Source: Candidatus Thermosaccharophagus tengchongensis | GTDB lineage: Bacteria; Armatimonadota; Fervidibacteria; Fervidibacterales; Thermosaccharophagaceae | NCBI GenBank assembly: GCA_032161105.1 | Contig: JAVHTD010000014.1 | Direction: 5' to 3' (one strand) | DNA: 64,000 nucleotides | Shown here: piece after piece, positions 1 through 64,000 of the stretch | How positions within the stretch are numbered: position 1 is the stretch's first letter | Layout: each line of letters opens with the position of its first letter | Program-made: the position numbers and the translations under genes | The notes under the pieces: generated by a model | Databases searched by the model: none | Told to the model about the DNA's origin: nothing | What the model saw: the letters and a program-made list of their open reading frames with translations, nothing else

Positions 1-3000
1 TTTCTTCCCGGGATGCACGGTGGAAGTGAAAAAGGGAGCTTATGTTATGCCAGTTAGCAATGTTAGGGTTGTCCGTTCCGACCAAATTGCTGCAACATTT
101 GCCGTAAAGGATATGCCAGCTGGCAAGTGGGATGTCTATGTTGCAGCTGCTGATGACGATGGAGATCCGACAAATGGCATTAAAGATAGCGGAAATACTG
201 GATTAGGTAAGTTCACAGTGACTGCGAGGGCGGTCGTGACAAGTCTATCGCCATCCTCACAGTTGAATGATGCAGCAAGCAACCCATTCCAATTGGCAAT
301 TTATGGCTCCAATTTCTGGGGCGATGAATCTACCGGTTTGGATGTCAGGCTTAGGCGAACTGGTTATAGCGACATAATGGCGACTAATGAGCAGGCAGTT
401 AACAACAACACGCAGATAACATGCAATTTGAGCGTCAAAGATGCGGCTCCCGGATACTGGAACTTGGTCGTCAGGAATCCGGAAAGCCCTGAAGTTGTTG
501 TTTCAAATGCCTTCGTGGTTCAAGCCAAGGCAATAGTCGATTCAATATCTCCATCAAGTGCGCCAAATTCTGACATAGTCACAGTGACGATAAACGGGAG
601 CAACTTCTGGAGTGGCTGCGATGTCAGGTTACGCAAAGCTGGTGAAACCGATATTGTCGCAAGGAATGTCGTTGTGTCAAACGGCGGGACAAAGATAACA
701 TGTGATTTTGATTTGAGGCTAAAGGCAACCGGAGACTGGAATCTCATTGTCACAAACATCTTGAGCCCATCAAGTGATCCAAAGACCTTCACCATAAACC
801 CAGCTGGCAATCCGAGCGTCTCAAGTATTGAACCGAACTCCTCGCTGAATGATTCCACAGTTGATGTCAAAATCACTGGCAGCAACTTTATACCGACTGA
901 TTCAGCCAAACTTGTGCCGTTAAGCATATCCGGGAGCGACACGGAAATTCGTGCAACGAATGTCACAGTGAGCGATTCAAGGACAATTTATTGCCGCTTT
1001 AACCTGGTGAAGCGTTGTCCCGGTGACTGGAAAGTCGTGGTATTCGGTCTAAGAAATGGCAATCAGGTTGAGAGCACCGAGGATGTCAGGTTCACAGTGA
1101 TCGCAAAACCCGCAATCAGCAGTGTAACGCCGGATAATGCGTTGAATACCGATCCTGTGAGTGTGACGATCAAAGGCTACGACTTTATGCCGGGTGCAAG
1201 GGTGAGACTCAGGGATGGCGGGAATGTGATTGATGGCACCATTAATTCGGTCAAAAGAGACGAGATTGTGTGCGAATTTGACATAGGAAACAGGCGGCCG
1301 GCAAAGATGGATGTTGAGGTTGAAAATACACCAACTCAGGTTGCCTCCCTCAAAGAGGCGTTCACAATACAGGCAAAGGCATCCGTCAGCAAGGTTGAGC
1401 CAGATGAAGCGGATAATAGGCAGGCAAGCTTGAAGGTGACAGTTGTCGGGGACAACATTTGGAATGGTGCAACTTGCAAGCTAAAGAGGGCAGGCTTTAG
1501 CGATATACTTCCGATTGCTCAACCGCAAGTTGAGGAGCGGTTTATTGGCGGCGAGAATAAGAACAGTGAGCTTGTGTGCCAGTTTGATTTGAGAGGCAGA
1601 GCACCTGGCACATGGCAGCTTGTTGTTATAAACCCATACAACAGCCCAGAGAGTGACCCAGTTGACTTCAAAATCAACGGGGTGTATAGCCCGGACTACC
1701 CAGAGGTTGCGGGTATTGACCCGAAAGTTGGCGCAAATACTGGCAATTTGGACGCCACAATTACGGGTCGCTTCCTGTATGAGGGCGCAACCGTGAAGTT
1801 GGTGAAAGATGGTAACGAAATTGTGGCGCAAAATGTTAAATGGATGCAGGATGGGACAAAACTTACATGCACTTTGCCGTTGCTCGGGAAAGAACCCGGA
1901 AGATATGACCTCGTCGTGATAAATACCGACGGTAAAAGTGTGACAGTTTCCAAGGCATTCACGGTTATTGCTCCGGCGACCATTACCTCCGTTTCTCCAA
2001 CTACAGCCAGTAACGCAAGCGATTCCTTCACGCTGACAATCGTGGGTAGCAACTTCTGGGATGGCATAAAAGTTAGCCTGCGCCGTGCCGGCTATGGTGA
2101 CATAGTTGCAACAGGTGTCAAGGTTGTCAGTAGGACGCAGCTCACCTGCACATTCAACTTGAAGGATGTTGACAATAACCCGGCAAATGGTGATCAATCT
2201 GCAGCGCCCGGCAAGTGGTCAGTTGTTGTCCAGAATGTGCCTAATGATGAGCCGCCAATGAGCCCAGAGGCAATTAGGTCAGATGCTCTCACAATTACCG
2301 CTGCCCAACCGACTCTGACGAGTATCAACCCGAATGAAGGGGATAGGGATTCAACAGTTACGGTGACGATAACTGGAAATAACCTGTTTGCCGGTGCCTC
2401 GGTGGCTCTCAGGAAAGCTGGTCAAACACCAATCATAGCTGGCAATGTGCAAGTTATCAGTAATACTGAGATTCGGAGCACATTTGACCTAACTGGAGCA
2501 GCACTTGGATGGTGGACTGTTGTTGTGACTAATGTTGATGGTCAGTCCGCAATGCTTGCTGATGCGTTCCTCGTAAAGGGTAAAGCACCAAGGATTGACA
2601 AAGTTAACCCGAATCAAGCCTTAATAGGTTCAGTCATCGGTGTCACCGTTGAGGGCGAGAACTTCTATCCGGGAATTTCCGTTGAAATGCGCAAAGGAAA
2701 TGAGAGAATAGTCGGCACAAACATAACGCTCTTGAGCGATAAGCAAGTTTGGGCAAGGATTGACCTGAGGAATGTAAGCGATGGCGATTGGGATGTCGTT
2801 GTTACGAATGCTGATGGACAGAGAGCAACACTAAGTGGCGGGTTCAAAGTGTTTGAGGTGCCCAATGTCAAACCGGTTGTAAGCGTCATCTCGCCAAATG
2901 TGGGCAATAATGACCAAGTTGTTACAGTGACGGTAACTGGATCCAATTTCTACCCGAATGCGACAGTGAAACTTGTTAAGTCTGGGCAGTCTGACATAGT

Positions 3001-5440
3001 TGGAACCATCCTCAGCATGACCGATAAGGATGGGGATATTGGGAATGGGAATGAGGAGTTGCGATGCACATTTGACCTCAAAGGTAAGGCACCCGGAAAC
3101 TGGGATTTGGTTGTGATCAACGCCAATGGTTTGCAAAATGATAACACCGCAAACGACGACTTCACCATAAAGGCACTTGCAGTAATAACCGGAGTTACGC
3201 CGTCATCTGCACAGAATACGGCAAAAGTGAGCGTGACAATTACTGGGGCTAATTTCTGGGCAGGTGCAACTGTTAAGTTGCGCTACTCAGTGGGCAATGA
3301 GATTGTGGGTGAGAATGTTACAATTGCCGATAGAACTCGCATAGTGTGCACATTTGACATCCGTGGCAAACTTCCGGGTGCATGGGATGTGGTCGTTCAA
3401 AATGAGCGCAGTGATGAGGCTGTAAGGCAAAAGGCATTCACAGTGACCGCAAATTCACCAGTAGTTTCATCCATATCACCGAGTGAAGGGACGAATGACA
3501 AGGTTGTGCAAATCACGATTGACGGCAATTACTTCTACAACCCGACGGTCAAGCTCACTCAGGCAGGTCAAGCGGACATCATTGCAACTGGTATTGTTGT
3601 GCAAGATAAAAATAGTGACATGCATGGTGATAGGATTGTTTGTAATGTCAATCTCACAAATGCTGCGATTGGGCGATGGAATGTTGTCATCACCAACTGC
3701 GATGGTAAGTCAATAACACTCTCAAATGCCTTCATGGTTAAATCCAAATATCCGCCGACTGTGACTTCCATCTCGCCGAGTAGTGTGACCAACTATGGGT
3801 CGGTTAATGTGACAATTACAGGTGGTAACTTCTTCAGTGGGGCTGTTGTGAGGATTGAGAAAGACAATGGAACGAGCAAGAAAGTTATCACCGCAACGAA
3901 TGTGAATGTAGTGAATGCAACGCAAATTACAGCAACATTGAATGTGCATAATGCAGAACCGGGCAATTGGGATGTTGTAGTTGTTAACCCGGATGGACAG
4001 TCAGGGAAGTTGACGGGCGTTTTTGTGATTGTTCAACAGGGTGCGCCACAAATTGTAAGTGTCAGCCCATCTTCAGCACCCAACACTGGCACTGTTACAG
4101 TCACAATCAATGGTTCAATGTTCCTCAGAGGCGCAACGGTTCGCCTGACGAAATCCGGTCAAACGGACATAGTTGGTATGAATGTCAACTTCGTCGATTC
4201 AACGACACTTACATGCCAGTTTGACCTGCGCGATAAAGCGCCCGGAGATTGGAATGTCGTCGTCCGCAATCCCGATGGTAAAGAGGGCAAGAAGGATAAC
4301 GCATTCAAGATAACGGCTCCGGCACCGGTTGTCAGCGGGATAACACCATACACAGGGGCAAATACTGGCATGGTTTCCGTGACAATTACCGGAAACAATT
4401 TCTTCAAAGGCGCGATGGCATTCCTGAGGCTGAATGGCGAGAATATTGAAGGGATTAACCCATCGGTGTTGTCAAAGACCACGATGACTTGCCAGTTCAA
4501 CCTGAACCGTAGGCGACCGGGCAAGTGGGATGTCGTCGTAAGGAATACTGATGGACAGGAGGGTAAGAGGGAAGCTGCATTCACTGTGACTGCCCCAGCA
4601 ACCCTGACGGGTATAACGCCAAGTTCTGGCGAAAATAATGGCAATGTAAGCGTCACAATCACGGGGAGCAACCTTTGGACTGGTGCATCCGTAATTTTGA
4701 GGCGCAGCGGTCAACCTGATATAATTGGAACGAATGTGCAGGCAAATGCTGCTAACACGCAATTGACATGCCAATTTAACCTCACAGGCGCCTCACCCGG
4801 TTGGCGCTCGCTCGTTGTGGCAAACCCATACAGTCCATCAGTTGTCCTTGGTAATGCCTTCTTGGTGCGTGCACCAGCGCCAAGCATAACCTCCGTAACG
4901 CCATCGGAAGGGCTCAATTCAACATCGGTGACAGTGAGGCTTTATGGCAGTAACTTCTACCCGGGCATGATTGCAAGGCTGATCAAGGATGGGCAAGCTG
5001 ATATCGGTGGGACGAATGTGAGTGTGCTTAGCCAAAATGAGGCAACTTGCACATTTAACTTGGTCGGTAGAGCGCCCGGCAAATGGACTGTAAGAGTTGT
5101 GAATGCTGATGACAGGTATGGTGAGTTAAAGGACGGCTTCGTCATTAAAGCGCAAGCAAAAGTGTCAGCAATAACGCCAAATCGTGGCTATAGTGGCTCT
5201 TCAGTGAGCGTTGTGATAAGCGGGAGCAATTTCTGGAGCGGCGCAAAAGTTCTTTTGCGCAAGTCAGGGCAGAATGACATTGTGGCAACGAATGTCGTTG
5301 TTGAGAGCGGGACAAGGATTAGGGCAACCCTTAACCTGACTGGTGCCGCAAAAGGTGCATGGGATGTCGTCGTCATAAATGTCGTAGATGGCATTGAGAG
5401 TCCGCCAGGCGCCCTTCAGGGGGCATTTACGGTTCAATAA
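1..5440 (+). CDS. Giant IPT/TIG (Ig-like) tandem-repeat surface protein, 5'-truncated
   Basis: About 19 repeats of ~95 aa (P-x-I-x-S-I-x-P...V-T-I-x-G-x-N-F...G-x-W-D-V-V-V-x-N-x-D-G). The frame is open from base 2 (FFPGCTV), so the true start lies upstream of the window. Confidence 0.85.
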   Translation, partial: FFPGCTVEVKKGAYVMPVSNVRVVRSDQIAATFAVKDMPAGKWDVYVAAADDDGDPTNGIKDSGNTGLGKFTVTARAVVTSLSPSSQLNDAASNPFQLAIYGSNFWGDESTGLDVRLRRTGYSDIMATNEQAVNNNTQITCNLSVKDAAPGYWNLVVRNPESPEVVVSNAFVVQAKAIVDSISPSSAPNSDIVTVTINGSNFWSGCDVRLRKAGETDIVARNVVVSNGGTKITCDFDLRLKATGDWNLIVTNILSPSSDPKTFTINPAGNPSVSSIEPNSSLNDSTVDVKITGSNFIPTDSAKLVPLSISGSDTEIRATNVTVSDSRTIYCRFNLVKRCPGDWKVVVFGLRNGNQVESTEDVRFTVIAKPAISSVTPDNALNTDPVSVTIKGYDFMPGARVRLRDGGNVIDGTINSVKRDEIVCEFDIGNRRPAKMDVEVENTPTQVASLKEAFTIQAKASVSKVEPDEADNRQASLKVTVVGDNIWNGATCKLKRAGFSDILPIAQPQVEERFIGGENKNSELVCQFDLRGRAPGTWQLVVINPYNSPESDPVDFKINGVYSPDYPEVAGIDPKVGANTGNLDATITGRFLYEGATVKLVKDGNEIVAQNVKWMQDGTKLTCTLPLLGKEPGRYDLVVINTDGKSVTVSKAFTVIAPATITSVSPTTASNASDSFTLTIVGSNFWDGIKVSLRRAGYGDIVATGVKVVSRTQLTCTFNLKDVDNNPANGDQSAAPGKWSVVVQNVPNDEPPMSPEAIRSDALTITAAQPTLTSINPNEGDRDSTVTVTITGNNLFAGASVALRKAGQTPIIAGNVQVISNTEIRSTFDLTGAALGWWTVVVTNVDGQSAMLADAFLVKGKAPRIDKVNPNQALIGSVIGVTVEGENFYPGISVEMRKGNERIVGTNITLLSDKQVWARIDLRNVSDGDWDVVVTNADGQRATLSGGFKVFEVPNVKPVVSVISPNVGNNDQVVTVTVTGSNFYPNATVKLVKSGQSDIVGTILSMTDKDGDIGNGNEELRCTFDLKGKAPGNWDLVVINANGLQNDNTANDDFTIKALAVITGVTPSSAQNTAKVSVTITGANFWAGATVKLRYSVGNEIVGENVTIADRTRIVCTFDIRGKLPGAWDVVVQNERSDEAVRQKAFTVTANSPVVSSISPSEGTNDKVVQITIDGNYFYNPTVKLTQAGQADIIATGIVVQDKNSDMHGDRIVCNVNLTNAAIGRWNVVITNCDGKSITLSNAFMVKSKYPPTVTSISPSSVTNYGSVNVTITGGNFFSGAVVRIEKDNGTSKKVITATNVNVVNATQITATLNVHNAEPGNWDVVVVNPDGQSGKLTGVFVIVQQGAPQIVSVSPSSAPNTGTVTVTINGSMFLRGATVRLTKSGQTDIVGMNVNFVDSTTLTCQFDLRDKAPGDWNVVVRNPDGKEGKKDNAFKITAPAPVVSGITPYTGANTGMVSVTITGNNFFKGAMAFLRLNGENIEGINPSVLSKTTMTCQFNLNRRRPGKWDVVVRNTDGQEGKREAAFTVTAPATLTGITPSSGENNGNVSVTITGSNLWTGASVILRRSGQPDIIGTNVQANAANTQLTCQFNLTGASPGWRSLVVANPYSPSVVLGNAFLVRAPAPSITSVTPSEGLNSTSVTVRLYGSNFYPGMIARLIKDGQADIGGTNVSVLSQNEATCTFNLVGRAPGKWTVRVVNADDRYGELKDGFVIKAQAKVSAITPNRGYSGSSVSVVISGSNFWSGAKVLLRKSGQNDIVATNVVVESGTRIRATLNLTGAAKGAWDVVVINVVDGIESPPGALQGAFTVQ

Positions 5441-5485
5441 ACGGCTGTAGAGTTGGGCATCAACTGCGCTCTGAGTTGCGTGAAT

Positions 5486-5537
5486 GTCGGGGCGCATGGA
5501 ATGCGCCCGAAAAGGGCGGGTTTCACCTGTCCCTTAA
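5486..5537. repeat. REP-like palindrome pair (GTAG family, degenerate)
   Basis: gtcggggcgcatggaatgcgcccg followed by gggcgggtttcacctgtccct; near-identical to the elements at 26566-26686 and 45433. Confidence 0.75.
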
Positions 5538-5604
5538 CCAATCCGACATAGAGGTGAGTGTTGCCGCTCTTTTGTGTGGTGAGCAGATTATCATCGTGAG
5601 GAGT

Positions 5605-5627
5605 GCAGGGGCGGCTGTTAAGCCGCC
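5605..5627. repeat. REP-like palindrome
   Basis: gcaggggcggctgttaagccgcc hairpin; related degenerate copies at ~6460 and 20738-20760. Confidence 0.55.
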
Positions 5628-5703
5628 TGACGGTGTGACTTTCATGTCTTTTTGGCGTTGATTTGCGCAGTCAGCTTAAGGGCATGGAAATTCCCCAAAG
5701 TGA

Positions 5704-6426
5704 GTGATGAAGGCTACAGTGCGGAGAATGACAAGAAAATGCGCATTTACCCTGATTGAGCTCCTTGTTGTCATAGCGATAATTGGCATACTATCGGCGA
5801 TTCTTTTCCCAGTTTTCGCGAGGGCTCGTGAGCGTGGAAGGCAAGCCCATTGCGCTTCAAATTTGCGCCAAATTGGGCTGGCAATGATAATGTATGCCGA
5901 CGACTATGATGGCTTTTATCCGACTTCGCAGCCATATTACAACTGGGAATCACACATAAAAACCATTGACTCACAAACTGGACAAGTCATTTGGCTTGAT
6001 ACACCGTATGGGAATAACAGCGGTTCGGGCACTTACAAGTATCTTGTTGATGTCCTGCGACCGTATATGAAGAACCTTGACATTTGGTATTGCCCATCGG
6101 ATTCGGATGTGCAGGAGTATGAGAGGCGTGGCGGACCAATCAACGGTTGGGTGTCGTATATCTGGTTTCCACGCTGGATTTGGAACGATGGTGATGGGAC
6201 ATTCCCTGATGTCGGTCCAAATCTCGGTGTGCTTGTCCCGAGTAGCGAACCTGAGCGGATAGTGTTTGGCGAAAAGGGCATTTTCGGTTGGGATGGTCCA
6301 AAGCCGCCATATAGCGGCGAATACAATCACCCAAACGGCTATAACGCTCTCTTTAACGACGGGCATGTTAAGCTTATTCGGTGGGATCAAAGGCGCTATA
6401 CAGTTCCAGCAACACATTGGTATTAG
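5704..6426 (+). CDS. Prepilin-type N-terminal methylation / DUF1559 / H-X9-DG protein
   Basis: [30 protein letters not shown]...C-x-SNL-x-[22 protein letters not shown]. Start may be the Met at ~5728. Confidence 0.9.
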
Positions 6427-6594
6427 AGCGCTTTGAGATTTTTACGGGATGGGTGATATGCAGGGGTGGCTGCTAACCGTCTACAAAGACTGATCCAACC
6501 CCTGTGAAGTTTTGAACTCCGAAGCAGCGATTGAATTGGGAGTTATTGCCTCCATCGGGCAGTTTTTGCAAAATTTTGGCAAAAATCCGCCAAA

Positions 6595-7896
6595 ATGGCA
6601 AAGCCATCAAATGGGGGTGTGTTGGACATGAGTGAGAAGGATCGCAGGACAGGCATGTTATTGTGTTGCATCATCGGGTGGGCATTAGCCGCAATCATGT
6701 TCATTGTGGCAATATACGCCATAGCTACAAGACCGTCAATTAGGCGTTCGCTTGCGGTAGCGCGCTCTGAGAGGGCTAAAGTGAGCGACAGAGTGGCAGC
6801 TATTTGCGGCATTGGTGCATTGCGCGATGCAAAATCTGTGCCCGAGTTAATTGAGCTTTTGAAGGGCGGTGATGCCACCATCAGGGCGAGTGCTACTATG
6901 GCGCTTGTTGCCGTCGGGGAGCCAGCAGTGCCAGAGTTAGCCAACCTCATAAAGGCAGCGCAACAAATCCCGATCATCTCAACCGCGGACATGCTCCCTA
7001 TGGGCACACCAGAGAGCGCTGCAGCTTATGCTCTTATTGGCATAGGAAAGGAAGCACTCCCAGAACTGATGAAGATGCTTCAATCAAAGGAGCACAAGGT
7101 CTGGTATAGTGCCGCACAGATCATCAGTCGGATTGGGAGGGATGCCCTCCCAGTGTTGACGAAAGCCTTCACTGAGACCAATGACACGGGGTTCAGTTAC
7201 AACATCGCCACCACTATCGGCTTAATGGGCGATGTTGCAGAGGGGGCATTGATTGAGACATACAAAGCCACTTCCGATCAGGCAAAGCGCATTCAATTGC
7301 TCTCGCAGTTTGGCTCCATAAAGAATCCATCAAAGGATGCGCTTGAGTTGCTATTCAAAGCTGCTGAAGAGCCAACGACTGCGCCAACGGCGCTTTCGGC
7401 GCTCGGTCAGACAAGACATCCTAAGGCAATTCGTTTTTTGATTGGCAAGTTGAGAAGTGAAGACCCAGCGATACGAAACAACGCTGCAGTGGCACTTGGG
7501 ATTGCTGGCGCAAAGGAAGCAGTCCCGCAGCTGATTGAGTTGCTCAAGGATGAAAAAGCTGCCTCAGGTGCAGCCAACGCGCTTGGCGCATTGCGTGACA
7601 TGAGGGCATTAAACCCATTGATTGAACTCTTGCGGAAGAAGACGGATGCTTCAATGCATGCTGCATATGCGCTTGGCTCATTGGGCGCAAAAGAAGCAGT
7701 GCCTGCACTAATCGCCACCTTGAAAGAGCTCAAGGGAAGCAAGGAGCATATAACGCTCAAGATCGCATGCATAATTGCGCTCGGGCAGTTGAGAGCAACC
7801 GAGGCAAAACCTGTCCTTGAAGAGATGTTGAACGATCCCGACCAGATGGTTAGAGACAATGCCAAAAGAGTGCTTGACCAATTGAGCCAATGGTAA
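6595..7896 (+). CDS. Membrane-anchored HEAT-repeat protein
   Basis: N-terminal TM helix, then repeated AVPxLIELLK...AAxALG (HEAT_2/PBS lyase-like) units. Confidence 0.85.
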   Translation: MAKPSNGGVLDMSEKDRRTGMLLCCIIGWALAAIMFIVAIYAIATRPSIRRSLAVARSERAKVSDRVAAICGIGALRDAKSVPELIELLKGGDATIRASATMALVAVGEPAVPELANLIKAAQQIPIISTADMLPMGTPESAAAYALIGIGKEALPELMKMLQSKEHKVWYSAAQIISRIGRDALPVLTKAFTETNDTGFSYNIATTIGLMGDVAEGALIETYKATSDQAKRIQLLSQFGSIKNPSKDALELLFKAAEEPTTAPTALSALGQTRHPKAIRFLIGKLRSEDPAIRNNAAVALGIAGAKEAVPQLIELLKDEKAASGAANALGALRDMRALNPLIELLRKKTDASMHAAYALGSLGAKEAVPALIATLKELKGSKEHITLKIACIIALGQLRATEAKPVLEEMLNDPDQMVRDNAKRVLDQLSQW

Positions 7897-7986
7897 GTGG
7901 CATGCAGCGACCTCATCTTTGCGGCTACAATTTTTAATGCGCCATTGCGTGCTTCCTGCCTCCGTCACGAACAGGTGAATGACGGC

Positions 7987-9696
7987 ATGAGCTCAAGATT
8001 GGTTCTTTTGTTTGTTTTGCTCATCGGCGTTCTCCTTTGCTTTTACAATCTCGGCTCATTGCCACTGTTTGATCAAGATGAGCCGAGGTATGCATCAGCC
8101 GCGAGGACAATGCTTGAAACTGGAAACTACATCGTGCCGTATTTCAATGGTCAACCGCGCTACCAAAAGCCAGTGTTCATCTACTGGCTGATGTGCGGTT
8201 CGTTCAAGTTGTTTGGCGTAAACGAGTTTGCGGCGAGATTGCCATCCGCGATTGCTGCAATCGTGCTTGTCATAGTGACATTCGCATTCGGACGGATATA
8301 CTTGGGCTTGCTTGGCGCAACCGTTGCTGCGCTATCGCTCGCCACATCGTTTGGCGTTGTCGTAAGTGGGCATGTGGCAACAACCGATGCAGTGTTGCAC
8401 TTGCTAATCGCAGGCTCGTTCATGTCCTTCTTCCACGCTGAGCAATTGCGCACCGACGCTGCGCACACAAGCAACCTGTTGAGCGCGTTGTGGTATGCTC
8501 TTGCATACATCCTCTCAGGCATTGCCGTGCTCACGAAAGGACCGATCGGCGTTTTGCTGCCCGCTATTGGCATCGGCTCTTACTGGCTTTTCACGGGGCA
8601 GCTGTTAGATGGTTTAAGGCGCTCTCACATCCTGCTCGGATTGCTTTTGCTCTTGCTCATCAACTTGCCTTGGTGGGTGCTCATCAATGTCAAGACGAAT
8701 GGTGAGTTCATGCGCGTCTTTATGCTCCGCGAGAACCTGCAACGCTTTGCTGCGAAGGAGCATGCGCAACCAATTTGGTATTTCATCCCAGTGCTCTTTG
8801 TCTTCTTCTTCCCGTGGAGCGTTTTCGTCCCGCAGGGATGGCTGCACGCCATAAGGGTGGTATTGCGCAGGTTCGCATCATCAGTTGAGCAATTGAGGGA
8901 GCTGAAGGGGCATGAGCGCCTCATCGTATACTGCACATTTTGGTCGCTCAGCATCATCACCTTTTTCTCCATCTCAAAGGGGAAGAACCCGCAATACATC
9001 TTGCCTTCGTTTGCAGCGTTGGCGTTGCTTTGTGGCTGGTGGTTTGAGCGATTATCCAACAATGGATTTGATGCCAAGCAATTGCGCCGAGCACGCGTAG
9101 GTTTGCTCTCGCTGAGTTGGCTGCTCGCCTTGCTCGCATTGGCAACGCCGAGCGTCATAAACATGTTCTTCAAAGAGAGGTTCACACACGGTGATATGCC
9201 AGTTGATTTGGGTTGGGGGATATGGGTTACAGCCCTTGCAACAGCTGTGTGTGGGCTAACTGGGATGAGCCTTTTGAGGGAGGGCGCAAGCGCGCGAAAT
9301 TGTTTTGCTTTGCCATGGTGGCTTGCATGCTTCATGGTGATCGTGAATCTATCGCTCGCATCAACTGTTGCGCCATCGGTCGCACGCTATAGGCAAGAGC
9401 CATTGAGGGATTTCGCCGTAGCGATCGGGGCGACAGCGCATCACGATGATGCCGTCATCGTTTTCAGGCGTGATCAATCAAGCGTCGTATACTACTCACA
9501 TCGTGTGGTCATGCGAGTTGATGATGCGAGGGAGTTGAAGAGGATGATGCAAAGCAGCAAGCGTGCCTTCATCATCGCGAAACGAAAAGACCTGAATGAA
9601 CTATTGTCCTCGTTAGGCAGGGATGTGCATGTCATCCAAGAGAGGCTTGCATATGCGTTGCTTGTCGCAAAGCCAAAGGCAGTGCGGTCGCCTTAG
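7987..9696 (+). CDS. ArnT/PMT-like GT-C glycosyltransferase
   Basis: DQDEPRYA, KPVFIYWL, EFAARLPSA, LTKGPIG, HAQPIWYF, K-x-P-x-YILP motifs; many TM helices. Likely start is the ATG at 7987 (ORF track starts at 7897). Confidence 0.85.
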   Translation: MSSRLVLLFVLLIGVLLCFYNLGSLPLFDQDEPRYASAARTMLETGNYIVPYFNGQPRYQKPVFIYWLMCGSFKLFGVNEFAARLPSAIAAIVLVIVTFAFGRIYLGLLGATVAALSLATSFGVVVSGHVATTDAVLHLLIAGSFMSFFHAEQLRTDAAHTSNLLSALWYALAYILSGIAVLTKGPIGVLLPAIGIGSYWLFTGQLLDGLRRSHILLGLLLLLLINLPWWVLINVKTNGEFMRVFMLRENLQRFAAKEHAQPIWYFIPVLFVFFFPWSVFVPQGWLHAIRVVLRRFASSVEQLRELKGHERLIVYCTFWSLSIITFFSISKGKNPQYILPSFAALALLCGWWFERLSNNGFDAKQLRRARVGLLSLSWLLALLALATPSVINMFFKERFTHGDMPVDLGWGIWVTALATAVCGLTGMSLLREGASARNCFALPWWLACFMVIVNLSLASTVAPSVARYRQEPLRDFAVAIGATAHHDDAVIVFRRDQSSVVYYSHRVVMRVDDARELKRMMQSSKRAFIIAKRKDLNELLSSLGRDVHVIQERLAYALLVAKPKAVRSP

Positions 9697-9714
9697 GTTA
9701 GGAGGTGGTGGGAG

Positions 9715-10770
9715 GTGAAGTGCATTCGTAAGATTCTGTGGGTGGTGCTTGCGTGCTTTGTGATGGCTCGTTCAGCAGCTCATGCTGCGGAAGTTCAGCT
9801 GATTGAGTTTGGACGCCATCAAAAGGGGCTCTTGCGGGTTGGTGCAGGCATACATCGCGTTGAGATGGTTGGCACAAAGGCGCTTCGCATAAGCTTCTCT
9901 AACGCAAGCAACATGGGGCGATTCTTCGGGATTGAAGTGAGTGTTAAGCCAGCAAACCAACAGTTCAAATCCCTTGTGGCAGTCTATCGCTTCACTCTCA
10001 CTAACGGCAAGCCGCCGAGGCTTTGCTTTGTAGCATTTGATGCCGCGGACAACTCATGGTTCAAGAGCGCACAACCAATCTCTCCGACGGACGAACCTAA
10101 GGAGGCGCGCCTTTCACTTGCTGGTTTTAATCCGACTGCGTTCACTCGGAATGCTGATGTGCCCTTTTCTATCGGCAGGATTCAGCGGCTTTGGGCTGGG
10201 TTTATTGCTGACGGCGGCTCATCTGGCGTGATTGAGCTTTACAAGCTCTCGTTGAGTGATGAACCATACAAGCCGACGCAACCGATAACGATACAGCTAA
10301 CTGGCAATTGGAGGCTCATTAAAGACCCAGCTGTCGTAGGGCAACTTGCGTTGGTGCGTGAGGGCACTCCACCAAAGCAGTGCATGAGATTTGAGTTCAC
10401 ATTTCCCATCGGCAGGCATATGTATGCGCTGCCAGTCATACCGATTTATGATGTCAACCTTGCCGAGTATAGCGCATTGCAATTCACATACAGGGCTAAG
10501 TTGCCAGAGGGAATAAACGGGTTGCTCATTTGCCTTTGGGAAAGCGATGGCTCGCAGTATTATGCTGAACCAGCTCCGCCACCAAGCTCAGATTGGCACA
10601 CTGTCACAATACCATTCTCCGCTTTCAAGCTTGGCGGATGGTCAAAGGATGAGAATGAACGCCTTGACTTGGAGCAAGTGGACAACATCGTCATAGGTGT
10701 TCACGGAACGGCGAAAGGAAAAGATGGCACCGGTTTCATCATTGCCTGCGACTTAAATTTTGTTCCGTAA
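9715..10770 (+). CDS. Secreted protein with tandem carbohydrate-binding-like (CBM11/CIA30-type) domains
   Basis: GGAGGTG RBS; signal peptide ending AHA; two similar halves with WHTVTIPFSAF / LDLEQV-type galactose-binding-like motifs. Confidence 0.6.
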   Translation: MKCIRKILWVVLACFVMARSAAHAAEVQLIEFGRHQKGLLRVGAGIHRVEMVGTKALRISFSNASNMGRFFGIEVSVKPANQQFKSLVAVYRFTLTNGKPPRLCFVAFDAADNSWFKSAQPISPTDEPKEARLSLAGFNPTAFTRNADVPFSIGRIQRLWAGFIADGGSSGVIELYKLSLSDEPYKPTQPITIQLTGNWRLIKDPAVVGQLALVREGTPPKQCMRFEFTFPIGRHMYALPVIPIYDVNLAEYSALQFTYRAKLPEGINGLLICLWESDGSQYYAEPAPPPSSDWHTVTIPFSAFKLGGWSKDENERLDLEQVDNIVIGVHGTAKGKDGTGFIIACDLNFVP

Positions 10771-10898
10771 GCTCACAGGTTATGTTTGCCGGCGAAAGCA
10801 CCGCATCGTTTGGGGATGTCACATAATCAAGGCATTCAATATTCGCGGCTGAAGCTGTTTCCCACTTCTGTTCGTTCATCATCGGCGGGTGATATTTC

Positions 10899-12026
10899 AT
10901 GGGCACAGCATATACGCCGGGATTAATCGTCACAAGTGACACACTCATCCGAAAGGAACGCAGGCTACCCGTGAAAGGCAAAGTGCTCGTCAAAGTCGGA
11001 GACAATGTCTCTCCGACCGATGTAATTGCGCAGGCTGAACTGCTCGGTCCATTAACAACTGTGCGTGTTGCTGACAGGCTCGGAATAGAACCGAGGATGC
11101 TCCCGCAAGTGATGAGAAAACAGGTTGGTGAGAGTGTCCGAAGTGGTGAAGTGCTTGCCGAAACGAAATCATTCTTCGGCTTACTGAAGGCGCGTGTTGA
11201 AAGTCCGGTTGATGGCACGGTTGAATTCATTTCGGATGTGACGGGCAATGTCGGCATAAGGCATCCTCCAACGCCAGTTCAAGTCCTCGCTTACATCCGT
11301 GGTATAGTGACCGATGTAATTGAGGACGAGGGAGGGATTGTGGAGACAAGGGGGGCACTCATTCAGGGCATCTTCGGCATCGGTGGCGAAGCTGTTGGCG
11401 AAATAGCCATTATTGCAGATTCACCAGATGAAGATGTTAAGCCATCAAAGCTTGAAGATGGTCATCGCGGCAAGGTGTTAGTCTGTGGGGCTGTCGCAAG
11501 ATATGAATTTTTGATGGCGGCACAAGAGGTTGGTGCAGTTGGGGTCGTCACCGGCGGCATACTTGATTCCGACTTGGCGAGGTTGCTCGGTTATGAGATT
11601 GGAGTGGCGATAACGGGGCAGGAGGAAGTTGGGTTCACACTCATTGTCACAGAGGGCTTTGGAGTTATGCCAATGGCAAGACGCACATTTGAGTTGCTCT
11701 GCTCGCTGTCTGGCATGGAGGCTTCCATAAGCGGGGTCACTCAAATACGGGCTGGCGTCATACGACCGGAAATCATTGTGCCCATGAGGTCAAATGAGAC
11801 AACGCCGCCAAAGCCGTCAAAGGTTGCAATGGGAATACTTGAAGTCGGAAGCAGGGTGCGCATCATACGAGAGCCCTTCTTCGGCAAGTTAGCCACTGTC
11901 GTTGAGTTGCCACCAGAACCACGGGTCATTGAGACCGGCTCAAGGGTGAGGGTGCTAAAAGCGAGGCTTGACGACGGAACAATAGTCACAATCCCGAGGG
12001 CGAATGTTGAATTGATTGAGGAGTGA
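10899..12026 (+). CDS. Uncharacterised protein with barrel-sandwich hybrid motifs and a C-terminal KOW-like motif
   Basis: GKVLVKVGDNVSPTDVIA, VGESVRSGEVLA, SPVDGTV; C-terminal VGSRVRIIREPFFGKLATV. Confidence 0.7.
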   Translation: MGTAYTPGLIVTSDTLIRKERRLPVKGKVLVKVGDNVSPTDVIAQAELLGPLTTVRVADRLGIEPRMLPQVMRKQVGESVRSGEVLAETKSFFGLLKARVESPVDGTVEFISDVTGNVGIRHPPTPVQVLAYIRGIVTDVIEDEGGIVETRGALIQGIFGIGGEAVGEIAIIADSPDEDVKPSKLEDGHRGKVLVCGAVARYEFLMAAQEVGAVGVVTGGILDSDLARLLGYEIGVAITGQEEVGFTLIVTEGFGVMPMARRTFELLCSLSGMEASISGVTQIRAGVIRPEIIVPMRSNETTPPKPSKVAMGILEVGSRVRIIREPFFGKLATVVELPPEPRVIETGSRVRVLKARLDDGTIVTIPRANVELIEE

Positions 12027-13177
12027 TCCGCATGGGCGTTTCATTAGCTCCGCGAAGCGAAGCAAAGTTGACGCAACATTCAGTCGGCGGGAGGGCGTCA
12101 AGGGTGGCAGTGCTGCGGACAAGCCCGGAGAGAGTCATTGAAGACTACGGGAGATTGATGCGCATGCTTGATTACGCGGCAGTGCTGCCCAAGGACTGTG
12201 GCACGATTTTGAAGATCAACATCAGCTGGCATTACTTCTTCCCGGCATGCTCAACTACGCCATGGCAGCTTGAGGGCGTCATCAAGACGATGATTGAGGA
12301 TGGTTACAAACCCGAAAGTTTGGTGGCGGCGCAAAACCGCACAGTTGTGGTGAACCCGGAAGTTGGTGCAATAGCCAACAAGCACAATCCAGTGCTTGAA
12401 AAATACGGTGTGCGCACTGTGTGGCTTTATAAACCGAGCGTTGAATGGGTTGTCTACGAGCCGAAGGGGAAGATGCTCGTGCTTGACAGGATATTCCCGG
12501 ATGGAATCACGATACCGAAGTTCTTCATCGGCATGAATGCCATTCACCTTCCGACCCTCAAGACGCATGTCTTCACCACAACCACTGGTGCAATGAAAAA
12601 CGCCTTTGGCGGGCTGTTGCGTGAGAACAGGCATTGGTGTCACGCTCACATACATGAATCGCTCGTTGACTTGCTCACCATACAGAAGGAGATCCACCCG
12701 GGCTTGTTCGCCGTTATGGATGGGACATTTGCCGGCAATGGTGCTGGTCCAAGGGCTATGCAGCCAGTCGTGGCAAACTTGATTCTGGCAAGCGATGACA
12801 TGGTTGCAATTGATGCAGTGGCAGCTAAGCTGATGGGCTTTGACCCGCTCTCAATCGGCTACATTCGTCTGGCACATGAGCTTGGGCTTGGCTGTGGCGA
12901 TGTCCGTGAGATTGAGATACTCGGAGACGACATAAGCGGCATCAACCTCGGCTTCTCAGTTGGTGACACATTTGCGAGCAAGGGACAAAAGGCAATTTAT
13001 TGGGGTCCGTTAAAGCCGCTTGAGAGGGTTCTATTGCGCTCACCGATTGTCCCGTGGAGTTATCTCGCCTCACGCCTTTACTACGACATATACTGGTATC
13101 ACTTCGTCGGCTCAAAGCGGGTCAAAGAGATGATGAAGACGGGTTGGGGACAGCTATTCCTAAGCTATGGGCGGTGA
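12023..13177 (+). CDS. DUF362 domain protein (putative Fe-S)
   Basis: LKINISW, TTPWQLEGV, LPTLKTH...TGAMKNAFG, S-x-D-x-VAID motifs; start overlaps the upstream stop. Confidence 0.8.
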   Translation: MIRMGVSLAPRSEAKLTQHSVGGRASRVAVLRTSPERVIEDYGRLMRMLDYAAVLPKDCGTILKINISWHYFFPACSTTPWQLEGVIKTMIEDGYKPESLVAAQNRTVVVNPEVGAIANKHNPVLEKYGVRTVWLYKPSVEWVVYEPKGKMLVLDRIFPDGITIPKFFIGMNAIHLPTLKTHVFTTTTGAMKNAFGGLLRENRHWCHAHIHESLVDLLTIQKEIHPGLFAVMDGTFAGNGAGPRAMQPVVANLILASDDMVAIDAVAAKLMGFDPLSIGYIRLAHELGLGCGDVREIEILGDDISGINLGFSVGDTFASKGQKAIYWGPLKPLERVLLRSPIVPWSYLASRLYYDIYWYHFVGSKRVKEMMKTGWGQLFLSYGR

Positions 13178-13202
13178 GCATGTTTTGGGTGCGGTTCATG
13201 CG

Positions 13203-14051
13203 ATGCTCAACTCTCGGCTTCAAATAATTTTCGTTTTGTTCGCTTTCGTCGTTGGGGCTTGCTTTGGCAGCTTCGCCAATGTGTGCATCTACAGGCTGCC
13301 GAGGAGAATGAGCATCCTTCACCCGCCATCGCACTGCGCATTCTGTGGGACGACATTGCGCTGGTATGACCTCATACCGATCCTGAGCATTGTCCTGCTG
13401 CTCGGCAAGTGCCGATATTGCAAATACCCGATTGGCTACAGGCATTTCTTCGTTGAGCTGCTTTGTGCGCTTTCATTTGCGGTTTCATTTTGGCGCTATG
13501 GGATGACGGTTCACAGCCTAATTGTGGCGATGACTCTTGTTGGGCTCATCGTTGCCTTCTTCATTGACTACGATTGGTATCTCATCCCAGACGAAGTCCC
13601 GATGGCGATCGGTGTGCTCGGATTAATTGATGCGCTCATAGCATCACTGCATCAGCGCTTGTTCTCACCGATGCACGGAGCTGGGATGCATGTCACGCTT
13701 TCGGGCGCCATCATGGGCATGCTTGTTGGGGCGCTCGCTTTATGGCTCATTAGGAAACTTGGCACGCTCATATTTCGCAAGGAGGCAATGGGGCTCGGCG
13801 ATGTGAAATTCACAGCCGCAATCAGTTTGCACTTGGGTCTGTCATGGACATTGCTCGGCTATTTCCTTATAGCGATAATGGTTGGCGCTGTCGTCGGCAT
13901 CGCCATCTTGCTCACGATGAGGGGACGCACACACCACTACATTCCCTTTGGTCCATTCCTGTCAATTGCGGCTTCCATCTGTCTGCTGTTTCCCGAGGCA
14001 GTGAGCCATGTTATGCGGAGCATCTACGGGTTGCAACCAATCTACCTTTGA
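13203..14051 (+). CDS. pilD: Type IV prepilin peptidase (A24)
   Basis: GSFANVCIYRLP, SHCxxC, WYDLIPILS, GKCRYC, FID, MGLGDVK, IPFGPFL. Confidence 0.92.
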   Translation: MLNSRLQIIFVLFAFVVGACFGSFANVCIYRLPRRMSILHPPSHCAFCGTTLRWYDLIPILSIVLLLGKCRYCKYPIGYRHFFVELLCALSFAVSFWRYGMTVHSLIVAMTLVGLIVAFFIDYDWYLIPDEVPMAIGVLGLIDALIASLHQRLFSPMHGAGMHVTLSGAIMGMLVGALALWLIRKLGTLIFRKEAMGLGDVKFTAAISLHLGLSWTLLGYFLIAIMVGAVVGIAILLTMRGRTHHYIPFGPFLSIAASICLLFPEAVSHVMRSIYGLQPIYL

Positions 14052-14129
14052 TGCCATTTGAGGCTGGCGGGAAGCTGCTCGCAATAGATGGAGCGGGCAG
14101 ATGTCATCTGACCCTGCGGAAGATCGCCA

Positions 14130-15242
14130 ATGCGTAAGCCCTTGGTGATGAAGATGGGTGAATGCGCTCACTGCAAAAAGCGCTCACGCACAATATCGTC
14201 CTCTCTATCCCTTTGCGCTGACTGCATCAAGGAGCACTATGACGAGGTCAAGCCGTTAATTGAACAAGCGCACGCATCGGCAAGAAAGCCATTCTCTCTT
14301 CCGCAGGCACCACCAAAGACAAGCGAGGGGAGGTTATGCAACATATGCCACAATGAGTGCATCCTGAGGGGCAACGAACTGGGTTACTGTGGATTGAGCT
14401 TTGGCGGGAGGAGACTTGCGAGTGTGTCATGGTATGATGACCCGCTCCCGACAAATTGCGTTGCGACTTGGGTTTGCCCAGCGGGCACAGGTGTTGGCTA
14501 CCCAGATTTCGCATACAGGGACGGTCCTGAGTATGGCTATTTCAACCTTGCCGTGTTCTATCATGCGTGCACATTTGATTGCCTCTTCTGCCAGAACTGG
14601 CATTTTAAGCGCATGACGCATACATCGCGCCCTGTCTCGCCAGAGGAGCTTGCCTCGCAAGTCCACAAGCGCATTGCATGCATATGCTACTTCGGCGGTG
14701 ACCCAACACCGTTCCTTCCACATGCGCTTAATGCTTCAAGGGTCGCCCTTAAGAATAAGCCAAACAGGATTTTGCGAATCTGTTGGGAGACGAATGGGAG
14801 TGCTCATCCGAAGTTGATGCGCCAAATGGTTGAGTTGTCGCTTGACTCGGGCGGATGCGTGAAGTTTGACCTTAAGGCATGGGATGAGAAGCTGCACATT
14901 GCGCTATGCGGCGTGAGCAACAGGCGCACGCTTGAAAACTTTGCCATGGTGGCGACTGAATATCTGCCAAAGCGGCATGAGCCGCCATTGCTCATAGCGA
15001 GCACATTGCTCGTGCCCGGATATGTGGATGAGGATCAAGTTGCGCAGATAGCCAAGTTCATAGCCAGCCTCAACCCAGACATACCATATAGCCTGCTCGC
15101 CTTCGCGCCGCAATTTTACATGAGTGACTTACCGACCACATCACGAACGCACGCCATGCGCTGCCTTGAAGCTGCAAAGGCAGCTGGGTTAACAAGGGTT
15201 CACATCGGCAATGTGCACCTTTTGGGGAGCGCCTATCATTAG
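14130..15242 (+). CDS. Radical SAM protein (PflA-like/AmmeMemoRadiSam-related) with N-terminal Cys clusters
   Basis: CTFDCLFC (CxxxCxxC), FGGDP, WETNG, VKFDLKA, VHIGNV; extra CxxC motifs at the N-terminus. Confidence 0.85.
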   Translation: MRKPLVMKMGECAHCKKRSRTISSSLSLCADCIKEHYDEVKPLIEQAHASARKPFSLPQAPPKTSEGRLCNICHNECILRGNELGYCGLSFGGRRLASVSWYDDPLPTNCVATWVCPAGTGVGYPDFAYRDGPEYGYFNLAVFYHACTFDCLFCQNWHFKRMTHTSRPVSPEELASQVHKRIACICYFGGDPTPFLPHALNASRVALKNKPNRILRICWETNGSAHPKLMRQMVELSLDSGGCVKFDLKAWDEKLHIALCGVSNRRTLENFAMVATEYLPKRHEPPLLIASTLLVPGYVDEDQVAQIAKFIASLNPDIPYSLLAFAPQFYMSDLPTTSRTHAMRCLEAAKAAGLTRVHIGNVHLLGSAYH

Positions 15243-15329
15243 CGGTCATGTGGTCATTGCATGGACATAAAGCCACCTCACTGCTCCATAGGAAGGTGAC
15301 ACTTCATATGTCGCTTCGTTAGCCACGCT

Positions 15330-17918
15330 TTATCGCGCCTTTTTCATTGCCGCTTCAAGCTGCTCAAGAGTTTCAAGCACTTCCCTGTGGCGTTCCTCAT
15401 ACACCTTTGGGTCCTCAGCAAACTGATTTGGCGCTTTGATTATGTCGCTTGCGTCAATCAGGCGGCGCGCCTTAACAACGACCGATTGAAGCTTGCTCAG
15501 AAGCTTTGCATCGGATGCAACCTGCTTAAGCTTCCCATTGAGCATGCATAGCAGGTCGTAATCCTCAATTCCATCCCTGAACAGCTCCGCGCGAATTGAC
15601 GGAAGTGGGTCGCCGAGCTTCTTGTCCGGGTAGAAGAGGAAACCATCGCCATTGCCTCCGGGGTATCCAGTGGCGTCCTCAAACAGGTCAAGTGGCTTAC
15701 CCTTGGCATCCGTCCAGTAGTTGACACTCCAATAGAGGAAGCCATCGCAATTGTAACGCCAAAGCCACCACCCAATTGCACGGTGCGAGACGCCGGTCCA
15801 ATCAATCCGCCATATGTCTGGGTATGTGGAGCCGCATGTGCTGATGCAAACATACATCCACACTTGCTCCCCTTTTGCTTTGCGCTCGTTGAGGAAGGGC
15901 TCATCAAAGCAATCAATGTGTGGAACCCAAATCCCGATGCTGCCGGCGAGCTTGCGATATGCGGCTCCATCGGGAGTTGGCTTGTGCGTCCTAAATGAGC
16001 CGGTTGCGCCATAGCCGGCGGTCAGCAGGATGAGCAAGTTAGGCGCATGCTCGTGAACGAACTTACATAGCTCGTTGATTTCGTCAAACGCTTTTTCCGA
16101 CGGCTCGTCAAACACATAGAAGTAAAACCTGTCACTCCAACCGCGCTCCTTCAAATGCTCGCCGAGCAAGCGCAGCTTCGCTGCAACATCCTTTTGCTCC
16201 TCCTTCGGTGGTGGCTTTGTGCCCCAGCGCAGTATGCCCCATATGGAGAATGCCGTTGCACCTCTTTCCATCCACTTGATCACTTCCCTGTCAAACTCAT
16301 CCCATTTGGCTTCCCAAGACCCATCGGGACGCTTTGCAAATACCTTATCCCATGGCAGCGGTGGTGGTGGCGTGAACCTGTATCGCATGCAAGTCTCATA
16401 AAAGCGCATTCGGCGCTCATCCGTCCATGCATCGCCATAAACTTGCTTGGCTTTGTGATCCCATATGAGCACGCAGCTGCGAAGGAAACTATGCTTTGGC
16501 AGGGCGACATCGTAAATGCGAGCCTTGATTGGCACGACTTGCTTTGTTGCGTTCCCGGGAAGGATGACCACCTCGCCAGAATACTCGCCGGCTATCGCGT
16601 CCTCGGGAACCCGAAGCGTAATCCAGACCGATTGCACATTGCCCTTCTTCACATCAAATGGTTGCATCGGCAAGAGCGCGTCCGGATATCTCCCCGGCAC
16701 GCGGAAGCCATATGGCGTTGGCTTTTGCACTCCGACATATCCGACAAGGCGCGCATCTGCAAAGAGCGCCCTGCCACTGGGACCAATTAACGGGCTGACA
16801 TTGATGCGCACATTCTCAAGTTCCGCCTTCAACGGGGCAATGACAATTTGAGCCGACTCAGCTTCGCCACGAGCGGCATGAATGATGATTTCCTTGCGCG
16901 GTTCCAATTGCGGCAGTTGGTCCTGACGCAACTTCAGCATCGGTGATGGCACAAATATCGCATATGGCGCTCCTGAAGTCTCCATCAACTTCACCATGCT
17001 CACCTGCTCCTTAATGCGGTCCAAGTTGTGCTTCACTTCCAATGTGGATTGCCATTTGGATTCCGTTGTGCCGCTACTAAGCTTGCGCTCCCAATCCCTC
17101 AATGTCGCCTGCAACTTCCTTCCGTCTTCAGTTTTGCACTCTCTGGGCAGTTGCGAGAGTGTGTTTCGGACACGCATGAGCATCTCCTTGGCTTTCGTGC
17201 GCACGACACTTTGTGTTATGCTCACGGCAATGCCGAGCTTTGAGATGCCCTCAAACTTTACCTCGCCAAATCTTTCAGGTTCGTGGAAGCCCTTAATGCA
17301 CTCAGACCATGTTGTTAACTCTGGCGGAGTGACCGCATACCGCTCCCTTGCGAAGTTGATTCGCCATGTGTCGCTCAGCATCGGCAGAAGATTAAGCGAT
17401 GACAGAGGTAGCTTTAACTCAACGCACCATGAGTCTGCGCTCTCTTTAGCTCCGACGATGACCTTGCTATCCCAGCGAACATCACTTGCTCCATCGCTCC
17501 AAAATTCATCACGCACAGTCCCAATGCTGTTGACGACGATGTGGTAGTAGCTGGTTGGATCTTCTGGGCATGGTGCAATGAAAACTTCAACGCAATCATC
17601 CCGCCATACTTCACCATCCTTTTCTTTGATGTTGTGGTGCAGCTGCGCCATCTGCGGTTCGTCGCACAGGAAGCCAAAGTAAATGGCATCGGATGTGAAG
17701 AGGACTCTCACGCTTGCCCTCGCGCTTGCCTTAGTCCCTTTTAACGGTTGCGCTATTGCGAACTCAAAAGCTCCCTTCCACACATCCTCGCTAAGTGAGC
17801 CATCAATCTTTGGCATGCCCTTCACTTGCTTTATCACTGTGCCCTGTGTGATGACGACCTGCGCCAGAAGGAAAGCGCTTATTACCACGATGCACATCGT
17901 GAGCACTTTTGACCTCAT
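15330..17918 (-). CDS. Secreted CBM9-like plus DUF4091 (GH123-like) putative glycoside hydrolase
   Basis: Signal peptide; PKIDGSLSEDVW, DDCVEVF, WxVELxLP (CBM9-like); ARGEAESAQ, FDEP, GFLYW, GNGDGFLFYP, SIRAELFRDGIEDY (DUF4091). Confidence 0.8.
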   Translation of the reverse strand: MRSKVLTMCIVVISAFLLAQVVITQGTVIKQVKGMPKIDGSLSEDVWKGAFEFAIAQPLKGTKASARASVRVLFTSDAIYFGFLCDEPQMAQLHHNIKEKDGEVWRDDCVEVFIAPCPEDPTSYYHIVVNSIGTVRDEFWSDGASDVRWDSKVIVGAKESADSWCVELKLPLSSLNLLPMLSDTWRINFARERYAVTPPELTTWSECIKGFHEPERFGEVKFEGISKLGIAVSITQSVVRTKAKEMLMRVRNTLSQLPRECKTEDGRKLQATLRDWERKLSSGTTESKWQSTLEVKHNLDRIKEQVSMVKLMETSGAPYAIFVPSPMLKLRQDQLPQLEPRKEIIIHAARGEAESAQIVIAPLKAELENVRINVSPLIGPSGRALFADARLVGYVGVQKPTPYGFRVPGRYPDALLPMQPFDVKKGNVQSVWITLRVPEDAIAGEYSGEVVILPGNATKQVVPIKARIYDVALPKHSFLRSCVLIWDHKAKQVYGDAWTDERRMRFYETCMRYRFTPPPPLPWDKVFAKRPDGSWEAKWDEFDREVIKWMERGATAFSIWGILRWGTKPPPKEEQKDVAAKLRLLGEHLKERGWSDRFYFYVFDEPSEKAFDEINELCKFVHEHAPNLLILLTAGYGATGSFRTHKPTPDGAAYRKLAGSIGIWVPHIDCFDEPFLNERKAKGEQVWMYVCISTCGSTYPDIWRIDWTGVSHRAIGWWLWRYNCDGFLYWSVNYWTDAKGKPLDLFEDATGYPGGNGDGFLFYPDKKLGDPLPSIRAELFRDGIEDYDLLCMLNGKLKQVASDAKLLSKLQSVVVKARRLIDASDIIKAPNQFAEDPKVYEERHREVLETLEQLEAAMKKAR

Positions 17919-18025
17919 AGCCCACCACCACGCGGAGTTGTAGTTGATTTGATGCCGAGCCCGATTTCATTTTATCGCCATGTGTGTTTGAGCGCAAAGT
18001 TGAAGCGCAGGGAGGACAGAAGGAG

Positions 18026-18232
18026 ATGGAGTGGCGAAGGAGGGAGCCATCACAACTCTTTTTGCCCGACCATCCCCAGCCTGTATCACACTGGCTTGAA
18101 TTGGCGAAGGAGGAAGCTGTCAACCCGCAGGGCGGTGAGGTAAACTTAGAGAAAGCGAGAAGAATCATAGAATGCAAGGCAGTAGACACTGCCAGAGGTG
18201 TGGATGAAGATGCAAATCTTGCACTTCGCTGA
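18026..18232 (+). CDS. Small hypothetical protein overlapping the sbcD start
   Basis: Strong upstream purine tract (ggaggacagaaggag) before MEWRRREPSQ; 68 codons; stop overlaps the sbcD start. Confidence 0.35.
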   Translation: MEWRRREPSQLFLPDHPQPVSHWLELAKEEAVNPQGGEVNLEKARRIIECKAVDTARGVDEDANLALR

Positions 18233-19460
18233 TGCGCATATCGGCGTTGAGACGCACGGGAAGCTTGATTCATCAACTGGCTTGAATACACGCATTCTTG
18301 ATTTTGTGCGGTGCTTGGAATTCATTGTGGACACAGCTATTGAGCGTCAAGTTGATGCAGTGCTCTTTGCAGGGGATGCATACGACTATGCGGTGCCAAC
18401 ACCAACTTACCAAAAGCTATTTGGAGCGCAAATAAAGCGTCTCTCAGATGCTGGCATACCAGTCGTGCTCATCGTCGGCAACCACGATATGCCAGTGTCA
18501 TATGGAAGGGTGTCACCACTTGAACTTTTCAATGTGCTTGGTGTGCCATATGTCTATGTGGCTGCCAGACCAAAGGTGTTTAAGTTGATGACGCGCTCAG
18601 GATTGCTCCAAGTGGCATGTTTGCCCTACCCCAATAGGAGCATCTATTTGGCGCGGGAAGAGAGCCGTTCCATGAGTGAGGAGGAGATTACAAAGCGCAT
18701 TGAGGGCATTTGTAGCGACTGCATATCGGCTATGGCTAAGGAGCTTTCTCAGGATGCCCCATCGGTGCTGCTTGCGCACATAGCGATAATGGGCGCAACT
18801 TATTCAGGCTCTGAGCGAGTCGTCACATTGGGCATAGAGCCAAGCTTGATGCTTAGCGCCCTCGCTAAGCCACAATTCAAATATGTGGCTCTCGGACATA
18901 TACACAGGCATCAGGATTTGAACCCACACAGCTTGCCGCATGTGGTTTACTCTGGCAGCATTGAGCGGTGCGATTTCGCCGAAGAGAATGAACCAAAGGG
19001 GTTCTGCATAGTGCGCATTGATGATGGCGAGTTTGAATTTATTGAGACGCCAGCAAGGCGGTTTGTCACCATAGATGTGAACTTGCACAGTTTTAGGGAT
19101 CCAACTCAAGCGCTCATCAATGCTATATCGGAGCGCAATGTGAGGGATGCCATTGTGCGCATCAGATACAGTTGCACAGATGAACAGCAGGCAACCATTA
19201 ATTGGAAAGCGATTGAACAAGCTCTCTCGGAAGCATTTAGGGTCGTGAGCGTGGTGAGGCAGGTTGAGAAGCAGCGCAGCCGCCCGAAAGCGGTGATAAC
19301 CGAGCAAATGGACATAATTGAAGCGCTTCAGCGTTACATAGAGCATAAGGACGAGCTGAAAGAGCTCAAGGACGAGTTGGTCAAATACACTCGGCAGCTT
19401 GAAGTGGAGCTTGAGAAGAGACGCGAGCGGTCACCCACAAAGAATGTGTCTCATTTGTAG
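18204..19460 (+). CDS. sbcD: Nuclease SbcCD subunit D (Mre11-like)
   Basis: HFADAHIG, FAGDAYD, GNHD, ALGHIH, YSGSIE metallophosphoesterase motifs. Confidence 0.92.
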   Translation: MKMQILHFADAHIGVETHGKLDSSTGLNTRILDFVRCLEFIVDTAIERQVDAVLFAGDAYDYAVPTPTYQKLFGAQIKRLSDAGIPVVLIVGNHDMPVSYGRVSPLELFNVLGVPYVYVAARPKVFKLMTRSGLLQVACLPYPNRSIYLAREESRSMSEEEITKRIEGICSDCISAMAKELSQDAPSVLLAHIAIMGATYSGSERVVTLGIEPSLMLSALAKPQFKYVALGHIHRHQDLNPHSLPHVVYSGSIERCDFAEENEPKGFCIVRIDDGEFEFIETPARRFVTIDVNLHSFRDPTQALINAISERNVRDAIVRIRYSCTDEQQATINWKAIEQALSEAFRVVSVVRQVEKQRSRPKAVITEQMDIIEALQRYIEHKDELKELKDELVKYTRQLEVELEKRRERSPTKNVSHL

Positions 19461-19600
19461 GGATGGTTTTGCCATGAGCAGCTCTATCCAAAGATGGTTT
19501 TTGGTTTCCAAGGGCTCAACAAATGCCGTGTAAAAGGTTTAACCATCTGCTGATACGGGCTTTAGCTCCAAACCAATCGCCCCTCCACTCTCAAGCATAG

Positions 19601-20680
19601 TTGTGGAGGATGAACAGCATGGCGACCATGACGCCAAGGAGAAGGGTAGAAGCTGTGCTACGCGGTGAGAAACCAGACAAAATACCGTTCACCGTCTATG
19701 AGAACAAGCTCCCGCAATGCACCGTAGAGCGGCAATTGCGCAATGATGGGCTGTGCATTGTGGAGCGTCGCTACTCCGTCTTTCGCATCCACACCCCAAA
19801 TGTTCGTGTTGAAACCATCTCATACACCGAGAATGGGATCCCATACATTCGCAGGAACTACTACACACCAGTTGGCAACTTGTATGCTATTGATCGTCCC
19901 GCTGGCTTCACCACATGGAATTTGGTCAAGCTCTTCAAAAGCCCCGAGGATTACAAGCCGTTACTTTTCATGATCAAGGATCAGCAGATTGAGCCAACTT
20001 ATGAGCCCTTTATGCGTGCTCAGGAGATGCTCGGAGAGGATGTAACACTTCGGGTCAACATAGGTTCCACTCCGCTGCATCAGATCATGGTGCACTGGAT
20101 GGGTTTGGAGACATTTGCAGTAGAATGGATTGAGCGGCGTGATGAGATTGAAAGGCTCTATAAAGCCATTGTAGAGAAACACCGCCAAATATACGAAATC
20201 GTTGCAAAATCTCCGGCACTGCATGTTAACTACGGTGGTAACGAAACTGGTGATGTAATGGGCAGGGAGCGCTTTGAGAAGTATGTCCTTCCACTTTACA
20301 ACGAGGCTGCTGAAGTGCTCCACAAACACGGTAAACTTTTGGGTGCTCACCTTGACGGGAATAATCGTGTTTGGGCTGATTTGGTGGCGCAATCTGGTCT
20401 TGACTACATTGAGGCATTCACTCCGGCTCCAGACACGGATATGACTATTGAAGAAGCCTTTCAAATTTGGTCGGGAAAGGTCCTATGGATCAATTTCCCA
20501 TCGTCGGTTCACCTGCGCCCTGTGGAAGAGATTAAAGCCACCACACAGCGCATTATTGAGGCTTCAAAGCCTGACTATCGCTTGATTATTGGCATAACTG
20601 AGGATGTGCCAGAAGACCGTTGGCAGCAGAATTTCCTCGCCATTTCCGAAACAATTAATGCTGTGGGGAGGTTGAGATAG
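19601..20680 (+). CDS. Uroporphyrinogen decarboxylase/MtaA-CmuA-like TIM-barrel protein
   Basis: MTPRRRVEAVLRGEKPDKIP, FEKYVLP, HLDGN, EAFTP, LWINFP; true start likely at 19619 or 19628. Confidence 0.7.
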   Translation: MWRMNSMATMTPRRRVEAVLRGEKPDKIPFTVYENKLPQCTVERQLRNDGLCIVERRYSVFRIHTPNVRVETISYTENGIPYIRRNYYTPVGNLYAIDRPAGFTTWNLVKLFKSPEDYKPLLFMIKDQQIEPTYEPFMRAQEMLGEDVTLRVNIGSTPLHQIMVHWMGLETFAVEWIERRDEIERLYKAIVEKHRQIYEIVAKSPALHVNYGGNETGDVMGRERFEKYVLPLYNEAAEVLHKHGKLLGAHLDGNNRVWADLVAQSGLDYIEAFTPAPDTDMTIEEAFQIWSGKVLWINFPSSVHLRPVEEIKATTQRIIEASKPDYRLIIGITEDVPEDRWQQNFLAISETINAVGRLR

Positions 20681-20737
20681 CCGAAGTGATAGGGCTTGCG
20701 CTTCAGCATCCTTTCGTAAGGTTGAAACCAGCTTTAT

Positions 20738-20760
20738 GGGTGGCTTATAGCTGTCCTTAC
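20738..20760. repeat. Degenerate REP-like palindrome
   Basis: Reverse complement gtaaggacagctataagccaccc resembles the 5605 element. Confidence 0.4.
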
Positions 20761-20821
20761 AATTCAATTGCGTAACTCGTAAGCGGCTTAGGTCTCTCAA
20801 GATGGCGGAGGTGAGCAATCC

Positions 20822-23800
20822 GTGGTGCCAATAAGCTTAAAATTGCGCAACTTTATGAGCTATGGGGAGGATGTCCCGCCACTTGATTTTACAGCATTTG
20901 ACTTGGCGTGCCTTTCGGGTCAGAACGGGCATGGCAAATCCGCATTGCTTGATGCAATTACTTGGAGTTTGTGGGGTGAAGCAAGAAAGGCTCGTGGGCG
21001 CACAAGTCCCGATGAGGACCTTATTCGCATTGGCGCTCGCGATATGGAAGTTGAGTTTGAGTTTGAAGTTGGTGGAAATCGCTACCGAGTTATCAGGCGA
21101 TATTCGCGAAAGTATCACAGGCGGACAAGCCTTGAATTGCAAGTTTATTCTCCGAACGATAACCGGTGGGAGACTTTGACCGGGAAAACGCAGCACGAAA
21201 CTCAGGAGAAAATAAACTCAATTTTGCGCATGGATTATGAGACATTTATCGCATCTTCGTTCATTCTCCAAGGGCGCGCCGATGAATTCACAAGGAGGCC
21301 GCCAGGTGAGCGCAAAGAAATTCTGGCAAGCATACTCGGACTTGACCGTTATGAGCAACTCTCGGATTTGGCAAGGGAGCATCAGAAGAAATGCGCAGAT
21401 GAGGAGCAAATCCGCACGAAAGAACTTGAGGGCATAGACAGAGAGCTGGAAGAACTGCCGACACTGAAGAGGATGGCAGAGAAATTGGGGAAGGCATTGG
21501 AAGAGGTTAATGAAGAGTTACAAAGGGTTAAGAGCGAACTTAACAGCAAAAAGGACCGCTTGGCAACGCTTGAGGAAAGGAAGAGGCGTTTGGAGGACCT
21601 AAAAGAGCAAGCCAGAGGGGTTGCCAACAGCCTCAATGAAGCGATAAGGCAATATAAAACTTGGCATAAGCAGTATGAAGATTTGTTGAGCCTGTTGAGT
21701 AGGGAAAGCGAAATTGTGTCCAACTATTTGCGCTATCAGGATGCATTAAGGATGAACAACGAATTGACGGAAAAGTTGAACAAGCTTATGGAAGTTAAAG
21801 AAATGGCACAAAAAGTTGAACAAACAATTGAAAAGACCAAAAGTGAGTTGGAAAAAGAGTTAGCAGCTTCAAGAGAGAGGAGAAAAGAGCTGTTGCGCGA
21901 GGAAAATGAGGCAATGCAGTGGATTAACAGGCGGGCGGAAATTGAGAGAGGTTATGAGGAACTTCAAGCGCTTAGGCAGAAAGATGAGCACATGGAAGAG
22001 GTGAGGAAGAAAGATTCACAGCTGCGCGGGGTTGCTATGGAGATAGAGGTAAAAATTGATAGCGAGAGGCAGAAGCTTGAAATGCAACTCAACTCGGTTA
22101 GGGAGCGATACAAGGAGCGAGAATTGGTGGCGGGGCGAAGAAACGAGTATGAGGATGAGATTGCGAGAATAAATAAACAAATTAGCCAGCTACAGGAGGA
22201 CGAAAGGCAGTTAAGCGCACTTAGAAGCAGGATAGCCGATTGCGAGAGGCGTTTGGGTGAGCTTTCGGTTAGGCGGACACAACTTGAAAATGAGTTAAAG
22301 GAAACGAGGGCAAAGTTGAACCTGTTGGTTGAATCAACGGAACCGCGCTGTCCCGTTTGTAATTCACCGCTGGATGAAGCACGCAAGGGAATGCTCAAAG
22401 CCGAGTTTGAGAGCTCGTTAGGCAGCATACAGAGGGAACTTGAAGTTACTGTAGGTGAAATTGAGGAAGTAAAGGGGCAGCGTTCAGAGCTGCAATCACG
22501 ATGCGAAGAACTTGAAGAAAGGCTCAAAGATATGAGCGCACTTCAGGAGCAGTTGGCGAGAGTAAAGGCGAATTTGGAGGAAGCGAATAGAGCAGCTGAG
22601 GAATTGGAAAACTTGGCGAGGGAAATTGGCGAGCTTGAGCGGCGGCTTAAGGATGGCGACTTTGCGGCTGAATTGCGCGACCAATTGGGGGCAATTGAGG
22701 ATGAGTTGCGCCGACTCGGTTACGATGAAATAGCGCACTTGCAGGTTAAGAATGCCATAAAGGAAAAAAGCGTTTATGAGGTGCAAATGGAGCATCTTAA
22801 GCAAGCCGAAGAAAAGCTTAGGGAAGTAAGGGACAGGTTGAGGGAAGTTGAGGGGCGTATTTCTGGGCTTGAAATGAAGCTTTCCTCGGGTGATTTTGCT
22901 CACGATGAGCGAAAACAGCTTGAGGAGTTAAGGAGACAAATAAAGGAACTTGGCTATGACAAATCGGAACATGATAGGGTGCGCAAGTTGCAAAAGGATC
23001 TTGAAGGCTATGTCGGGTTATATCAGAGGTTGATGCAAGCCAAGGATGAGAAACCCAAATTGGAGAGCCAATTAGAGGGGCTGCGTCAGTCAATCAAAAA
23101 TGAGCGCAAAAGATACGAGGATTTGAGGGCGCAAATTGAAAGGCTTGGGAAAGAGGTTGAGGAAATCCCGCAAGTAAGGCGTTCTGTTGAGGTGCTGGAG
23201 AGAAACCTCGCAGAAATTGAGGAAAAACGCTCAAAATTGGAGCGTGAGAGGGGGGAAATTGAGGGCAGGATCTCAAGATGTAACGAGTTGCGCCAAAGGA
23301 GGGTGGAAATTGAGCAAGATTTGGAGCGAATACGCCACGAGAGGGATATATACGGCTTACTCGCACAGATATTTGGCAAGGATGGCATACAGGCGGTCAT
23401 CATCGGCAACGCAATTGATGAACTTGAGGAAGAGGCGAATAATCTCCTGAAGGAGCTCACGCATGGTAAAGCGAGCGTCGCATTTGAGCTGCAGCGTGAG
23501 ACAAAGGGCGGGGCTGTGAGGGAGACGCTTGATATAAAAGTGAGCGATGAGCTTGGCACGAGACCGTATGAGCTTTTCTCAGGCGGTGAAAGTTTTAGAA
23601 TTGACTTTGCGATAAGGGTTGCCTTGGCAAAGCTGCTTGCAAAGAGGGCTGGCACAAAGGTGCGCTTCCTCGTCATTGATGAGGGCTTTGGGTCACAGGA
23701 TAGCGACGGGTTGAAGCAGCTCGTTGAAGCAATTTACAGCATTAGGGGGGATTTTGACAAAATTTTGGTTGTCACTCACCTTGAGCACCTTAAGGACTCC

Positions 23801-23869
23801 TTCCCTGTAAGGATTGAAGTGACCAAAGACCCTCACATCGGCTCTCGGTTTGAAATCATTCATGCGTGA
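20822..23869 (+). CDS. sbcC: Nuclease SbcCD subunit C (Rad50-like SMC ATPase)
   Basis: LRNFMSY, Walker A GQNGHGKS, long coiled coil with CPVC zinc hook, FSGGE signature, VIDEGFG, VTH. Confidence 0.93.
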   Translation: MVPISLKLRNFMSYGEDVPPLDFTAFDLACLSGQNGHGKSALLDAITWSLWGEARKARGRTSPDEDLIRIGARDMEVEFEFEVGGNRYRVIRRYSRKYHRRTSLELQVYSPNDNRWETLTGKTQHETQEKINSILRMDYETFIASSFILQGRADEFTRRPPGERKEILASILGLDRYEQLSDLAREHQKKCADEEQIRTKELEGIDRELEELPTLKRMAEKLGKALEEVNEELQRVKSELNSKKDRLATLEERKRRLEDLKEQARGVANSLNEAIRQYKTWHKQYEDLLSLLSRESEIVSNYLRYQDALRMNNELTEKLNKLMEVKEMAQKVEQTIEKTKSELEKELAASRERRKELLREENEAMQWINRRAEIERGYEELQALRQKDEHMEEVRKKDSQLRGVAMEIEVKIDSERQKLEMQLNSVRERYKERELVAGRRNEYEDEIARINKQISQLQEDERQLSALRSRIADCERRLGELSVRRTQLENELKETRAKLNLLVESTEPRCPVCNSPLDEARKGMLKAEFESSLGSIQRELEVTVGEIEEVKGQRSELQSRCEELEERLKDMSALQEQLARVKANLEEANRAAEELENLAREIGELERRLKDGDFAAELRDQLGAIEDELRRLGYDEIAHLQVKNAIKEKSVYEVQMEHLKQAEEKLREVRDRLREVEGRISGLEMKLSSGDFAHDERKQLEELRRQIKELGYDKSEHDRVRKLQKDLEGYVGLYQRLMQAKDEKPKLESQLEGLRQSIKNERKRYEDLRAQIERLGKEVEEIPQVRRSVEVLERNLAEIEEKRSKLERERGEIEGRISRCNELRQRRVEIEQDLERIRHERDIYGLLAQIFGKDGIQAVIIGNAIDELEEEANNLLKELTHGKASVAFELQRETKGGAVRETLDIKVSDELGTRPYELFSGGESFRIDFAIRVALAKLLAKRAGTKVRFLVIDEGFGSQDSDGLKQLVEAIYSIRGDFDKILVVTHLEHLKDSFPVRIEVTKDPHIGSRFEIIHA

Positions 23870-23964
23870 ATGGCAGTCAGTCATATCGCGCCTATATGGG
23901 TCACACAATGGGACTTACCCATTTGTGATGAGTTCATAGAAAGGCTGAGCCAGATAGGTTCGGA

Positions 23965-24088
23965 TGGCACCATGAGGGTATCGGGGCTTTCTGGTTGGCA
24001 TTGAGCCGCCTCGGTGAGGGTGAAGGTCTTCTGGGGCGACGATGAGGAAGTAGATGTAGTCAAGGTCATGGCACTTGGCTGGGTTCAT
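23965..24088 (-). pseudogene. IS701-family transposase N-terminal remnant (frameshifted)
   Basis: Minus-strand ATG at 24088 after agagggg reads MNPAKCHDLDYIYFLIVA, then in another frame QKTFTLTEAAQCQPE. This matches the IS701 transposase N-terminus as I recall it (MNPPKCxDLDYIxFLIAAQKxFTxTEAARCQP). Confidence 0.7.
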
Positions 24089-24148
24089 CGGCAATCGCCC
24101 CTCTTGGCAGGGCGGTTCTTTGCATGCTATCGTTATAGCAAATTTGTT

Positions 24149-24173
24149 GAAGGGTGAGGCTCACGCCGAGCCG
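24149..24173. repeat. Second-family REP-like element (GGGAGGGCGAGGCTC..GCCGAGCC type), degenerate
   Basis: gaagggtgaggctcacgccgagccg; related to 62501-62596 and weakly to ~57206. Confidence 0.45.
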
Positions 24174-24259
24174 TGGAAAAGGGGATGATGAGGGGGGTGG
24201 TGGGCGGGTTGTTCAATGGTGCTTGCGATTGCTAAAATGCTCACAAGGAGGGGATAGGG

Positions 24260-26425
24260 ATGTTTTGTAGTCGTTGTTTCGTCCATGTTGTGGCAGGTCT
24301 TGGGGGCGCCTTGCGGCGCAAGTTTGCGGCGTGCATTGGAGTGTTGGTTGTATGTCTTTCATTGTTGGCTCTTGAAATCTCATGCCACAAACTTCCCCGG
24401 AAACGCCCCGTGCTCGTCTCCAAAACAGGGCGCACCGAGGAACGCCCTGTGCTCGTCCCCAAAACGGGGCACATCGGTCCAGTGAATAGCGTATCCTTCA
24501 GTCCAGACGGAAGGACGATAGCTTTGGGAAGCGGTGACGGAATGGTCATCCTTTGGGATACTGAAACGGGCGAGGTGAGGCGAATGTTGGAGGGACACAC
24601 CGATCCTGTGTATAGCGTATCCTTCAGTCCAGACGGAAGGACGATAGCTTCGGGAAGCTTTGACAAAACGGTCATTCTTTGGGATGCAGAAACTGGTAAG
24701 ATGAGGCGGAAGTTGAAGGGGCACACTGGTTCTGTGTTGAGCGTATCCTTCAGTCCGGATGGAAGGACGATAGCTTCGGGAAGCCGTGACGGAACGGTCA
24801 TTCTTTGGGATGCAGAAACTGGTAAGATGAGGCGGAAGTTGAAGGGGCACATCTGGCCGGTGAGGAGTCCGGTGAGGAGTGTAGCCTTTAGTCCAGATGG
24901 GAGGACGATAGCTTCGGGACACGGCAAAACGGTCATTCTTTGGGATGCAGAAACTGGTGAGGTGAGGCGGAAGTTGAAGGGACACACCGGTTGGGTGGAA
25001 AGCGTATCCTTTAGTCCGGATGGAAGGACGATAGCTTCGGGAAGCCGTGACGAAACGGTCATCCTTTGGGATGCTGAAACGGGTAAGATGAGGCGGAAGT
25101 TGGAGGGACACACCGATTGGGTGAATAGCGTATCCTTCAGTCCGGACGGAAGGACGATAGCTTCGGGAAGCGGTGACACCACGGTCATTCTTTGGGATGC
25201 AGAAACTGGCAAGGTGAAGTGGGAGTTAGAGGGACACATTGATTTTGTGGAAAGCGTATCCTTCAGTCCAGATGGAAGGACGATAGCGTCGGGAGGCGAT
25301 GACAGCACGGTCATCCTTTGGGATGCAGAAACAGGTGAGGTGAGGCGGAAGTTGAAGGGACACACCTGGGCGGTGGAAAGCGTATCCTTCAGTCCGGATG
25401 GAAGGACGATAGCTTCGGGAAGCCGTGACGAAACGGTCATCCTTTGGGATGCTGAAACGGGTAAGATGAGGCGGAAGTTGGAGGGGCACACCGATTGGGT
25501 GAGTAGCGTATCCTTTAGTCCGGATGGAAGGACGATAGCTTCGGGAAGCGGTGACGGAACGGTCATTCTTTGGGATGCAGAAACTGGTGAGATGAGGCGG
25601 GAGTTGGTGGGACACACCGATCCTGTGTTTAGCGTGTCCTTCAGTCCAGATGGAAGGATGATAGCTTCGGGAAGCTATGACAAAACGGTCATCCTTTGGG
25701 ATGCAGAAACTGGTGAGATGAGGCGGGAGTTGAAGGGGCACACCAGTGAAGTGAATAGCGTATCCTTCAGTCCGGACGGAAGGACGATAGCTTCGGGAAG
25801 CGGTGACGGAACGGTCATTCTTTGGGATGCAGAAACTGGTGAGATGAGGCGGAAGTTGGAGGGGCACACCTGGGGGGTGAGGAGCGTATCCTTCAGTCCA
25901 GACGGAAGGACAATAGCTTCGGGAAGCGGTGACGGAACGGTCATTCTTTGGGATGCAGAAACAGGCAAGATGAAGCGGAAGTTGGAGGAGCGCACCGTTT
26001 CTGTGGAAAGCGTATCCTTCAGTCCAGACGGAAGGACAATAGCTTCGGGAAGCGGTGACGGAACGGTCATTCTTTGGGATGCAGAAACAGGCAAGATGAG
26101 GCGGGTGTTGGAGGGGCACACCCGTTCTGTGAGGAGCGTATCCTTCAGTCCAAATGGAAGGACGATAGCTTCGGGAGGCTATGACGACACAGTTCGCCTG
26201 TGGGATGTGGCTACTGGCAGGGAAATTGCCACCTTCATCAGCTTTGATTCAGGTCAAGATTGGCTTGTTATCACTCCAGAAGGCTACTACAATGCCTCTC
26301 CAAATGGCGACAGGTTCGTTCGGTGGCTTGTAGGCAACAAACTCTATCCAGCGGAGAAATTTTCCGATCAGTTCAAGCGTCCAGACATTGTTGCGAAGGC
26401 GCTTAGGGGCGAGAAAATTCCGTAG
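24260..26425 (+). CDS. Exported WD40-repeat protein, 14 highly conserved repeats
   Basis: N-terminal hydrophobic segment ending ISC; 14 x GH...VxSVSFSPDGRTIASGSxDxTVILWD; C-terminal DWLVITPEGYYNAS...RPDIV tail. Confidence 0.92.
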   Translation: MFCSRCFVHVVAGLGGALRRKFAACIGVLVVCLSLLALEISCHKLPRKRPVLVSKTGRTEERPVLVPKTGHIGPVNSVSFSPDGRTIALGSGDGMVILWDTETGEVRRMLEGHTDPVYSVSFSPDGRTIASGSFDKTVILWDAETGKMRRKLKGHTGSVLSVSFSPDGRTIASGSRDGTVILWDAETGKMRRKLKGHIWPVRSPVRSVAFSPDGRTIASGHGKTVILWDAETGEVRRKLKGHTGWVESVSFSPDGRTIASGSRDETVILWDAETGKMRRKLEGHTDWVNSVSFSPDGRTIASGSGDTTVILWDAETGKVKWELEGHIDFVESVSFSPDGRTIASGGDDSTVILWDAETGEVRRKLKGHTWAVESVSFSPDGRTIASGSRDETVILWDAETGKMRRKLEGHTDWVSSVSFSPDGRTIASGSGDGTVILWDAETGEMRRELVGHTDPVFSVSFSPDGRMIASGSYDKTVILWDAETGEMRRELKGHTSEVNSVSFSPDGRTIASGSGDGTVILWDAETGEMRRKLEGHTWGVRSVSFSPDGRTIASGSGDGTVILWDAETGKMKRKLEERTVSVESVSFSPDGRTIASGSGDGTVILWDAETGKMRRVLEGHTRSVRSVSFSPNGRTIASGGYDDTVRLWDVATGREIATFISFDSGQDWLVITPEGYYNASPNGDRFVRWLVGNKLYPAEKFSDQFKRPDIVAKALRGEKIP
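24467..26206 (+). repeat. Intragenic tandem array of ~126-bp near-identical units
   Basis: agcgtatccttcagtccggatggaaggacgatagcttcgggaagc...ggtcattctttgggatgcagaaac recurs with very few synonymous differences. Confidence 0.95.
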
Positions 26426-26565
26426 GATTTTCCTTTCATGCCATAAAGCGGACACTGTCAATCGTGCCCATTGAGGTTGAATGTGTGGTGTTTGGTTCAA
26501 AATCAAAGTGATGCTTTGAACCTGCACTGAGTGGCTGTCTTGAGTGGTGAAATTGTGAGAGTCTC

Positions 26566-26686
26566 GTAGGGGCGCATGAAATGCGCCCGAAATGCGCATG
26601 AAATGCGCCCGAAATGCGCCCGAAAAAACGGGCGGGTTTCACCCGCCCCTACAGGATGGGTTTTTTGCGGCTAAAGCCGCTCCTAC
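26566..26686. repeat. GTAG-type REP cluster (BIME-like)
   Basis: GTAGgggcgcatgaaatgcgccc with internal gaaatgcgc reiterations; inverted gggcgggtttcacccgccccTAC; gcggctaaagccgctcCTAC. Lies between convergent genes. Confidence 0.85.
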
Positions 26687-27960
26687 AGTTCATCCGGGTG
26701 GGCAATCCTTCCGAGGACGGCAGAAGCAGCTGCTATTGCCGGGTTGGAAAGAAAGACCTCAGATTTTGGATGTCCCATGCGTCCGATGAAATTTCGGTTT
26801 GAGGTTGAGATGCACCTTTCACCGGATGCAAGCACACCCATGTATCCACCAAGGCATGGTCCACATGTCTCAGCTGCCACCACTGCGCCAGCTTCGGCAA
26901 ACACTTCAAGCAGTCCTTCGGCAAGTGCCATTTGCCAAATTTGGTGTGTCGCCGGGATGACGATCATCCTCACACTCGGATGGACTTTCTTGCCCTTGAT
27001 AACCCTTGCTGCGATGCGCAGGTCTTCAATCCTGCCATTTGTGCATGATCCGATAAAGACTTGGTCAATTGCAATGTTGTCCTTCACTGCCTCGGAGATG
27101 GTGTGCACATTTGAGGGCAGGTGAGGGTAGGCTACCATTGGCTCAAGCTGTGAACAGTCAAACTCAATCACCTGCGAGTATTGCGCATCCTCATCCGATG
27201 AATACACCTGCCACTTGTCTTGGCTATTAGGCGCCACCTTCATCAGGTAGTCCCGTGTGACTTCATCAAACGGCATGATGCCGTTCTTTGCACCGGCTTC
27301 AACAACCATGTTGGTGATGGTAAACCTGTCGGACATGGGTAATTGCTCAATAACTGGACCTGTAAACTCCATCGCCTTGTATAAAGCTCCATTTACACCG
27401 ATGCGCCCGATCGTTGCCAGTATGATGTCTTTGCCCATGACCCACTCGTTGAGCTTGCCGCAGTAAATTAACTTCATTGTCGCCGGAACGCGAAGCCATA
27501 TTTCACCGAGTGCCATAACTGCTGCAAGGTCTGTGCTCCCGATCCCTGTAGCGAAGCATGATAATGCGCCAGCTGTGCATGTGTGCGAATCGGCTCCAAC
27601 ATACACCATTCCGGGGAGTATCAATCCGCTGTCTGGGAGGAGCACATGCTCAATTCCGCCGCGACCGACCTCGTAATAGTGCTTAATGCGTTGTTCAACT
27701 GCGAACTGGCGCATGACTTTTGCCTGCTCTGCGGCGCTCACATCCTTGTTTGGAACATAGTGGCTTGCAACAAGCGCAATTCGCTCGGGGTCAAACACAT
27801 GCTCAACGCCAATCTTGCGAAACTCCCTTATCGCGAGCGGTGCCGTCACATCGTTGCCCATGCATAAGTCAACCTTAGCCATGACCAGTTGCCCCGGTTT
27901 AACATGCCTTTCGCCGGAGTGCGCTGCGAGTATCTTTTCGGTCATGGTCATCCCCATCAT
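26683..27960 (-). CDS. leuC: 3-isopropylmalate dehydratase large subunit
   Basis: MTMTEKILA, GADSHTCT, IGSCTNGR, CGPCLG, STSNRNFxGRMG. Confidence 0.93.
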   Translation of the reverse strand: MMGMTMTEKILAAHSGERHVKPGQLVMAKVDLCMGNDVTAPLAIREFRKIGVEHVFDPERIALVASHYVPNKDVSAAEQAKVMRQFAVEQRIKHYYEVGRGGIEHVLLPDSGLILPGMVYVGADSHTCTAGALSCFATGIGSTDLAAVMALGEIWLRVPATMKLIYCGKLNEWVMGKDIILATIGRIGVNGALYKAMEFTGPVIEQLPMSDRFTITNMVVEAGAKNGIMPFDEVTRDYLMKVAPNSQDKWQVYSSDEDAQYSQVIEFDCSQLEPMVAYPHLPSNVHTISEAVKDNIAIDQVFIGSCTNGRIEDLRIAARVIKGKKVHPSVRMIVIPATHQIWQMALAEGLLEVFAEAGAVVAAETCGPCLGGYMGVLASGERCISTSNRNFIGRMGHPKSEVFLSNPAIAAASAVLGRIAHPDEL

Positions 27961-27964
27961 TTCG

Positions 27965-29491
27965 TCACCCTTGCTGCGCCTTGCTATGTGCGAGTTTGTT
28001 CAAAGCGTGCATGTAGGCTTTGGCTGCAGCTTCAATCGTGTCCGTTGATATTCCGTAGCCGCTGAAGACATTCCCTTCGTCATCGGTGACTCTGACAAAC
28101 ACTTCAGCGACTGCGTCAGTTCCGGGTCCTACCGAACGCACGGAGAAGTCGGTAAGGCGATGCGGTATGGTGATGAGCTTATCTATCGTCTTGTAGACAG
28201 CATCAACTGGACCAACTCCGGTGCCAGTGGCTAAGAGCAATTCCTCGCCGCGCCGTATCCGCACAGTTGCGCTTGGGACTGTGCCCTTACCGCTAACGAC
28301 ATGCATGTAATCAAGCTGGTAAATTTCCGGAGCAGTGTGAAGCACATCCGAAGCGAGCGCCTCCAAATCCATGTCCGTAACTTCGCGCTTCTTCTCAGCG
28401 AGCTCCTTGAAGCGCTTGAACACTTGATCAAGTTGCTCCCTGTTGAGTTCATAGCCGAGTTTCCTCAGCTTCATCTCAAGCGCATGTCTTCCCGAGTGCT
28501 TTCCAAGCACTATTCCCTCTTCTGTCACTCCGAAGAGCTTTGGGTCGAGTATTTCGTATGTGAGTGGGTTTGAGAGCACACCGTGCTGGTGTATTCCCGA
28601 CTCATGCTTGAAGGCATTTGCGCCAACGATGGCTTTATTTGGTTGCACTGGCATCCCGGTCAAGTCGCTTACGAGCTTGCTTGTGCGGCTTATTAATTCG
28701 GTTCTGATGCATGTGTAGCAGTTGAGCATCTTTTGGCGGCAGTAGATTGTCGCTACGATTTCCTCAAGCGATGCATTTCCGGCTCTCTCTCCAATACCGT
28801 TTATGGTGCACTCAACCTGCGAGGCGCCAGCCATTATCCCGGCGATTGAATTTGCAACAGCCATGCCAAGGTCGTCATGGCAGTGCACGCTCACAACGGC
28901 TTTATCTATGTTTGGCACCTTGTTCATGACCGTTCTGACGAGCTCACCAAACTCATGCGGCAACGCGTAACCAACCGTATCCGGTATGTTGACCGTTGTG
29001 GCGCCCGCATCAATCGCCACCTCAAAGACTTTGCATACAAAGTCCCAATCGCTGCGCGTTGCGTCCTCCGCTGAGAATTCAACATCGTCCGTGAAGTTGC
29101 GCGCATAGGATACGGATTTGCGTGTCGTCTCAATCACTTCCTCCCTGCTCATGCGAAGCTTATATTGCATGTGTATATCCGAGGTGGCGATGAATGTGTG
29201 TATGCGTTTTCGCTCCGCAGGCGATAACGCTTCAGCAGCTGCATTTATGTCCTCCTCCAATGCCCTCGCAAGCGCTGCTATGACTGGTCCTTTAACCTCC
29301 CTTGCAATGCGCTTAACCGACTTAAGCTCGCCCTCGGATGCAGCTGGGAAGCCAGCTTCAATTACATCCACGCCAAGCCTTGCAAGCTGCATTGCTATTT
29401 CAAGCTTCTCGCCCTCGCTCAAGCTGACCCCCGGAGATTGCTCGCCATCACGGAGCGTCGTATCAAATATGAAAATGCGCCTTCCTTCCAT
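27965..29491 (-). CDS. leuA: 2-isopropylmalate synthase
   Basis: [34 protein letters not shown]-terminal regulatory domain. Confidence 0.95.
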
Positions 29492-29685
29492 TCAGCTCAC
29501 CTCTTAAATGCGCAAACGATAATTGGTAATGCATTTGCACACCAACTTGAAGGGCTGAACACCATTGAATGCATCATCGGCGACATTGAGGCGCTGCCTT
29601 TTACGCCCTCACTTGAGCAACATGCCTAATCGCCTTTTGAACCTTTGAATGGTGGCTCAGTTGAGCCGCCCATAGATCGGTTGCT

Positions 29686-30684
29686 CTAACTGATGCTTTT
29701 CAGCCACGGCATCATAGCCCTAAGCTTTGCCCCGATCTTTTCTATGAGGTGTTCGCTTTGCCTTTTACCCTCTGCGTGATAGACCGGTCGTCCTGCCATG
29801 TTTTCAAGTATCCACTCGCGTGCAAACTCGCCAGTCTGTATCTCCCGCAGTATCTCCTTCATGGCTTGCCTGCTCGCTTCGTTGATCACCCTCTTGCCCC
29901 TCGTTATGTCACCGTATTCGGCTGTGTCGCTGATGCGTTTCCTCATCCCCGTTATCCCCTCTGTGTGGATGAGATCAACGATGAGCTTGAGTTCGTGCAG
30001 GCATTCAAAGTAAGCTACCTCAGGTTGGTATCCGGCTTCAACGAGCGTTTCAAAGGCAGCCCTGATTAACTCGGTGCATCCTCCGCAAAGGACGACCTGT
30101 TCGCCGAACAGATCCGTTTCCGTCTCCTCGGCAAATGTTGTCTCTATCACTCCGGCTCTCCCGGCACCTATGCCCTTCGCATAGGCGAGCGCAATTTGCA
30201 TTGCGCTGCCAGTATAGTCCTGCTCAACTGCAACAAGTGCTGGCAACCCTTTTCCATCCTCATAGAGTGAGCGCAATTGAGCCCCCGGACCCTTTGGCGC
30301 AACCAGACATACATCAACGAACTTGGGTGGGATTATCTGCCTGTAGTGGATGTTGAAGCCGTGCGCAAACATGAGCGCATTCCCTTCGGACAAGTTTTGG
30401 TGGACATGCTCCCGATAAACCTGCGGCATGACTTGGTCTGGCGTCAACATGCTTATGACATGTGCATTTCTAACCGCATCAGCTATCTCCATCACCTTGA
30501 AGCCCTCGTTGCTGGCTCTCTCCCATGATGCGCCATCTTTGCGCGCACCAACTATTACGCTTACGCCGCTGTCACGCAAGTTAAGAGCGTGTGCACGCCC
30601 CTGATTGCCATATCCGACTATGGCTACGGTCTTACCTTGAAGCGGCTCAAGCGACATGTCAGCGTCGTAGTATATCTTCGCCAT
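29686..30684 (-). CDS. ilvC: Ketol-acid reductoisomerase
   Basis: [37 protein letters not shown]. Confidence 0.96.
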
Positions 30685-30685
30685 C

Positions 30686-31132
30686 TCACTCCACCTCCTC
30701 AGCCTCGGGTTGAGTGTTGCGCCAATGCCTTCCAAAGCATCTCACATAGAGCCCGGCTACGACGCCAACAGCTACGCCAACTAAGACGAATACAAGAAGG
30801 TTTTGAAGGAGCACATCAACCCTGTGCAAACCCGCATAGCCAGTCTTTGGATCAAATCTCATGCGATACTTGTGGAAGTGCCAAAGCGCGAGGTTAAGCA
30901 CACCGAGCATTCCGAGCAGTAGCCCATTACATAAACCCCAAAAGAGCTTTCTCCTTAACGCACCCCAAATTGCACCGCAGGCTAACCCGATAATTGGTGA
31001 TGCTACCGCTACGGCGAGCATCAACTTATCTGCAGCGCCTTCGCTTATTAACTCCCTCATTTGCTCTGGATGCATCTCGCTCACCATCCGGTGAAGCTGT
31101 AGCGCACACAAGGGCTTACTCATGCCGCTCAA
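30686..31132 (-). CDS. Small 3-TM membrane protein inside the ilv operon
   Basis: Three hydrophobic segments; abuts ilvN and ilvC. Start uncertain. Confidence 0.6.
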
Positions 31133-31638
31133 GTTGTCTTAGAGCCGCGAGCAAGAATTATCTTGCCCGCCCTTGCAACCTCAAGTATGCCATACGGTCG
31201 GAGCAACTCAAGCATTGCGTTTATCTTGTCCTCCGTGCCGGTTATCTCAATCATCATCGTGTCCGCACCCACATCCACGATTGAAGCACGAAATATTGTG
31301 ACGAGGTTGAGTATCTCGTTTCGTTGCTCGGGCTCACAGCTCACCTTGATGAGTGCCAGTTCACGCTCAACCACATCCTCGCCGGTGTGGTCTTGCACTT
31401 TTATCACATCAACCAACTTGTTTAGGTGCTTCGTTATTTGCTCAATTGTGGCATCGTCCCCTCCAACGACGATCGTCATCCTTGATATGGTTGGGTCATC
31501 AGTTGTGCTCACTGAGAGGCTTTCAATGTTGAAGCCGCGCCTCCGGAACAGCCCGGCAATCCTTGCGAGCACGCCGGGGCGGTTCTCAACTATCACAGAG
31601 AGCGTGTGAAGTTGTTGGCTCTTGCGCTCGCTTGCCAT
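31129..31638 (-). CDS. ilvN: Acetolactate synthase small (regulatory) subunit
   Basis: LSVIVENRPGVLARIAGLFRRRGFNIESL, VERELALIKV. Confidence 0.95.
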   Translation of the reverse strand: MASERKSQQLHTLSVIVENRPGVLARIAGLFRRRGFNIESLSVSTTDDPTISRMTIVVGGDDATIEQITKHLNKLVDVIKVQDHTGEDVVERELALIKVSCEPEQRNEILNLVTIFRASIVDVGADTMMIEITGTEDKINAMLELLRPYGILEVARAGKIILARGSKTT

Positions 31639-31672
31639 CGCAGCTCACCTCGTTGAATGCAGCGCAATGTCA

Positions 31673-33439
31673 TCAAGCAGCTGCTGCATATGCAGCTGCC
31701 AGTTGCTCAAGCAGCTTTTGCTTTCTGTGCCTCAACTGCGGTGGGAGTATGATGTCCTTTATCGTTCCGCCGGCTGGTATCATCGGGTAAACATGCTCAT
31801 CGGGGTCAATCCAACAGTCAATTATACATGGCTTGTCCTTCACTTCAAGGGCTATCTCAAGCGTTGGTTGAAGCTCCTCAGGCTTCTTAACGCTGTATCC
31901 GACAGCACCGAATGCCTCTGCCACTTTCACGAAATCCGGGTTGCCATAAAGTGATGTTGCTGAATACCTGCTCCCAAAGAAAAGGTCCTGCCATTGCTTC
32001 ACCATGCCGAGGTAGAAGTTGTTGAAGATGATCACCTTGATTGGCAGGCTATGTATCACAGCTGTGGCGAGTTCATACATCGTCATTTGGAAGCCGCCAT
32101 CGCCAACGAATGCAATTACAAGTTCATTCGGGTTGCCAAACTGTGCCCCGATGCTTGCCGGGAAACCGAAGCCCATCGTCCCAAGCCCTCCGGAGCTTAT
32201 GAATTGCCTTGGACGACTGCAAGGGTAGTATTGTGCTGCCCACATTTGGTTTTGCCCGACATCGGTCACAACGATGGCAGAGCCACCCGTTAACTTAGCC
32301 ATCACTTCAACGACATACTGCGGCTTGAGCATCTCCGATGAGCGGTCATATGTGAGCGGGTAATTTCGCTTCCAATCCATGACTTGCTCAATCCAGCTGT
32401 CATGCCTCTTAGGCTGCAAAATCTCAAGCAGCTGTTGCAGGACTAACTTCGCGTCTCCGACTATTGGCACATCCACCTTCACATTCTTCCCTATCTCGGA
32501 CGGGTCAATGTCTATGTGTATCTTCTTTGCCATCTTCGCGAACTCCTTTGGGTTGCCAGTTATTCGGTCGTCAAAGCGAGCCCCAACACATATGAGCAAG
32601 TCGCATGTGTTCAAAGCCATGTTGGCTGCCACTGTCCCATGCATGCCGCCCATTCCGAGGCAAAGCGGATGATTGTCAGGGAATGCACCCTTAGCCATGA
32701 GCGTGTAAACGACGGGTATATTGCACCGCTCGGCGAGTTCCCTTACTTCCTCTGATGCTTCCGACGCGACTACACCGCCGCCGATGTAAAGTGTCGGCTT
32801 TGTGCAGCTTGCAATCAACTCGGCTGCCCGCTTCACCATGAGTGGGTGACCCTTCAAAGTCACTTTGTAGCTTCGCAGGCTGACTTCCTTAGGTATTGGG
32901 AAGTCATCGTCAAGCTTCGTTCGGGATATGTCTCTCGGTATGTCAACGAGCACCGGTCCTTTGCGCCCTGTCCTCGCTATGTAAAATGCCTCCTTGACTA
33001 TGCGCGGCAGCTCCTCTGCGCTCATAACAAGGAAGTTGTGTTTTGTGATTGGCATTGTCACTCCAGTTGTATCCGTCTCCTGAAAGGCATCTCGCCCGAT
33101 AAACGGTGTCGCCACTTGACCCGTTATGGCGACGACAGACGACGAGTCCATCATTGCGGCAGCCAATCCAGTCACCAAGTTCGTTGAGCCAGGTCCGCTC
33201 GTCGCCATGCAGACGCCCACTTTCCCGGTTGAGCGTGCATAGCCGTCAGCTTCATGCGCTGCACCCTGTTCATGCCTCGTCAACACGAATTTGAGCTTGT
33301 CACGGTGATGATAAATGGCATCCATGATTTCCAACACAGCCCCACCCGGTATTCCAAAGATGACCTCCACACCCTCCTCTATGAGCACATGCACCAATAG
33401 TTCGGCAGCCTTAATGCCCATAGGCATAACCTCCCTCAT
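31673..33439 (-). CDS. ilvB: Acetolactate synthase large subunit
   Basis: FGIPGG, RHEQGA, TSGPG, DAFQE, GMGGMHG, GDGGFQM...NN-x-x-LGMVKQWQ. Confidence 0.96.
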   Translation of the reverse strand: MREVMPMGIKAAELLVHVLIEEGVEVIFGIPGGAVLEIMDAIYHHRDKLKFVLTRHEQGAAHEADGYARSTGKVGVCMATSGPGSTNLVTGLAAAMMDSSSVVAITGQVATPFIGRDAFQETDTTGVTMPITKHNFLVMSAEELPRIVKEAFYIARTGRKGPVLVDIPRDISRTKLDDDFPIPKEVSLRSYKVTLKGHPLMVKRAAELIASCTKPTLYIGGGVVASEASEEVRELAERCNIPVVYTLMAKGAFPDNHPLCLGMGGMHGTVAANMALNTCDLLICVGARFDDRITGNPKEFAKMAKKIHIDIDPSEIGKNVKVDVPIVGDAKLVLQQLLEILQPKRHDSWIEQVMDWKRNYPLTYDRSSEMLKPQYVVEVMAKLTGGSAIVVTDVGQNQMWAAQYYPCSRPRQFISSGGLGTMGFGFPASIGAQFGNPNELVIAFVGDGGFQMTMYELATAVIHSLPIKVIIFNNFYLGMVKQWQDLFFGSRYSATSLYGNPDFVKVAEAFGAVGYSVKKPEELQPTLEIALEVKDKPCIIDCWIDPDEHVYPMIPAGGTIKDIILPPQLRHRKQKLLEQLAAAYAAAA

Positions 33440-33492
33440 GGGTAGAGTTGGGTGAGTTGAGTTGCCGATGGGGTTTGTAATGGGATGCTCTC

Positions 33493-33652
33493 TTCTCCGC
33501 CCGCTTTACGCGGGCAGGAGAACAACTAACAGGGGCAAGGTGCAAATGGCTAACGAAGCGAAGTTGCAGCAGCAACCTACTAAACACGATTCGGGTAGCC
33601 AGCCAAATAAACTGCCGTCCCATCTAACCGATTCAATCCGGCGCCGCTTCAT
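33493..33652 (-). promoter_or_regulatory. Candidate ilv leader peptide plus hairpin (attenuator-like)
   Basis: Short ORF ending LAICTLPLLVVLLPA*; its stop codon sits in the loop of the hairpin ttctcc-t-gcccgc-gtaaa-gcgggc-ggagaa (minus strand), ~55 nt before ilvB. Confidence 0.45.
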
Positions 33653-33686
33653 CAGTTCATCCCTCACTGATGCTTGTGCGAAGGGT

Positions 33687-33926
33687 TCACTCAATTACTT
33701 GGCGCTCAATCGGATCAACCCCAACGCCCTTTCGCTTTAAGCTTTCCACAGCACGCTCAATCTCTTCCTCGTCGCCCTCAATCTCCAAGTCAACCCATCC
33801 GCCATCCTGATCAACATTGGCTCGCCTTATATTCGTGATCACATTGAACTCCTTGCCCAAGTAGTAGATGATTGGCTCCGTCACGAGCTCCTTAGGGAAT
33901 GTGAGATGGTATCGGTGAACCGCCAT
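33687..33926 (-). CDS. Stand-alone NIL domain protein
   Basis: LTFP...EPIIY...NIRRANV...GWVDLEIEG...GVGV, the typical NIL-fold signature. Confidence 0.85.
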   Translation of the reverse strand: MAVHRYHLTFPKELVTEPIIYYLGKEFNVITNIRRANVDQDGGWVDLEIEGDEEEIERAVESLKRKGVGVDPIERQVIE

Positions 33927-34031
33927 TACGGCTTCACCCCGTAGCAGCTCTTTGCTACAAAGTATAGCGCACCTTTGCTCCCCCGTTATGGCAGCTCAGC
34001 CGTCCCTCACCCAGTCATCTCAAGTGATGCA

Positions 34032-35270
34032 TCAGCTTTCCAATCCCCGCAGGGCTTCCTCAAATGCCTTTAGCCTCGGCTGTATGCGTATGGGTTCTCT
34101 AAGTGATTCGCTCACCACCTCAGATGTCTTTATCCCAGCGCCAGTCACGAGAGCTACTGTCAGATCGTCTCGCTTGACGATGCCTTGCTGGACGAGCTTC
34201 CTCAAGGCAGCAATAGTGACACCGCCGGCTGTCTCAGCCCATACCCCTTCAGTCTCCGCCAATAGCTTTATCGCCTCAACGACCTCCTCATCAGTGACCT
34301 CTTCAGCCACGCCGCCGCTCTCTCTGATAGCGCGCAATGCATAAACTCCATCCGCCGGATTGCCTATGGCGAGCGACTTAACTATTGTGTTTGGCTTGAC
34401 CGGCTTTGGCATGCTCGCACCCGATTTAAAGGCATTCACAACCGGAGCGCATCCCGATGGCTGTGCTGCGTGCACCTTTGTCGGCACGGAATTAATCAGA
34501 CCGATACGATGGCACTCCTTTATCCCCTTCCAGACTTTCACGAGAAGCGAACCTGAGGCGACCGGAGCGACGATATGGTCTGGGGCTTTCCAACCGAGTT
34601 GCTCAAGCACTTCAAGAACTATCGTCTTGCTGCCCTCGCTGTAGTATGGGCGTATGTTGATGTTCACGAATGCCCACCTGAACTTTGATGCGACTTCAAC
34701 GCAAAGCCTGTTCACATCGTCATAGTTACCCTCAACTGCAACGAGCTGCGGACCGTAAACAAGCGAGCCAACCACCTTGTTCAGCTCAATGTCGGCTGGC
34801 ACGAACACGAAGCAGCGCATGCCAACTTTCGCAGCGTGAGCGGCGAGAGCGTTCGCCAGGTTGCCGGTTGATGCGCACGCAACTGTGTCAAATCCGAATT
34901 CCCTCGCCTTCGTCACAGCAACTGATACAACCCTATCCTTGAATGACCATGTCGGGTTGACGGTATCGTTCTTGATGTATAGGTTGCGCAATCCAAGCCT
35001 CTCTCCCAGCCTGCGCGCTTTTATCAACGGCGTGAATCCGCCCCCCAAATCAACGCATTCATGTGGCGGTGAATCAACGGGCAACAGTTCGTAGTAGCGC
35101 CACAGGCTCGCTGGACCTTTTGCAATCTTCTCCGGGGTGACAACCTCTGAGAGGGCATCGTAGTCGTATTCCACTTCAAGAGGTCCAAAGCAATATTCGC
35201 AAACATGGAGCGGCTCAATCGGGTATTCGCTGCCGCATTCACGGCACCTGAGTGACTTGATGCGCTTCAT
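34032..35270 (-). CDS. thrC: Threonine synthase-like PLP enzyme
   Basis: LRCRECG...CEYCFGPL, NPTWSFKDR, CASTGN, PVASG; start MKRIKS at 35270. Confidence 0.85.
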   Translation of the reverse strand: MKRIKSLRCRECGSEYPIEPLHVCEYCFGPLEVEYDYDALSEVVTPEKIAKGPASLWRYYELLPVDSPPHECVDLGGGFTPLIKARRLGERLGLRNLYIKNDTVNPTWSFKDRVVSVAVTKAREFGFDTVACASTGNLANALAAHAAKVGMRCFVFVPADIELNKVVGSLVYGPQLVAVEGNYDDVNRLCVEVASKFRWAFVNINIRPYYSEGSKTIVLEVLEQLGWKAPDHIVAPVASGSLLVKVWKGIKECHRIGLINSVPTKVHAAQPSGCAPVVNAFKSGASMPKPVKPNTIVKSLAIGNPADGVYALRAIRESGGVAEEVTDEEVVEAIKLLAETEGVWAETAGGVTIAALRKLVQQGIVKRDDLTVALVTGAGIKTSEVVSESLREPIRIQPRLKAFEEALRGLES

Positions 35271-35524
35271 CTGGCATCTCTCCCTCAGGTTTATGTTGCT
35301 TAATCCGATGCCACTGACGCCGTTAAGGGCGCGCAATCTCGTTCTAACTCCGTTAACGGGAACGACGCCAACGCTATGCGCCTGCAAAGCAGTGATGAAC
35401 ATTTACAGTCTCGCCGCGAGTTCGGTTATGTGATATTGTAACTGACCTTACACCTTTGTGCCATGCAGTTTCATTCAAGCGCATTAGCGGGGCAAGCCCA
35501 ATGGCACAGCCACTTTGCCCGTGA

Positions 35525-36397
35525 TTACATGGGCGCTTTCATCCCATACCCGTTGAGCGAATGCTTGCATTGGCAATCGCTGCTTTCGTATCGCTCAATT
35601 GCTGCAGCAACTACGGGAAAAAGCCTATCGGCGGCTTGCTTCATCACTTCCACAACTTCAGAGTGCGATGGATGGGCATCCAAAACGCCGGCGGCGTAAT
35701 TCGTAACTACACAAACAAGCGCATAACATGTTTCAGCCTCCCTTGCGAGTGTTGCCTCAGTGGCTGCAGTCATGCCGACGACATCGCCGCCGAGGATCCT
35801 CATGGCTTTCACTTCCGCCGCTGTCTCGTATCTCGGTCCGTCGGTGCAAAAGTAGCAACCGCCATCTCTCACGCTGATGCCGACACACTTGGCTGCGTTA
35901 ATGATCAGCTTGCGCAAGCGTTCGCAGTATGGCTGTGTCATGTCCACATGGACAGCTGCGGCACATTCGTCAAAGAATGTGAACGGACGCTGCCTCGTCC
36001 AATCAACGAATTGGTCCGGGATGACGATCTCGCCGATGCCCAATCCGTCATGTAATGCCCCAACTGCAGCAGTGGCAATGATGCCATCCACTTGAAGGAG
36101 CCTCATTGCAGCTATGTTTGCCCTGTAGTTGATCAGGTGTGGCGGCAGGCGGTGTCCAAAACCATGCCGTGGCAGGATGAAAATTTCAACCTCGTCACCG
36201 CTGCGTGGGCGCCGATACTGCGCCCGCAGTAGCTTGACATCGCCATAGCGAGTGCCCATCGCCACCTCTTTCACTTCACACAATGCGTTCCGAAATTGCC
36301 ATGGGAGTTCATCAACGCCAGTGCCTGTGATTATGCCTATGCGCAACGGTGAGCCACCATAGCTCAAAAGTCCCACCCCTGCATTGCGCACAACCAC
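35525..36397 (-). CDS. mtnP: MTAP/MTI-type purine nucleoside phosphorylase
   Basis: IGIITGTG, PRHG...PPH-x-INYRAN, PDQFVD, GPRYETAAE, VVGMT, VTNYAAG; start uncertain. Confidence 0.85.
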   Translation of the reverse strand: MVVRNAGVGLLSYGGSPLRIGIITGTGVDELPWQFRNALCEVKEVAMGTRYGDVKLLRAQYRRPRSGDEVEIFILPRHGFGHRLPPHLINYRANIAAMRLLQVDGIIATAAVGALHDGLGIGEIVIPDQFVDWTRQRPFTFFDECAAAVHVDMTQPYCERLRKLIINAAKCVGISVRDGGCYFCTDGPRYETAAEVKAMRILGGDVVGMTAATEATLAREAETCYALVCVVTNYAAGVLDAHPSHSEVVEVMKQAADRLFPVVAAAIERYESSDCQCKHSLNGYGMKAPM

Positions 36398-37143
36398 AAC
36401 CTGTGCGCCATTTCGTTATACGCGAACTCCATGAGCGGTTTCAGGTTGACCGTGTCGGCTTTGTTGTATTTGATGAGCAAAGCCAAGGCATCCTCATCGC
36501 CATAACGCTCATACTCGTTCCATAGCCTCACGGCATCCCACCCGCACAACCCTTCAATCTCTTGCTCCCTCACTATGCCAAGTTGCCTCTCAACCGCCTT
36601 CAAGCCACCTTTGTATCCGAGCCGCCTCATCAAGTAACACAGGTCAATGTGGATTGGCGGTATGTGTATGTTCGGAAAACGCCTCCTCAGGAATGGAATG
36701 TCAAATCGTGAGCCATAAAATGTCACTACGATTGCTTTGCCGTGGAGTTCCCCAACCATGTCCGACATGTTATAGCCTCGGATGAAGGCTTTGTAGCGGC
36801 GTCCGTCGTATATTCCGACAACGGTGACATGGTCATCCTTCCCCATGCCCGTTGTCTCAATGTCAAGGAAGATGGTGCTGTCTCGAAAATCTTGATAACA
36901 GCGCCAGTATTGCTCCCTCGGGAGCTTGTCCGCAAAGAAGTCGGCATCTCTTTCTGCGAGCGCTGTTATTGAGCCCTTAATCAACCTCTTCCAATCATCC
37001 GGCACATGCTGCAATTTCCCGCGTTTACACTCCTGTAACCACTTCTCCCATGAGGTGATGCCCATTCTCCACCAAGCTCTCTCCCTCTTCTCTCCCACGC
37101 CGGGTAAGTGGATGAATGTGGCTGTGAGTAGCTTTTTAAACAT
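36364..37143 (-). CDS. YprB-like RNase H-fold (RNase_H_2) exonuclease
   Basis: TFIHLPGVG, FLDIETTG, TFYGSRFDIPFL, GGLKAVE, YNKAD. Confidence 0.85.
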   Translation of the reverse strand: MFKKLLTATFIHLPGVGEKRERAWWRMGITSWEKWLQECKRGKLQHVPDDWKRLIKGSITALAERDADFFADKLPREQYWRCYQDFRDSTIFLDIETTGMGKDDHVTVVGIYDGRRYKAFIRGYNMSDMVGELHGKAIVVTFYGSRFDIPFLRRRFPNIHIPPIHIDLCYLMRRLGYKGGLKAVERQLGIVREQEIEGLCGWDAVRLWNEYERYGDEDALALLIKYNKADTVNLKPLMEFAYNEMAHRLWLCAMQGWDF

Positions 37144-37245
37144 CGCAACCACCGCCTGCGATATCTTCTGCCAATTCTTGAGAGGCACTGTCCACTCCTT
37201 CTCGGCTTCAACGAGCGGATAGGCTAACACGGTTAGATGGGTGTC

Positions 37246-38697
37246 TCATCGCTTCCTCAGACGCCTTGCTTTCTTTTGGCGCTTGCGTTCCTCAAGTATC
37301 TTCTTGATCGCCATCCTCGCGGCGCGCTTGACTTCCTTTCGCTCCTTGAAGCGCCACCACCTTGCCAAACGCTTCAAGTGGGGGAGTGCCTTTGGGTCTT
37401 TTATCTCTCCGAGAGCCTTTGCAGCCCTCGCCCTTACATTGTGGTCCGGGCTTTTGAGATCAAGCAGGAGTTGAGCAACGGTATGCGTATCAGCTACCTT
37501 GCCGAGGATCCGAATTGCTGCCTCTACAGCCCTCTCATCCCTGCTCGTGCGCAGCAAAGTCAACATCGCTTCAATGACTGGCTTTCCAATTTCGGCGAGG
37601 GCGTCCTCGGCGGCTTTTCTCACCTCTTCATCCCAGTCGCCTAACGCCTTTACAAGCTCCGGTATGGCACGTGGGTCTTTGAGCAACTTGAGCGCCTTCA
37701 CAGCAGCCCTGCGCACATACCAAACTTCATCTCCAAGTAGCGATGTTAGCGGCTCAACCGTTCCTTTGCCGCCAATCTTTGCGAGTGCCTCCGCTGCCGA
37801 AGCCCTGACTTCCCATTCGGTGTCTTTCGTTGCCTCAATTAAACCATCAATTGAGCGTATGTCGGGAAGGACTTTCAATGCCTCAATTGCGTTAATCCTT
37901 ACCTCCTTCTCGTTTGCCTTGAGCGCGCGAAGGAATGTCGGTAGCAGGCGCTTCTCTTTCCGCTCGCTCAGTTGCTCTATCGCCCCATCAACACCGGAGA
38001 GGACATCTGAGGCGAGCTTGACCAAGTCACCATAGCCCAGTTGCTCAAGCGCCCTCTCCGCAGCCTTCCTTACCCTCTCTTCGGGATCCCCCATAGCCCT
38101 TATCAAGGCTTCAATTGCGTCCGGCTCATCCTTGAAGCGAGCCAATACGCTTACGGCGACCATCTTCGGTCCGACTCTCGGGTGGTCAAGGGCTTTGATG
38201 ACTGCATCCAGAGCTTCCTTCCCGATGCCTTCCAACGCTTGTCCGGCAGCAGTCCGCACATCCCAAGAGCTGTCCTCCATAGCTTCAATGAGCGCTTCAA
38301 CTGAGCGCGGGTCACGAATGTATCCGAGGGCTTCAATGGCGAGATGACGAACCTCTGCTTCCCTGTCCTTTGCCGCTGTGATTAGGGCATCAACTGCAGC
38401 GCTGCCGAGACGAATGAGTGCAGCCTGAGCTGCATTGCGCACATCCCACGATTCATCCCTTAAAGCCTCAATCAGCGGCTCAACCGCCCTTGCATCTCCG
38501 ATCCAGCCGAGCGCCGATGCTGCAGCACTCCTTGCAGCATCGGATTCATCTGAGCGGAGCATTTCAATCAGTGGCTCAACTGCGCGGTGCTCCTTCATCC
38601 TGCCAAGCTCATATGCCGCCGAGGAGCGCAAAGTCCAATCCGGATGCTTAAGTTGGTCAAGCAATCGTTCAACTTGGCTCACATCCATTTCGTCCAT
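37246..38697 (-). CDS. HEAT-repeat protein
   Basis: Repeated AVEPLIEAL-x-D-x-x-W-x-VR-x-AA units; basic C-terminus. Confidence 0.88.
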   Translation of the reverse strand: MDEMDVSQVERLLDQLKHPDWTLRSSAAYELGRMKEHRAVEPLIEMLRSDESDAARSAAASALGWIGDARAVEPLIEALRDESWDVRNAAQAALIRLGSAAVDALITAAKDREAEVRHLAIEALGYIRDPRSVEALIEAMEDSSWDVRTAAGQALEGIGKEALDAVIKALDHPRVGPKMVAVSVLARFKDEPDAIEALIRAMGDPEERVRKAAERALEQLGYGDLVKLASDVLSGVDGAIEQLSERKEKRLLPTFLRALKANEKEVRINAIEALKVLPDIRSIDGLIEATKDTEWEVRASAAEALAKIGGKGTVEPLTSLLGDEVWYVRRAAVKALKLLKDPRAIPELVKALGDWDEEVRKAAEDALAEIGKPVIEAMLTLLRTSRDERAVEAAIRILGKVADTHTVAQLLLDLKSPDHNVRARAAKALGEIKDPKALPHLKRLARWWRFKERKEVKRAARMAIKKILEERKRQKKARRLRKR

Positions 38698-38813
38698 TTC
38701 GGTTGCCCCCACAAACCGCTTGAGTATGCGCGCTTTTTGTTGCAAGCGCCGTCAAGTTTCAAGTTTAGCGCAAAGCCCTTTGAGACACCTGCAATGTGAT
38801 TTCTCTGTCGCGC

Positions 38814-39266
38814 TCATTTCGGCATGAGCCTTTTGAGTGAGCTTGAAAGCACATCAAGCGCTATGTGGAGTGTGTCAGCTATAAGCATCCCGATGATGAA
38901 GCTTAGAGCGTGTCTCGGCAATGCCCCATGAAATGCCAACCTGATATTAACACCGCATGCGATGAGAAATATCAACACCACCATGCAAAGGATGCATAGA
39001 TATGCCGTCCGAAGAATCAATCCGAGGACGGGCACATGAGATATGCGCCTGTGAGCGGCAACCTTCGCGTATGGCAACCATAAGACGCGAAGCAATCCCC
39101 ATCTCGCTGCAGCCCTTGACTTGCTCAAGTCAAGGTCTGGCGAGAAAAACATCGTCCCAACAATGTATCCCATTGCCAAAGGAAGCGGCTCAAGCGGCTT
39201 CGGAGTGAGGATGGCAAGCGGAAGCAATGCTAAGTTGAAAGCATCATGCACCTTTCCAGATGGCAT
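38814..39266 (-). CDS. DUF2227 family putative metal-binding membrane protein
   Basis: MPSGKVHD, FFSPDLD, RWG...WLPY, HRRISH, H-x-x-x-D. Confidence 0.8.
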   Translation of the reverse strand: MPSGKVHDAFNLALLPLAILTPKPLEPLPLAMGYIVGTMFFSPDLDLSKSRAAARWGLLRVLWLPYAKVAAHRRISHVPVLGLILRTAYLCILCMVVLIFLIACGVNIRLAFHGALPRHALSFIIGMLIADTLHIALDVLSSSLKRLMPK

Positions 39267-39293
39267 TCCCTTTTCATTTCCCCCGTCGCTCCA

Positions 39294-40637
39294 TCATGCG
39301 TTCCACAACTCCTGCCAGATGGGCAACAGCGAATCAAATGTCAGTTGGAAGTAGCCGGCGAACTCGGGTTGGTATGTTAGCCAGAGCCCAGCTACAACAT
39401 CATCGCTGAGGCGCATGTTTTCAATTGGCACAATAATGCTGTTGGGTTCGCTGAAGCGGAAGTGCTGTGGGGCATCTGCCAGTTCAATGGCTATTGAGCC
39501 CCTGTATGGGCGCTTGTCGGGGTTGCTCAGGTGCATGTGCATTCGGACAAGTTCCCTATCGCCGCCATACTTAGCCACCTCTGCCTCAATCAACTCCGCA
39601 CTAAAGCGAGGATGCTTGAACACGAATGGAAGCATGTATTCAATCCTGATGAGCATTGTGTTGCTCACTCTCGCCTGCCATACTTCAAGGAATTCCCCTG
39701 CATGCGCAAATATGAATTTGAGCGCCACATCAAGCTCCTCATGCGTGTATCGGCGCAATTCAAGCATTGGCAATTCCGTCCAATCAATGGCGCTTATATC
39801 CTCCTCAGCGAGGAAAACGGCGCTCGGCTCACTGAATGCCGCCGGCTCATGAAAGCATCTCAGGAACCTATCCCAAATGCCGCCACGCAGTTCATGCGCT
39901 ATTGTTATGAGCAGGTCAAATGCCCCGACATCAAATCCAAGCCATCCAACGACATACTCGCTTTCAAGCATCACCTTGATGAAGTTTGGTATGTGCCAAG
40001 CGCTCGGCAAACGCAATGGCAGCTTGTCGGGCATTTGAGCTATACCGCGCTTCGGGAGTTCAAGCAAACCGTGTGTTATCAGGATGGCTTGGATGAATGG
40101 GTTTGTGTAATCGCAGTTGCTCCCCTTCACAATCGCATTTGTTGTTTGCCTCAGGCGTTCCCTGACCTCGTTCTCATCAATGACATCCAATTTTATGCCG
40201 TGCTCGCCCTTCAATATCTCACAGACACTCGGCAGGACAAGCTCAAGTTTCTCCGGAGGCGCACCAAAGTGCCAAACCTCAAACCTCTGCATGCGCAGGG
40301 AGTTTGACCACTTTCGCTTGAGCGTCACATATCGCTGGACAAGCTTCCTGCGCATGGTCGTGTGTTTCATCTCCCTTGGATAGTGAGAGAACTTTTCGGA
40401 TAGGTCTACAAACACGATCAGCTCATCGTTGCGGCACCCAATTAGGTCAACATCAAAATCCCGCCCATCAAAGGCGTTCACTTGGTATAGCACCTTATCG
40501 CACCCGACTATGCATGTGAGATAGGCAGCAGTCGCGTGTTGCTTCATTTCGTAATAGCGCACCGCAACTTCACCAACCCTATAGCGAGTTTTGTATTGCC
40601 CGCCACAGTGAGCTGAGGTTTGGCACGCCGTAGCCAT
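39294..40637 (-). CDS. Hypothetical protein with N-terminal restriction-endonuclease-like (PD-(D/E)xK-type) domain
   Basis: AYL...GCD-x-VLY...DVDLIG...FVDL...FEVW...NPF; unknown C-terminal half. Start probably ~40562 or 40548. Confidence 0.5.
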   Translation of the reverse strand: MATACQTSAHCGGQYKTRYRVGEVAVRYYEMKQHATAAYLTCIVGCDKVLYQVNAFDGRDFDVDLIGCRNDELIVFVDLSEKFSHYPREMKHTTMRRKLVQRYVTLKRKWSNSLRMQRFEVWHFGAPPEKLELVLPSVCEILKGEHGIKLDVIDENEVRERLRQTTNAIVKGSNCDYTNPFIQAILITHGLLELPKRGIAQMPDKLPLRLPSAWHIPNFIKVMLESEYVVGWLGFDVGAFDLLITIAHELRGGIWDRFLRCFHEPAAFSEPSAVFLAEEDISAIDWTELPMLELRRYTHEELDVALKFIFAHAGEFLEVWQARVSNTMLIRIEYMLPFVFKHPRFSAELIEAEVAKYGGDRELVRMHMHLSNPDKRPYRGSIAIELADAPQHFRFSEPNSIIVPIENMRLSDDVVAGLWLTYQPEFAGYFQLTFDSLLPIWQELWNA

Positions 40638-40842
40638 GCAGCCGCATTCATGACATTGACCCTTCGTAGTCCATTATAGGTTGGCATGCTGCCATTGCGC
40701 AAATTGAATTTTGCTCAACGGTCTTTCCGGCAATGTGACACATTGTTGCACAAGCAAACTTCTCGGGTGTAAAATTGCAGCAGGTTAAATCATCCTAAAG
40801 GTGAGCCACATTAACTTTGAGCGCATTGGCTGGTGCTAAGCG

Positions 40843-42855
40843 ATGGGTAGCCGCATCTCCGGAAGCAGCGCAGCTCCTCGCTATGTGTCCAGGGTGGTTG
40901 TTATTTCCGTTGCGCTATCGGTGCTCAGTTGGTGGCTCGTTGAGCCAGTCCCGATTGGCTATCTCGCCGAGATGCGTCCGCCACTTGCATCTATGCGTTG
41001 GTTCATACATGACATGATGATGCGCTTGCATGCGCGTATGCATAGCCTTTCCGGCAAAATACCGATTACCATCATATCCATTGATGAACCATCGTTGCGC
41101 CAGTATGGTCTGCCCATCAGGAGGAAATACTATGCCGAGGCTATAAAGCGATTGAGTGCAGCCGGCGCAAAGGTGATTGCCATTGATGTGCTATTCGCTG
41201 GCGAGACCAAAGACGATGTTGCTCTCGCTAATGCCATCATGGAAGCATCACGCAAGTCAAGCATCATCCTCGCATCAAATGCGCTTTTCAGCTGGCGTGA
41301 GGTAACGCCATCTCCGGTGCCAAGCCGCGTGGCTATCCCGAGGGAGAATGTGGTCGGGAAGGTGACGGCCATCCCAGCGATTGAATTCTCAACATTGCCG
41401 TTACCGCTCGGCGAGAGCAATTTTGGTGTTGTGAACCTGTTCATGGATGAGGATGGAGTTTGCAGGCGCATGCCGCTCGCTTTTGAGTGTGGTGGAATGA
41501 CTTTGCCATCATTTGCGCTTGCTGCAGCGTGCGGCTATCTCGGTGTGCCACTCAACCAACTGCACGCTATTGGTGGCAATGGCATATGGCTGAAGGAACA
41601 CTTCGTCCCAACTCAATCAGCTCCGAGATGGTTTGGATGGGAGAATGAGTTTGTCATAGGGATTGACTTCAGGCAGCGCCTTGAAAACGGCATCGTTATA
41701 AAACCGCCCTTCAAAACATATTCGTTCCTTCGGGCTGTCTCGGGTGACATACCGGTGGAGGAAATTGCCGGGCACATTGTTTTGATCGGTGCAATCTCGC
41801 CTTCGCTCCCTGACCTCAGACCAACTCCGATTGAGCCCGCTATGAGTGGAGTTGAGATATTCGCACATGCCATCTACACCATCCTATCTGGGACATCCAT
41901 AAGAGATGCGCCAAGCCTCCTGCATCTTCTTCTATCGCTCTCCGTTGGTGTTGCAACTTGCATGTTGCTTTTGCGCTCTCGCACATTAGCCAGTCTGCTT
42001 TGGGCTTCCAATGTGCTTGTTGCATCATTCGCAATTCCACAGCTTGTCCTGATGAAGTGGCACATCGTTTTCAACCCGCTGTGTGCATTGGTGAGTTGGT
42101 TCATTGTTTCACTTTTCGTTGCCGTCATAAGAGCAGCGTATGCCGAGAGGCGAGCTGAGTATCTCGTCAACATGCTCAGTTTGTATGTTGCACCTGAGGT
42201 GGCAAAGCAGTTGGCGAAGGAAGCGGGATTGGAGGAGCAGCTTAGCGGTCAAAAGCGCGATGTCACCATACTCTTTTCCGACATACGAGGCTTTACGGGT
42301 CTGGCACATTCACTGCAACCGTATGAGACCGTTTCGCTCCTAAGCCGTTATTTCACGGTCATGTCTGAGATCGTCTTCCTGTATGGTGGCATGGTTAACA
42401 ACATGATGGGTGATGGCCTGATGGCAATCTTTGGCGTCATGCCTGACAGGGAAGACCACGCCGAGATGGCAGTGCTTGCGGCATGGCATATGATTGAGGC
42501 GCTTGATGAGTTGCAATTTGAGTGGGAGCGCGTAGCCGGAAGAAGGCTTATCATCGGAATAGGTGTCAACACTGGTGAGGCAGTGGTCGGCGACATAAGG
42601 ACGCCATACAAGGGTCACTTCACCGCCATCGGCAGCTGCGTCAATTTGGCTCAACGCCTTGAACAGCTGACGAAGGAGTTGAATTGCAAGCTGCTAATTG
42701 GCGAAGAGACTTATGAGCGCGTTGGGTGGATGGTGGTTGCCGAACAGGTGAGAGCGCAGGTTAAAGGGTTTGATGAGCCGATCACCGCCTACAATGTCAC
42801 TGGGCTTTCAGAGCACGGGATGCGCTTTAGGCGTTCACATTCAGCCGGCAAGTGA
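40843..42855 (+). CDS. CHASE2-domain class III adenylate/guanylate cyclase
   Basis: CHASE2 (IDEPSL, GAKVIAIDVLF, DEDGVCRR, MSGVEIFA); three TM helices; SDIRGFT, GDG, GIGVNTG, TAIG-x-x-VNLAQRLE. Confidence 0.9.
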   Translation: MGSRISGSSAAPRYVSRVVVISVALSVLSWWLVEPVPIGYLAEMRPPLASMRWFIHDMMMRLHARMHSLSGKIPITIISIDEPSLRQYGLPIRRKYYAEAIKRLSAAGAKVIAIDVLFAGETKDDVALANAIMEASRKSSIILASNALFSWREVTPSPVPSRVAIPRENVVGKVTAIPAIEFSTLPLPLGESNFGVVNLFMDEDGVCRRMPLAFECGGMTLPSFALAAACGYLGVPLNQLHAIGGNGIWLKEHFVPTQSAPRWFGWENEFVIGIDFRQRLENGIVIKPPFKTYSFLRAVSGDIPVEEIAGHIVLIGAISPSLPDLRPTPIEPAMSGVEIFAHAIYTILSGTSIRDAPSLLHLLLSLSVGVATCMLLLRSRTLASLLWASNVLVASFAIPQLVLMKWHIVFNPLCALVSWFIVSLFVAVIRAAYAERRAEYLVNMLSLYVAPEVAKQLAKEAGLEEQLSGQKRDVTILFSDIRGFTGLAHSLQPYETVSLLSRYFTVMSEIVFLYGGMVNNMMGDGLMAIFGVMPDREDHAEMAVLAAWHMIEALDELQFEWERVAGRRLIIGIGVNTGEAVVGDIRTPYKGHFTAIGSCVNLAQRLEQLTKELNCKLLIGEETYERVGWMVVAEQVRAQVKGFDEPITAYNVTGLSEHGMRFRRSHSAGK

Positions 42856-43010
42856 AGAGCATCGGTGAGCATTCACTGCATGCTAATTAGCATTCATCCA
42901 AAGCGGAGTAATTTGAAATTTGAAGCGCAACACGCTATCGCACTCAACGCTGCACGCTGTTTGAAGCGATGCTCTTGCACGACAAAAAGATTCCTCAGTT
43001 TGAGGTGGCG

Positions 43011-44129
43011 TTATCGGGCTTCGGAAGTTTGAATGGCGAATTCTCCCAATGCTGCCTCGTCAACTTCAATTCCGATTCCGGGCTGGTTGCTCACAATCAG
43101 ATTGTCCTTATGCATCTGAACGCCACTCGCTATGGGCGCCGATAGAAATTGCAACCCGTCAACTTCAATGCCAACGCGAAAATGCATCCCGCAAAATGTC
43201 TGCAGCGCACAGGCAATGCCGACTTGAGTTGACAGCCTCGTCCGCACGACCAATTCAAAGCCGTGAGCGATTGCCACCTGCGATATCTTCAATGCTGCGG
43301 AGAGACCACCCAACTTCGGTATATCCACAATGACCATATCGGCAGCATTGAGGTGCGCCAATAGAGTCACATCCTGTGGCACGACGCATTCCTCATCGGC
43401 TGCAATTGGCAGTGGTGAAGCGCGCTTCAACCTTTGAAGCGAAAAGGGGTTGCTCCCTCTGAGTGGCGATGAGCACAATGCCACATTCCCGACTCCGCCA
43501 GCCTGCTCAAGGAAACGGAGCGCTTCAGAGACGGAATCAAAGCCGCCGCCAGCGTCAAGCCAAAGCTGTGCTTGAGGGTGCAGCCGAGCTACCTCCTCAA
43601 CCCTGTCCAAGTCCTCTCCGACATTTCCAGCCAAGTTCACCTTAAGCCAACTCGGCTGCTCAAGGTCGCTGACTTGGTCGTAAATCCACTCTGGCGGTGT
43701 AAGGCTGACAGTGTATGCGACTGGTATTCGCTCAAAGCGCTTTCCGGCAAGGAGCGTGAATGCCGGCACGCCAAGATGCCTTGCGAGCAAATCAATGCAC
43801 GCCATCTCAAAGGAAGCGAATGCCAACCTGAAAGATGGGTCGCTCCATTCGTTGAGCATTGCAAGCTCAACGAGCACATTGCGCAGCTCAATTTCGTCCC
43901 TCCCAAGCGCTCTCGGCAGAATGCGCCTTGTGAGCAGATTGCAAATGTGAATGGCTTGCAAGTCATCAACGGGCACTTCACCCCACCCAACTGCGCCGTC
44001 GCTTGATTGGAGCTTAACGAATACATGTGTTGAGTGGTCATGCTCAGGTTGGCGCACAACTCTTGCAGCAGCGTAGCGCCGCTTGAATGGGAAACGGGCT
44101 ATAACAACGGATGCAACTTCGGCAGCCAT
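43011..44129 (-). CDS. Enolase-superfamily (MLE/MR-like) protein with degenerate active site
   Basis: GAVGWGE, EMACIDL-x-AR-x-LGVP-x-x-x-LL, PIAADE, PGIGIEVD. Confidence 0.8.
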   Translation of the reverse strand: MAAEVASVVIARFPFKRRYAAARVVRQPEHDHSTHVFVKLQSSDGAVGWGEVPVDDLQAIHICNLLTRRILPRALGRDEIELRNVLVELAMLNEWSDPSFRLAFASFEMACIDLLARHLGVPAFTLLAGKRFERIPVAYTVSLTPPEWIYDQVSDLEQPSWLKVNLAGNVGEDLDRVEEVARLHPQAQLWLDAGGGFDSVSEALRFLEQAGGVGNVALCSSPLRGSNPFSLQRLKRASPLPIAADEECVVPQDVTLLAHLNAADMVIVDIPKLGGLSAALKISQVAIAHGFELVVRTRLSTQVGIACALQTFCGMHFRVGIEVDGLQFLSAPIASGVQMHKDNLIVSNQPGIGIEVDEAALGEFAIQTSEAR

Positions 44130-44352
44130 GGTGTTTCACCTCGCAGCCACAAACTAAGGTAGTGCGGGCTCCGTGGGTTATGCAAGGGATGATGCCTCCA
44201 CGGCGTGAGTAAGTGAATGACACTTGTAAAGCGCACCTATGGCGCACCAGCCATAAGGTGACAGCAATCCGTAGGAAGGCTTTAGCCCCGAAGAAGGATG
44301 ATGATCCCTTTGCCCGCAAGCTGATTGTAGCAGCAAAACTGAGATGCCTGCC

Positions 44353-44381
44353 TTGACGGAGCCATTCTCTTTTGCTATAGT
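44353..44381 (+). promoter_or_regulatory. Sigma70-type promoter
   Basis: TTGACG-17 nt-TATAGT upstream of the DUF1559 gene at 44555. Confidence 0.65.
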
Positions 44382-44554
44382 GTGAGTTTGAAGACGCAGC
44401 TTGAGCTGCCGAAAGGCGAAAGAGATGCTCATGAAGATAAAGGAGGTGATGGAGTGCAGCATTGGATGATGGTTCTCTAAAAACCCAGTTGAGCAGCGCA
44501 CCGAGAGGCGCTAAAAACCATCCGTTCAAAATTCAGCTAAGGGAGGGATGCAAA

Positions 44555-45352
44555 ATGAGGTCGGCAAACGGAAGGCTTAACGAGAGGTTAATTGGATTCA
44601 CCCTGATAGAGCTGCTGGTGGTGATTGCTATAATCGCCATCCTGGCAGCGATTTTGTTCCCGGTGTTTGCGAGGGCGAGGGAGAAGGCAAGACAGTCAAG
44701 CTGTTTGTCAAACTTGAAGCAGATCGGCACGGGCATCCACATGTATGTTCAGGACTATGACGAGAGAATGGTGCCGAGGTCAATGAGGTATGGGGCAGGT
44801 AGCAAGCAATGCAACTGGCAACAGCTCATCTACCCATATACGAAGAATGAGCAGATTTATGCCTGTCCATCAAACCCGAATAATAGAAGCGCAGTGGCTG
44901 GTTCATCAGCGGGCGCCGCATATGGTTATCCATCGTTCATACCGCGCTCGTATGGTATCAACCCGCGCATTGCTCCCGGTGATGGTTCTGAGTGGCGTTG
45001 TCCAATTTTGGCATCCATAAGGAAGCCAGGCGAACGGATACTCGTAAGCGAGCTTCGCGGGACAACAGATTGGGAGGACATGGCGGCACCATGGTGGACA
45101 GGAGTTCCGGGGAACTGGGCAAATGTGTATGCATACCATCTGGGAACGATGTCATGTTTGTTTGTTGATGGGCATGTGAAGGCGCTTCGTCCCACAAGGC
45201 AAGTTGACCCGATCAACATGTGGGGTTGCATGAACGGTGGCAGCTGGGGCAGAGGCAACTGGGATGCCGATGTTATAGAGTGCCTCAACTATGAAGGCAT
45301 AGAACCGATACTTGTTCAAGCTATGCAGTATGTTGAAAGCATAAGTCAGTGA
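44555..45352 (+). CDS. Prepilin-type N-terminal methylation / DUF1559 / H-X9-DG protein
   Basis: [67 protein letters not shown] gggagg. Confidence 0.92.
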
Positions 45353-45432
45353 TTGAGTTAAAGTAACCCCTCGCCTGCGTGAGCAGGTGATATGCTGGTT
45401 GTATATCCCTCGTTGGCTGGATAGGGAGATTA

Positions 45433-45458
45433 GCAGGGGCGCATGGAATGCGCCCGAA
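45433..45458. repeat. REP-like palindrome
   Basis: gcaggggcgcatggaatgcgcccgaa; core identical to the 5486 element. Confidence 0.75.
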
Positions 45459-45591
45459 GGGAAAAGCTTTATTCACCCCCTATTTTCGTCTGCTTGAGCG
45501 CGTGGTATAGTGATTGTGAAGGCGATGTTCCAGTTGTAGTTTTTACGATGCGGAGTTGCCATCGCGAGAATTTGGCGGGCGGTGATGTTGC

Positions 45592-46668
45592 ATGCGCGAG
45601 ATACGCTTTGGCATTATTGGTGTTGGTGTCCCAAATCAGGTTTCTGTGGGACCAATTGGTGCTGACCTTTACAGCGGGATAGCTGAATGGCATGCGCGCT
45701 ACATAAATGAGACGCCAGGTTGCAGGGTTGTTGCGGCAGCTTCACGCACTGAAGCTCATGTGAAGCTATTCGCTCAGAAGTTTAACCTCGGTGATAACTG
45801 GTATACTGACTACCGCAAGATGCTTGAGCGAGATGACATTGACGCCGTCTCAATATGCACCCCGAGCGGCTTGCATGCGCAGATAGGCATTGATGCTGCG
45901 AGGGCTGGGAAGCATGTCCTCGTTGAGAAGCCGATAGATGTGACGCTTGAGAAGGCTGACGCGTTGATTGAGGAGTGTGACAAGGCTGGTGTAAAGCTTG
46001 CCGTTGTCATGCCTTTGCGCTTCTCAAAAGTTGTGAGGTTTATCAAGCGCTCACTTGAGGACGGCACCTTGGGCAAGCCTTTGCTTGCAAACGCATTTTG
46101 CAGGCGCTACAGGACTGAGGCTTATTATGCCGAGAGCGATTGGCGTGGCACATGGGCGCTTGATGGTGGCGGGGCGTGCATGAATCAGGGCATTCATGTC
46201 ATTGACACCTTCATTTACTTGGTTGGGGGCGTTAAGCGCATACATGCGCGCATGGGAACTCTTGGTCATAAGGCGCTTGAGGTTGAGGATGTGGCAGTCG
46301 CCGATGTTGAGCTTGAGAATGGCGCTCTCGGAATGATTGAATGCACAACATGCGCCTATCCGGACTTCGGAGATTCAATTCACATCTACGCTGAGAGAGG
46401 CACGGTCATAACCGATGGCACACCGCCGAGGTTGACAACATGGGAGCTTGTTGATTCGGATTTCAAGCCAAACCTTGAGGAGTTGGAGGAGCGCAAGGAG
46501 CCATTCACGCTTCACAGGCAAGTTATAGCCGACTTCGTTGACGCCATACGCAATGACCGTGAACCAACTGTCAGTGGGAGGGAGGGACGAAAGGCTGTTG
46601 AAGTTATACTTGCCCTTTACAAATCGGCGAGGGAGGGCGTGGAAGTTGAGTTGCCGTTAAGGCGATGA
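45592..46668 (+). CDS. Gfo/Idh/MocA family oxidoreductase
   Basis: FGIIGVG, DAVSICTPSGLH, GKHVLVEKP, WRGTW-x-x-DGGG-x-x-MNQGIH, EVED. Confidence 0.92.
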   Translation: MREIRFGIIGVGVPNQVSVGPIGADLYSGIAEWHARYINETPGCRVVAAASRTEAHVKLFAQKFNLGDNWYTDYRKMLERDDIDAVSICTPSGLHAQIGIDAARAGKHVLVEKPIDVTLEKADALIEECDKAGVKLAVVMPLRFSKVVRFIKRSLEDGTLGKPLLANAFCRRYRTEAYYAESDWRGTWALDGGGACMNQGIHVIDTFIYLVGGVKRIHARMGTLGHKALEVEDVAVADVELENGALGMIECTTCAYPDFGDSIHIYAERGTVITDGTPPRLTTWELVDSDFKPNLEELEERKEPFTLHRQVIADFVDAIRNDREPTVSGREGRKAVEVILALYKSAREGVEVELPLRR

Positions 46669-46811
46669 CTTGGGATTTGATGTGCGCAACCGCATCATGA
46701 GCCAGATGGCACACCCTTGGAAAGGCTGAACCACCTTGGTGGTATGAATTGGTTGGTTATATCAGCTGCTGAATGAGCGTAAGCACAAGTGCGCTGAAAG
46801 CGGTGATGGGA

Positions 46812-47897
46812 ATGGCTTCGGAGAAAAAGCGCATCCTCGTCGTTGATGATGAGGAATACATCCAACAGCTTTTACAGTCCATTCTCTCAAGGGAAGGCTA
46901 CGAAGTGAGCGTTGCCGGCGATGGAGACGAAGCCCTGAGATTAATTGACCAGAATGCCTACGACCTAATCGTGCTTGACATCATGATGCCGGGAACGAAT
47001 GGCTTAGAAGTGCTGAGGCGAATCAAGACGACCGAGAGGCTCAAGTTCACCCCGGTAATCATCATGACGGCAGTGATGGATAGGGATGTGCGCTATCGTG
47101 CGCTTGATTTTGGAGCCGACGAGTTCCTGAACAAGCCAATTGACATCTACGAGTTGCGTGCGAGGGTTCGCACTTTGCTATCTGTGAAGGAGTATCATGA
47201 CTTCCTCGCCAACTTGGCTGACATGTTGAAAGCCGAGGTGGACAAGAAGACGAAGGAGTTGCGTGAAGCGCAGCTTGAGACCGTTAGGAGGCTTGGGCGA
47301 GCCGCCGAATTCAGGGATGATGAGACTGGCAATCACATCATGCGCATGAGCATGTATTGTGCGATCGTGGCTAAGAGGCTCGGGTTGCCTGACGAAGATG
47401 TTGAGATGATACTTTATGCCAGCCCAATGCACGATGTCGGAAAGATAGGCGTCCCAGACAGAATACTCCTCAAGCCGGGTAAGCTTGACCCAGGTGAATG
47501 GGAGATTATGAAGAGGCACACGGTTTGGGGCGCCGAAATACTCTCAGGGTCAAGGTCGCAATTGCTTGAGACGGCGAGGGTCATTGCATTAACGCACCAC
47601 GAGAAATGGGATGGGAGCGGCTACCCGCATGGATTGTCTGGAGAGGAGATACCGCTCTTTGGAAGGATATGTGCTATTGCTGATGTGTTTGATGCGCTCA
47701 CATCGGAGCGAGTTTACAAGCCAGCATATCCGAATGAGAGGGCATTCTCCATAATCAATGAGGAAAGGGGGAGGCACTTTGACCCACAAGTTGTGGATGC
47801 ATTCTTCGCCTCGCTTGATGAGATAATTGAGGTGCAATCAAAGTATGTTGAGACGAAAAAGCCATGGCTGTGGCAGTTTTACGAGGACAGGCGGTGA
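46812..47897 (+). CDS. Response regulator with HD-GYP (cyclic-dinucleotide phosphodiesterase) domain
   Basis: ILVVDDE, LDIMMP, KP; ETGNH, MHDVGK, HHEKWDGSGYP, IADVFDAL, YK. Confidence 0.93.
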   Translation: MASEKKRILVVDDEEYIQQLLQSILSREGYEVSVAGDGDEALRLIDQNAYDLIVLDIMMPGTNGLEVLRRIKTTERLKFTPVIIMTAVMDRDVRYRALDFGADEFLNKPIDIYELRARVRTLLSVKEYHDFLANLADMLKAEVDKKTKELREAQLETVRRLGRAAEFRDDETGNHIMRMSMYCAIVAKRLGLPDEDVEMILYASPMHDVGKIGVPDRILLKPGKLDPGEWEIMKRHTVWGAEILSGSRSQLLETARVIALTHHEKWDGSGYPHGLSGEEIPLFGRICAIADVFDALTSERVYKPAYPNERAFSIINEERGRHFDPQVVDAFFASLDEIIEVQSKYVETKKPWLWQFYEDRR

Positions 47898-47917
47898 TTG
47901 AGCACCCTTATGCGCCA

Positions 47918-49105
47918 TCAGTGAAGCAATGCCTCATAAAGCGCAAGCAGGCGTTCTGCGATTTTCCTCGGTGACAAGTTTTGCTCCACATGTCTCCTTG
48001 CTTCTTCGCCCATGCGCCTCCTCAAATCCGCATTTGAAATGAGCCATCTGATGCGCTCCACAAACGCCCCTTCATCGTTTGGCGATAGGAAACCATGAAC
48101 GCCATCCTCAAACGCCCATGAGACACCACGAGCATTGATTGCGACGCATGGCAATCCGGCAGCCATTGCTTCCGTTACAGTCAGCCCTTGTGTCTCAGTC
48201 AATGACGCGAACACAAACACATCTGCAGCCGCATAAAAGTCCTTCATCCGTTCCCTCGGGTGACCTCCCGCAAAGATTATCCGGTGGGAGGTGTTAAGCG
48301 AATTGGCTATGCGCTTTGCTCGTGGCAGGTAAGGACCCGGTCCGACGAGAAGCAGGTATGCATTCTCACACTTCTGTAGCACGACTGATGCAGCTTTGAT
48401 GAGGAAGTCAATGTTCTTTTCCAAGCCTATGCGTCCAGCGTAGAGCAATACGATTGCATCTTGTGGTATGCCATACTGCCTTCTAACGGATGCGCCATCA
48501 CCGCCTTGGAACTCCCTGACATCAACTCCGGTTGGGAGTGGCACTATCTCTGTCCTCACGCCATAGCTTCGCAGTATCGGTATAACTGCCGGGCTTGGCA
48601 CAATCACCAAATCGCACATGTTACAAAAATCCCTCGAGAGCTTGATGACAAGCGCCCTTGCGAGCGTTTTTGGCAGCGGGGCATAATGCAAATACTCCGT
48701 GACGAGCGTGTGATAGGTGAGCACAAGCGGTATTCTGTGGCGTTTTGCCCAATAGCCACCGAAGCGTGTGAGCCAAAAGATTGAATGCACATGGACGATG
48801 TGAGGCGAGAATTGTTTCAGCCTTCCCCACGGTTCTATTGCCAGCGGTATGGCGATCGGATACTCAACATAAGTGCTGAAGCAAAACGATGGGAAACGAT
48901 GCACATCTTCATCCGTCTCATGGTAGCCGGGGTATGATGGCGCAAAGATTTTGACATGGCAACCGAGTTCGCTTAAGTGCTCCCTGAATGTCTCAACCGA
49001 ACTTACAACGCCGTTTCTCGTCGGGCGATAGCATTCGCTGAAGATGGCGATGCGCAGTTTGCGCTCCATTTTTGGCTTACCGAGCCAGCGCGCATCCGAT
49101 GTCAC
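47918..49105 (-). CDS. GT4 family glycosyltransferase
   Basis: NGVVSS, TYHT, YAGR-x-x-x-EKN, ETQGL-x-x-x-EAMAAGLP. Confidence 0.9.
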   Translation of the reverse strand: MTSDARWLGKPKMERKLRIAIFSECYRPTRNGVVSSVETFREHLSELGCHVKIFAPSYPGYHETDEDVHRFPSFCFSTYVEYPIAIPLAIEPWGRLKQFSPHIVHVHSIFWLTRFGGYWAKRHRIPLVLTYHTLVTEYLHYAPLPKTLARALVIKLSRDFCNMCDLVIVPSPAVIPILRSYGVRTEIVPLPTGVDVREFQGGDGASVRRQYGIPQDAIVLLYAGRIGLEKNIDFLIKAASVVLQKCENAYLLLVGPGPYLPRAKRIANSLNTSHRIIFAGGHPRERMKDFYAAADVFVFASLTETQGLTVTEAMAAGLPCVAINARGVSWAFEDGVHGFLSPNDEGAFVERIRWLISNADLRRRMGEEARRHVEQNLSPRKIAERLLALYEALLH

Positions 49106-49114
49106 CGGCTCAAT

Positions 49115-49483
49115 TCACCTCAATGCAAGCAGTTTGACCTCAAGCATGTCCCCGACTGCCGTGTTCGTTTCCACGAGTTTTCCCGGAGGGAGTTCAAGCG
49201 CCATCTTTGCTCCAACCCCCACTGGGATGCAAACACGCCATGGTGGGAGAGATTGCCTCAGATGAACAACGCACATCCTGTCGTCGAGGAAAGCAACATC
49301 AATCGGGTATCGCATGAAGAATGTGTGGATGCCGTTGCATGGCACAATGAGCATGCCACAGCCATCTTCCAACTCGCCCGTGCCAAGCAAGCCCTTCATC
49401 CTCTCAAAAGCGGTTATGGCGATTGAGCATCTGTTGGCGAGCGTTGTGCCCTTCGTCCTGTTGGTTACCTCGCCTATGAGCAT
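49115..49483 (-). CDS. DUF192 family protein
   Basis: FERMKGLLG, IHTFFMRYPIDVAFLD, ALELPPG. Confidence 0.88.
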   Translation of the reverse strand: MLIGEVTNRTKGTTLANRCSIAITAFERMKGLLGTGELEDGCGMLIVPCNGIHTFFMRYPIDVAFLDDRMCVVHLRQSLPPWRVCIPVGVGAKMALELPPGKLVETNTAVGDMLEVKLLALR

Positions 49484-49613
49484 TGCTTCAACTGCTTACC
49501 TCCTCAAGCCGTCTCCCACTGTGAGTCGGTTTATCCCCAATGTGGCTTTGAAGGTTCGTATGCCACCTTTGTTGTGATTCTTTTCGCGAAGCCCGGCGCA
49601 GTTTTGTGAGGCA

Positions 49614-50489
49614 CTAAGGTCGTCTACCAAATAGTTGCTGTAGTTGATTCAATGCCCTTATAATTGCGGGTCCGGCGATGACGATGAAGAGGGTGGGAAA
49701 GATGAACAGCACAAGCGGGAGCATAAGTTTGACTGGCGCCCTTTGCGCCTGTTCCCTTGCCCTTTGGAAACGAAGTTCTCTCATTTGCTCCGCCTGAACT
49801 CGCAGCACATTCGTTAATGGCAACCCGAATCTATCCGCCTGAAGCAATGCCCTTATGAACATGTGCAGCTCCTCAATTGGGAGTCGCTCACACATTGCAA
49901 TCAGTGCCTCAGACCTTGGTCGCCCAAGCGATATCTCTCTTAGCACCCTCTGGAATTCTTCACCAAGTGGTCCTCTAAAGCGGCTTGCCACCCTCGCCAT
50001 CGCCGCATCAAGTCCAAGGCCGGCTTCAACTGCTGTTGCCATAAGGTCAACCATATCCGGAAGCGTTAACCTGGCAATGTGCTGTCTCCTGTGGACGAAG
50101 AACACATTGAGAATTACATCCGGTGCCATATACCCCATAAGTGCTCCATAGGAAGCTCCAAGGAGATAATATGCGACTGGGAAGGGTTTACCAAAAGCCT
50201 TTGATAGGCCGACTACGCATACAAATCCGATGCCGAGGAAGGCGAGTGCCCCCATATACTTCATGGCTACGACCTGTTCTGGTGTGACTCGTCCTTGCAA
50301 CCCGCCAAGCATGAGTAAAGTTCTCGCCCTCGTTTTAACGCCCTCGCCGGTAAGCTGCGCTAAGAATTTTGGTATGCGGTGGATGAAAGGGCGAACGACC
50401 CTCTCAAAGAATGGCTCTTCAGCTTCTCGCTCCGTCATCACCCTATCAATTGGTCTCCTTCTTCTCGGAAACAATTCCAATCGTGCCAT
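49614..50489 (-). CDS. tadC: Tad secretion membrane platform protein TadC
   Basis: LPDMVDL...VEAGLGLDAA, EISLG-x-PR, QADRFG, APVKLMLPLVLFIFP. Confidence 0.9.
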   Translation of the reverse strand: MARLELFPRRRRPIDRVMTEREAEEPFFERVVRPFIHRIPKFLAQLTGEGVKTRARTLLMLGGLQGRVTPEQVVAMKYMGALAFLGIGFVCVVGLSKAFGKPFPVAYYLLGASYGALMGYMAPDVILNVFFVHRRQHIARLTLPDMVDLMATAVEAGLGLDAAMARVASRFRGPLGEEFQRVLREISLGRPRSEALIAMCERLPIEELHMFIRALLQADRFGLPLTNVLRVQAEQMRELRFQRAREQAQRAPVKLMLPLVLFIFPTLFIVIAGPAIIRALNQLQQLFGRRP

Positions 50490-50519
50490 GTCATTAAGCC
50501 CCCAAATCGGTCAGCGTTT

Positions 50520-51575
50520 TCAGGCTTCAATGGTCACTATTTTGCGCACCCAAATGAACCCAATAACCTGCATTATGAAGGCAATTAATAGCATCCATCT
50601 TCCCGGGGTGGTTGTGAAAAGTGGCGTAAGCCATGGCTCAGCACCGGGCACCATGAATGATGGCAGACCGTTTGCGATTAGACCGAAGATGACAGGCAAC
50701 AGCGCAAGCCCAAATGCTGTAAACCTTCCCTGAGTGGTTATGATTCGTATCTCACCCTTGACACGCAATCTTTCCCGTATCGTGTTTGCGATTATGTCAA
50801 TTATGTCGGCAAGCCCTCCGCCAGTTTCCCGCTGTATTAACACCGATGTAGCGAGCAGCTCCGCTTCAAGCGTTCCGACCCTGTCGGAGAAATTGTTGAG
50901 CGCCCTTTCAAGTGGGACACCCATCTCAATCTCCTGATGAAGCCTTTGGAACTCCTCCGATATGGGTGGCATCCCTTGCTGTGCCACCATCTCAACAGTT
51001 TGAAGGAAACCCATGCCCGCTCTCAGTCCGTTAGCCATAAGCATCAATGTATTGGGCAGGTGACGCTCAAACTCCCTTTGCCAATGAGCCTGTAAAAGCC
51101 GCAGATATATGAACGGGAGCGTAAGAGCAAATCCCCCCACGGAAAACGATAAGGCTACACGCCACAACATCGGTATCGGTCTATTCGGTGTTGAGAAACG
51201 CGACAGGATGAGGTTGATCGCTATGATTGTGATGCACATGAGGACTAAGCTCGCATATACAAGCTCTGCGGCACGCCAGTTTGAGCGAGCCCTCTTGAGC
51301 TCTCGCTCAAGCCTGTTGAATAACTCAACGGTTGATAGCAAGCGGGCGAATGTCGGCAACAGCTGAGCTTGCCTTGGTGCTTGTGCTGCTGCCCACGGCT
51401 CCTGTCTTTCCTCAACCAGCAACTCACGCTCTATCGCTGTCCTGCGGCGCATTATCGCTTCAAGGCGAGCCTCAGCTGGCGACCTCGGCGTGGCAAATGT
51501 CTGGTAGATGCCGATGATGAAAGTCACCGCCCATGTCAACCCGAGCACGATGAGCAGTATGCCCCATATATCCAT
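50520..51575 (-). CDS. tadB: Tad secretion membrane platform protein TadB
   Basis: LP-x-x-L-x-LMANGLRAG, PISEEF, IQRETGGGLA, TIRER, TTQGR. Confidence 0.9.
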   Translation of the reverse strand: MDIWGILLIVLGLTWAVTFIIGIYQTFATPRSPAEARLEAIMRRRTAIERELLVEERQEPWAAAQAPRQAQLLPTFARLLSTVELFNRLERELKRARSNWRAAELVYASLVLMCITIIAINLILSRFSTPNRPIPMLWRVALSFSVGGFALTLPFIYLRLLQAHWQREFERHLPNTLMLMANGLRAGMGFLQTVEMVAQQGMPPISEEFQRLHQEIEMGVPLERALNNFSDRVGTLEAELLATSVLIQRETGGGLADIIDIIANTIRERLRVKGEIRIITTQGRFTAFGLALLPVIFGLIANGLPSFMVPGAEPWLTPLFTTTPGRWMLLIAFIMQVIGFIWVRKIVTIEA

Positions 51576-51581
51576 TCGGCA

Positions 51582-53546
51582 TCACCTTTGGAAGATTGTG
51601 AGCGGGAGGCGTATCCCGGCGCTGACTATCCTATCGTAGCATCTTGGTCTCAAGCCTGTTGCCCTCAGCCTGCCTTTGACTCGTCCCATCTCGTCAATGC
51701 CTTCCTGCTCAAAGACGAAGAGGTCTTGCATAGTTATGACATCGCCTTCCATCCCCACGATTTCGGTGATGTAAACGATGCGCCTTGAGCCATCCCTTAA
51801 CCTCGCCTGATGAACGACAATGTCAATTGCTCCGGCTATCTGTTCCCTTATGGCTCTAATTGGCAGGTCAACCCCAGCCATGAGCACCATCGTTTCAAGG
51901 CGTGAGAGCATTTCCCTCGGGCTGTTTGCGTGTATTGTGCACATTGAACCTTCGTGACCTGTGTTCATGGCTTGAAGCATGTCCAGAGCCTCAGGACCGC
52001 GCACCTCACCGACGATTATCCTATCGGGACGCATCCTGAGAGCGTTCCTGACAAGCTGCCTTATGGTTATCTCACCTTCACCTTCAATGTTTGGCGGGCG
52101 CGCTTCAAGCCTGACCACATGTTCTTGACGGAGCTGCAGCTCGGCTGAGTCTTCAATGGTGATGATTCGCTCATTGTGTGAGATGAACGATGATAGGACA
52201 TTCAAAGTCGTCGTCTTACCGGAGGCGGTTCCGCCGGACACCATGATGCTGAGTCTCGCCTGAACGGCAGCTTGAAGGAATTGTGCAGCCTCGGGTGTTA
52301 TCGTGCCCATGTTGATCAAGTCTGTCATCGTAAATGGATCCCTTGCGAACTTTCGTATCGTGATGCAGGGTCCGTTTAACGCTATCGGCGGTATGACTGC
52401 ATTCACTCGCGAGCCATCCGGAAGGCGCGCATCAACCATTGGACAACGCTCATCAATCCTCCTGCCAATCGGTGCGACTATCTTCTCTATGATGCGCATA
52501 ACATGCTCATCGTCACGGAACTTGATGTCGGTCAATTCAAGCCTCCCGCGAATTTCAACGAAGACCTGATGCGGACCGTTGACCATTATTTCGGTTATCT
52601 CCGGGTTATGCAAAAGCGGCTCTAACGGTCCATAGCCGGTTAGCTCATTCAGTATCTCAACATGAAGTTGGCTGCGCTCAGCCCTGGATAGGACGATGTT
52701 TTGCTCTTGCGCTTCAAGGTCAATGAATTGCTCAACAAGTTGAGTTAAGCGTTCTCTCTGTTCTGGCGCATACACTTCCTGATCAAGCTCCCTCATCACC
52801 CTCTCCATTACTCGGTCGCGCAGGGCGACCAATGGAGTTCGCCTTGCTTGCTCCCTCTGACGCTCCTGCTCAAGCAGCACGAATGGATTTTCTGGACCTT
52901 TGTCAATTGTGAGCGTTGGACCTCTCGCTGATAGCGGTGGTATCTTTGCTCTCACTCTGCCACCGCCCGGTAATGCCTTATCAAGCATTGGCACCTTGCG
53001 GTCTATGCGTGAGCCAACAAGGCGAGCGATCTTTTCAATGATGCGCAACAAGTGTTGGTCATCCTTGAAGCGCTTTGGTGTGCGCTCAACAGCGCCCATG
53101 CGTTCAACGAACACTTCGTTGGGCGAGTTGACGATTATTTTGGTGACGGTTCGGTCATCAAGAAATTGCTGTATCGGTCCAAACCCGAATATCTCGTTGA
53201 TGAAGTCCTCTACAAGCGTGTTGCGCTCGTGCCTTGTGGCAAGCGTCCCCATATCAGCAAGCAGCCTCTGAATGAGCTCTTCAAGCTTCATCCTCGTTTG
53301 GGCGATGTGAGCCTCAGTCGCCGGCAGTTCATTCGGAAACTCGCGCATCACTGCATCGTATATTGCATGCTTGAGTTGGTAATGTCGTTCATCCGTTTCA
53401 ACGGCGACCGGCTCTGCAGCTGCAGTTGTGCTTGGTGGCGCAGCGGTTGTCGCCCCAGCTTGTGAAGTCGCCCTTGAAGTGGTATCCTCAGACGGTGCTT
53501 CAACACCCTTGCGGATCTTCTCAAGCCTTTCAAGTAATGACATCAA
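51582..53546 (-). CDS. tadA: Tad pilus assembly ATPase TadA/CpaF with duplicated N-terminal domain
   Basis: [39 protein letters not shown]-x-GS-x-x-TIHAN; two copies of the GPL/EIMVN/DARLP domain. Confidence 0.93.
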
Positions 53547-53769
53547 GCATCTACCTCCTCATGAAGACGGCTTTGGGTTAACTGACAATTTCAACCGGCT
53601 TCATATTTCAGTTTACTCCGGTTAGCAAAAAAATGCGAGCCCAAAGCGCGCTCAATGTTTGTGCGCTACCATTGAGAGGGGAATTGCAGCAGCCCTCAGT
53701 CATGCTTTGCGAGTTATGCGGGGGAGTTTTTTCTCTGCGCTCTCCTCATGGTCAGGAAGGTGGTATGAG

Positions 53770-55071
53770 ATGCACAGTGATGCGGTGGTCAAGCTGTTGC
53801 ACACGGACCCACAAGTGTTTGAAGCCATCGTCAGGGAGATGGAACGGCAGAATGAGGTGTTGAACCTCATTGCATCCGAGAATTACGCGAGTGAGGCTGT
53901 GCTGTTGGCGTGCGGACAGCCAATGAGCAACAAGTATGCCGAGGGTTATCCAGCAAGCCGATACTATGCCGGATGCGAGCATGTGGACGAAGTTGAGAGG
54001 CTCGCTGTGGAGAGAGCAAAACAGCTTTTCGGGGCAGAGCATGCCAATGTTCAACCGCATTCAGGGACACAGGCTAACATGGCTGTCTACTTTGCCACCT
54101 TAAAGCCGGGCGATGTGATACTTTCAATGCGCCTTGACCACGGTGGTCACCTTTCTCATGGCGCTAAGGTGAATTTCTCGGGACAGCTGTTTAAGGTCGT
54201 CCATTATGGAGTGAGGCGGGATACGGAGACGATTGATTACGATGATGTTGCGAGAAAGGCTAAGGAGTTCAAGCCGAAGCTGATCATCACCGGCTATTCC
54301 TCATACACGCGCGCCATTGACTTTGCCACCTTCAGAGAGATATGCGATGATGTGGGCGCATACTTGCTCGCCGACATAGCACACATTGCTGGCTTGGTCG
54401 CCGCCGGAGTCCATCCATCACCATTGCCGCATGCTCAGTTCGTCACATTGACGACGCACAAGACATTGCGCGGTCCAAGGGGCGGTCTGATACTTTGCGA
54501 GGGGAGATTCGCCGAGTCAATTGACAAGGCTGTATTCCCGATCGTGCAAGGCGGACCGATGATGCACATAATCGCTGCTAAGGCAGTTTGTCTCAGGGAG
54601 GCAATGACGCAACGCTTCAAAGAGGAGCAGCGTCAAACCGTTGAGAATGCAAGAGCACTCGCTGAGGAGTTGCAAAGGCAAGGTCTCAAGCTTGTAAGCG
54701 GCGGCACGGATAATCACATGGTGCTCGTTGACTTGCGCTCTCTCTCAATCACTGGCATGGATGCAGAGAGATGGCTTAGTGAGGCTGGCATCATCGTCAA
54801 CAGGAACTCAATACCGTTTGATGAGCAGCCTCCCAACATTACGAGCGGCATACGAATTGGAACAGCTGCAGTCACAACAAGGGGAATGCGGACAGAGCAC
54901 ATGCGGCTAATTGGAAGATGGATAGCGATGGTGTTGCGTGAGCCAACTGAGACCGTCATTAAAGATGTGCGCTCGCAAGTTAAAGAGCTGTGCAATTCGT
55001 TTCCGGTTTACGCTGACTGGATTGAGCTGATGCGAAAGGTAAGCCTAAAGGCTGGGGTCGGTGGGACTTAG
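53770..55071 (+). CDS. glyA: Serine hydroxymethyltransferase
   Basis: [47 protein letters not shown]. Confidence 0.97.
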
Positions 55072-55161
55072 GTGTGAGGCATCAAAGCGCTTTGCGGGCT
55101 ATGGCGAGCATCAGTTCGGTTTGCTTTCCGAGCGCATCCATCAATGCGAAGCGGTGTGGTG

Positions 55162-56124
55162 ATGAAGGTGCTTTCAAAGGATGAGCTCCTTTCATACCTC
55201 CGCAAGATGTGGCTCATACGCTTCTTTGAGATGGCGCTTGACGAGCTCTTTGGAAAGGGCTTGATCATGGGCACATCTCACTTTTGTGCCGGTCAGGAAG
55301 CGGTGGCAGTTGGCGCATGTGCTGCTCTACGCCCGGATGATGCTGTGACGAGCAATCACCGCGGACATGGTCACTTCATCGCCAAGGGTGGAGACCCAAA
55401 GCGCATCATGGCTGAGATATTCGGCAGGGGCACCGGCTATGTTGGCGGGCGCGGTGGCAGCCAGCATATGGCATGCTTTGAAATCGGCTTTGTCGGTTCA
55501 AATGGAATAACTGGTGGTGGCATACCAATTGCAACTGGTGTGGCTCTCGCATTCAAGCTCCGTGGCTTAGACAGGGTTGCCCTTTGCTTCTTCGGTGATG
55601 GCGCTGCCAACACGGGCTACTTCCACGAATCACTTAACATGGCTTCCATATGGAAGTTGCCGGTCATCTACCTTTGCGAGAACAACCTTTATGCGATGTC
55701 AACGCCGTTTGATTACGCCTTCCCAGTTGAGGATGTTGCGGCGAGGGCGGCTGCATACGGCATACCGAGCAGGATTGTTGATGGCAACGATGTGCTCGCC
55801 GTTAGAGATGCCGTTAAGGAGGCTGCCGATAGAGCGCGTTCTGGCTATGGTCCGATGTTGATTGAGGCAAAGACATATCGCTACTATGGGCACTCAAAAT
55901 CCGACTACCGTGAGTATCGCACACGAGACGAGGAGCTGGACTGGCAGAGGAGAGACCCGATAGTTCGTTTTGAGCGTTTCCTTCTGAGCAACGGCATAGC
56001 GGCGAGTGAGGAGATTGATGAAATACGCAGGTCTGCAAGGGCTGAAATTGACGAAGCTGTTGCATTTGCCGAGGCGAGTCCAGAGCCGGACGAGAGATTC
56101 GTCACTTACGGTGTGTTTGCTTAA
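55162..56124 (+). CDS. TPP-dependent 2-oxoacid/acetoin dehydrogenase E1 alpha subunit
   Basis: GQEA, HRGHGH, GRGGSQH, GDGA...ENN, TYRYYGHS. Confidence 0.92.
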   Translation: MKVLSKDELLSYLRKMWLIRFFEMALDELFGKGLIMGTSHFCAGQEAVAVGACAALRPDDAVTSNHRGHGHFIAKGGDPKRIMAEIFGRGTGYVGGRGGSQHMACFEIGFVGSNGITGGGIPIATGVALAFKLRGLDRVALCFFGDGAANTGYFHESLNMASIWKLPVIYLCENNLYAMSTPFDYAFPVEDVAARAAAYGIPSRIVDGNDVLAVRDAVKEAADRARSGYGPMLIEAKTYRYYGHSKSDYREYRTRDEELDWQRRDPIVRFERFLLSNGIAASEEIDEIRRSARAEIDEAVAFAEASPEPDERFVTYGVFA

Positions 56125-56141
56125 CGGAGGCGCAACGACAG

Positions 56142-57179
56142 ATGCATCAACAGACAAAAGCAAAAATGGATGGCTCAGCTGATCGGGAAGGTGAGAGGAG
56201 GGAGATTTACTTCAGCTGGGCGATAAGAGAGGCGCTTGAACAAGAGATGGAAATGGATTCATCGGTCATCCTCATCGGCGAGGACATAGCCGTCTATGGG
56301 GGCGCATTCAGAATCACGAAGGGGTTAGTTGAAAAGTTCGGACCACACAGGGTTATTGACACGCCCATATCCGAAAACAGCTTTGTCGGGATAGCAGTTG
56401 GCGCAGCGCTCGCTGGGCTTCGCCCAGTTGTTGAGATCATGTTCATGGACTTCATTACGCTCGCTATGGACGCAATCGTTAATCACGCAGCCAACTTCCG
56501 ATATGTCTATGGTGAGCAGGCTAAAGTCCCAATAGTCATCAGGTGCCCAGCTGGTGGCGGGAGGGCATACGGTGCCACACATTCAAAGACGCTTGAGGCG
56601 TGGTTCATGCATACTCCCGGAGTTAAAGTTGTAGTTCCATCAACGCCTTACGACGCGAAGGGCTTGCTCATAAGCTCCATCCGAGATGACAATCCGGTCA
56701 TCTTCATTGAGAGCAAGCTGCTATACAGCCTTCGCGGGCATGTCCCGAGTGAACCTTATACAGTCCCACTGGGTAAAGCAAGGGTGGCGAGGGACGGGAG
56801 TGACATCACACTCATAAGCTATGGGAGAATGGTGCAGGAGTGCGAAAAGGCTGCTGATATGCTTCTTGAAGACGGCGTCAGCGCCGAGGTGCTTGACTTG
56901 AGGACGCTCTCACCAATTGATGAAGAGGCTATAGCAAAGTCGGTTGCAAAGACGGGCAGGGCGGTTGTCGTCGCTGAGGATAACAGGACTGCCGGGGCAA
57001 GCGCAGAGATAGCGTGTCGTGTCGTTGAAAACTGCTTTGAGTATCTTGATGCGCCAGTTAAACGAGTTGCTGCTGAGGATGTGCCCATTCCGTGTGCTCC
57101 AAATCTTGAAAGAGCCATACTTCCAAATGCGCTCAAGATTTATGAGGCTGCAAAGTCATTGCTCGACTGGGGAAAGTGA
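56142..57179 (+). CDS. 2-oxoacid/acetoin dehydrogenase E1 beta subunit
   Basis: GEDI...GGAF, DTPISE, GLRPVVEIMFMDF, HS, DLRTL. Confidence 0.92.
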   Translation: MHQQTKAKMDGSADREGERREIYFSWAIREALEQEMEMDSSVILIGEDIAVYGGAFRITKGLVEKFGPHRVIDTPISENSFVGIAVGAALAGLRPVVEIMFMDFITLAMDAIVNHAANFRYVYGEQAKVPIVIRCPAGGGRAYGATHSKTLEAWFMHTPGVKVVVPSTPYDAKGLLISSIRDDNPVIFIESKLLYSLRGHVPSEPYTVPLGKARVARDGSDITLISYGRMVQECEKAADMLLEDGVSAEVLDLRTLSPIDEEAIAKSVAKTGRAVVVAEDNRTAGASAEIACRVVENCFEYLDAPVKRVAAEDVPIPCAPNLERAILPNALKIYEAAKSLLDWGK

Positions 57180-57438
57180 GATTGAAGGGCAACTCATGGG
57201 TGGCGGGAAAGGGCGAGACCTTAGGTGAAGATGCTTCAGCACATTGGTTGAGTTATGGCGTTACGCTGCCACATGTTGAGCGGTTCATAAGCCACTGCTG
57301 TAATCAAGCTCCATGGTCCCTGCTAACCTGCGCATGTGCTCCCATGTTAAGCACCGCTAACTTGGTGCAAAATTCTAAGTGGCGCTCCCAGCCGGCGCAT
57401 GATTTCGGTTGTAGCACCGCATAACTCCATCCATCGGG

Positions 57439-57942
57439 GTGAAGCGCATGGTTGGATGGTTTGCTGAATGGATTAAGCGTTTGTTTGGCATGTCCAGGGT
57501 TGAGCAGACGCCGTCCTGTGAGGGAAGGGAAAGCGAGACCGATGTGGGAACACAGGCTGAGCATGTTCGGGCAGCTGACGAAAGCACTGCAATTGAGCCA
57601 TCCGACAGGGTTATGGGTGCAGCGGAAGCTTATCTGGAGCTTGTTGGCGGTGAAGGTAAGCTCATCCCCATCAAAGGTGAGACGATGACGATTGGCACTG
57701 GCGAGGGGTGCGATTTGCGCATTGATGAGGGTTACCCGCACCATGAGTCGGTGAGTGAACTCCATGCCCAGATAGAGCGTTGGCGTGACATGTGGCTTAT
57801 AAAAGACCTCACTGGAAAGGGCGTGTTTATCAACGGGAGGCGCACCGGAGAAAACGCTCTTTATGATGGCTATCGCATACGGTTGGGCGAGCTTGAGTTT
57901 GTATTTCGCGAGGCTTTGATTCAACCGAGGCGAACTGATTGA
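57439..57942 (+). CDS. FHA-like domain protein
   Basis: TIG...CDL-x-I...VS-x-x-HA-x-I...IKDL...GVFING...L-x-DG-x-x-IRLG. Confidence 0.75.
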   Translation: MKRMVGWFAEWIKRLFGMSRVEQTPSCEGRESETDVGTQAEHVRAADESTAIEPSDRVMGAAEAYLELVGGEGKLIPIKGETMTIGTGEGCDLRIDEGYPHHESVSELHAQIERWRDMWLIKDLTGKGVFINGRRTGENALYDGYRIRLGELEFVFREALIQPRRTD

Positions 57943-58006
57943 GCGGCGCTTTGAGGGATGACAGTTTGTTGATGGGCTTGCTCACCCGAGTTTTTCAAAG
58001 GGTGTA

Positions 58007-59614
58007 ATGAGCATGCAAATGTGTCCGGAATGCAGTGCTGACAATTCTGAGCGAGCACGATTCTGCATTCGTTGTGGCGCGCCACTTCGTGGCTTACTTG
58101 GCTTTGGGACGGTGCTCAAGGGGCGATATAAGGTCGTGCGTGTTCTCGGATGTGGTGGCATGGGTGCGGTTTACCTCGCCTTTGATGCGAGAGCCAATGA
58201 CGCACCGGTGGCTGTCAAAGAAAACCTTGATGACTCACCGGAGGCGCAGCAGCAGTTTGATAGTGAGGCGAGGATACTCATGAGGTTGCGCCACCCAAAC
58301 CTGCCGCAAGTTAGGGATTACTTCGTTGAGCGCAACGGCAGGCGGTATATAGTGATGGACTTCATCGCCGGCGAGGATTTGGAAACAATCGTTCGTGTGC
58401 ATGGTCCTTTACCCGTGCAGAAGGTGCTTTACATCGCCGATAGAATAGCTGGCGCCGTTGAATACCTACATGAGCAGGATCCACCAGTCATACATCGCGA
58501 CATTAAGCCATCCAACATAAAGTTGACCCCGAATGGTGAACCCGTGCTCGTTGATTTTGGGATTGCCAAGTTCTATCGTCCGGGGCAACGGACGGTTGCC
58601 GGTGCAAGGGCTGTTTCACCCGGCTTCTCTCCAGTTGAGCAGTATGGGCATGGGACGACAGACCAGCGCAGCGACATTTATGCGTTCGGCGCAACACTTT
58701 ACTACATCCTGACCGGTGTGGTTCCACCTGAAGCCATTGAGCGTGCTGCCGGAGCAACCGATAAGCTCATCCCGGTGCGGTCAATAAACCCGAATGTCCC
58801 ACCGCATGTTGATAAAGCGATATGGATGGCAATGCGAGTCCGCCCGGATGAGCGCATCAAAAGCATGCGTGAGTTTAGGCTTGCATTGCAAGGGAAGCTG
58901 CCGCTCAAAATCTCACCACCGAAGGCAGCTGCCTCACAGCGTGCTCACAGGGCGGCACAAAGCCACCAAGTGGGGCAGGTTGGTCAACCCCCAGTTGGAG
59001 CGAGTCAACCACAAGTTCATCAGCGAGCTCAACCGCAAGCTCATCAACGACCCCAACCGCAACCAGTTCCCTCACAGGGCGCACAACAACAGTTGCAAGA
59101 TGTCTATCCAATCGGCATCCCGAAAGAAGTGCTTTCAGTTGGTCCTCCAGCCAACCAATATGTTCGCATTGCGGCTTTCATAGTTGACCTCGCCGTGCTC
59201 ATACCAACCCTGTATGTCGTCGCAATCGGGACATGGGGACTTGGTTGTATCGTCATGAGCGGAATTTACGGTCCGGAGAACTTTGTCATCAACGAGGCTG
59301 GCTTTGCACCCTACGCGTGGAGGGTTGTGATTGGCGGTTTCCTGCTATACCGCTTTTTATCGCATTGGTGGTGGGGTCAGACTATGGGGAAGTCGCTCTT
59401 CAAATTGCGCATTGTCACCGAAAGTGGCGCTCATCCGTCTTTCCTTCGGATTCTGGTGAGGGAGATTGCTTTTGCGCTATCGGCGCTTCCTTGCATGCTC
59501 ATCAGCATCGCCGTGCTTGCCTTGACCCCGACGAAACAAAGCCTGCATGATGTATTCGTCAACACATTCGTTGTGCATTATGAGGGCGACGAAGAGGAGG
59601 AAGATAATTTGTGA
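58007..59614 (+). CDS. Ser/Thr protein kinase with N-terminal zinc ribbon and C-terminal RDD domain
   Basis: CPEC...CIRC; LGCGGMGAVY, VAVKE, HRDIKPSN, DFG, SPVEQ; Gln/Pro linker; RIAAFIVD...GQTMGK...SLHD. Confidence 0.9.
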   Translation: MSMQMCPECSADNSERARFCIRCGAPLRGLLGFGTVLKGRYKVVRVLGCGGMGAVYLAFDARANDAPVAVKENLDDSPEAQQQFDSEARILMRLRHPNLPQVRDYFVERNGRRYIVMDFIAGEDLETIVRVHGPLPVQKVLYIADRIAGAVEYLHEQDPPVIHRDIKPSNIKLTPNGEPVLVDFGIAKFYRPGQRTVAGARAVSPGFSPVEQYGHGTTDQRSDIYAFGATLYYILTGVVPPEAIERAAGATDKLIPVRSINPNVPPHVDKAIWMAMRVRPDERIKSMREFRLALQGKLPLKISPPKAAASQRAHRAAQSHQVGQVGQPPVGASQPQVHQRAQPQAHQRPQPQPVPSQGAQQQLQDVYPIGIPKEVLSVGPPANQYVRIAAFIVDLAVLIPTLYVVAIGTWGLGCIVMSGIYGPENFVINEAGFAPYAWRVVIGGFLLYRFLSHWWWGQTMGKSLFKLRIVTESGAHPSFLRILVREIAFALSALPCMLISIAVLALTPTKQSLHDVFVNTFVVHYEGDEEEEDNL

Positions 59615-59651
59615 AAGGCTGCTGCTATGAGCTCGGGGGTTGTGCTAAAAT

Positions 59652-60911
59652 TCAAGGCGCAGCAGGTGGGAGCGTTATACTCACAGTGGTGCCGGCATTT
59701 GGCTCACTCTCAATGTGAATTAAACCGCCATGTTGGCGAATGATTGCCTCGGCAATGGTCAACCCTATCCCGAGTCTCCTTTCCCCCTTTGTGGTGAAGA
59801 AGGGCTCTTTTGCGCGGCTTAAGACGAACTCATCCATACCGACACCGTTGTCGCTTATCTCAACTTGGACTCTGTCAAATTTGACCCCGGTGCGCACACT
59901 GAGCTTGCCGCCGTGTGGCATCATTGCCTCAATTGCGTTGAGGATGATTTCGCAGAGTGCCTCTGTGAGTCTCTCTGGATCACCGTGGACATTTGGTGTT
60001 GGTGTGAGTTCAATTTCTCTCTTCAAATTGCGCATCGCCATGCCTCTCAATGTCGCATGCTCCATCGCCATTGATAGTGCCCTTAAAGCAATCTCATTGA
60101 TGTCAACCAATGGCAAATCCCTCAGCCTGAGTCCTGCGTGGGCTTCAAATAGCGCCAATCGCAACGCCTTTGCGATATCCTTGCACGCATCACGAATGGA
60201 CTCAAATAGCTTTCGCGCTCGCTCTTCAGTCACATCAAGCAGCCCCATTTCGGCGCTGCCCATTACTTTCATGAGCAAGTTGGAGAAGTGATGACCAATG
60301 TCTTCCATCAGCTTGGCTGCTATGCGAATCCTTTCCGACGAGAGTATGCGCTGCTCCGCAGCTTTAAGGCGTTCAAGCGCTTTGCGCGTCTCGCAAAGGG
60401 CGATGTGGTTTTTGTAAGCAGTGGCAATCCACCTTGCCACCCTTGATATGGTTAAAAGTTCCTCGTCAGAGAAGTCCCTTTCGCAATCGTAGTAGCAGGT
60501 GAGTATTCCGATGACATTATCATCCGCTATCATCGGCATGCACACGCAGCTCTTGAAGCCTTCCATCTGCATCCTCTTTCTGCGCCTTTCCGGGATGCGT
60601 GCATCACTGACGAAATCATGCACGATTAACGGCTTGCACTCATGGACGATCTCGGAAACGAGCATATCAATCCTGATGGGGTGCTCTCTCGCCTCTGGCT
60701 TTTTGTAACCATATCCCACGCCAACGCTCAAAAACTCCCCCTCAACGAGCCTTATTGAGCCGGCAACTGCATTAACTGCTCGCACGCTTGCCTTGCATGC
60801 TTCCGTGAGTAGATCCTTTGGCAGCTCATATTGCATCAAATTGATGCACGCATCCACTACCTGAGCAAGTTGTTCAAGCTTGTCCGAACCCGCCTCTTGC
60901 ATGGCTTTCAC
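59652..60911 (-). CDS. GAF-domain sensor histidine kinase
   Basis: GAF (CMPM...IGIL...F-x-x-EE); H-box GHHFSNLL; NAIEAM, DNGVGM, FFTTK, GIGL. Confidence 0.88.
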   Translation of the reverse strand: MKAMQEAGSDKLEQLAQVVDACINLMQYELPKDLLTEACKASVRAVNAVAGSIRLVEGEFLSVGVGYGYKKPEAREHPIRIDMLVSEIVHECKPLIVHDFVSDARIPERRRKRMQMEGFKSCVCMPMIADDNVIGILTCYYDCERDFSDEELLTISRVARWIATAYKNHIALCETRKALERLKAAEQRILSSERIRIAAKLMEDIGHHFSNLLMKVMGSAEMGLLDVTEERARKLFESIRDACKDIAKALRLALFEAHAGLRLRDLPLVDINEIALRALSMAMEHATLRGMAMRNLKREIELTPTPNVHGDPERLTEALCEIILNAIEAMMPHGGKLSVRTGVKFDRVQVEISDNGVGMDEFVLSRAKEPFFTTKGERRLGIGLTIAEAIIRQHGGLIHIESEPNAGTTVSITLPPAAP

Positions 60912-60985
60912 CCCGATGCGTTAATCCAAATGGCATACTTAAAGTGATCACAGCACCAATGTGAAAGCATTCAGGATGGTGAGAT

Positions 60986-61486
60986 ATGGACACGCAACCG
61001 AAACACAAAGGGCGCTCATTGCGCTGCCCGCGTTGCCAACTGGCATTCACTATCTCAACGACACCCGTTCGTTGCCCGCGCTGCGGTTACCTTGTCCCTA
61101 ACGGATTTGTGGAAGCTCAATCCGGGTGCCTTACAAACTTCGGCATCAGCTTAGCCATGGGCATCGGCTGTGCATTATGGGCAGGTGCATTTCTGATTGC
61201 GACCTTAGCACATCAGCGCCACCTGTCCGTCAGTGAAGCATTCTCGTTCATGGCGATCGGCTTCGTTAGCGGCGTTATCGTCGGTTGGGTGACAGCTGTC
61301 ACTGTGCAGCGTATTGTTGCCGAAAAGTTAACCCTCTATGTCTGCTCCACTGGCGCAGTGGCACTCATCACCGCTGCTTTAGGGGCGCCAGCCTTAATCG
61401 TTATCCTCAGCGCTATTGCCATCGGTTTCCCAGTGGGAATGCTTTTATGGCGTTTCATCAACGCCTACATTGCGTGTCAGGCATGA
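60986..61486 (+). CDS. Zinc-ribbon membrane protein
   Basis: CPRC...CPRC followed by ~4 TM helices. Confidence 0.65.
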   Translation: MDTQPKHKGRSLRCPRCQLAFTISTTPVRCPRCGYLVPNGFVEAQSGCLTNFGISLAMGIGCALWAGAFLIATLAHQRHLSVSEAFSFMAIGFVSGVIVGWVTAVTVQRIVAEKLTLYVCSTGAVALITAALGAPALIVILSAIAIGFPVGMLLWRFINAYIACQA

Positions 61487-61576
61487 CATCATATCAACAC
61501 CATCGTTGCCCAATTAAGCCACATCTCTTTTGCTCCGAAACACCGTTGCATCAACATGCGCCCTTTTAACCCAGCG

Positions 61577-62407
61577 TTAACTGCTACCGCGCTTTGCCTC
61601 CATAGTTGTGCGAACTATAGCCGCAAACGAGTCCGGACGAAGGCTTGCCCCGCCAACGAGCGCCCCATCAATCTCGGGTTGCAGCGCAAGTTCCCCGATG
61701 TTCTCCGGCGTGACACTGCCGCCATATTGAATTCTTGTCCTCTCAGCCACTTCGGCACCATAGAGCTCGCCGATGATATTCCTTATCATCCCAATGACTC
61801 TGTTGGCTTCCTGCGCGTCGCATACATTTCCGGTGCCTATAGCCCATACGGGTTCATATGCGAATGTTATGCTCTCAACTTGCTCAGCCGGGATTGAGTT
61901 GAGAGCGCCGAGCACCTGCCTTCGCACGATATCATCGGTCAGCCCATTTTCCCTTTCCGAAAGCGTTTCACCAACGCAAACTATCGGCTTTAACCCGTGC
62001 GATAGAGCGGCAATGATTTTTCGGTTGACAGTTGCGTCGTTGTCTCCAAACAGCTTGAGCAAATCGTCCCCCATCTCCGGGTCTGGGACGCCGAACCTGC
62101 CCCTCCTTTCCGAGTGCCCAATGATGACATATGTGCACCCGACATCCTTGAGCATGATGGGCGAGACTTGCCCAGTGTATGCCCCTTTGTCCTTCCAAAA
62201 CACATCCTGTGCTCCCAACCGTATGTTGGTGCCCTCTATCAATTGCCCAACGCGATGCAGCGCTGTAAATGGTGGGCATACAGCAACTTCAACCTGCTCT
62301 GGGGTGATATCGCTTATTAGCGCCTTAATTCCCTCAACGAGGCTGACCGCCTCTGAGATGGTGCAGTTCATTTTCCAGTTACCCGCAATGAATGGTATCC
62401 TCGCCAT
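61577..62407 (-). CDS. tpiA: Triosephosphate isomerase
   Basis: AGNWKMN, GHSERR, AYEPVWAIGTG, YGGSV, DGALVGGASL. Confidence 0.97.
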   Translation of the reverse strand: MARIPFIAGNWKMNCTISEAVSLVEGIKALISDITPEQVEVAVCPPFTALHRVGQLIEGTNIRLGAQDVFWKDKGAYTGQVSPIMLKDVGCTYVIIGHSERRGRFGVPDPEMGDDLLKLFGDNDATVNRKIIAALSHGLKPIVCVGETLSERENGLTDDIVRRQVLGALNSIPAEQVESITFAYEPVWAIGTGNVCDAQEANRVIGMIRNIIGELYGAEVAERTRIQYGGSVTPENIGELALQPEIDGALVGGASLRPDSFAAIVRTTMEAKRGSS

Positions 62408-62500
62408 AGCTCACCACCTGCCGTTATGTCTCAAGTATCCAATCACCGTTGCCCAATCGGCAGACTGCATCGCATTATAACTCGCCTCGTGCCGAACCAT

Positions 62501-62596
62501 AGGGCTCACCGTGAGGCTTGCCCTCCCAACGATTTGGGTTTGCCCTCTGTTGGGGGATGGGGCTTCTGCCGAACCAAAAGGCTCACGCCGAACCTT
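62501..62596. repeat. Cluster of second-family REP-like palindromes
   Basis: ggctcaccgtgaggcttgccctccc; ggggcttctgccgaacc; ggctcacgccgaacc (shared with 24149-24173). Confidence 0.55.
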
Positions 62597-62606
62597 TCAA
62601 GTTTTC

Positions 62607-63572
62607 TTAGCGCTGCGAGTAGAAGAACATGTAGCGCTCAAGTGATGAGCATATTGCCTCAATGTTCTCAAGGGGCACATCCGGTTCAACCTCGGCATAG
62701 AGCATCAAGCCGCCCTCTGGAGAGCCGAGTTTCATCACCGCCTCTTTGACATGCTCTTCAATGTCCTTTGGGGAGCAGAATGGAAACATCTGCCTATCAA
62801 GGTCAAGGTCAATGCAAACCTTTCCCTTGGCTTCTCTTGCGAGCTCGTCTATGCCGTTTGCGCGCACCTGCGGGTTGAGCACGCTCACCCCGCAATCAAT
62901 CAAGTCCCCGATTATCTCTATGACATGCCCATCGGTGTGAAAGTAAACATGTGCCCCTGCTTCCCTGCAGAGCCTGAATATGCGCTCGTAGCATGGCTTA
63001 AGGTATTTTCGGAAGTGAGTCGGACTGAATGGCAACCTGTCTTGCATTCCGAGGTCATCACCGAAGTGGACGATCTTCGGTTTGTGAGAGAGCATCCTCT
63101 TAACCACAGCGAGGTTGTATGAGAGCACCATCTCAATGAGCTTCCAAAGCTGCGGTGGCTCTTCAACGAAGTCAATCATCAAGTTCTCATAGCCGCGAAG
63201 GTATGTTAGGCGAAGGAACATGAACCCGTGAGGGAGGGAATCTGCAGTCGGCTCTGGCGGACGGTAGCTTTCCAACGCCTCCCAAGTTTCAATTGGGTGG
63301 TGGACGACTATAGCCTCAAGTCCGTCACGAATGTTTCTCCAGACGCATCCCCACTCATCCACATGCTCGCCAACACGATATGTGCCGCCAACTTCGTCAA
63401 AGTTCTTGCTGCCCCTCTTGTATTCCCCGAATATTAGCGGATGGCGTAGCACGATCTCCTCAAGCGCCTCTCTATAGCGCATCCAAGTTGCTGGCATCAA
63501 GCCGACGCGCACGGGTATCCATGCAGGATTGCGGAACTCAATTGCACGGAAATAATTCTCACTTGGGCTCAT
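62607..63572 (-). CDS. Uroporphyrinogen decarboxylase/MtaA-CmuA-like protein
   Basis: DEWGCVW, LRGYENL, GDDLGMQ, FHTDG, LNPQ, DRQ, VPLENI. Confidence 0.8.
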   Translation of the reverse strand: MSPSENYFRAIEFRNPAWIPVRVGLMPATWMRYREALEEIVLRHPLIFGEYKRGSKNFDEVGGTYRVGEHVDEWGCVWRNIRDGLEAIVVHHPIETWEALESYRPPEPTADSLPHGFMFLRLTYLRGYENLMIDFVEEPPQLWKLIEMVLSYNLAVVKRMLSHKPKIVHFGDDLGMQDRLPFSPTHFRKYLKPCYERIFRLCREAGAHVYFHTDGHVIEIIGDLIDCGVSVLNPQVRANGIDELAREAKGKVCIDLDLDRQMFPFCSPKDIEEHVKEAVMKLGSPEGGLMLYAEVEPDVPLENIEAICSSLERYMFFYSQR

Positions 63573-63746
63573 GAGACCATCACCACAACGCCCGTCTGAT
63601 TTTTCGCAGTGCCAGAATTAATTCCCTAAGTGACATCGCAATGGCATCCCTTCGCCCCCCTTCGGAAGCTTAACAGCCACCGATGCACTCACCTGTGCGC
63701 CACCTGAGGTTATAAGAGTGAGCAATCAACGGCAATTGCCTTTCCA

Positions 63747-64000
63747 TCAGACGCTTCCACGAGGCATGTTTTGTCGGACGAACATCATGTCTTGGACTGG
63801 CTCGCCATCGCATTCAAGTTCAAGGACGGTTACGGGCTGCTCAGGTGGCTCCTCAGGCAAGCCCGTAAAGCGGACGCGAAACTCATCTTGCTCAAACTTC
63901 ACTTCCTCCCCAGTGGCTCTCAATTTCGCAGAGAGCACCTTCGTTCTCAACCCACCTATAGCCCACTCAGAACCAGCCCAAAAGTGGACATGCACAAACA
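63747..64000 (-). CDS. C-terminal beta-sandwich of a probable alpha-L-fucosidase (GH29), 5'-truncated
   Basis: HFWAG...KVLSAKL...VKFEQ...TGLPEEPP...VTVLELE, recalled as a GH29 C-terminal pattern; the frame runs off the window end. Confidence 0.55.
   Translation of the reverse strand, partial: FVHVHFWAGSEWAIGGLRTKVLSAKLRATGEEVKFEQDEFRVRFTGLPEEPPEQPVTVLELECDGEPVQDMMFVRQNMPRGSV

What the first reader, a model, noticed from the sequence alone, without database searches (positions are those of the whole stretch)
24260..26425. Exported WD40 double propeller with homogenised repeats and hypervariable binding positions: candidate diversifying recognition system
Seen: 14 units of ~126 bp nearly identical at DNA level, including silent sites. 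Amino-acid variation concentrates in the residues after GH (IGP/TDP/TGS/TGW/TDW/IDF/TWA/TSE/TWG/TRS), the residue in V-x-S (N/Y/L/R/E/S/F) and GS-x-D-x (G/F/R/D/Y). Established: this pattern of high internal conservation with variable top-face residues characterises fungal HNWD (HET-D/E-type) receptors that evolve by repeat shuffling. Inference: here the propeller follows a signal/TM segment with a possible lipobox and has no NACHT domain, so it may be a surface binder whose specificity is reshuffled by unequal recombination.
Basis: partly seen in the sequence, partly recalled or inferred. Interest (0 to 1): 0.75.

Follow-up and report, generated by a model that had tools for sequence, protein, structure and literature searches.

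The report
Exported repeat protein with variable face
A bacterial gene builds a probably exported, ring-shaped binding protein from fourteen similar DNA repeats that differ mainly where they would touch a target; the pattern is already known from fungal immune receptors and some bacterial proteins, but here it belongs to a widespread family whose members often carry a protease that this copy lacks.

Summary
ORF 24260-26425 has 14 WD40 units of 126 bp, 83% identical on average (not near-identical), with silent sites homogenised. Five positions per blade vary. They include the published top-face hotspots; replacement diversity there is about 2.4-2.8 times silent diversity, while exposed strand-d sites drift at the silent rate. 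There is no canonical lipobox.

It places the protein in a large bacterial family: signal peptide, WD40 propellers, cap, then often a linker domain and caspase-like protease. Protease-less forms like this one recur across the family tree and include its closest relative, which has only 3 repeats. Relatives vary at the same five positions, and one pair is 97% identical after the propeller but 50% identical within it.

Best reading: an extracytoplasmic binder whose top face is diversified under concerted evolution. It works like HNWD repeats but is not an HNWD/NLR. Ligand, export and present-day shuffling are not shown. Homogenised WD40s with variable hotspots are already described in bacteria; I found no description of this exported family in 8 searches.

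The parts
24245..24251 (+). Shine-Dalgarno-like AAGGAGG, 8 nt before the ATG
   Evidence: sequence
24260..26425 (+). 721-aa ORF: signal/anchor, 14 WD40 blades, cap domain, stop; no caspase domain
24260..24385 (+). N-terminal export signal or membrane anchor (basic RRK, then hydrophobic residues ~22-40); no canonical lipobox
   Evidence: Kyte-Doolittle 19-residue peak 2.58; AF2 helix 16-41; N-terminus aligns with that of P0129, which has no Cys at the matching place; lipobox pattern fails. No signal-peptide predictor was available.
24404..24475 (+). In-frame duplication (39-bp offset) of the family's pre-propeller motif RPVLVxKTG
   Evidence: 28 of 33 nt identical; family consensus PEVFxQLGH at this place
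24467..26239 (+). Array of 14 WD40 units of 126 bp; homogenised framework, hypervariable columns 4, 5, 7, 23, 25
   Evidence: AF2 mean pLDDT 92, four strands per unit; best Foldseek hit 2ymu 'highly repetitive propeller', E 6.8e-63, 50% identity
24857..24880 (+). Perfect 12-bp tandem duplication in unit 4 (PVRS-PVRS) in the variable d-a loop; the same unit lacks the tetrad Asp codon
24925..25518 (+). Recent three-unit-offset (378 bp) duplication or conversion tract; 95 nt identical at 25013-25107 and 25391-25485; units 5 and 8 are 96% identical and differ in amino acid only at columns 4-5
26240..26425 (+). 61-aa cap domain (W-x-x-x-T-P-E-G-Y-Y ... R-P-D-x-V-x-x-A-L-x-G) ending at the stop; in most long relatives it is followed by ~360-440 aa ending in a caspase-like domain
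   Evidence: 2423 hits at E<=0.001 among 1.84 billion representatives; no Pfam; no significant PDB sequence or fold match; AF2 pLDDT 94.9
26566..26652 (.). Downstream REP-like inverted repeat with GTAG ends enclosing 11-bp tandem units; probably unrelated to the gene
   Evidence: partial copies at 5486-5534 and 45435-45458; the REP label is recalled

Best explanation
A protease-less member of a widespread bacterial family of exported WD40-propeller proteins, acting as an extracytoplasmic binder with a diversified top face. SHOWN: 14 blades and a conserved cap; family membership through the cap; framework homogenised at DNA level; excess replacement change at top-face hotspot codons; propeller turnover between relatives with near-identical flanks; recurrent presence or absence of the caspase module. 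INFERRED: (1) the hydrophobic N-terminus exports or anchors the protein; (2) the 14 blades form two 7-bladed rings closed by the N-terminal strand and the cap; (3) RecA-type unequal crossover and gene conversion among the 126-bp units keep the framework uniform and change blade number and order, while selection keeps or favours different residues at columns 4, 5, 7, 23, 25; (4) the rings bind a changing external macromolecule (phage receptor-binding protein, predator or competitor surface, or a secreted protein). In full-length relatives binding would aim or activate the caspase-like protease; in this copy binding alone (sequestration, adhesion, or presentation to a partner encoded elsewhere) is the output.
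For: At positions fixed in advance from the literature, pN is 0.60-0.63 vs pS 0.22-0.25; ratio 2.4-2.8, jackknife 2.2-3.1. Per-site diversity is 0.60 (8 sites) vs 0.22 at 17 four-fold sites, p=4e-4, while exposed strand-d sites (0.27) do not differ from silent sites, p=0.70. Units 2 and 3 are identical at 37 of 37 framework residues and differ at 5 of 5 variable ones. The same five columns top the entropy list in 25 repetitive relatives, and 24 of 25 have at least 3 of the 4 published positions in their top six. P0121/P0127 are 97% identical from the cap onward and 50% in the propeller; P0050/P0122 83% vs 49%; P0009/P0046 83% vs 45%. The closest relative P0129 has homologous first and last repeats, N-terminus and cap (73%) but 3 repeats instead of 14. 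Cap-terminated forms are 72 of the best 150 cap hits and intermix with caspase forms on a tree (11 changes, at least 3 forced). 153 of 158 full caspase domains keep HG and DxC motifs. All three indels in the gene keep the frame and the framework is under purifying selection (diversity 0.04 vs 0.22).
Against: No ligand, localisation or expression data. No same-species allele, so current shuffling is not observed. The distance-dependent recombination test was significant in only 1 of 6 settings (p=0.012-0.55), and the high site incompatibility (385 of 528 pairs) could partly be recurrent mutation. Pairwise pN/pS uses non-independent units and ignores recombination. Most relatives are not highly repetitive: 25 of 85 with at least 6 regex-recovered repeats reach 60% internal identity, and in about 50 of the 56 close pairs the propeller diverges about as fast as or only modestly faster than the C-terminus. 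The neighbourhood is housekeeping (sbcDC, leu/ilv), not a defence island. One caspase-less Armatimonadia paralogue has no hydrophobic N-terminus in the called ORF. The 3-repeat relative could be an assembly collapse, and some 'cap-terminated' proteins are contig-end fragments (only 26 of 72 have a Met start plus crude signal).
Confidence: 0.55

Rival explanations
1. One recent amplification followed by differentiation: the array arose from one or two blades, then each blade's top face adapted to one fixed partner. There is no ongoing diversity generator.
For: Described as common for beta-propellers (PMC9218822, discussion) and for highly repetitive WD40s (PMC5587647, section 11). It explains excess replacement change without shuffling. 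The weak PHI-like result fits.
Against: Non-adjacent units share the youngest identities (5/8 96%, 2/10 94%; identity does not fall with distance up to 8 units). Identical tracts of 75-95 nt occur at offsets of 1, 2 and 3 units, and 19 of 45 pairs of silent-type sites in units 2-13 are tree-incompatible. These point to repeated exchange rather than one event.
Confidence: 0.25
2. Decaying relic of a propeller-caspase gene that lost its protease and is no longer useful.
For: Three of 14 tetrads are broken; there are indels in unit 4 and the N-terminus; no caspase is present in the window. Disrupted repetitive propellers are frequent (PMC9218822).
Against: No caspase remnant follows the stop (profile best E 3.1). 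The stop falls at the cap's end, as in the sister protein P0129 and both L001 paralogues. All indels are in frame and framework diversity is about one fifth of silent diversity.
Confidence: 0.1
3. Relaxed constraint only: the variable positions are simply exposed and free to drift on a stable scaffold.
For: Loop residues tolerate substitution; silent diversity within the hot codons is also raised (0.36 vs 0.24).
Against: Drift cannot exceed the silent rate, yet hot sites run at about 2.7 times that rate while exposed strand-d sites run at the silent rate.
Confidence: 0.06
4. Assembly artefact: repeat number or order, or chimeric units, come from short-read assembly of mixed strains.
For: Identical tracts of up to 95 nt exist. 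The closest genome locus L001 breaks and has an N gap inside such repeats.
Against: All 14 units are distinct, the frame is intact, there is no N in the window, and relatives place the cap after a similar ~600-660 residues. An artefact could change order but not create the column-specific pattern seen in 25 other proteins.
Confidence: 0.04

Closest known systems
Fungal HNWD receptors (HET-D/E/R; PMC1805685 passages, PMC2873952 abstract)
   Same: WD40 arrays under concerted evolution; positive selection at two residue pairs flanking conserved sites in the d-a loop and b-c turn (their codons 7, 9, 25, 27 map to columns 5, 7, 23, 25 here by spacing and structural description).
   Different: No HET or NACHT domain, probably exported, single copy in the window; allelic instability and a ligand are not shown here.
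Highly repetitive prokaryotic WD40 / WRAP propellers (PMC5587647 sections 7 and 11; PMC9218822; PDB 2ymu)
   Same: Recently amplified blades with high internal identity and diverse hotspot residues; 2ymu is the best structural match; a role in bacterial innate immunity has been proposed.
   Different: WRAP is described as the C-terminal part of STAND ATPases. This protein has a signal-like N-terminus and an unnamed cap and no NTPase.
Bacterial WD40-metacaspase (Peptidase_C14) proteins (PMC3501461 passages; database names 'caspase family protein')
   Same: Homologous signal-propeller-cap region; WD40 is the commonest partner domain of bacterial metacaspases (10.9%), and N-terminal helices are noted as likely signal peptides.
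   Different: This protein stops after the cap and has no protease. The passages seen do not describe the cap, the caspase-less forms or repeat diversification in this family.

Membership tests
HNWD / fungal NLR-type STAND receptors | NACHT or other STAND NTPase domain | tested here: not met
   No such Pfam/NCBIfam hit; the 721 residues are accounted for by signal, 14 blades and cap
HNWD / fungal NLR-type STAND receptors | N-terminal HET or other cell-death effector domain | tested here: not met
   The 69-residue N-terminus has no significant Pfam hit
HNWD / fungal NLR-type STAND receptors | WD40 repeats of high internal conservation with diversifying selection at top-face codons | tested here: met
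   (counting methods only)
HNWD / fungal NLR-type STAND receptors | Repeat number and order polymorphic among conspecific isolates | not testable with these tools
   No same-species allele found; reads and metagenome contigs not available
Highly repetitive WD40 / WRAP-like propellers | Median blade identity above 60% | tested here: met
   Median 0.79
Highly repetitive WD40 / WRAP-like propellers | Blades more similar within the protein than to blades of other proteins | tested here: met
   12 of the 13 equal-length units have their nearest neighbour inside the gene; unit 14 does not; unit 4 was placed only in the tree; P0129 repeats 1-2 fall inside the same cluster
Signal-WD40-cap-(caspase) family, defined here | Cap domain directly after the last blade and P-x-L/V-x-x-x-x-G-H motif before the first | tested here: met
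Bacterial metacaspases (Peptidase_C14) | Caspase domain with His-Cys dyad | tested here: not met
   Absent from the protein and from all six frames of the window
Bacterial lipoproteins | Lipobox [LVI][ASTVIG][GAS]C after the h-region (pattern recalled) | tested here: not met
   L-E-I-S-C fails; 5 of 134 signal-bearing relatives match the pattern; no dedicated predictor run
Sec-exported proteins | Cleavable signal peptide or signal anchor | tested here: inconclusive
   Hydropathy and AF2 helix fit; no SignalP-type tool; cleavage versus anchoring undecided
Diversity-generating retroelement targets | Reverse transcriptase and template repeat nearby; adenine-specific variation | tested here: not met
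   No RT among 45 ORFs scanned; no second copy of the unit elsewhere in the window; variable codons are G/C/T-rich at the varying sites. The rest of the genome was not seen.
Known folds for the cap domain | Structural match in the PDB | tested here: inconclusive
   Best Z 2.8 (rmsd 4.1, 62 aligned) among 48,161 chains; no Foldseek hit at E<=0.001

The most novel reading that the evidence does not exclude
Bacteria have an NTPase-free, extracytoplasmic counterpart of NLR/HNWD receptors: a modular family in which an exported WD40 propeller is continually rebuilt by repeat recombination into new binding faces, clamped by an undescribed cap domain, and coupled either to a caspase-like protease or left as a stand-alone binder, giving an antibody-like surface repertoire against phages, predators or competing cells.
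Probability: 0.3. Interest if true: 0.8.

Novelty: new variant of a known kind. Interest (0 to 1): 0.48.

Why it matters
If right, repeat-driven receptor diversification, known from intracellular fungal and bacterial STAND proteins, also operates outside the cytoplasm and without an NTPase switch. It would also suggest what the many signal-bearing WD40-caspase proteins of bacteria do: the propeller picks the target. The cap gives a specific handle on a family of thousands of sequence clusters with no Pfam model, and natural pairs with swapped propellers make specificity testable. The core sequence pattern itself is already published, which limits surprise.

Tried and rejected
Caspase remnant or separate caspase gene in the window: none (tblastn of the last 365 aa of 120 hits, best outside hit E 0.006; profile from 85 caspase-motif proteins, best E 3.1). 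Second WD40 or cap copy in the window: none. DGR mechanism: rejected within the window. Mobile-element carriage: cap has no match in 72,556 plasmids or 50,697 phages; GC 0.54 and GC3 0.57 resemble neighbours. Rfam: no match in the window. Promoter and terminator scans at chance level (2 vs 1.5; 4 vs 2.6). PADLOC hit HEAT-ARM_XIII is confined to WD repeats and was not taken as system membership. Cap fold search: nothing clear, which is no evidence of a new fold. ESM Atlas: generic WD40 clusters with the last blade included, unnamed clusters for the cap alone at low recognition; leads only. Same-species alleles: none among 21 candidates of 396-1262 aa and 5 shorter candidates; longer proteins were covered only. 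Exact-sequence cluster membership and organism identity stayed unchecked; Armatimonadota is only suggested by the nearest genome hit. The genome scan used one peptide pattern, so it undersamples the family. Presence or absence of the gene at the sbcC-leuC junction in relatives, and metagenome and viral contigs, stayed unchecked. Model coordinates were not readable, so face assignment rests on strand positions and published conventions. No complex prediction was run, as no partner is known. Literature: 8 searches; no supplements were read, and architecture tables in supplements of PMC3501461, PMC5587647, PMC9218822, PMC7159879 and PMC8195603 may already list this family.

Full report
Observation. 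The ORF 24260-26425 (+) encodes 721 aa with 14 WD40 units of 126 bp at 24467-26239. Units are 83% identical on average (66-96%; 86% for units 2-13). Four-fold silent sites are 78% identical (1202 of 1545) against 27-35% expected from codon usage, so the similarity is homogenisation or recent amplification, not protein constraint alone. For column counts unit 4 was gapped: its 12-bp duplicate was dropped and one missing codon marked. Columns 4, 5, 7, 23 and 25 are the most variable (pN 0.59 vs 0.08).

Where the variable sites lie. AlphaFold2 gives mean pLDDT 92, a helix at 16-41, a disordered linker at 40-59 and four strands per unit. For unit 2, columns 4-5 fall in the loop before strand a, column 7 at the start of strand a, and columns 23 and 25 in the b-c turn. 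These include the top-face hotspots R1-2, R1 and D-1 (PMC3419727, abstract and section 10) and match the four positively selected codons of fungal HNWD repeats (PMC1805685, passages; mapped by spacing and described location, not by aligning HET-E). I could not read coordinates, so the face assignment and the 7+7 arrangement are inferred. The best structural hit is the highly repetitive propeller 2ymu (E 6.8e-63, TM 0.44), followed by double propellers.

Selection or drift. With positions fixed in advance from those papers, pN is 0.60-0.63 against pS 0.22-0.25 (ratio 2.4-2.8, jackknife 2.2-3.1); the chance that all four lie in the top five of 42 columns is 4.5e-5. Per site, first and second positions of these codons have diversity 0.60 (n=8) versus 0.22 at four-fold sites (n=17), p=4e-4. 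Exposed strand-d positions (0.27) match the silent rate (p=0.70) and the remaining framework is at 0.04. Relaxed constraint therefore does not explain the pattern. The units are not independent and no recombination-aware model was run.

Exchange among units. The closest pairs are non-adjacent (5/8 96%, 2/10 94%). Identical tracts of 95, 91 and 75 nt occur at offsets of 3, 1 and 2 units, and 385 of 528 informative site pairs (19 of 45 silent-type pairs in units 2-13) are incompatible with one tree. A PHI-like test was significant in only 1 of 6 settings. In a tree of 56 repeats from eight genes (42 columns, weakly resolved), internal repeats group by gene while last repeats group across genes; unit 14 pairs with the last repeat of P0129. 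This fits concerted evolution with a pinned terminal unit, but does not show that shuffling is still going on.

The last 61 residues form a cap with no Pfam or PDB match but a confident model (pLDDT 94.9) and 2423 relatives at E<=0.001. Among the 128 proteins stored (best 120 of 1391, plus 8 of 8; a set biased to long repeat-rich proteins), 105 have the cap, 104 of these continue into a caspase-type region, and 80 of those 104 have a crude signal segment. Pfam confirms Peptidase_C14 in P0134, and 153 of 158 full caspase domains keep HG and DxC motifs. Among the best 150 of the 2423 cap hits, 72 end at the cap, 62 continue into the caspase region and 16 into something else; 26 of the 72 look complete at the N-terminus. 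In 79 genome loci, 88 cap-bearing frames split 70 caspase, 11 cap-terminated, 5 other, 2 open. Some proteins repeat propeller plus cap two or three times and one carries an N-terminal TIR domain, so the cap belongs to the propeller, not the protease. On a 60-row tree of last repeat plus cap (single-cap proteins among P0129-P0199 and P0038, 'other' class left out, plus L001 and this protein) the two forms intermix: 11 changes, at least 3 forced by well-supported branches; some cap-terminated rows may be fragments. The window holds no caspase or remnant.

Relatives. The closest, P0129 (cap 73% identical), is also caspase-less, has a homologous N-terminus without the Cys, and has 3 repeats; real contraction and assembly collapse cannot be told apart. 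The nearest genome hit is an Armatimonadia MAG with two tandem caspase-less paralogues beside BrxL, PglZ-like and SspC/BrxC-like genes; one paralogue has no hydrophobic N-terminus in the called ORF. Of 85 cap-bearing proteins with at least six regex-recovered repeats, 25 have median internal identity of 60% or more, and their five most variable columns are the same five. Of 56 pairs with close C-termini, about six show a propeller far more diverged than the flank, most strikingly P0121/P0127 (97% vs 50%); the rest diverge roughly evenly. Diversification is thus a feature of part of the family, and this gene is among its most homogenised members (0.79; 1 of 92 relatives reaches 0.8).

Context. 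The gene lies between sbcD, a URO-D-like gene and sbcC upstream and the convergent leuC-leuA-ilvC-ilvH-ilvB cluster. GC content is ordinary; there is no RT, STAND or mobility gene among 45 ORFs scanned, and no cap match in plasmids or phages.

Mechanism. Most likely (0.55) an exported or membrane-anchored binder whose framework is kept uniform by recombination between units while selection keeps the top-face residues different; in full-length relatives the propeller would aim a caspase-like protease, and here binding is the only output. Export, ligand, immune role and current shuffling are inferred. Rivals: one-off amplification then adaptation to a fixed partner (0.25), decaying relic (0.10), relaxed constraint (0.06), assembly artefact (0.04).

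Known and new. It works like HNWD repeats (PMC2873952, abstract) but fails membership: no NACHT, no HET. Highly repetitive prokaryotic WD40s with diverse hotspots are published (PMC5587647, abstract and sections 7 and 11), as are continual blade amplification and a proposed immunity role (PMC9218822, abstract, discussion and passages) and WD40 and signal-like helices on bacterial metacaspases (PMC3501461, passages). Passages of PMC8195603 and PMC7159879 did not describe this architecture. Eight searches found no account of the cap, the caspase-less forms or diversification in this exported family; subscription papers and supplements were not seen. Verdict: real, a new variant of a known kind, interest 0.48.

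Noticed in passing
window 26566-26652; partial copies 5486-5534 and 45435-45458: REP-like element with GTAG-ended inverted arms and 4.4 internal copies of an 11-bp unit; label recalled, no associated transposase seen.
   Followed up: partly
L001 1-10551: Two tandem caspase-less WD40-cap paralogues (82% identical over 295 nt around the stop) next to a BrxL / PglZ-like / SspC-BrxC-like cluster.
   Followed up: partly
L035 1-11371, L047 1-11770, L069 7598-17097: Planctomycete loci with tandem arrays of two to four propeller-cap genes, most with a caspase region; L003, L018 and L019 have further caspase-like genes beside them.
   Followed up: no
proteins P0129, P0137, P0161, P0262: Short forms of 140-238 aa: signal-like N-terminus, one to three WD repeats, cap. 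They may oligomerise into a propeller or be assembly collapses.
   Followed up: no
protein P0128: TIR domain fused to a divergent propeller ending in the same cap, with no signal; an intracellular variant.
   Followed up: no
window 19601-20680: URO-D-like gene inserted between sbcD and sbcC; a second URO-D-like gene at 62610-63617.
   Followed up: no
window 2-5437: Large (over 1800 aa, 5'-open) protein with several IPT/TIG domains, probably a surface protein.
   Followed up: no
window 37249-38751 and 6535-7893: Two HEAT-repeat proteins; internal repeat similarity was not examined.
   Followed up: no
window 58999-59062: 24-bp tandem repeat (2.7 copies) inside a Ser/Thr kinase-RDD gene preceded by an FHA gene.
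   Followed up: no

What the first reader, a model, noticed from the sequence alone, without database searches (positions are those of the whole stretch)
24260..26425. Exported WD40 double propeller with homogenised repeats and hypervariable binding positions: candidate diversifying recognition system
Seen: 14 units of ~126 bp nearly identical at DNA level, including silent sites. Amino-acid variation concentrates in the residues after GH (IGP/TDP/TGS/TGW/TDW/IDF/TWA/TSE/TWG/TRS), the residue in V-x-S (N/Y/L/R/E/S/F) and GS-x-D-x (G/F/R/D/Y). Established: this pattern of high internal conservation with variable top-face residues characterises fungal HNWD (HET-D/E-type) receptors that evolve by repeat shuffling. 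Inference: here the propeller follows a signal/TM segment with a possible lipobox and has no NACHT domain, so it may be a surface binder whose specificity is reshuffled by unequal recombination.
Basis: partly seen in the sequence, partly recalled or inferred. Interest (0 to 1): 0.75.

Follow-up and report, generated by a model that had tools for sequence, protein, structure and literature searches.

The report
Reshuffled WD40 binder without effector domain
A hot-spring bacterium carries two copies of a gene for a 14-bladed binding protein whose contact surface appears to be constantly re-dealt by swapping pieces between repeats, the way fungal self/non-self receptors diversify, but it has lost the protease its relatives carry and its target is unknown.

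Summary
The ORF (24260-26425, 721 aa) holds 14 WD40 units of 126 bp, 86% identical on average, so homogenised rather than near-identical. Variation sits at unit positions 4, 5, 7, 23 and 25, four of them the positively selected sites of fungal HNWD repeats; pN/pS is about 2.7-3.3 there and 0.3 elsewhere, and a confident model puts them in top-face loops. The genome has a second 14-unit copy. Eight metagenome copies carry 4-15 units in unrelated order; none shares a unit with the window although tails are 94-98% identical. All are short-read-type assemblies, known to garble such arrays, so exact orders are unproven. There is no lipobox. A Sec-type leader is plausible here, but 4 of 10 copies lack any. 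The protein is a truncated relative of a widespread signal peptide-WD40-tail-caspase family; the genome has no caspase, NACHT or reverse transcriptase match. Best reading: a stand-alone variable binder diversified by repeat recombination under selection. It works like an HNWD sensor domain but is not an NLR. Ligand unknown. The scan's earlier notes held nothing similar.

The parts
24260..26425 (+). ORF, 721 aa: leader, 14 WD40 units, C-terminal tail; no effector domain
24245..24251 (+). Shine-Dalgarno-like AAGGAGG, 8 nt before the ATG
   Evidence: read from the sequence
24260..24466 (+). Leader (aa 1-69): basic n-region, hydrophobic core aa 22-38 (24323-24373), possible signal peptidase I site near Ala37; Cys42 is not in a lipobox; short duplicated motif at aa 49-57 and 62-70, the second copy forming the first strand of the model
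   Evidence: export inferred, no predictor run
24467..26239 (+). Array of 14 units of 126 bp (aa 70-660), predicted double propeller; hypervariable unit positions 4, 5, 7, 23, 25
24857..24880 (+). 12-nt tandem duplication in unit 4; the same unit carries a 3-nt deletion and an Ala at position 10, a derived unit type found at index 10 of 14 in L035 and L040
26240..26425 (+). Small alpha/beta tail that in most relatives links the propellers to about 370-460 further residues ending in a caspase-type (C14) domain; here followed by a stop
26426..26565 (+). 3' non-coding stretch shared by the paralog and the metagenome copies
26566..26652 (.). REP-like GTAG-bounded hairpin repeat with an 11-nt minisatellite; dispersed in the genome; flanks the paralog on both sides (the label REP is recalled)
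23907..24101 (-). Internally deleted remnant of an IS701-family element (longer, frameshifted version upstream of the gene in L039 and L043)
20822..23869 (+). sbcC/Rad50-like gene, left border of the insertion
26683..27960 (-). leuC-like aconitase-family gene, right border; abuts sbcC with a 15-20 nt gap in two congeners

Best explanation
A stand-alone, variable binding protein. It descends from a widespread bacterial architecture (signal peptide, about 14 WD40 blades, a small tail domain, then a further region ending in a caspase-type protease) and has lost everything after the tail. Its blades are kept alike by frequent recombination within and between gene copies (shown as a pattern; unequal crossing-over versus gene conversion not separated). 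The same exchange re-deals two short variable boxes per blade (positions 4/5/7 and 23/25) that together form the top faces of the two propellers. Selection keeps the scaffold and frame intact and favours many residues at those five sites (shown statistically). The most likely use (inferred) is to bind and block or capture a fast-changing foreign protein, such as a phage or epibiont attachment protein or a competitor's secreted protein, in the periplasm or at the surface for leader-bearing copies and in the cytoplasm for leaderless ones.
For: pN/pS at the five sites 2.67 in the window gene, 2.80 in the paralog and 3.29 in 82 metagenome units (sites chosen on the window gene), 0.25-0.33 elsewhere. 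Nucleotide diversity at first and second positions of hot codons 0.54 versus 0.16 at 16 four-fold silent sites (p=8e-5). Silent variation among units with the same residue is not raised at hot codons (0.03-0.10 at four, 0.43 at one; range 0-0.54 elsewhere), so the excess is amino-acid specific. Opposite-face turns (positions 13-16, 32-35) keep one residue in 95-100% of 107 units. Model pLDDT 94.8 with hot sites in the d-a loop, start of strand a and b-c turn. Ten copies have 4-15 units; 112 of 113 internal units are distinct; window units match at best 94.4% among 82 metagenome units while tails are 94-98% identical; same-index units are no more alike than others (0.880 vs 0.880); derived marker units sit at different indices; sites within a box are linked, sites in different boxes are not (3 of 4 cross-box pairs p>0.17, one p=0.05). 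All 6 indel-bearing units are in frame and all ten arrays are open. 65 of 79 tail-bearing relatives have His and Cys caspase-type motifs after the tail and 69 of 79 a hydrophobic N-terminus. Six other homogenised sets with different blade consensus show the same five sites in their top six.
Against: No ligand, partner or expression evidence. The metagenome copies are short contigs of unknown assembly method; short-read assemblies of 126-bp WD40 arrays omit, add and chimerise repeats (PMC12222747, passages), which could by itself scramble order and unlink the boxes. A minimum-change count gives N/S near 1 inside the hot codons (0.7-1.4, not significant), although hot N still exceeds overall S 2.2-2.7-fold. 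Units are not independent, so all p-values overstate. The five sites are variable hot spots in highly repetitive WD40s generally (PMC5587647, passages), so their recurrence in other lineages is not proof of selection. Strand-d positions 36, 39, 40, 42, off the top face, also vary (major residue 46-73%). Loss of leader in 4 of 10 copies and a 4-unit copy (L033) fit decay as well as function. Recently amplified propellers often decay (PMC9218822, passages).
Confidence: 0.55

Rival explanations
1. Orphan of a sensor-protease, churning neutrally: after losing its caspase the gene is a recently amplified propeller carried among IS and REP remnants; recombination follows from repeat identity and the top-face sites vary only because they are unconstrained.
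For: Effector lost and none found in the genome; leader lost in 4 of 10 copies; a 4-unit copy exists; no operon partner, site empty in two congeners; N/S near 1 within hot codons by one count; amplification-and-decay described in PMC9218822.
Against: pN/pS 0.25-0.33 outside the hot sites, all ten arrays open, all indels in frame, 7 of 10 copies at 13-14 units; hot-site pN is about three times pS, which relaxation alone does not give; equally exposed opposite-face turns are invariant.
Confidence: 0.14
2. The sequence pattern is real but the polymorphism in number and order is mostly assembly artefact: a few fixed paralogs, chimerised by short-read assemblers.
For: PMC12222747 shows this failure for the same unit length. 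L036 has the window's upstream flank but a paralog-type leader and units that group with the paralog's. Only unit 1 of the window was checked against independent contigs.
Against: Longest exact repeat is 95 nt inside the window array and at most 68 nt between it and any other array. 15-nt boxes, too short to be made by mis-joining, are mostly not shared: 4 shared among 25 own and 46 other box-1 haplotypes, 7 among 21 and 41 for box 2. Contigs of three other studies show other letters at the same hot codons and the same derived unit starts.
Confidence: 0.1
3. A split receptor: the propeller is still the sensor of a signalling or killing system and acts in trans on an effector encoded elsewhere, docking through the conserved tail.
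For: The tail is kept at 94-98% identity in all copies and joins sensor to protease in most relatives; split NLR/effector pairs are known in bacteria (bioRxiv 10.1101/2020.01.06.895854, passages).
Against: No PF00656 match, no NACHT over cut-off, and only one weak match (E 7e-4) of relatives' post-tail regions in a 97%-complete genome; neighbours differ between loci and are housekeeping genes; the tail also ends unrelated architectures, so it may be a cap.
Confidence: 0.1
4. A diversified adhesin or glycan binder serving nutrition or attachment in mat communities rather than defence.
For: Leader and family-wide export signal; W/Y/F make up 17% of hot-site residues; a glycoside hydrolase with CBM9 lies in the window.
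Against: Leaderless copies; no anchor domain or lipobox; such rapid turnover between near-identical strains is more typical of conflict (inference).
Confidence: 0.09
5. Diversity-generating retroelement target: hot codons mutated by adenine-specific retrohoming.
For: Codons 4 and 23 are mostly NNT with all four bases at the first two places.
Against: No reverse transcriptase candidate in the genome; codon 5 never has A at its first base yet is hypervariable; no separate template copy, the unit matched only the two genes.
Confidence: 0.02

Closest known systems
Fungal HNWD/NWD receptors (Podospora HET-D, HET-E, HET-R); PMC1805685, PMC12222747
   Same: 126-bp WD40 units with high internal conservation, several paralogs sharing a repeat pool, variable repeat number, selected residue pairs in the d-a loop and b-c turn on the top face.
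   Different: Bacterial; no HET or NACHT domain; N-terminal Sec-type leader in half of the copies; conserved C-terminal tail; a fifth hot site (position 4); no known partner such as HET-C; no cell-death link shown.
WRAP domain of Nostoc punctiforme Npun_R6612 (PDB 2ymu) and highly repetitive prokaryotic WD40 proteins; PMC9218822, PMC5587647
   Same: Best sequence and fold match (E 9e-176; Foldseek rank 1, 50% identity); 14 homogenised blades in two propellers; variable hot-spot residues noted for the class.
   Different: WRAP is the C-terminal part of a STAND ATPase and has almost no silent changes; here silent divergence is about 0.21, no ATPase is present, and strain-level turnover of the array is seen.
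Bacterial WD40-caspase (peptidase C14) proteins with N-terminal signal peptide; class noted in PMC3501461
   Same: Leader, first-strand motif, about 14 blades and the tail are homologous (tail 45-60% identical).
   Different: The roughly 370-460 residues after the tail, including the caspase, are absent; most relatives have diverged blades (internal identity above 0.6 in 5 of 79 proteins and 2 of 77 genome loci).
Diversity-generating retroelements
   Same: Localised hypervariable codons on a binding surface.
   Different: No reverse transcriptase or template; variation not restricted to adenines.

Membership tests
HNWD/NWD NLR | NACHT (STAND) NTPase domain in the protein | tested here: not met
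   Leader, 14 units and tail fill the ORF; no PF05729 over cut-off in the genome
HNWD/NWD NLR | N-terminal effector domain (HET or other) | tested here: not met
   N-terminus is a 69-aa leader
HNWD/NWD NLR | WD40 units with high internal conservation | tested here: met
   86% nt, 81% aa mean identity
HNWD/NWD NLR | Diversifying selection at two residue pairs in the d-a loop and b-c turn | tested here: met
   Positions 5/7 and 23/25 plus 4; pN/pS 2.7-3.3; one conservative count gives N/S near 1 within those codons; no recombination-aware codon model run
HNWD/NWD NLR | Repeat exchange within and between paralogs, length polymorphism | tested here: inconclusive
   Strong pattern in 10 copies, but from short contigs of unknown method; long reads not available
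HNWD/NWD NLR | Triggers cell death on binding a partner | not testable with these tools
   No partner or effector identified
Highly repetitive prokaryotic WD40 / WRAP-like propellers | Consecutive blades above 60% pairwise identity forming closed propellers | tested here: met
Signal peptide-WD40-caspase (C14) family | Homologous tail after the last blade | tested here: met
Signal peptide-WD40-caspase (C14) family | Caspase domain with His/Cys dyad | tested here: not met
   Stop right after the tail in the window, paralog and 8 of 9 close metagenome loci (the ninth ends in the tail); no PF00656 in genome
Signal peptide-WD40-caspase (C14) family | Sec signal peptide | tested here: inconclusive
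   Hydrophobic core and Ala-type site in 5 of 10 copies including the window, none in 4, truncated in 1; no predictor available
Bacterial lipoprotein | Lipobox before a Cys | tested here: not met
   0 of 10 copies match two recalled patterns; the Cys segment is in 2 of 10 copies and has low contig depth in three other studies
Diversity-generating retroelement | Reverse transcriptase and template repeat; adenine-specific change | tested here: not met
   genome 97.4% complete

The most novel reading that the evidence does not exclude
A bacterial recombinational binder repertoire: two or three chromosomal loci share one pool of WD40 half-blades and re-deal them so fast that strains 98-99% identical in flanks share no blade, producing effector-free, antibody-like neutralising proteins in exported and cytoplasmic forms; the same design arose independently at least once more from the WD40-caspase family (L046-type loci), making it a recurrent, undescribed class of extracytoplasmic variable defence proteins.
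Probability: 0.3. Interest if true: 0.8.

Novelty: new variant of a known kind. Interest (0 to 1): 0.55.

Why it matters
That bacterial repeats with high internal conservation diversify like fungal NLR sensors was proposed as a possibility (bioRxiv 10.1101/2020.01.06.895854, passages), and variable hot spots in highly repetitive WD40s were noted (PMC5587647). Here the full signature is visible at strain level in a bacterium: purifying selection on the scaffold, excess replacement at the HNWD-equivalent sites, and turnover of the whole array. It occurs outside the NLR architecture, in a protein with an export leader and no effector. This makes the proposal directly testable with long reads and allele-specific pull-downs. 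It also points to the poorly studied signal peptide-WD40-caspase family as variable extracytoplasmic sensors, and offers a natural, probably thermostable scaffold with five tunable positions per blade.

Tried and rejected
DGR origin rejected. Lipoprotein rejected. A twin-arginine reading of the leader was dropped because the two arginines occur only in the window copy. Caspase, NACHT and intact IS701 searches of the genome found nothing over cut-off; the genome is 97.4% complete, so absence is not proven. PADLOC gave only a WD40 stretch of one large model. IMG/VR gave one 20-residue match, not a homolog of the tail. ESM Atlas hits for the tail were all under 0.9 and unnamed. Exact look-up of 6 protein versions found none. 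A search with residues 1-110 returned generic WD40 proteins only. Promoter and terminator scan was at chance level (2 vs 1.3, 4 vs 2.8). No RNA holder was listed, which says nothing on expression; rows with small shares were not used. The unit tree was poorly resolved (3 of 46 branches starred) and is used only descriptively. Four-gamete failures were frequent at all distances including under 10 nt, so they do not separate recombination from recurrent mutation. Three look-ups of earlier scan notes gave four unrelated WD40 notes and two blanks. Passages of PMC6344855, PMC8195603 and PMC3482391 did not describe this architecture; the last states that propellers had not been found among polymorphic-toxin immunity proteins. 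The host lineage was not determined. No complex prediction was run, as no partner is claimed.
Full report
Observation. The window has one open frame at 24260-26425 (+), 721 aa, with 14 WD40 units of 42 aa; Tandem Repeats Finder gives period 126, 13.5 copies, 84% matches. Unit 4 has a 12-nt duplication and a 3-nt deletion, both in frame. Among the 12 internal indel-free units mean nucleotide identity is 0.862 (0.80-0.96): 0.913 outside five hot codons and 0.482 within them; amino-acid identity is 0.889 and 0.197. Silent sites differ at about 0.21 per pair. The array is homogenised, but 'nearly identical' is too strong.

Structure. AlphaFold2 on a 59-sequence alignment gave mean pLDDT 94.8, pTM 0.81. 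Strands fall at unit positions 6-11 (a), 17-22 (b), 26-31 (c) and 37-42 (d), so 4 and 5 lie in the d-a loop, 7 at the start of strand a, and 23 and 25 in the b-c turn. I had secondary structure only, no coordinates; assignment to the top face rests on WD40 topology as described in Paoletti 2007 (PMC1805685, passages), where the four positively selected codons are two pairs flanking a conserved residue in these same two loops. Equating them with 5/7 and 23/25 here is my inference from that description. The best solved match is the 14-blade repetitive propeller 2ymu by sequence (E 9e-176) and fold.

Selection. With sites chosen on the window gene, pN at hot codons over pS across the unit is 2.67 (window, 12 units), 2.80 (paralog, 13 units) and 3.29 (82 metagenome units); elsewhere pN/pS is 0.25-0.33 (bootstrap over codons 1.8-5.5, units not independent; 6 of 123 units with indels and the terminal units left out). 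Diversity at first and second positions of hot codons is 0.54 against 0.16 at 16 four-fold sites. A minimum-change count agrees overall (2.2-2.7-fold) but gives N/S of 0.7-1.4 inside the hot codons; that count prefers silent paths, and among units with the same residue the codon differs no more at hot sites than elsewhere, so local hypermutation is not indicated. Opposite-face turns keep one residue in 95-100% of 107 units, while strand-d positions 36, 39, 40 and 42 vary moderately. Six other homogenised sets, picked for high internal identity from the 77 metagenome and 77 genome loci, have all five sites among their six most variable of 30. These sites are generic hot spots of highly repetitive WD40s (PMC5587647, passages), so this shows recurrence, not selection.

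Copies and reshuffling. The genome holds a second gene (G000:C19, L001:7494-9587) with 14 units, a related leader, a 96% identical tail and the same 3' flank; 19 of 25 internal units have their nearest neighbour in their own gene. A metagenome scan with the last 81 residues returned 77 loci, 9 at 91-98% identity and the rest at most 61%. Six of the nine share one assembly prefix, two a second, one a third. Eight hold arrays, of 4, 13, 14, 13, 15, 13, 14 and 9 units. Over the ten copies 112 of 113 internal units are distinct in DNA. The window's units match at best 94.4% among 82 metagenome units, whereas tails are 94-98% identical. L036 has the window's upstream flank (99.1% over 331 nt) and a 98.0% identical tail, yet 13 units with best matches of 87-93%; its leader and several units resemble the paralog, which is either conversion between loci or an assembly chimera. 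L034 and L035 share both flanks and differ in number and order. Middle units at the same index are no more alike than others (0.880 versus 0.880). Derived unit types sit at different indices, for example the deletion-bearing type at 4 of 14 in the window and 10 of 14 in L035 and L040. Residues within box 1 (4, 5, 7) and within box 2 (23, 25) are associated; across boxes they mostly are not, as expected if half-units are exchanged.

Assembly caveat. Short-read assemblies of 126-bp WD40 arrays omit, add and chimerise repeats (PMC12222747, passages). Exact orders here are therefore unproven. Three points limit the artefact. The longest exact repeat in the window array is 95 nt, and at most 68 nt is shared with any other array. 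Fifteen-nt boxes are mostly private: 4 shared among 25 own and 46 other box-1 haplotypes, 7 among 21 and 41 for box 2. On 23300-24595, contigs of run X1 (possibly the source) match the window with no difference through unit 1, while runs X2, X3 and X5 of three other studies are near-identical in sbcC yet show other letters at codons 3, 5, 7, 23 and 25. The four runs laid are hot-spring metagenomes.

Leader. Two recalled lipobox patterns match 0 of 10 copies. Five copies, including the window, have a hydrophobic core and an Ala-type cleavage site; four start directly at the first strand with no hydrophobic segment; one is truncated. The Cys-bearing segment is in 2 of 10 copies, and its contig depth drops to 10, 3.5 and 44 from 363, 137 and 267 in the bin before in X2, X3 and X5 (contig depth is a rough measure). 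Export of this copy by Sec is a reasonable inference, not a family constant.

Origin. Of 120 listed relatives of the C-terminal region, 79 match the tail; 69 of 79 have a hydrophobic N-terminus, 65 of 79 have His and Cys caspase-type motifs after the tail, and 6 end within 30 residues. Two tested proteins match a caspase model below its cut-off. In 77 genome loci, titled mainly as Deltaproteobacteria and Nitrospirae bins, 63 continue at least 300 residues past the tail and 3 stop. WD40 is the commonest partner domain of prokaryotic caspase homologs, many with a probable signal peptide (PMC3501461, passages). The window gene is thus a truncated relative. The genome (97.4% complete) has no PF00656 match, no reverse transcriptase candidate and no NACHT over cut-off. 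A separate lineage (L046, L054, L069, L071, L078, L087, L088) lacks both leader and caspase, has homogenised blades and varies in unit number; L041 has homogenised blades with leader and C-terminal region intact.

Locus. In two of three congeners sbcC abuts leuC with 15-20 nt between them, against 2.8 kb here; the third has an IS982 fragment after sbcC; none of the three matched the tail. The insertion starts with an IS701 remnant and ends with a dispersed REP-like repeat. Close copies show at least three upstream contexts, one of which is empty in this genome. L035 carries an inverted copy of the IS end downstream of the gene, hinting at capture between IS701 ends; no intact IS701 transposase was found. 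How the gene moved is not established.

Mechanism. Shown: homogenised blades, a constrained scaffold, excess replacement at five top-face-loop sites, two paralogs, loss of the protease. Shown subject to assembly: turnover of number and order. Inferred: recombination between units as the engine, export, and a foreign, fast-evolving ligand that is neutralised by binding. I put this at 0.55; neutral orphan 0.14, mostly artefact 0.10, split receptor 0.10, adhesin or lectin 0.09, retroelement 0.02.

Novelty. The evolutionary regime is known from fungal HNWD genes; highly repetitive bacterial propellers are known (PMC9218822: abstract, introduction, one results part and passages); their diversification in bacteria was proposed for NLRs (bioRxiv 10.1101/2020.01.06.895854, passages). 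Seven literature searches listed no paper on strain-level reshuffling in a leader-bearing, effector-free bacterial WD40; the library lacks most subscription journals, and no supplements were read. It works like an HNWD sensor domain but fails NLR membership. Verdict: new variant of a known kind, interest 0.55.

Noticed in passing
window 26566-26652; G000 C19:51317-51381, C19:53727-53802 and others: Dispersed GTAG-bounded hairpin repeat with an 11-nt minisatellite; 14 left halves and 9 right halves on the + strand of the genome. It flanks both WD40 genes. No associated transposase was sought.
   Followed up: partly
L037:2432-2950 versus G000 C19:53587-57110: L037 joins the WD40 gene's 3' flank to sequence beyond the Mg-translocating P-type ATPase gene, which lies between two such repeats in G000 and L038; the ATPase may be a variable insert.
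   Followed up: no
L087, L088: Two complete propeller-plus-tail modules fused in one frame (over 20 units), in the leaderless, caspase-less lineage.
   Followed up: no
L006, L007, L008, L010, L013: In genomes of the same order the tail ends a different protein: leader, a CxxCH-containing domain, a diverged WD40 propeller, tail, stop.
   Followed up: no
G000 C21:54855-55163; L039:1-720; L043:1-490: Site that is followed by an IS701 remnant and the WD40 gene in L039 and L043 but not in G000.
   Followed up: partly
window 23940-24238: In X2, X3 and X5 the contig depth of this upstream stretch is about a third to a half of that in sbcC, hinting that only part of the population has this version (depth is a rough measure).
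   Followed up: no
G000 C13:31985-35400: Short WD40-like matches beside what looks like a frameshifted Ser/Thr kinase fragment (the kinase label is recalled, not tested).
   Followed up: no
L025 (G002:C28:1-3267): A congener has a 711-aa WD40 frame with 37-47% identity to the units and no match to the tail.
   Followed up: no
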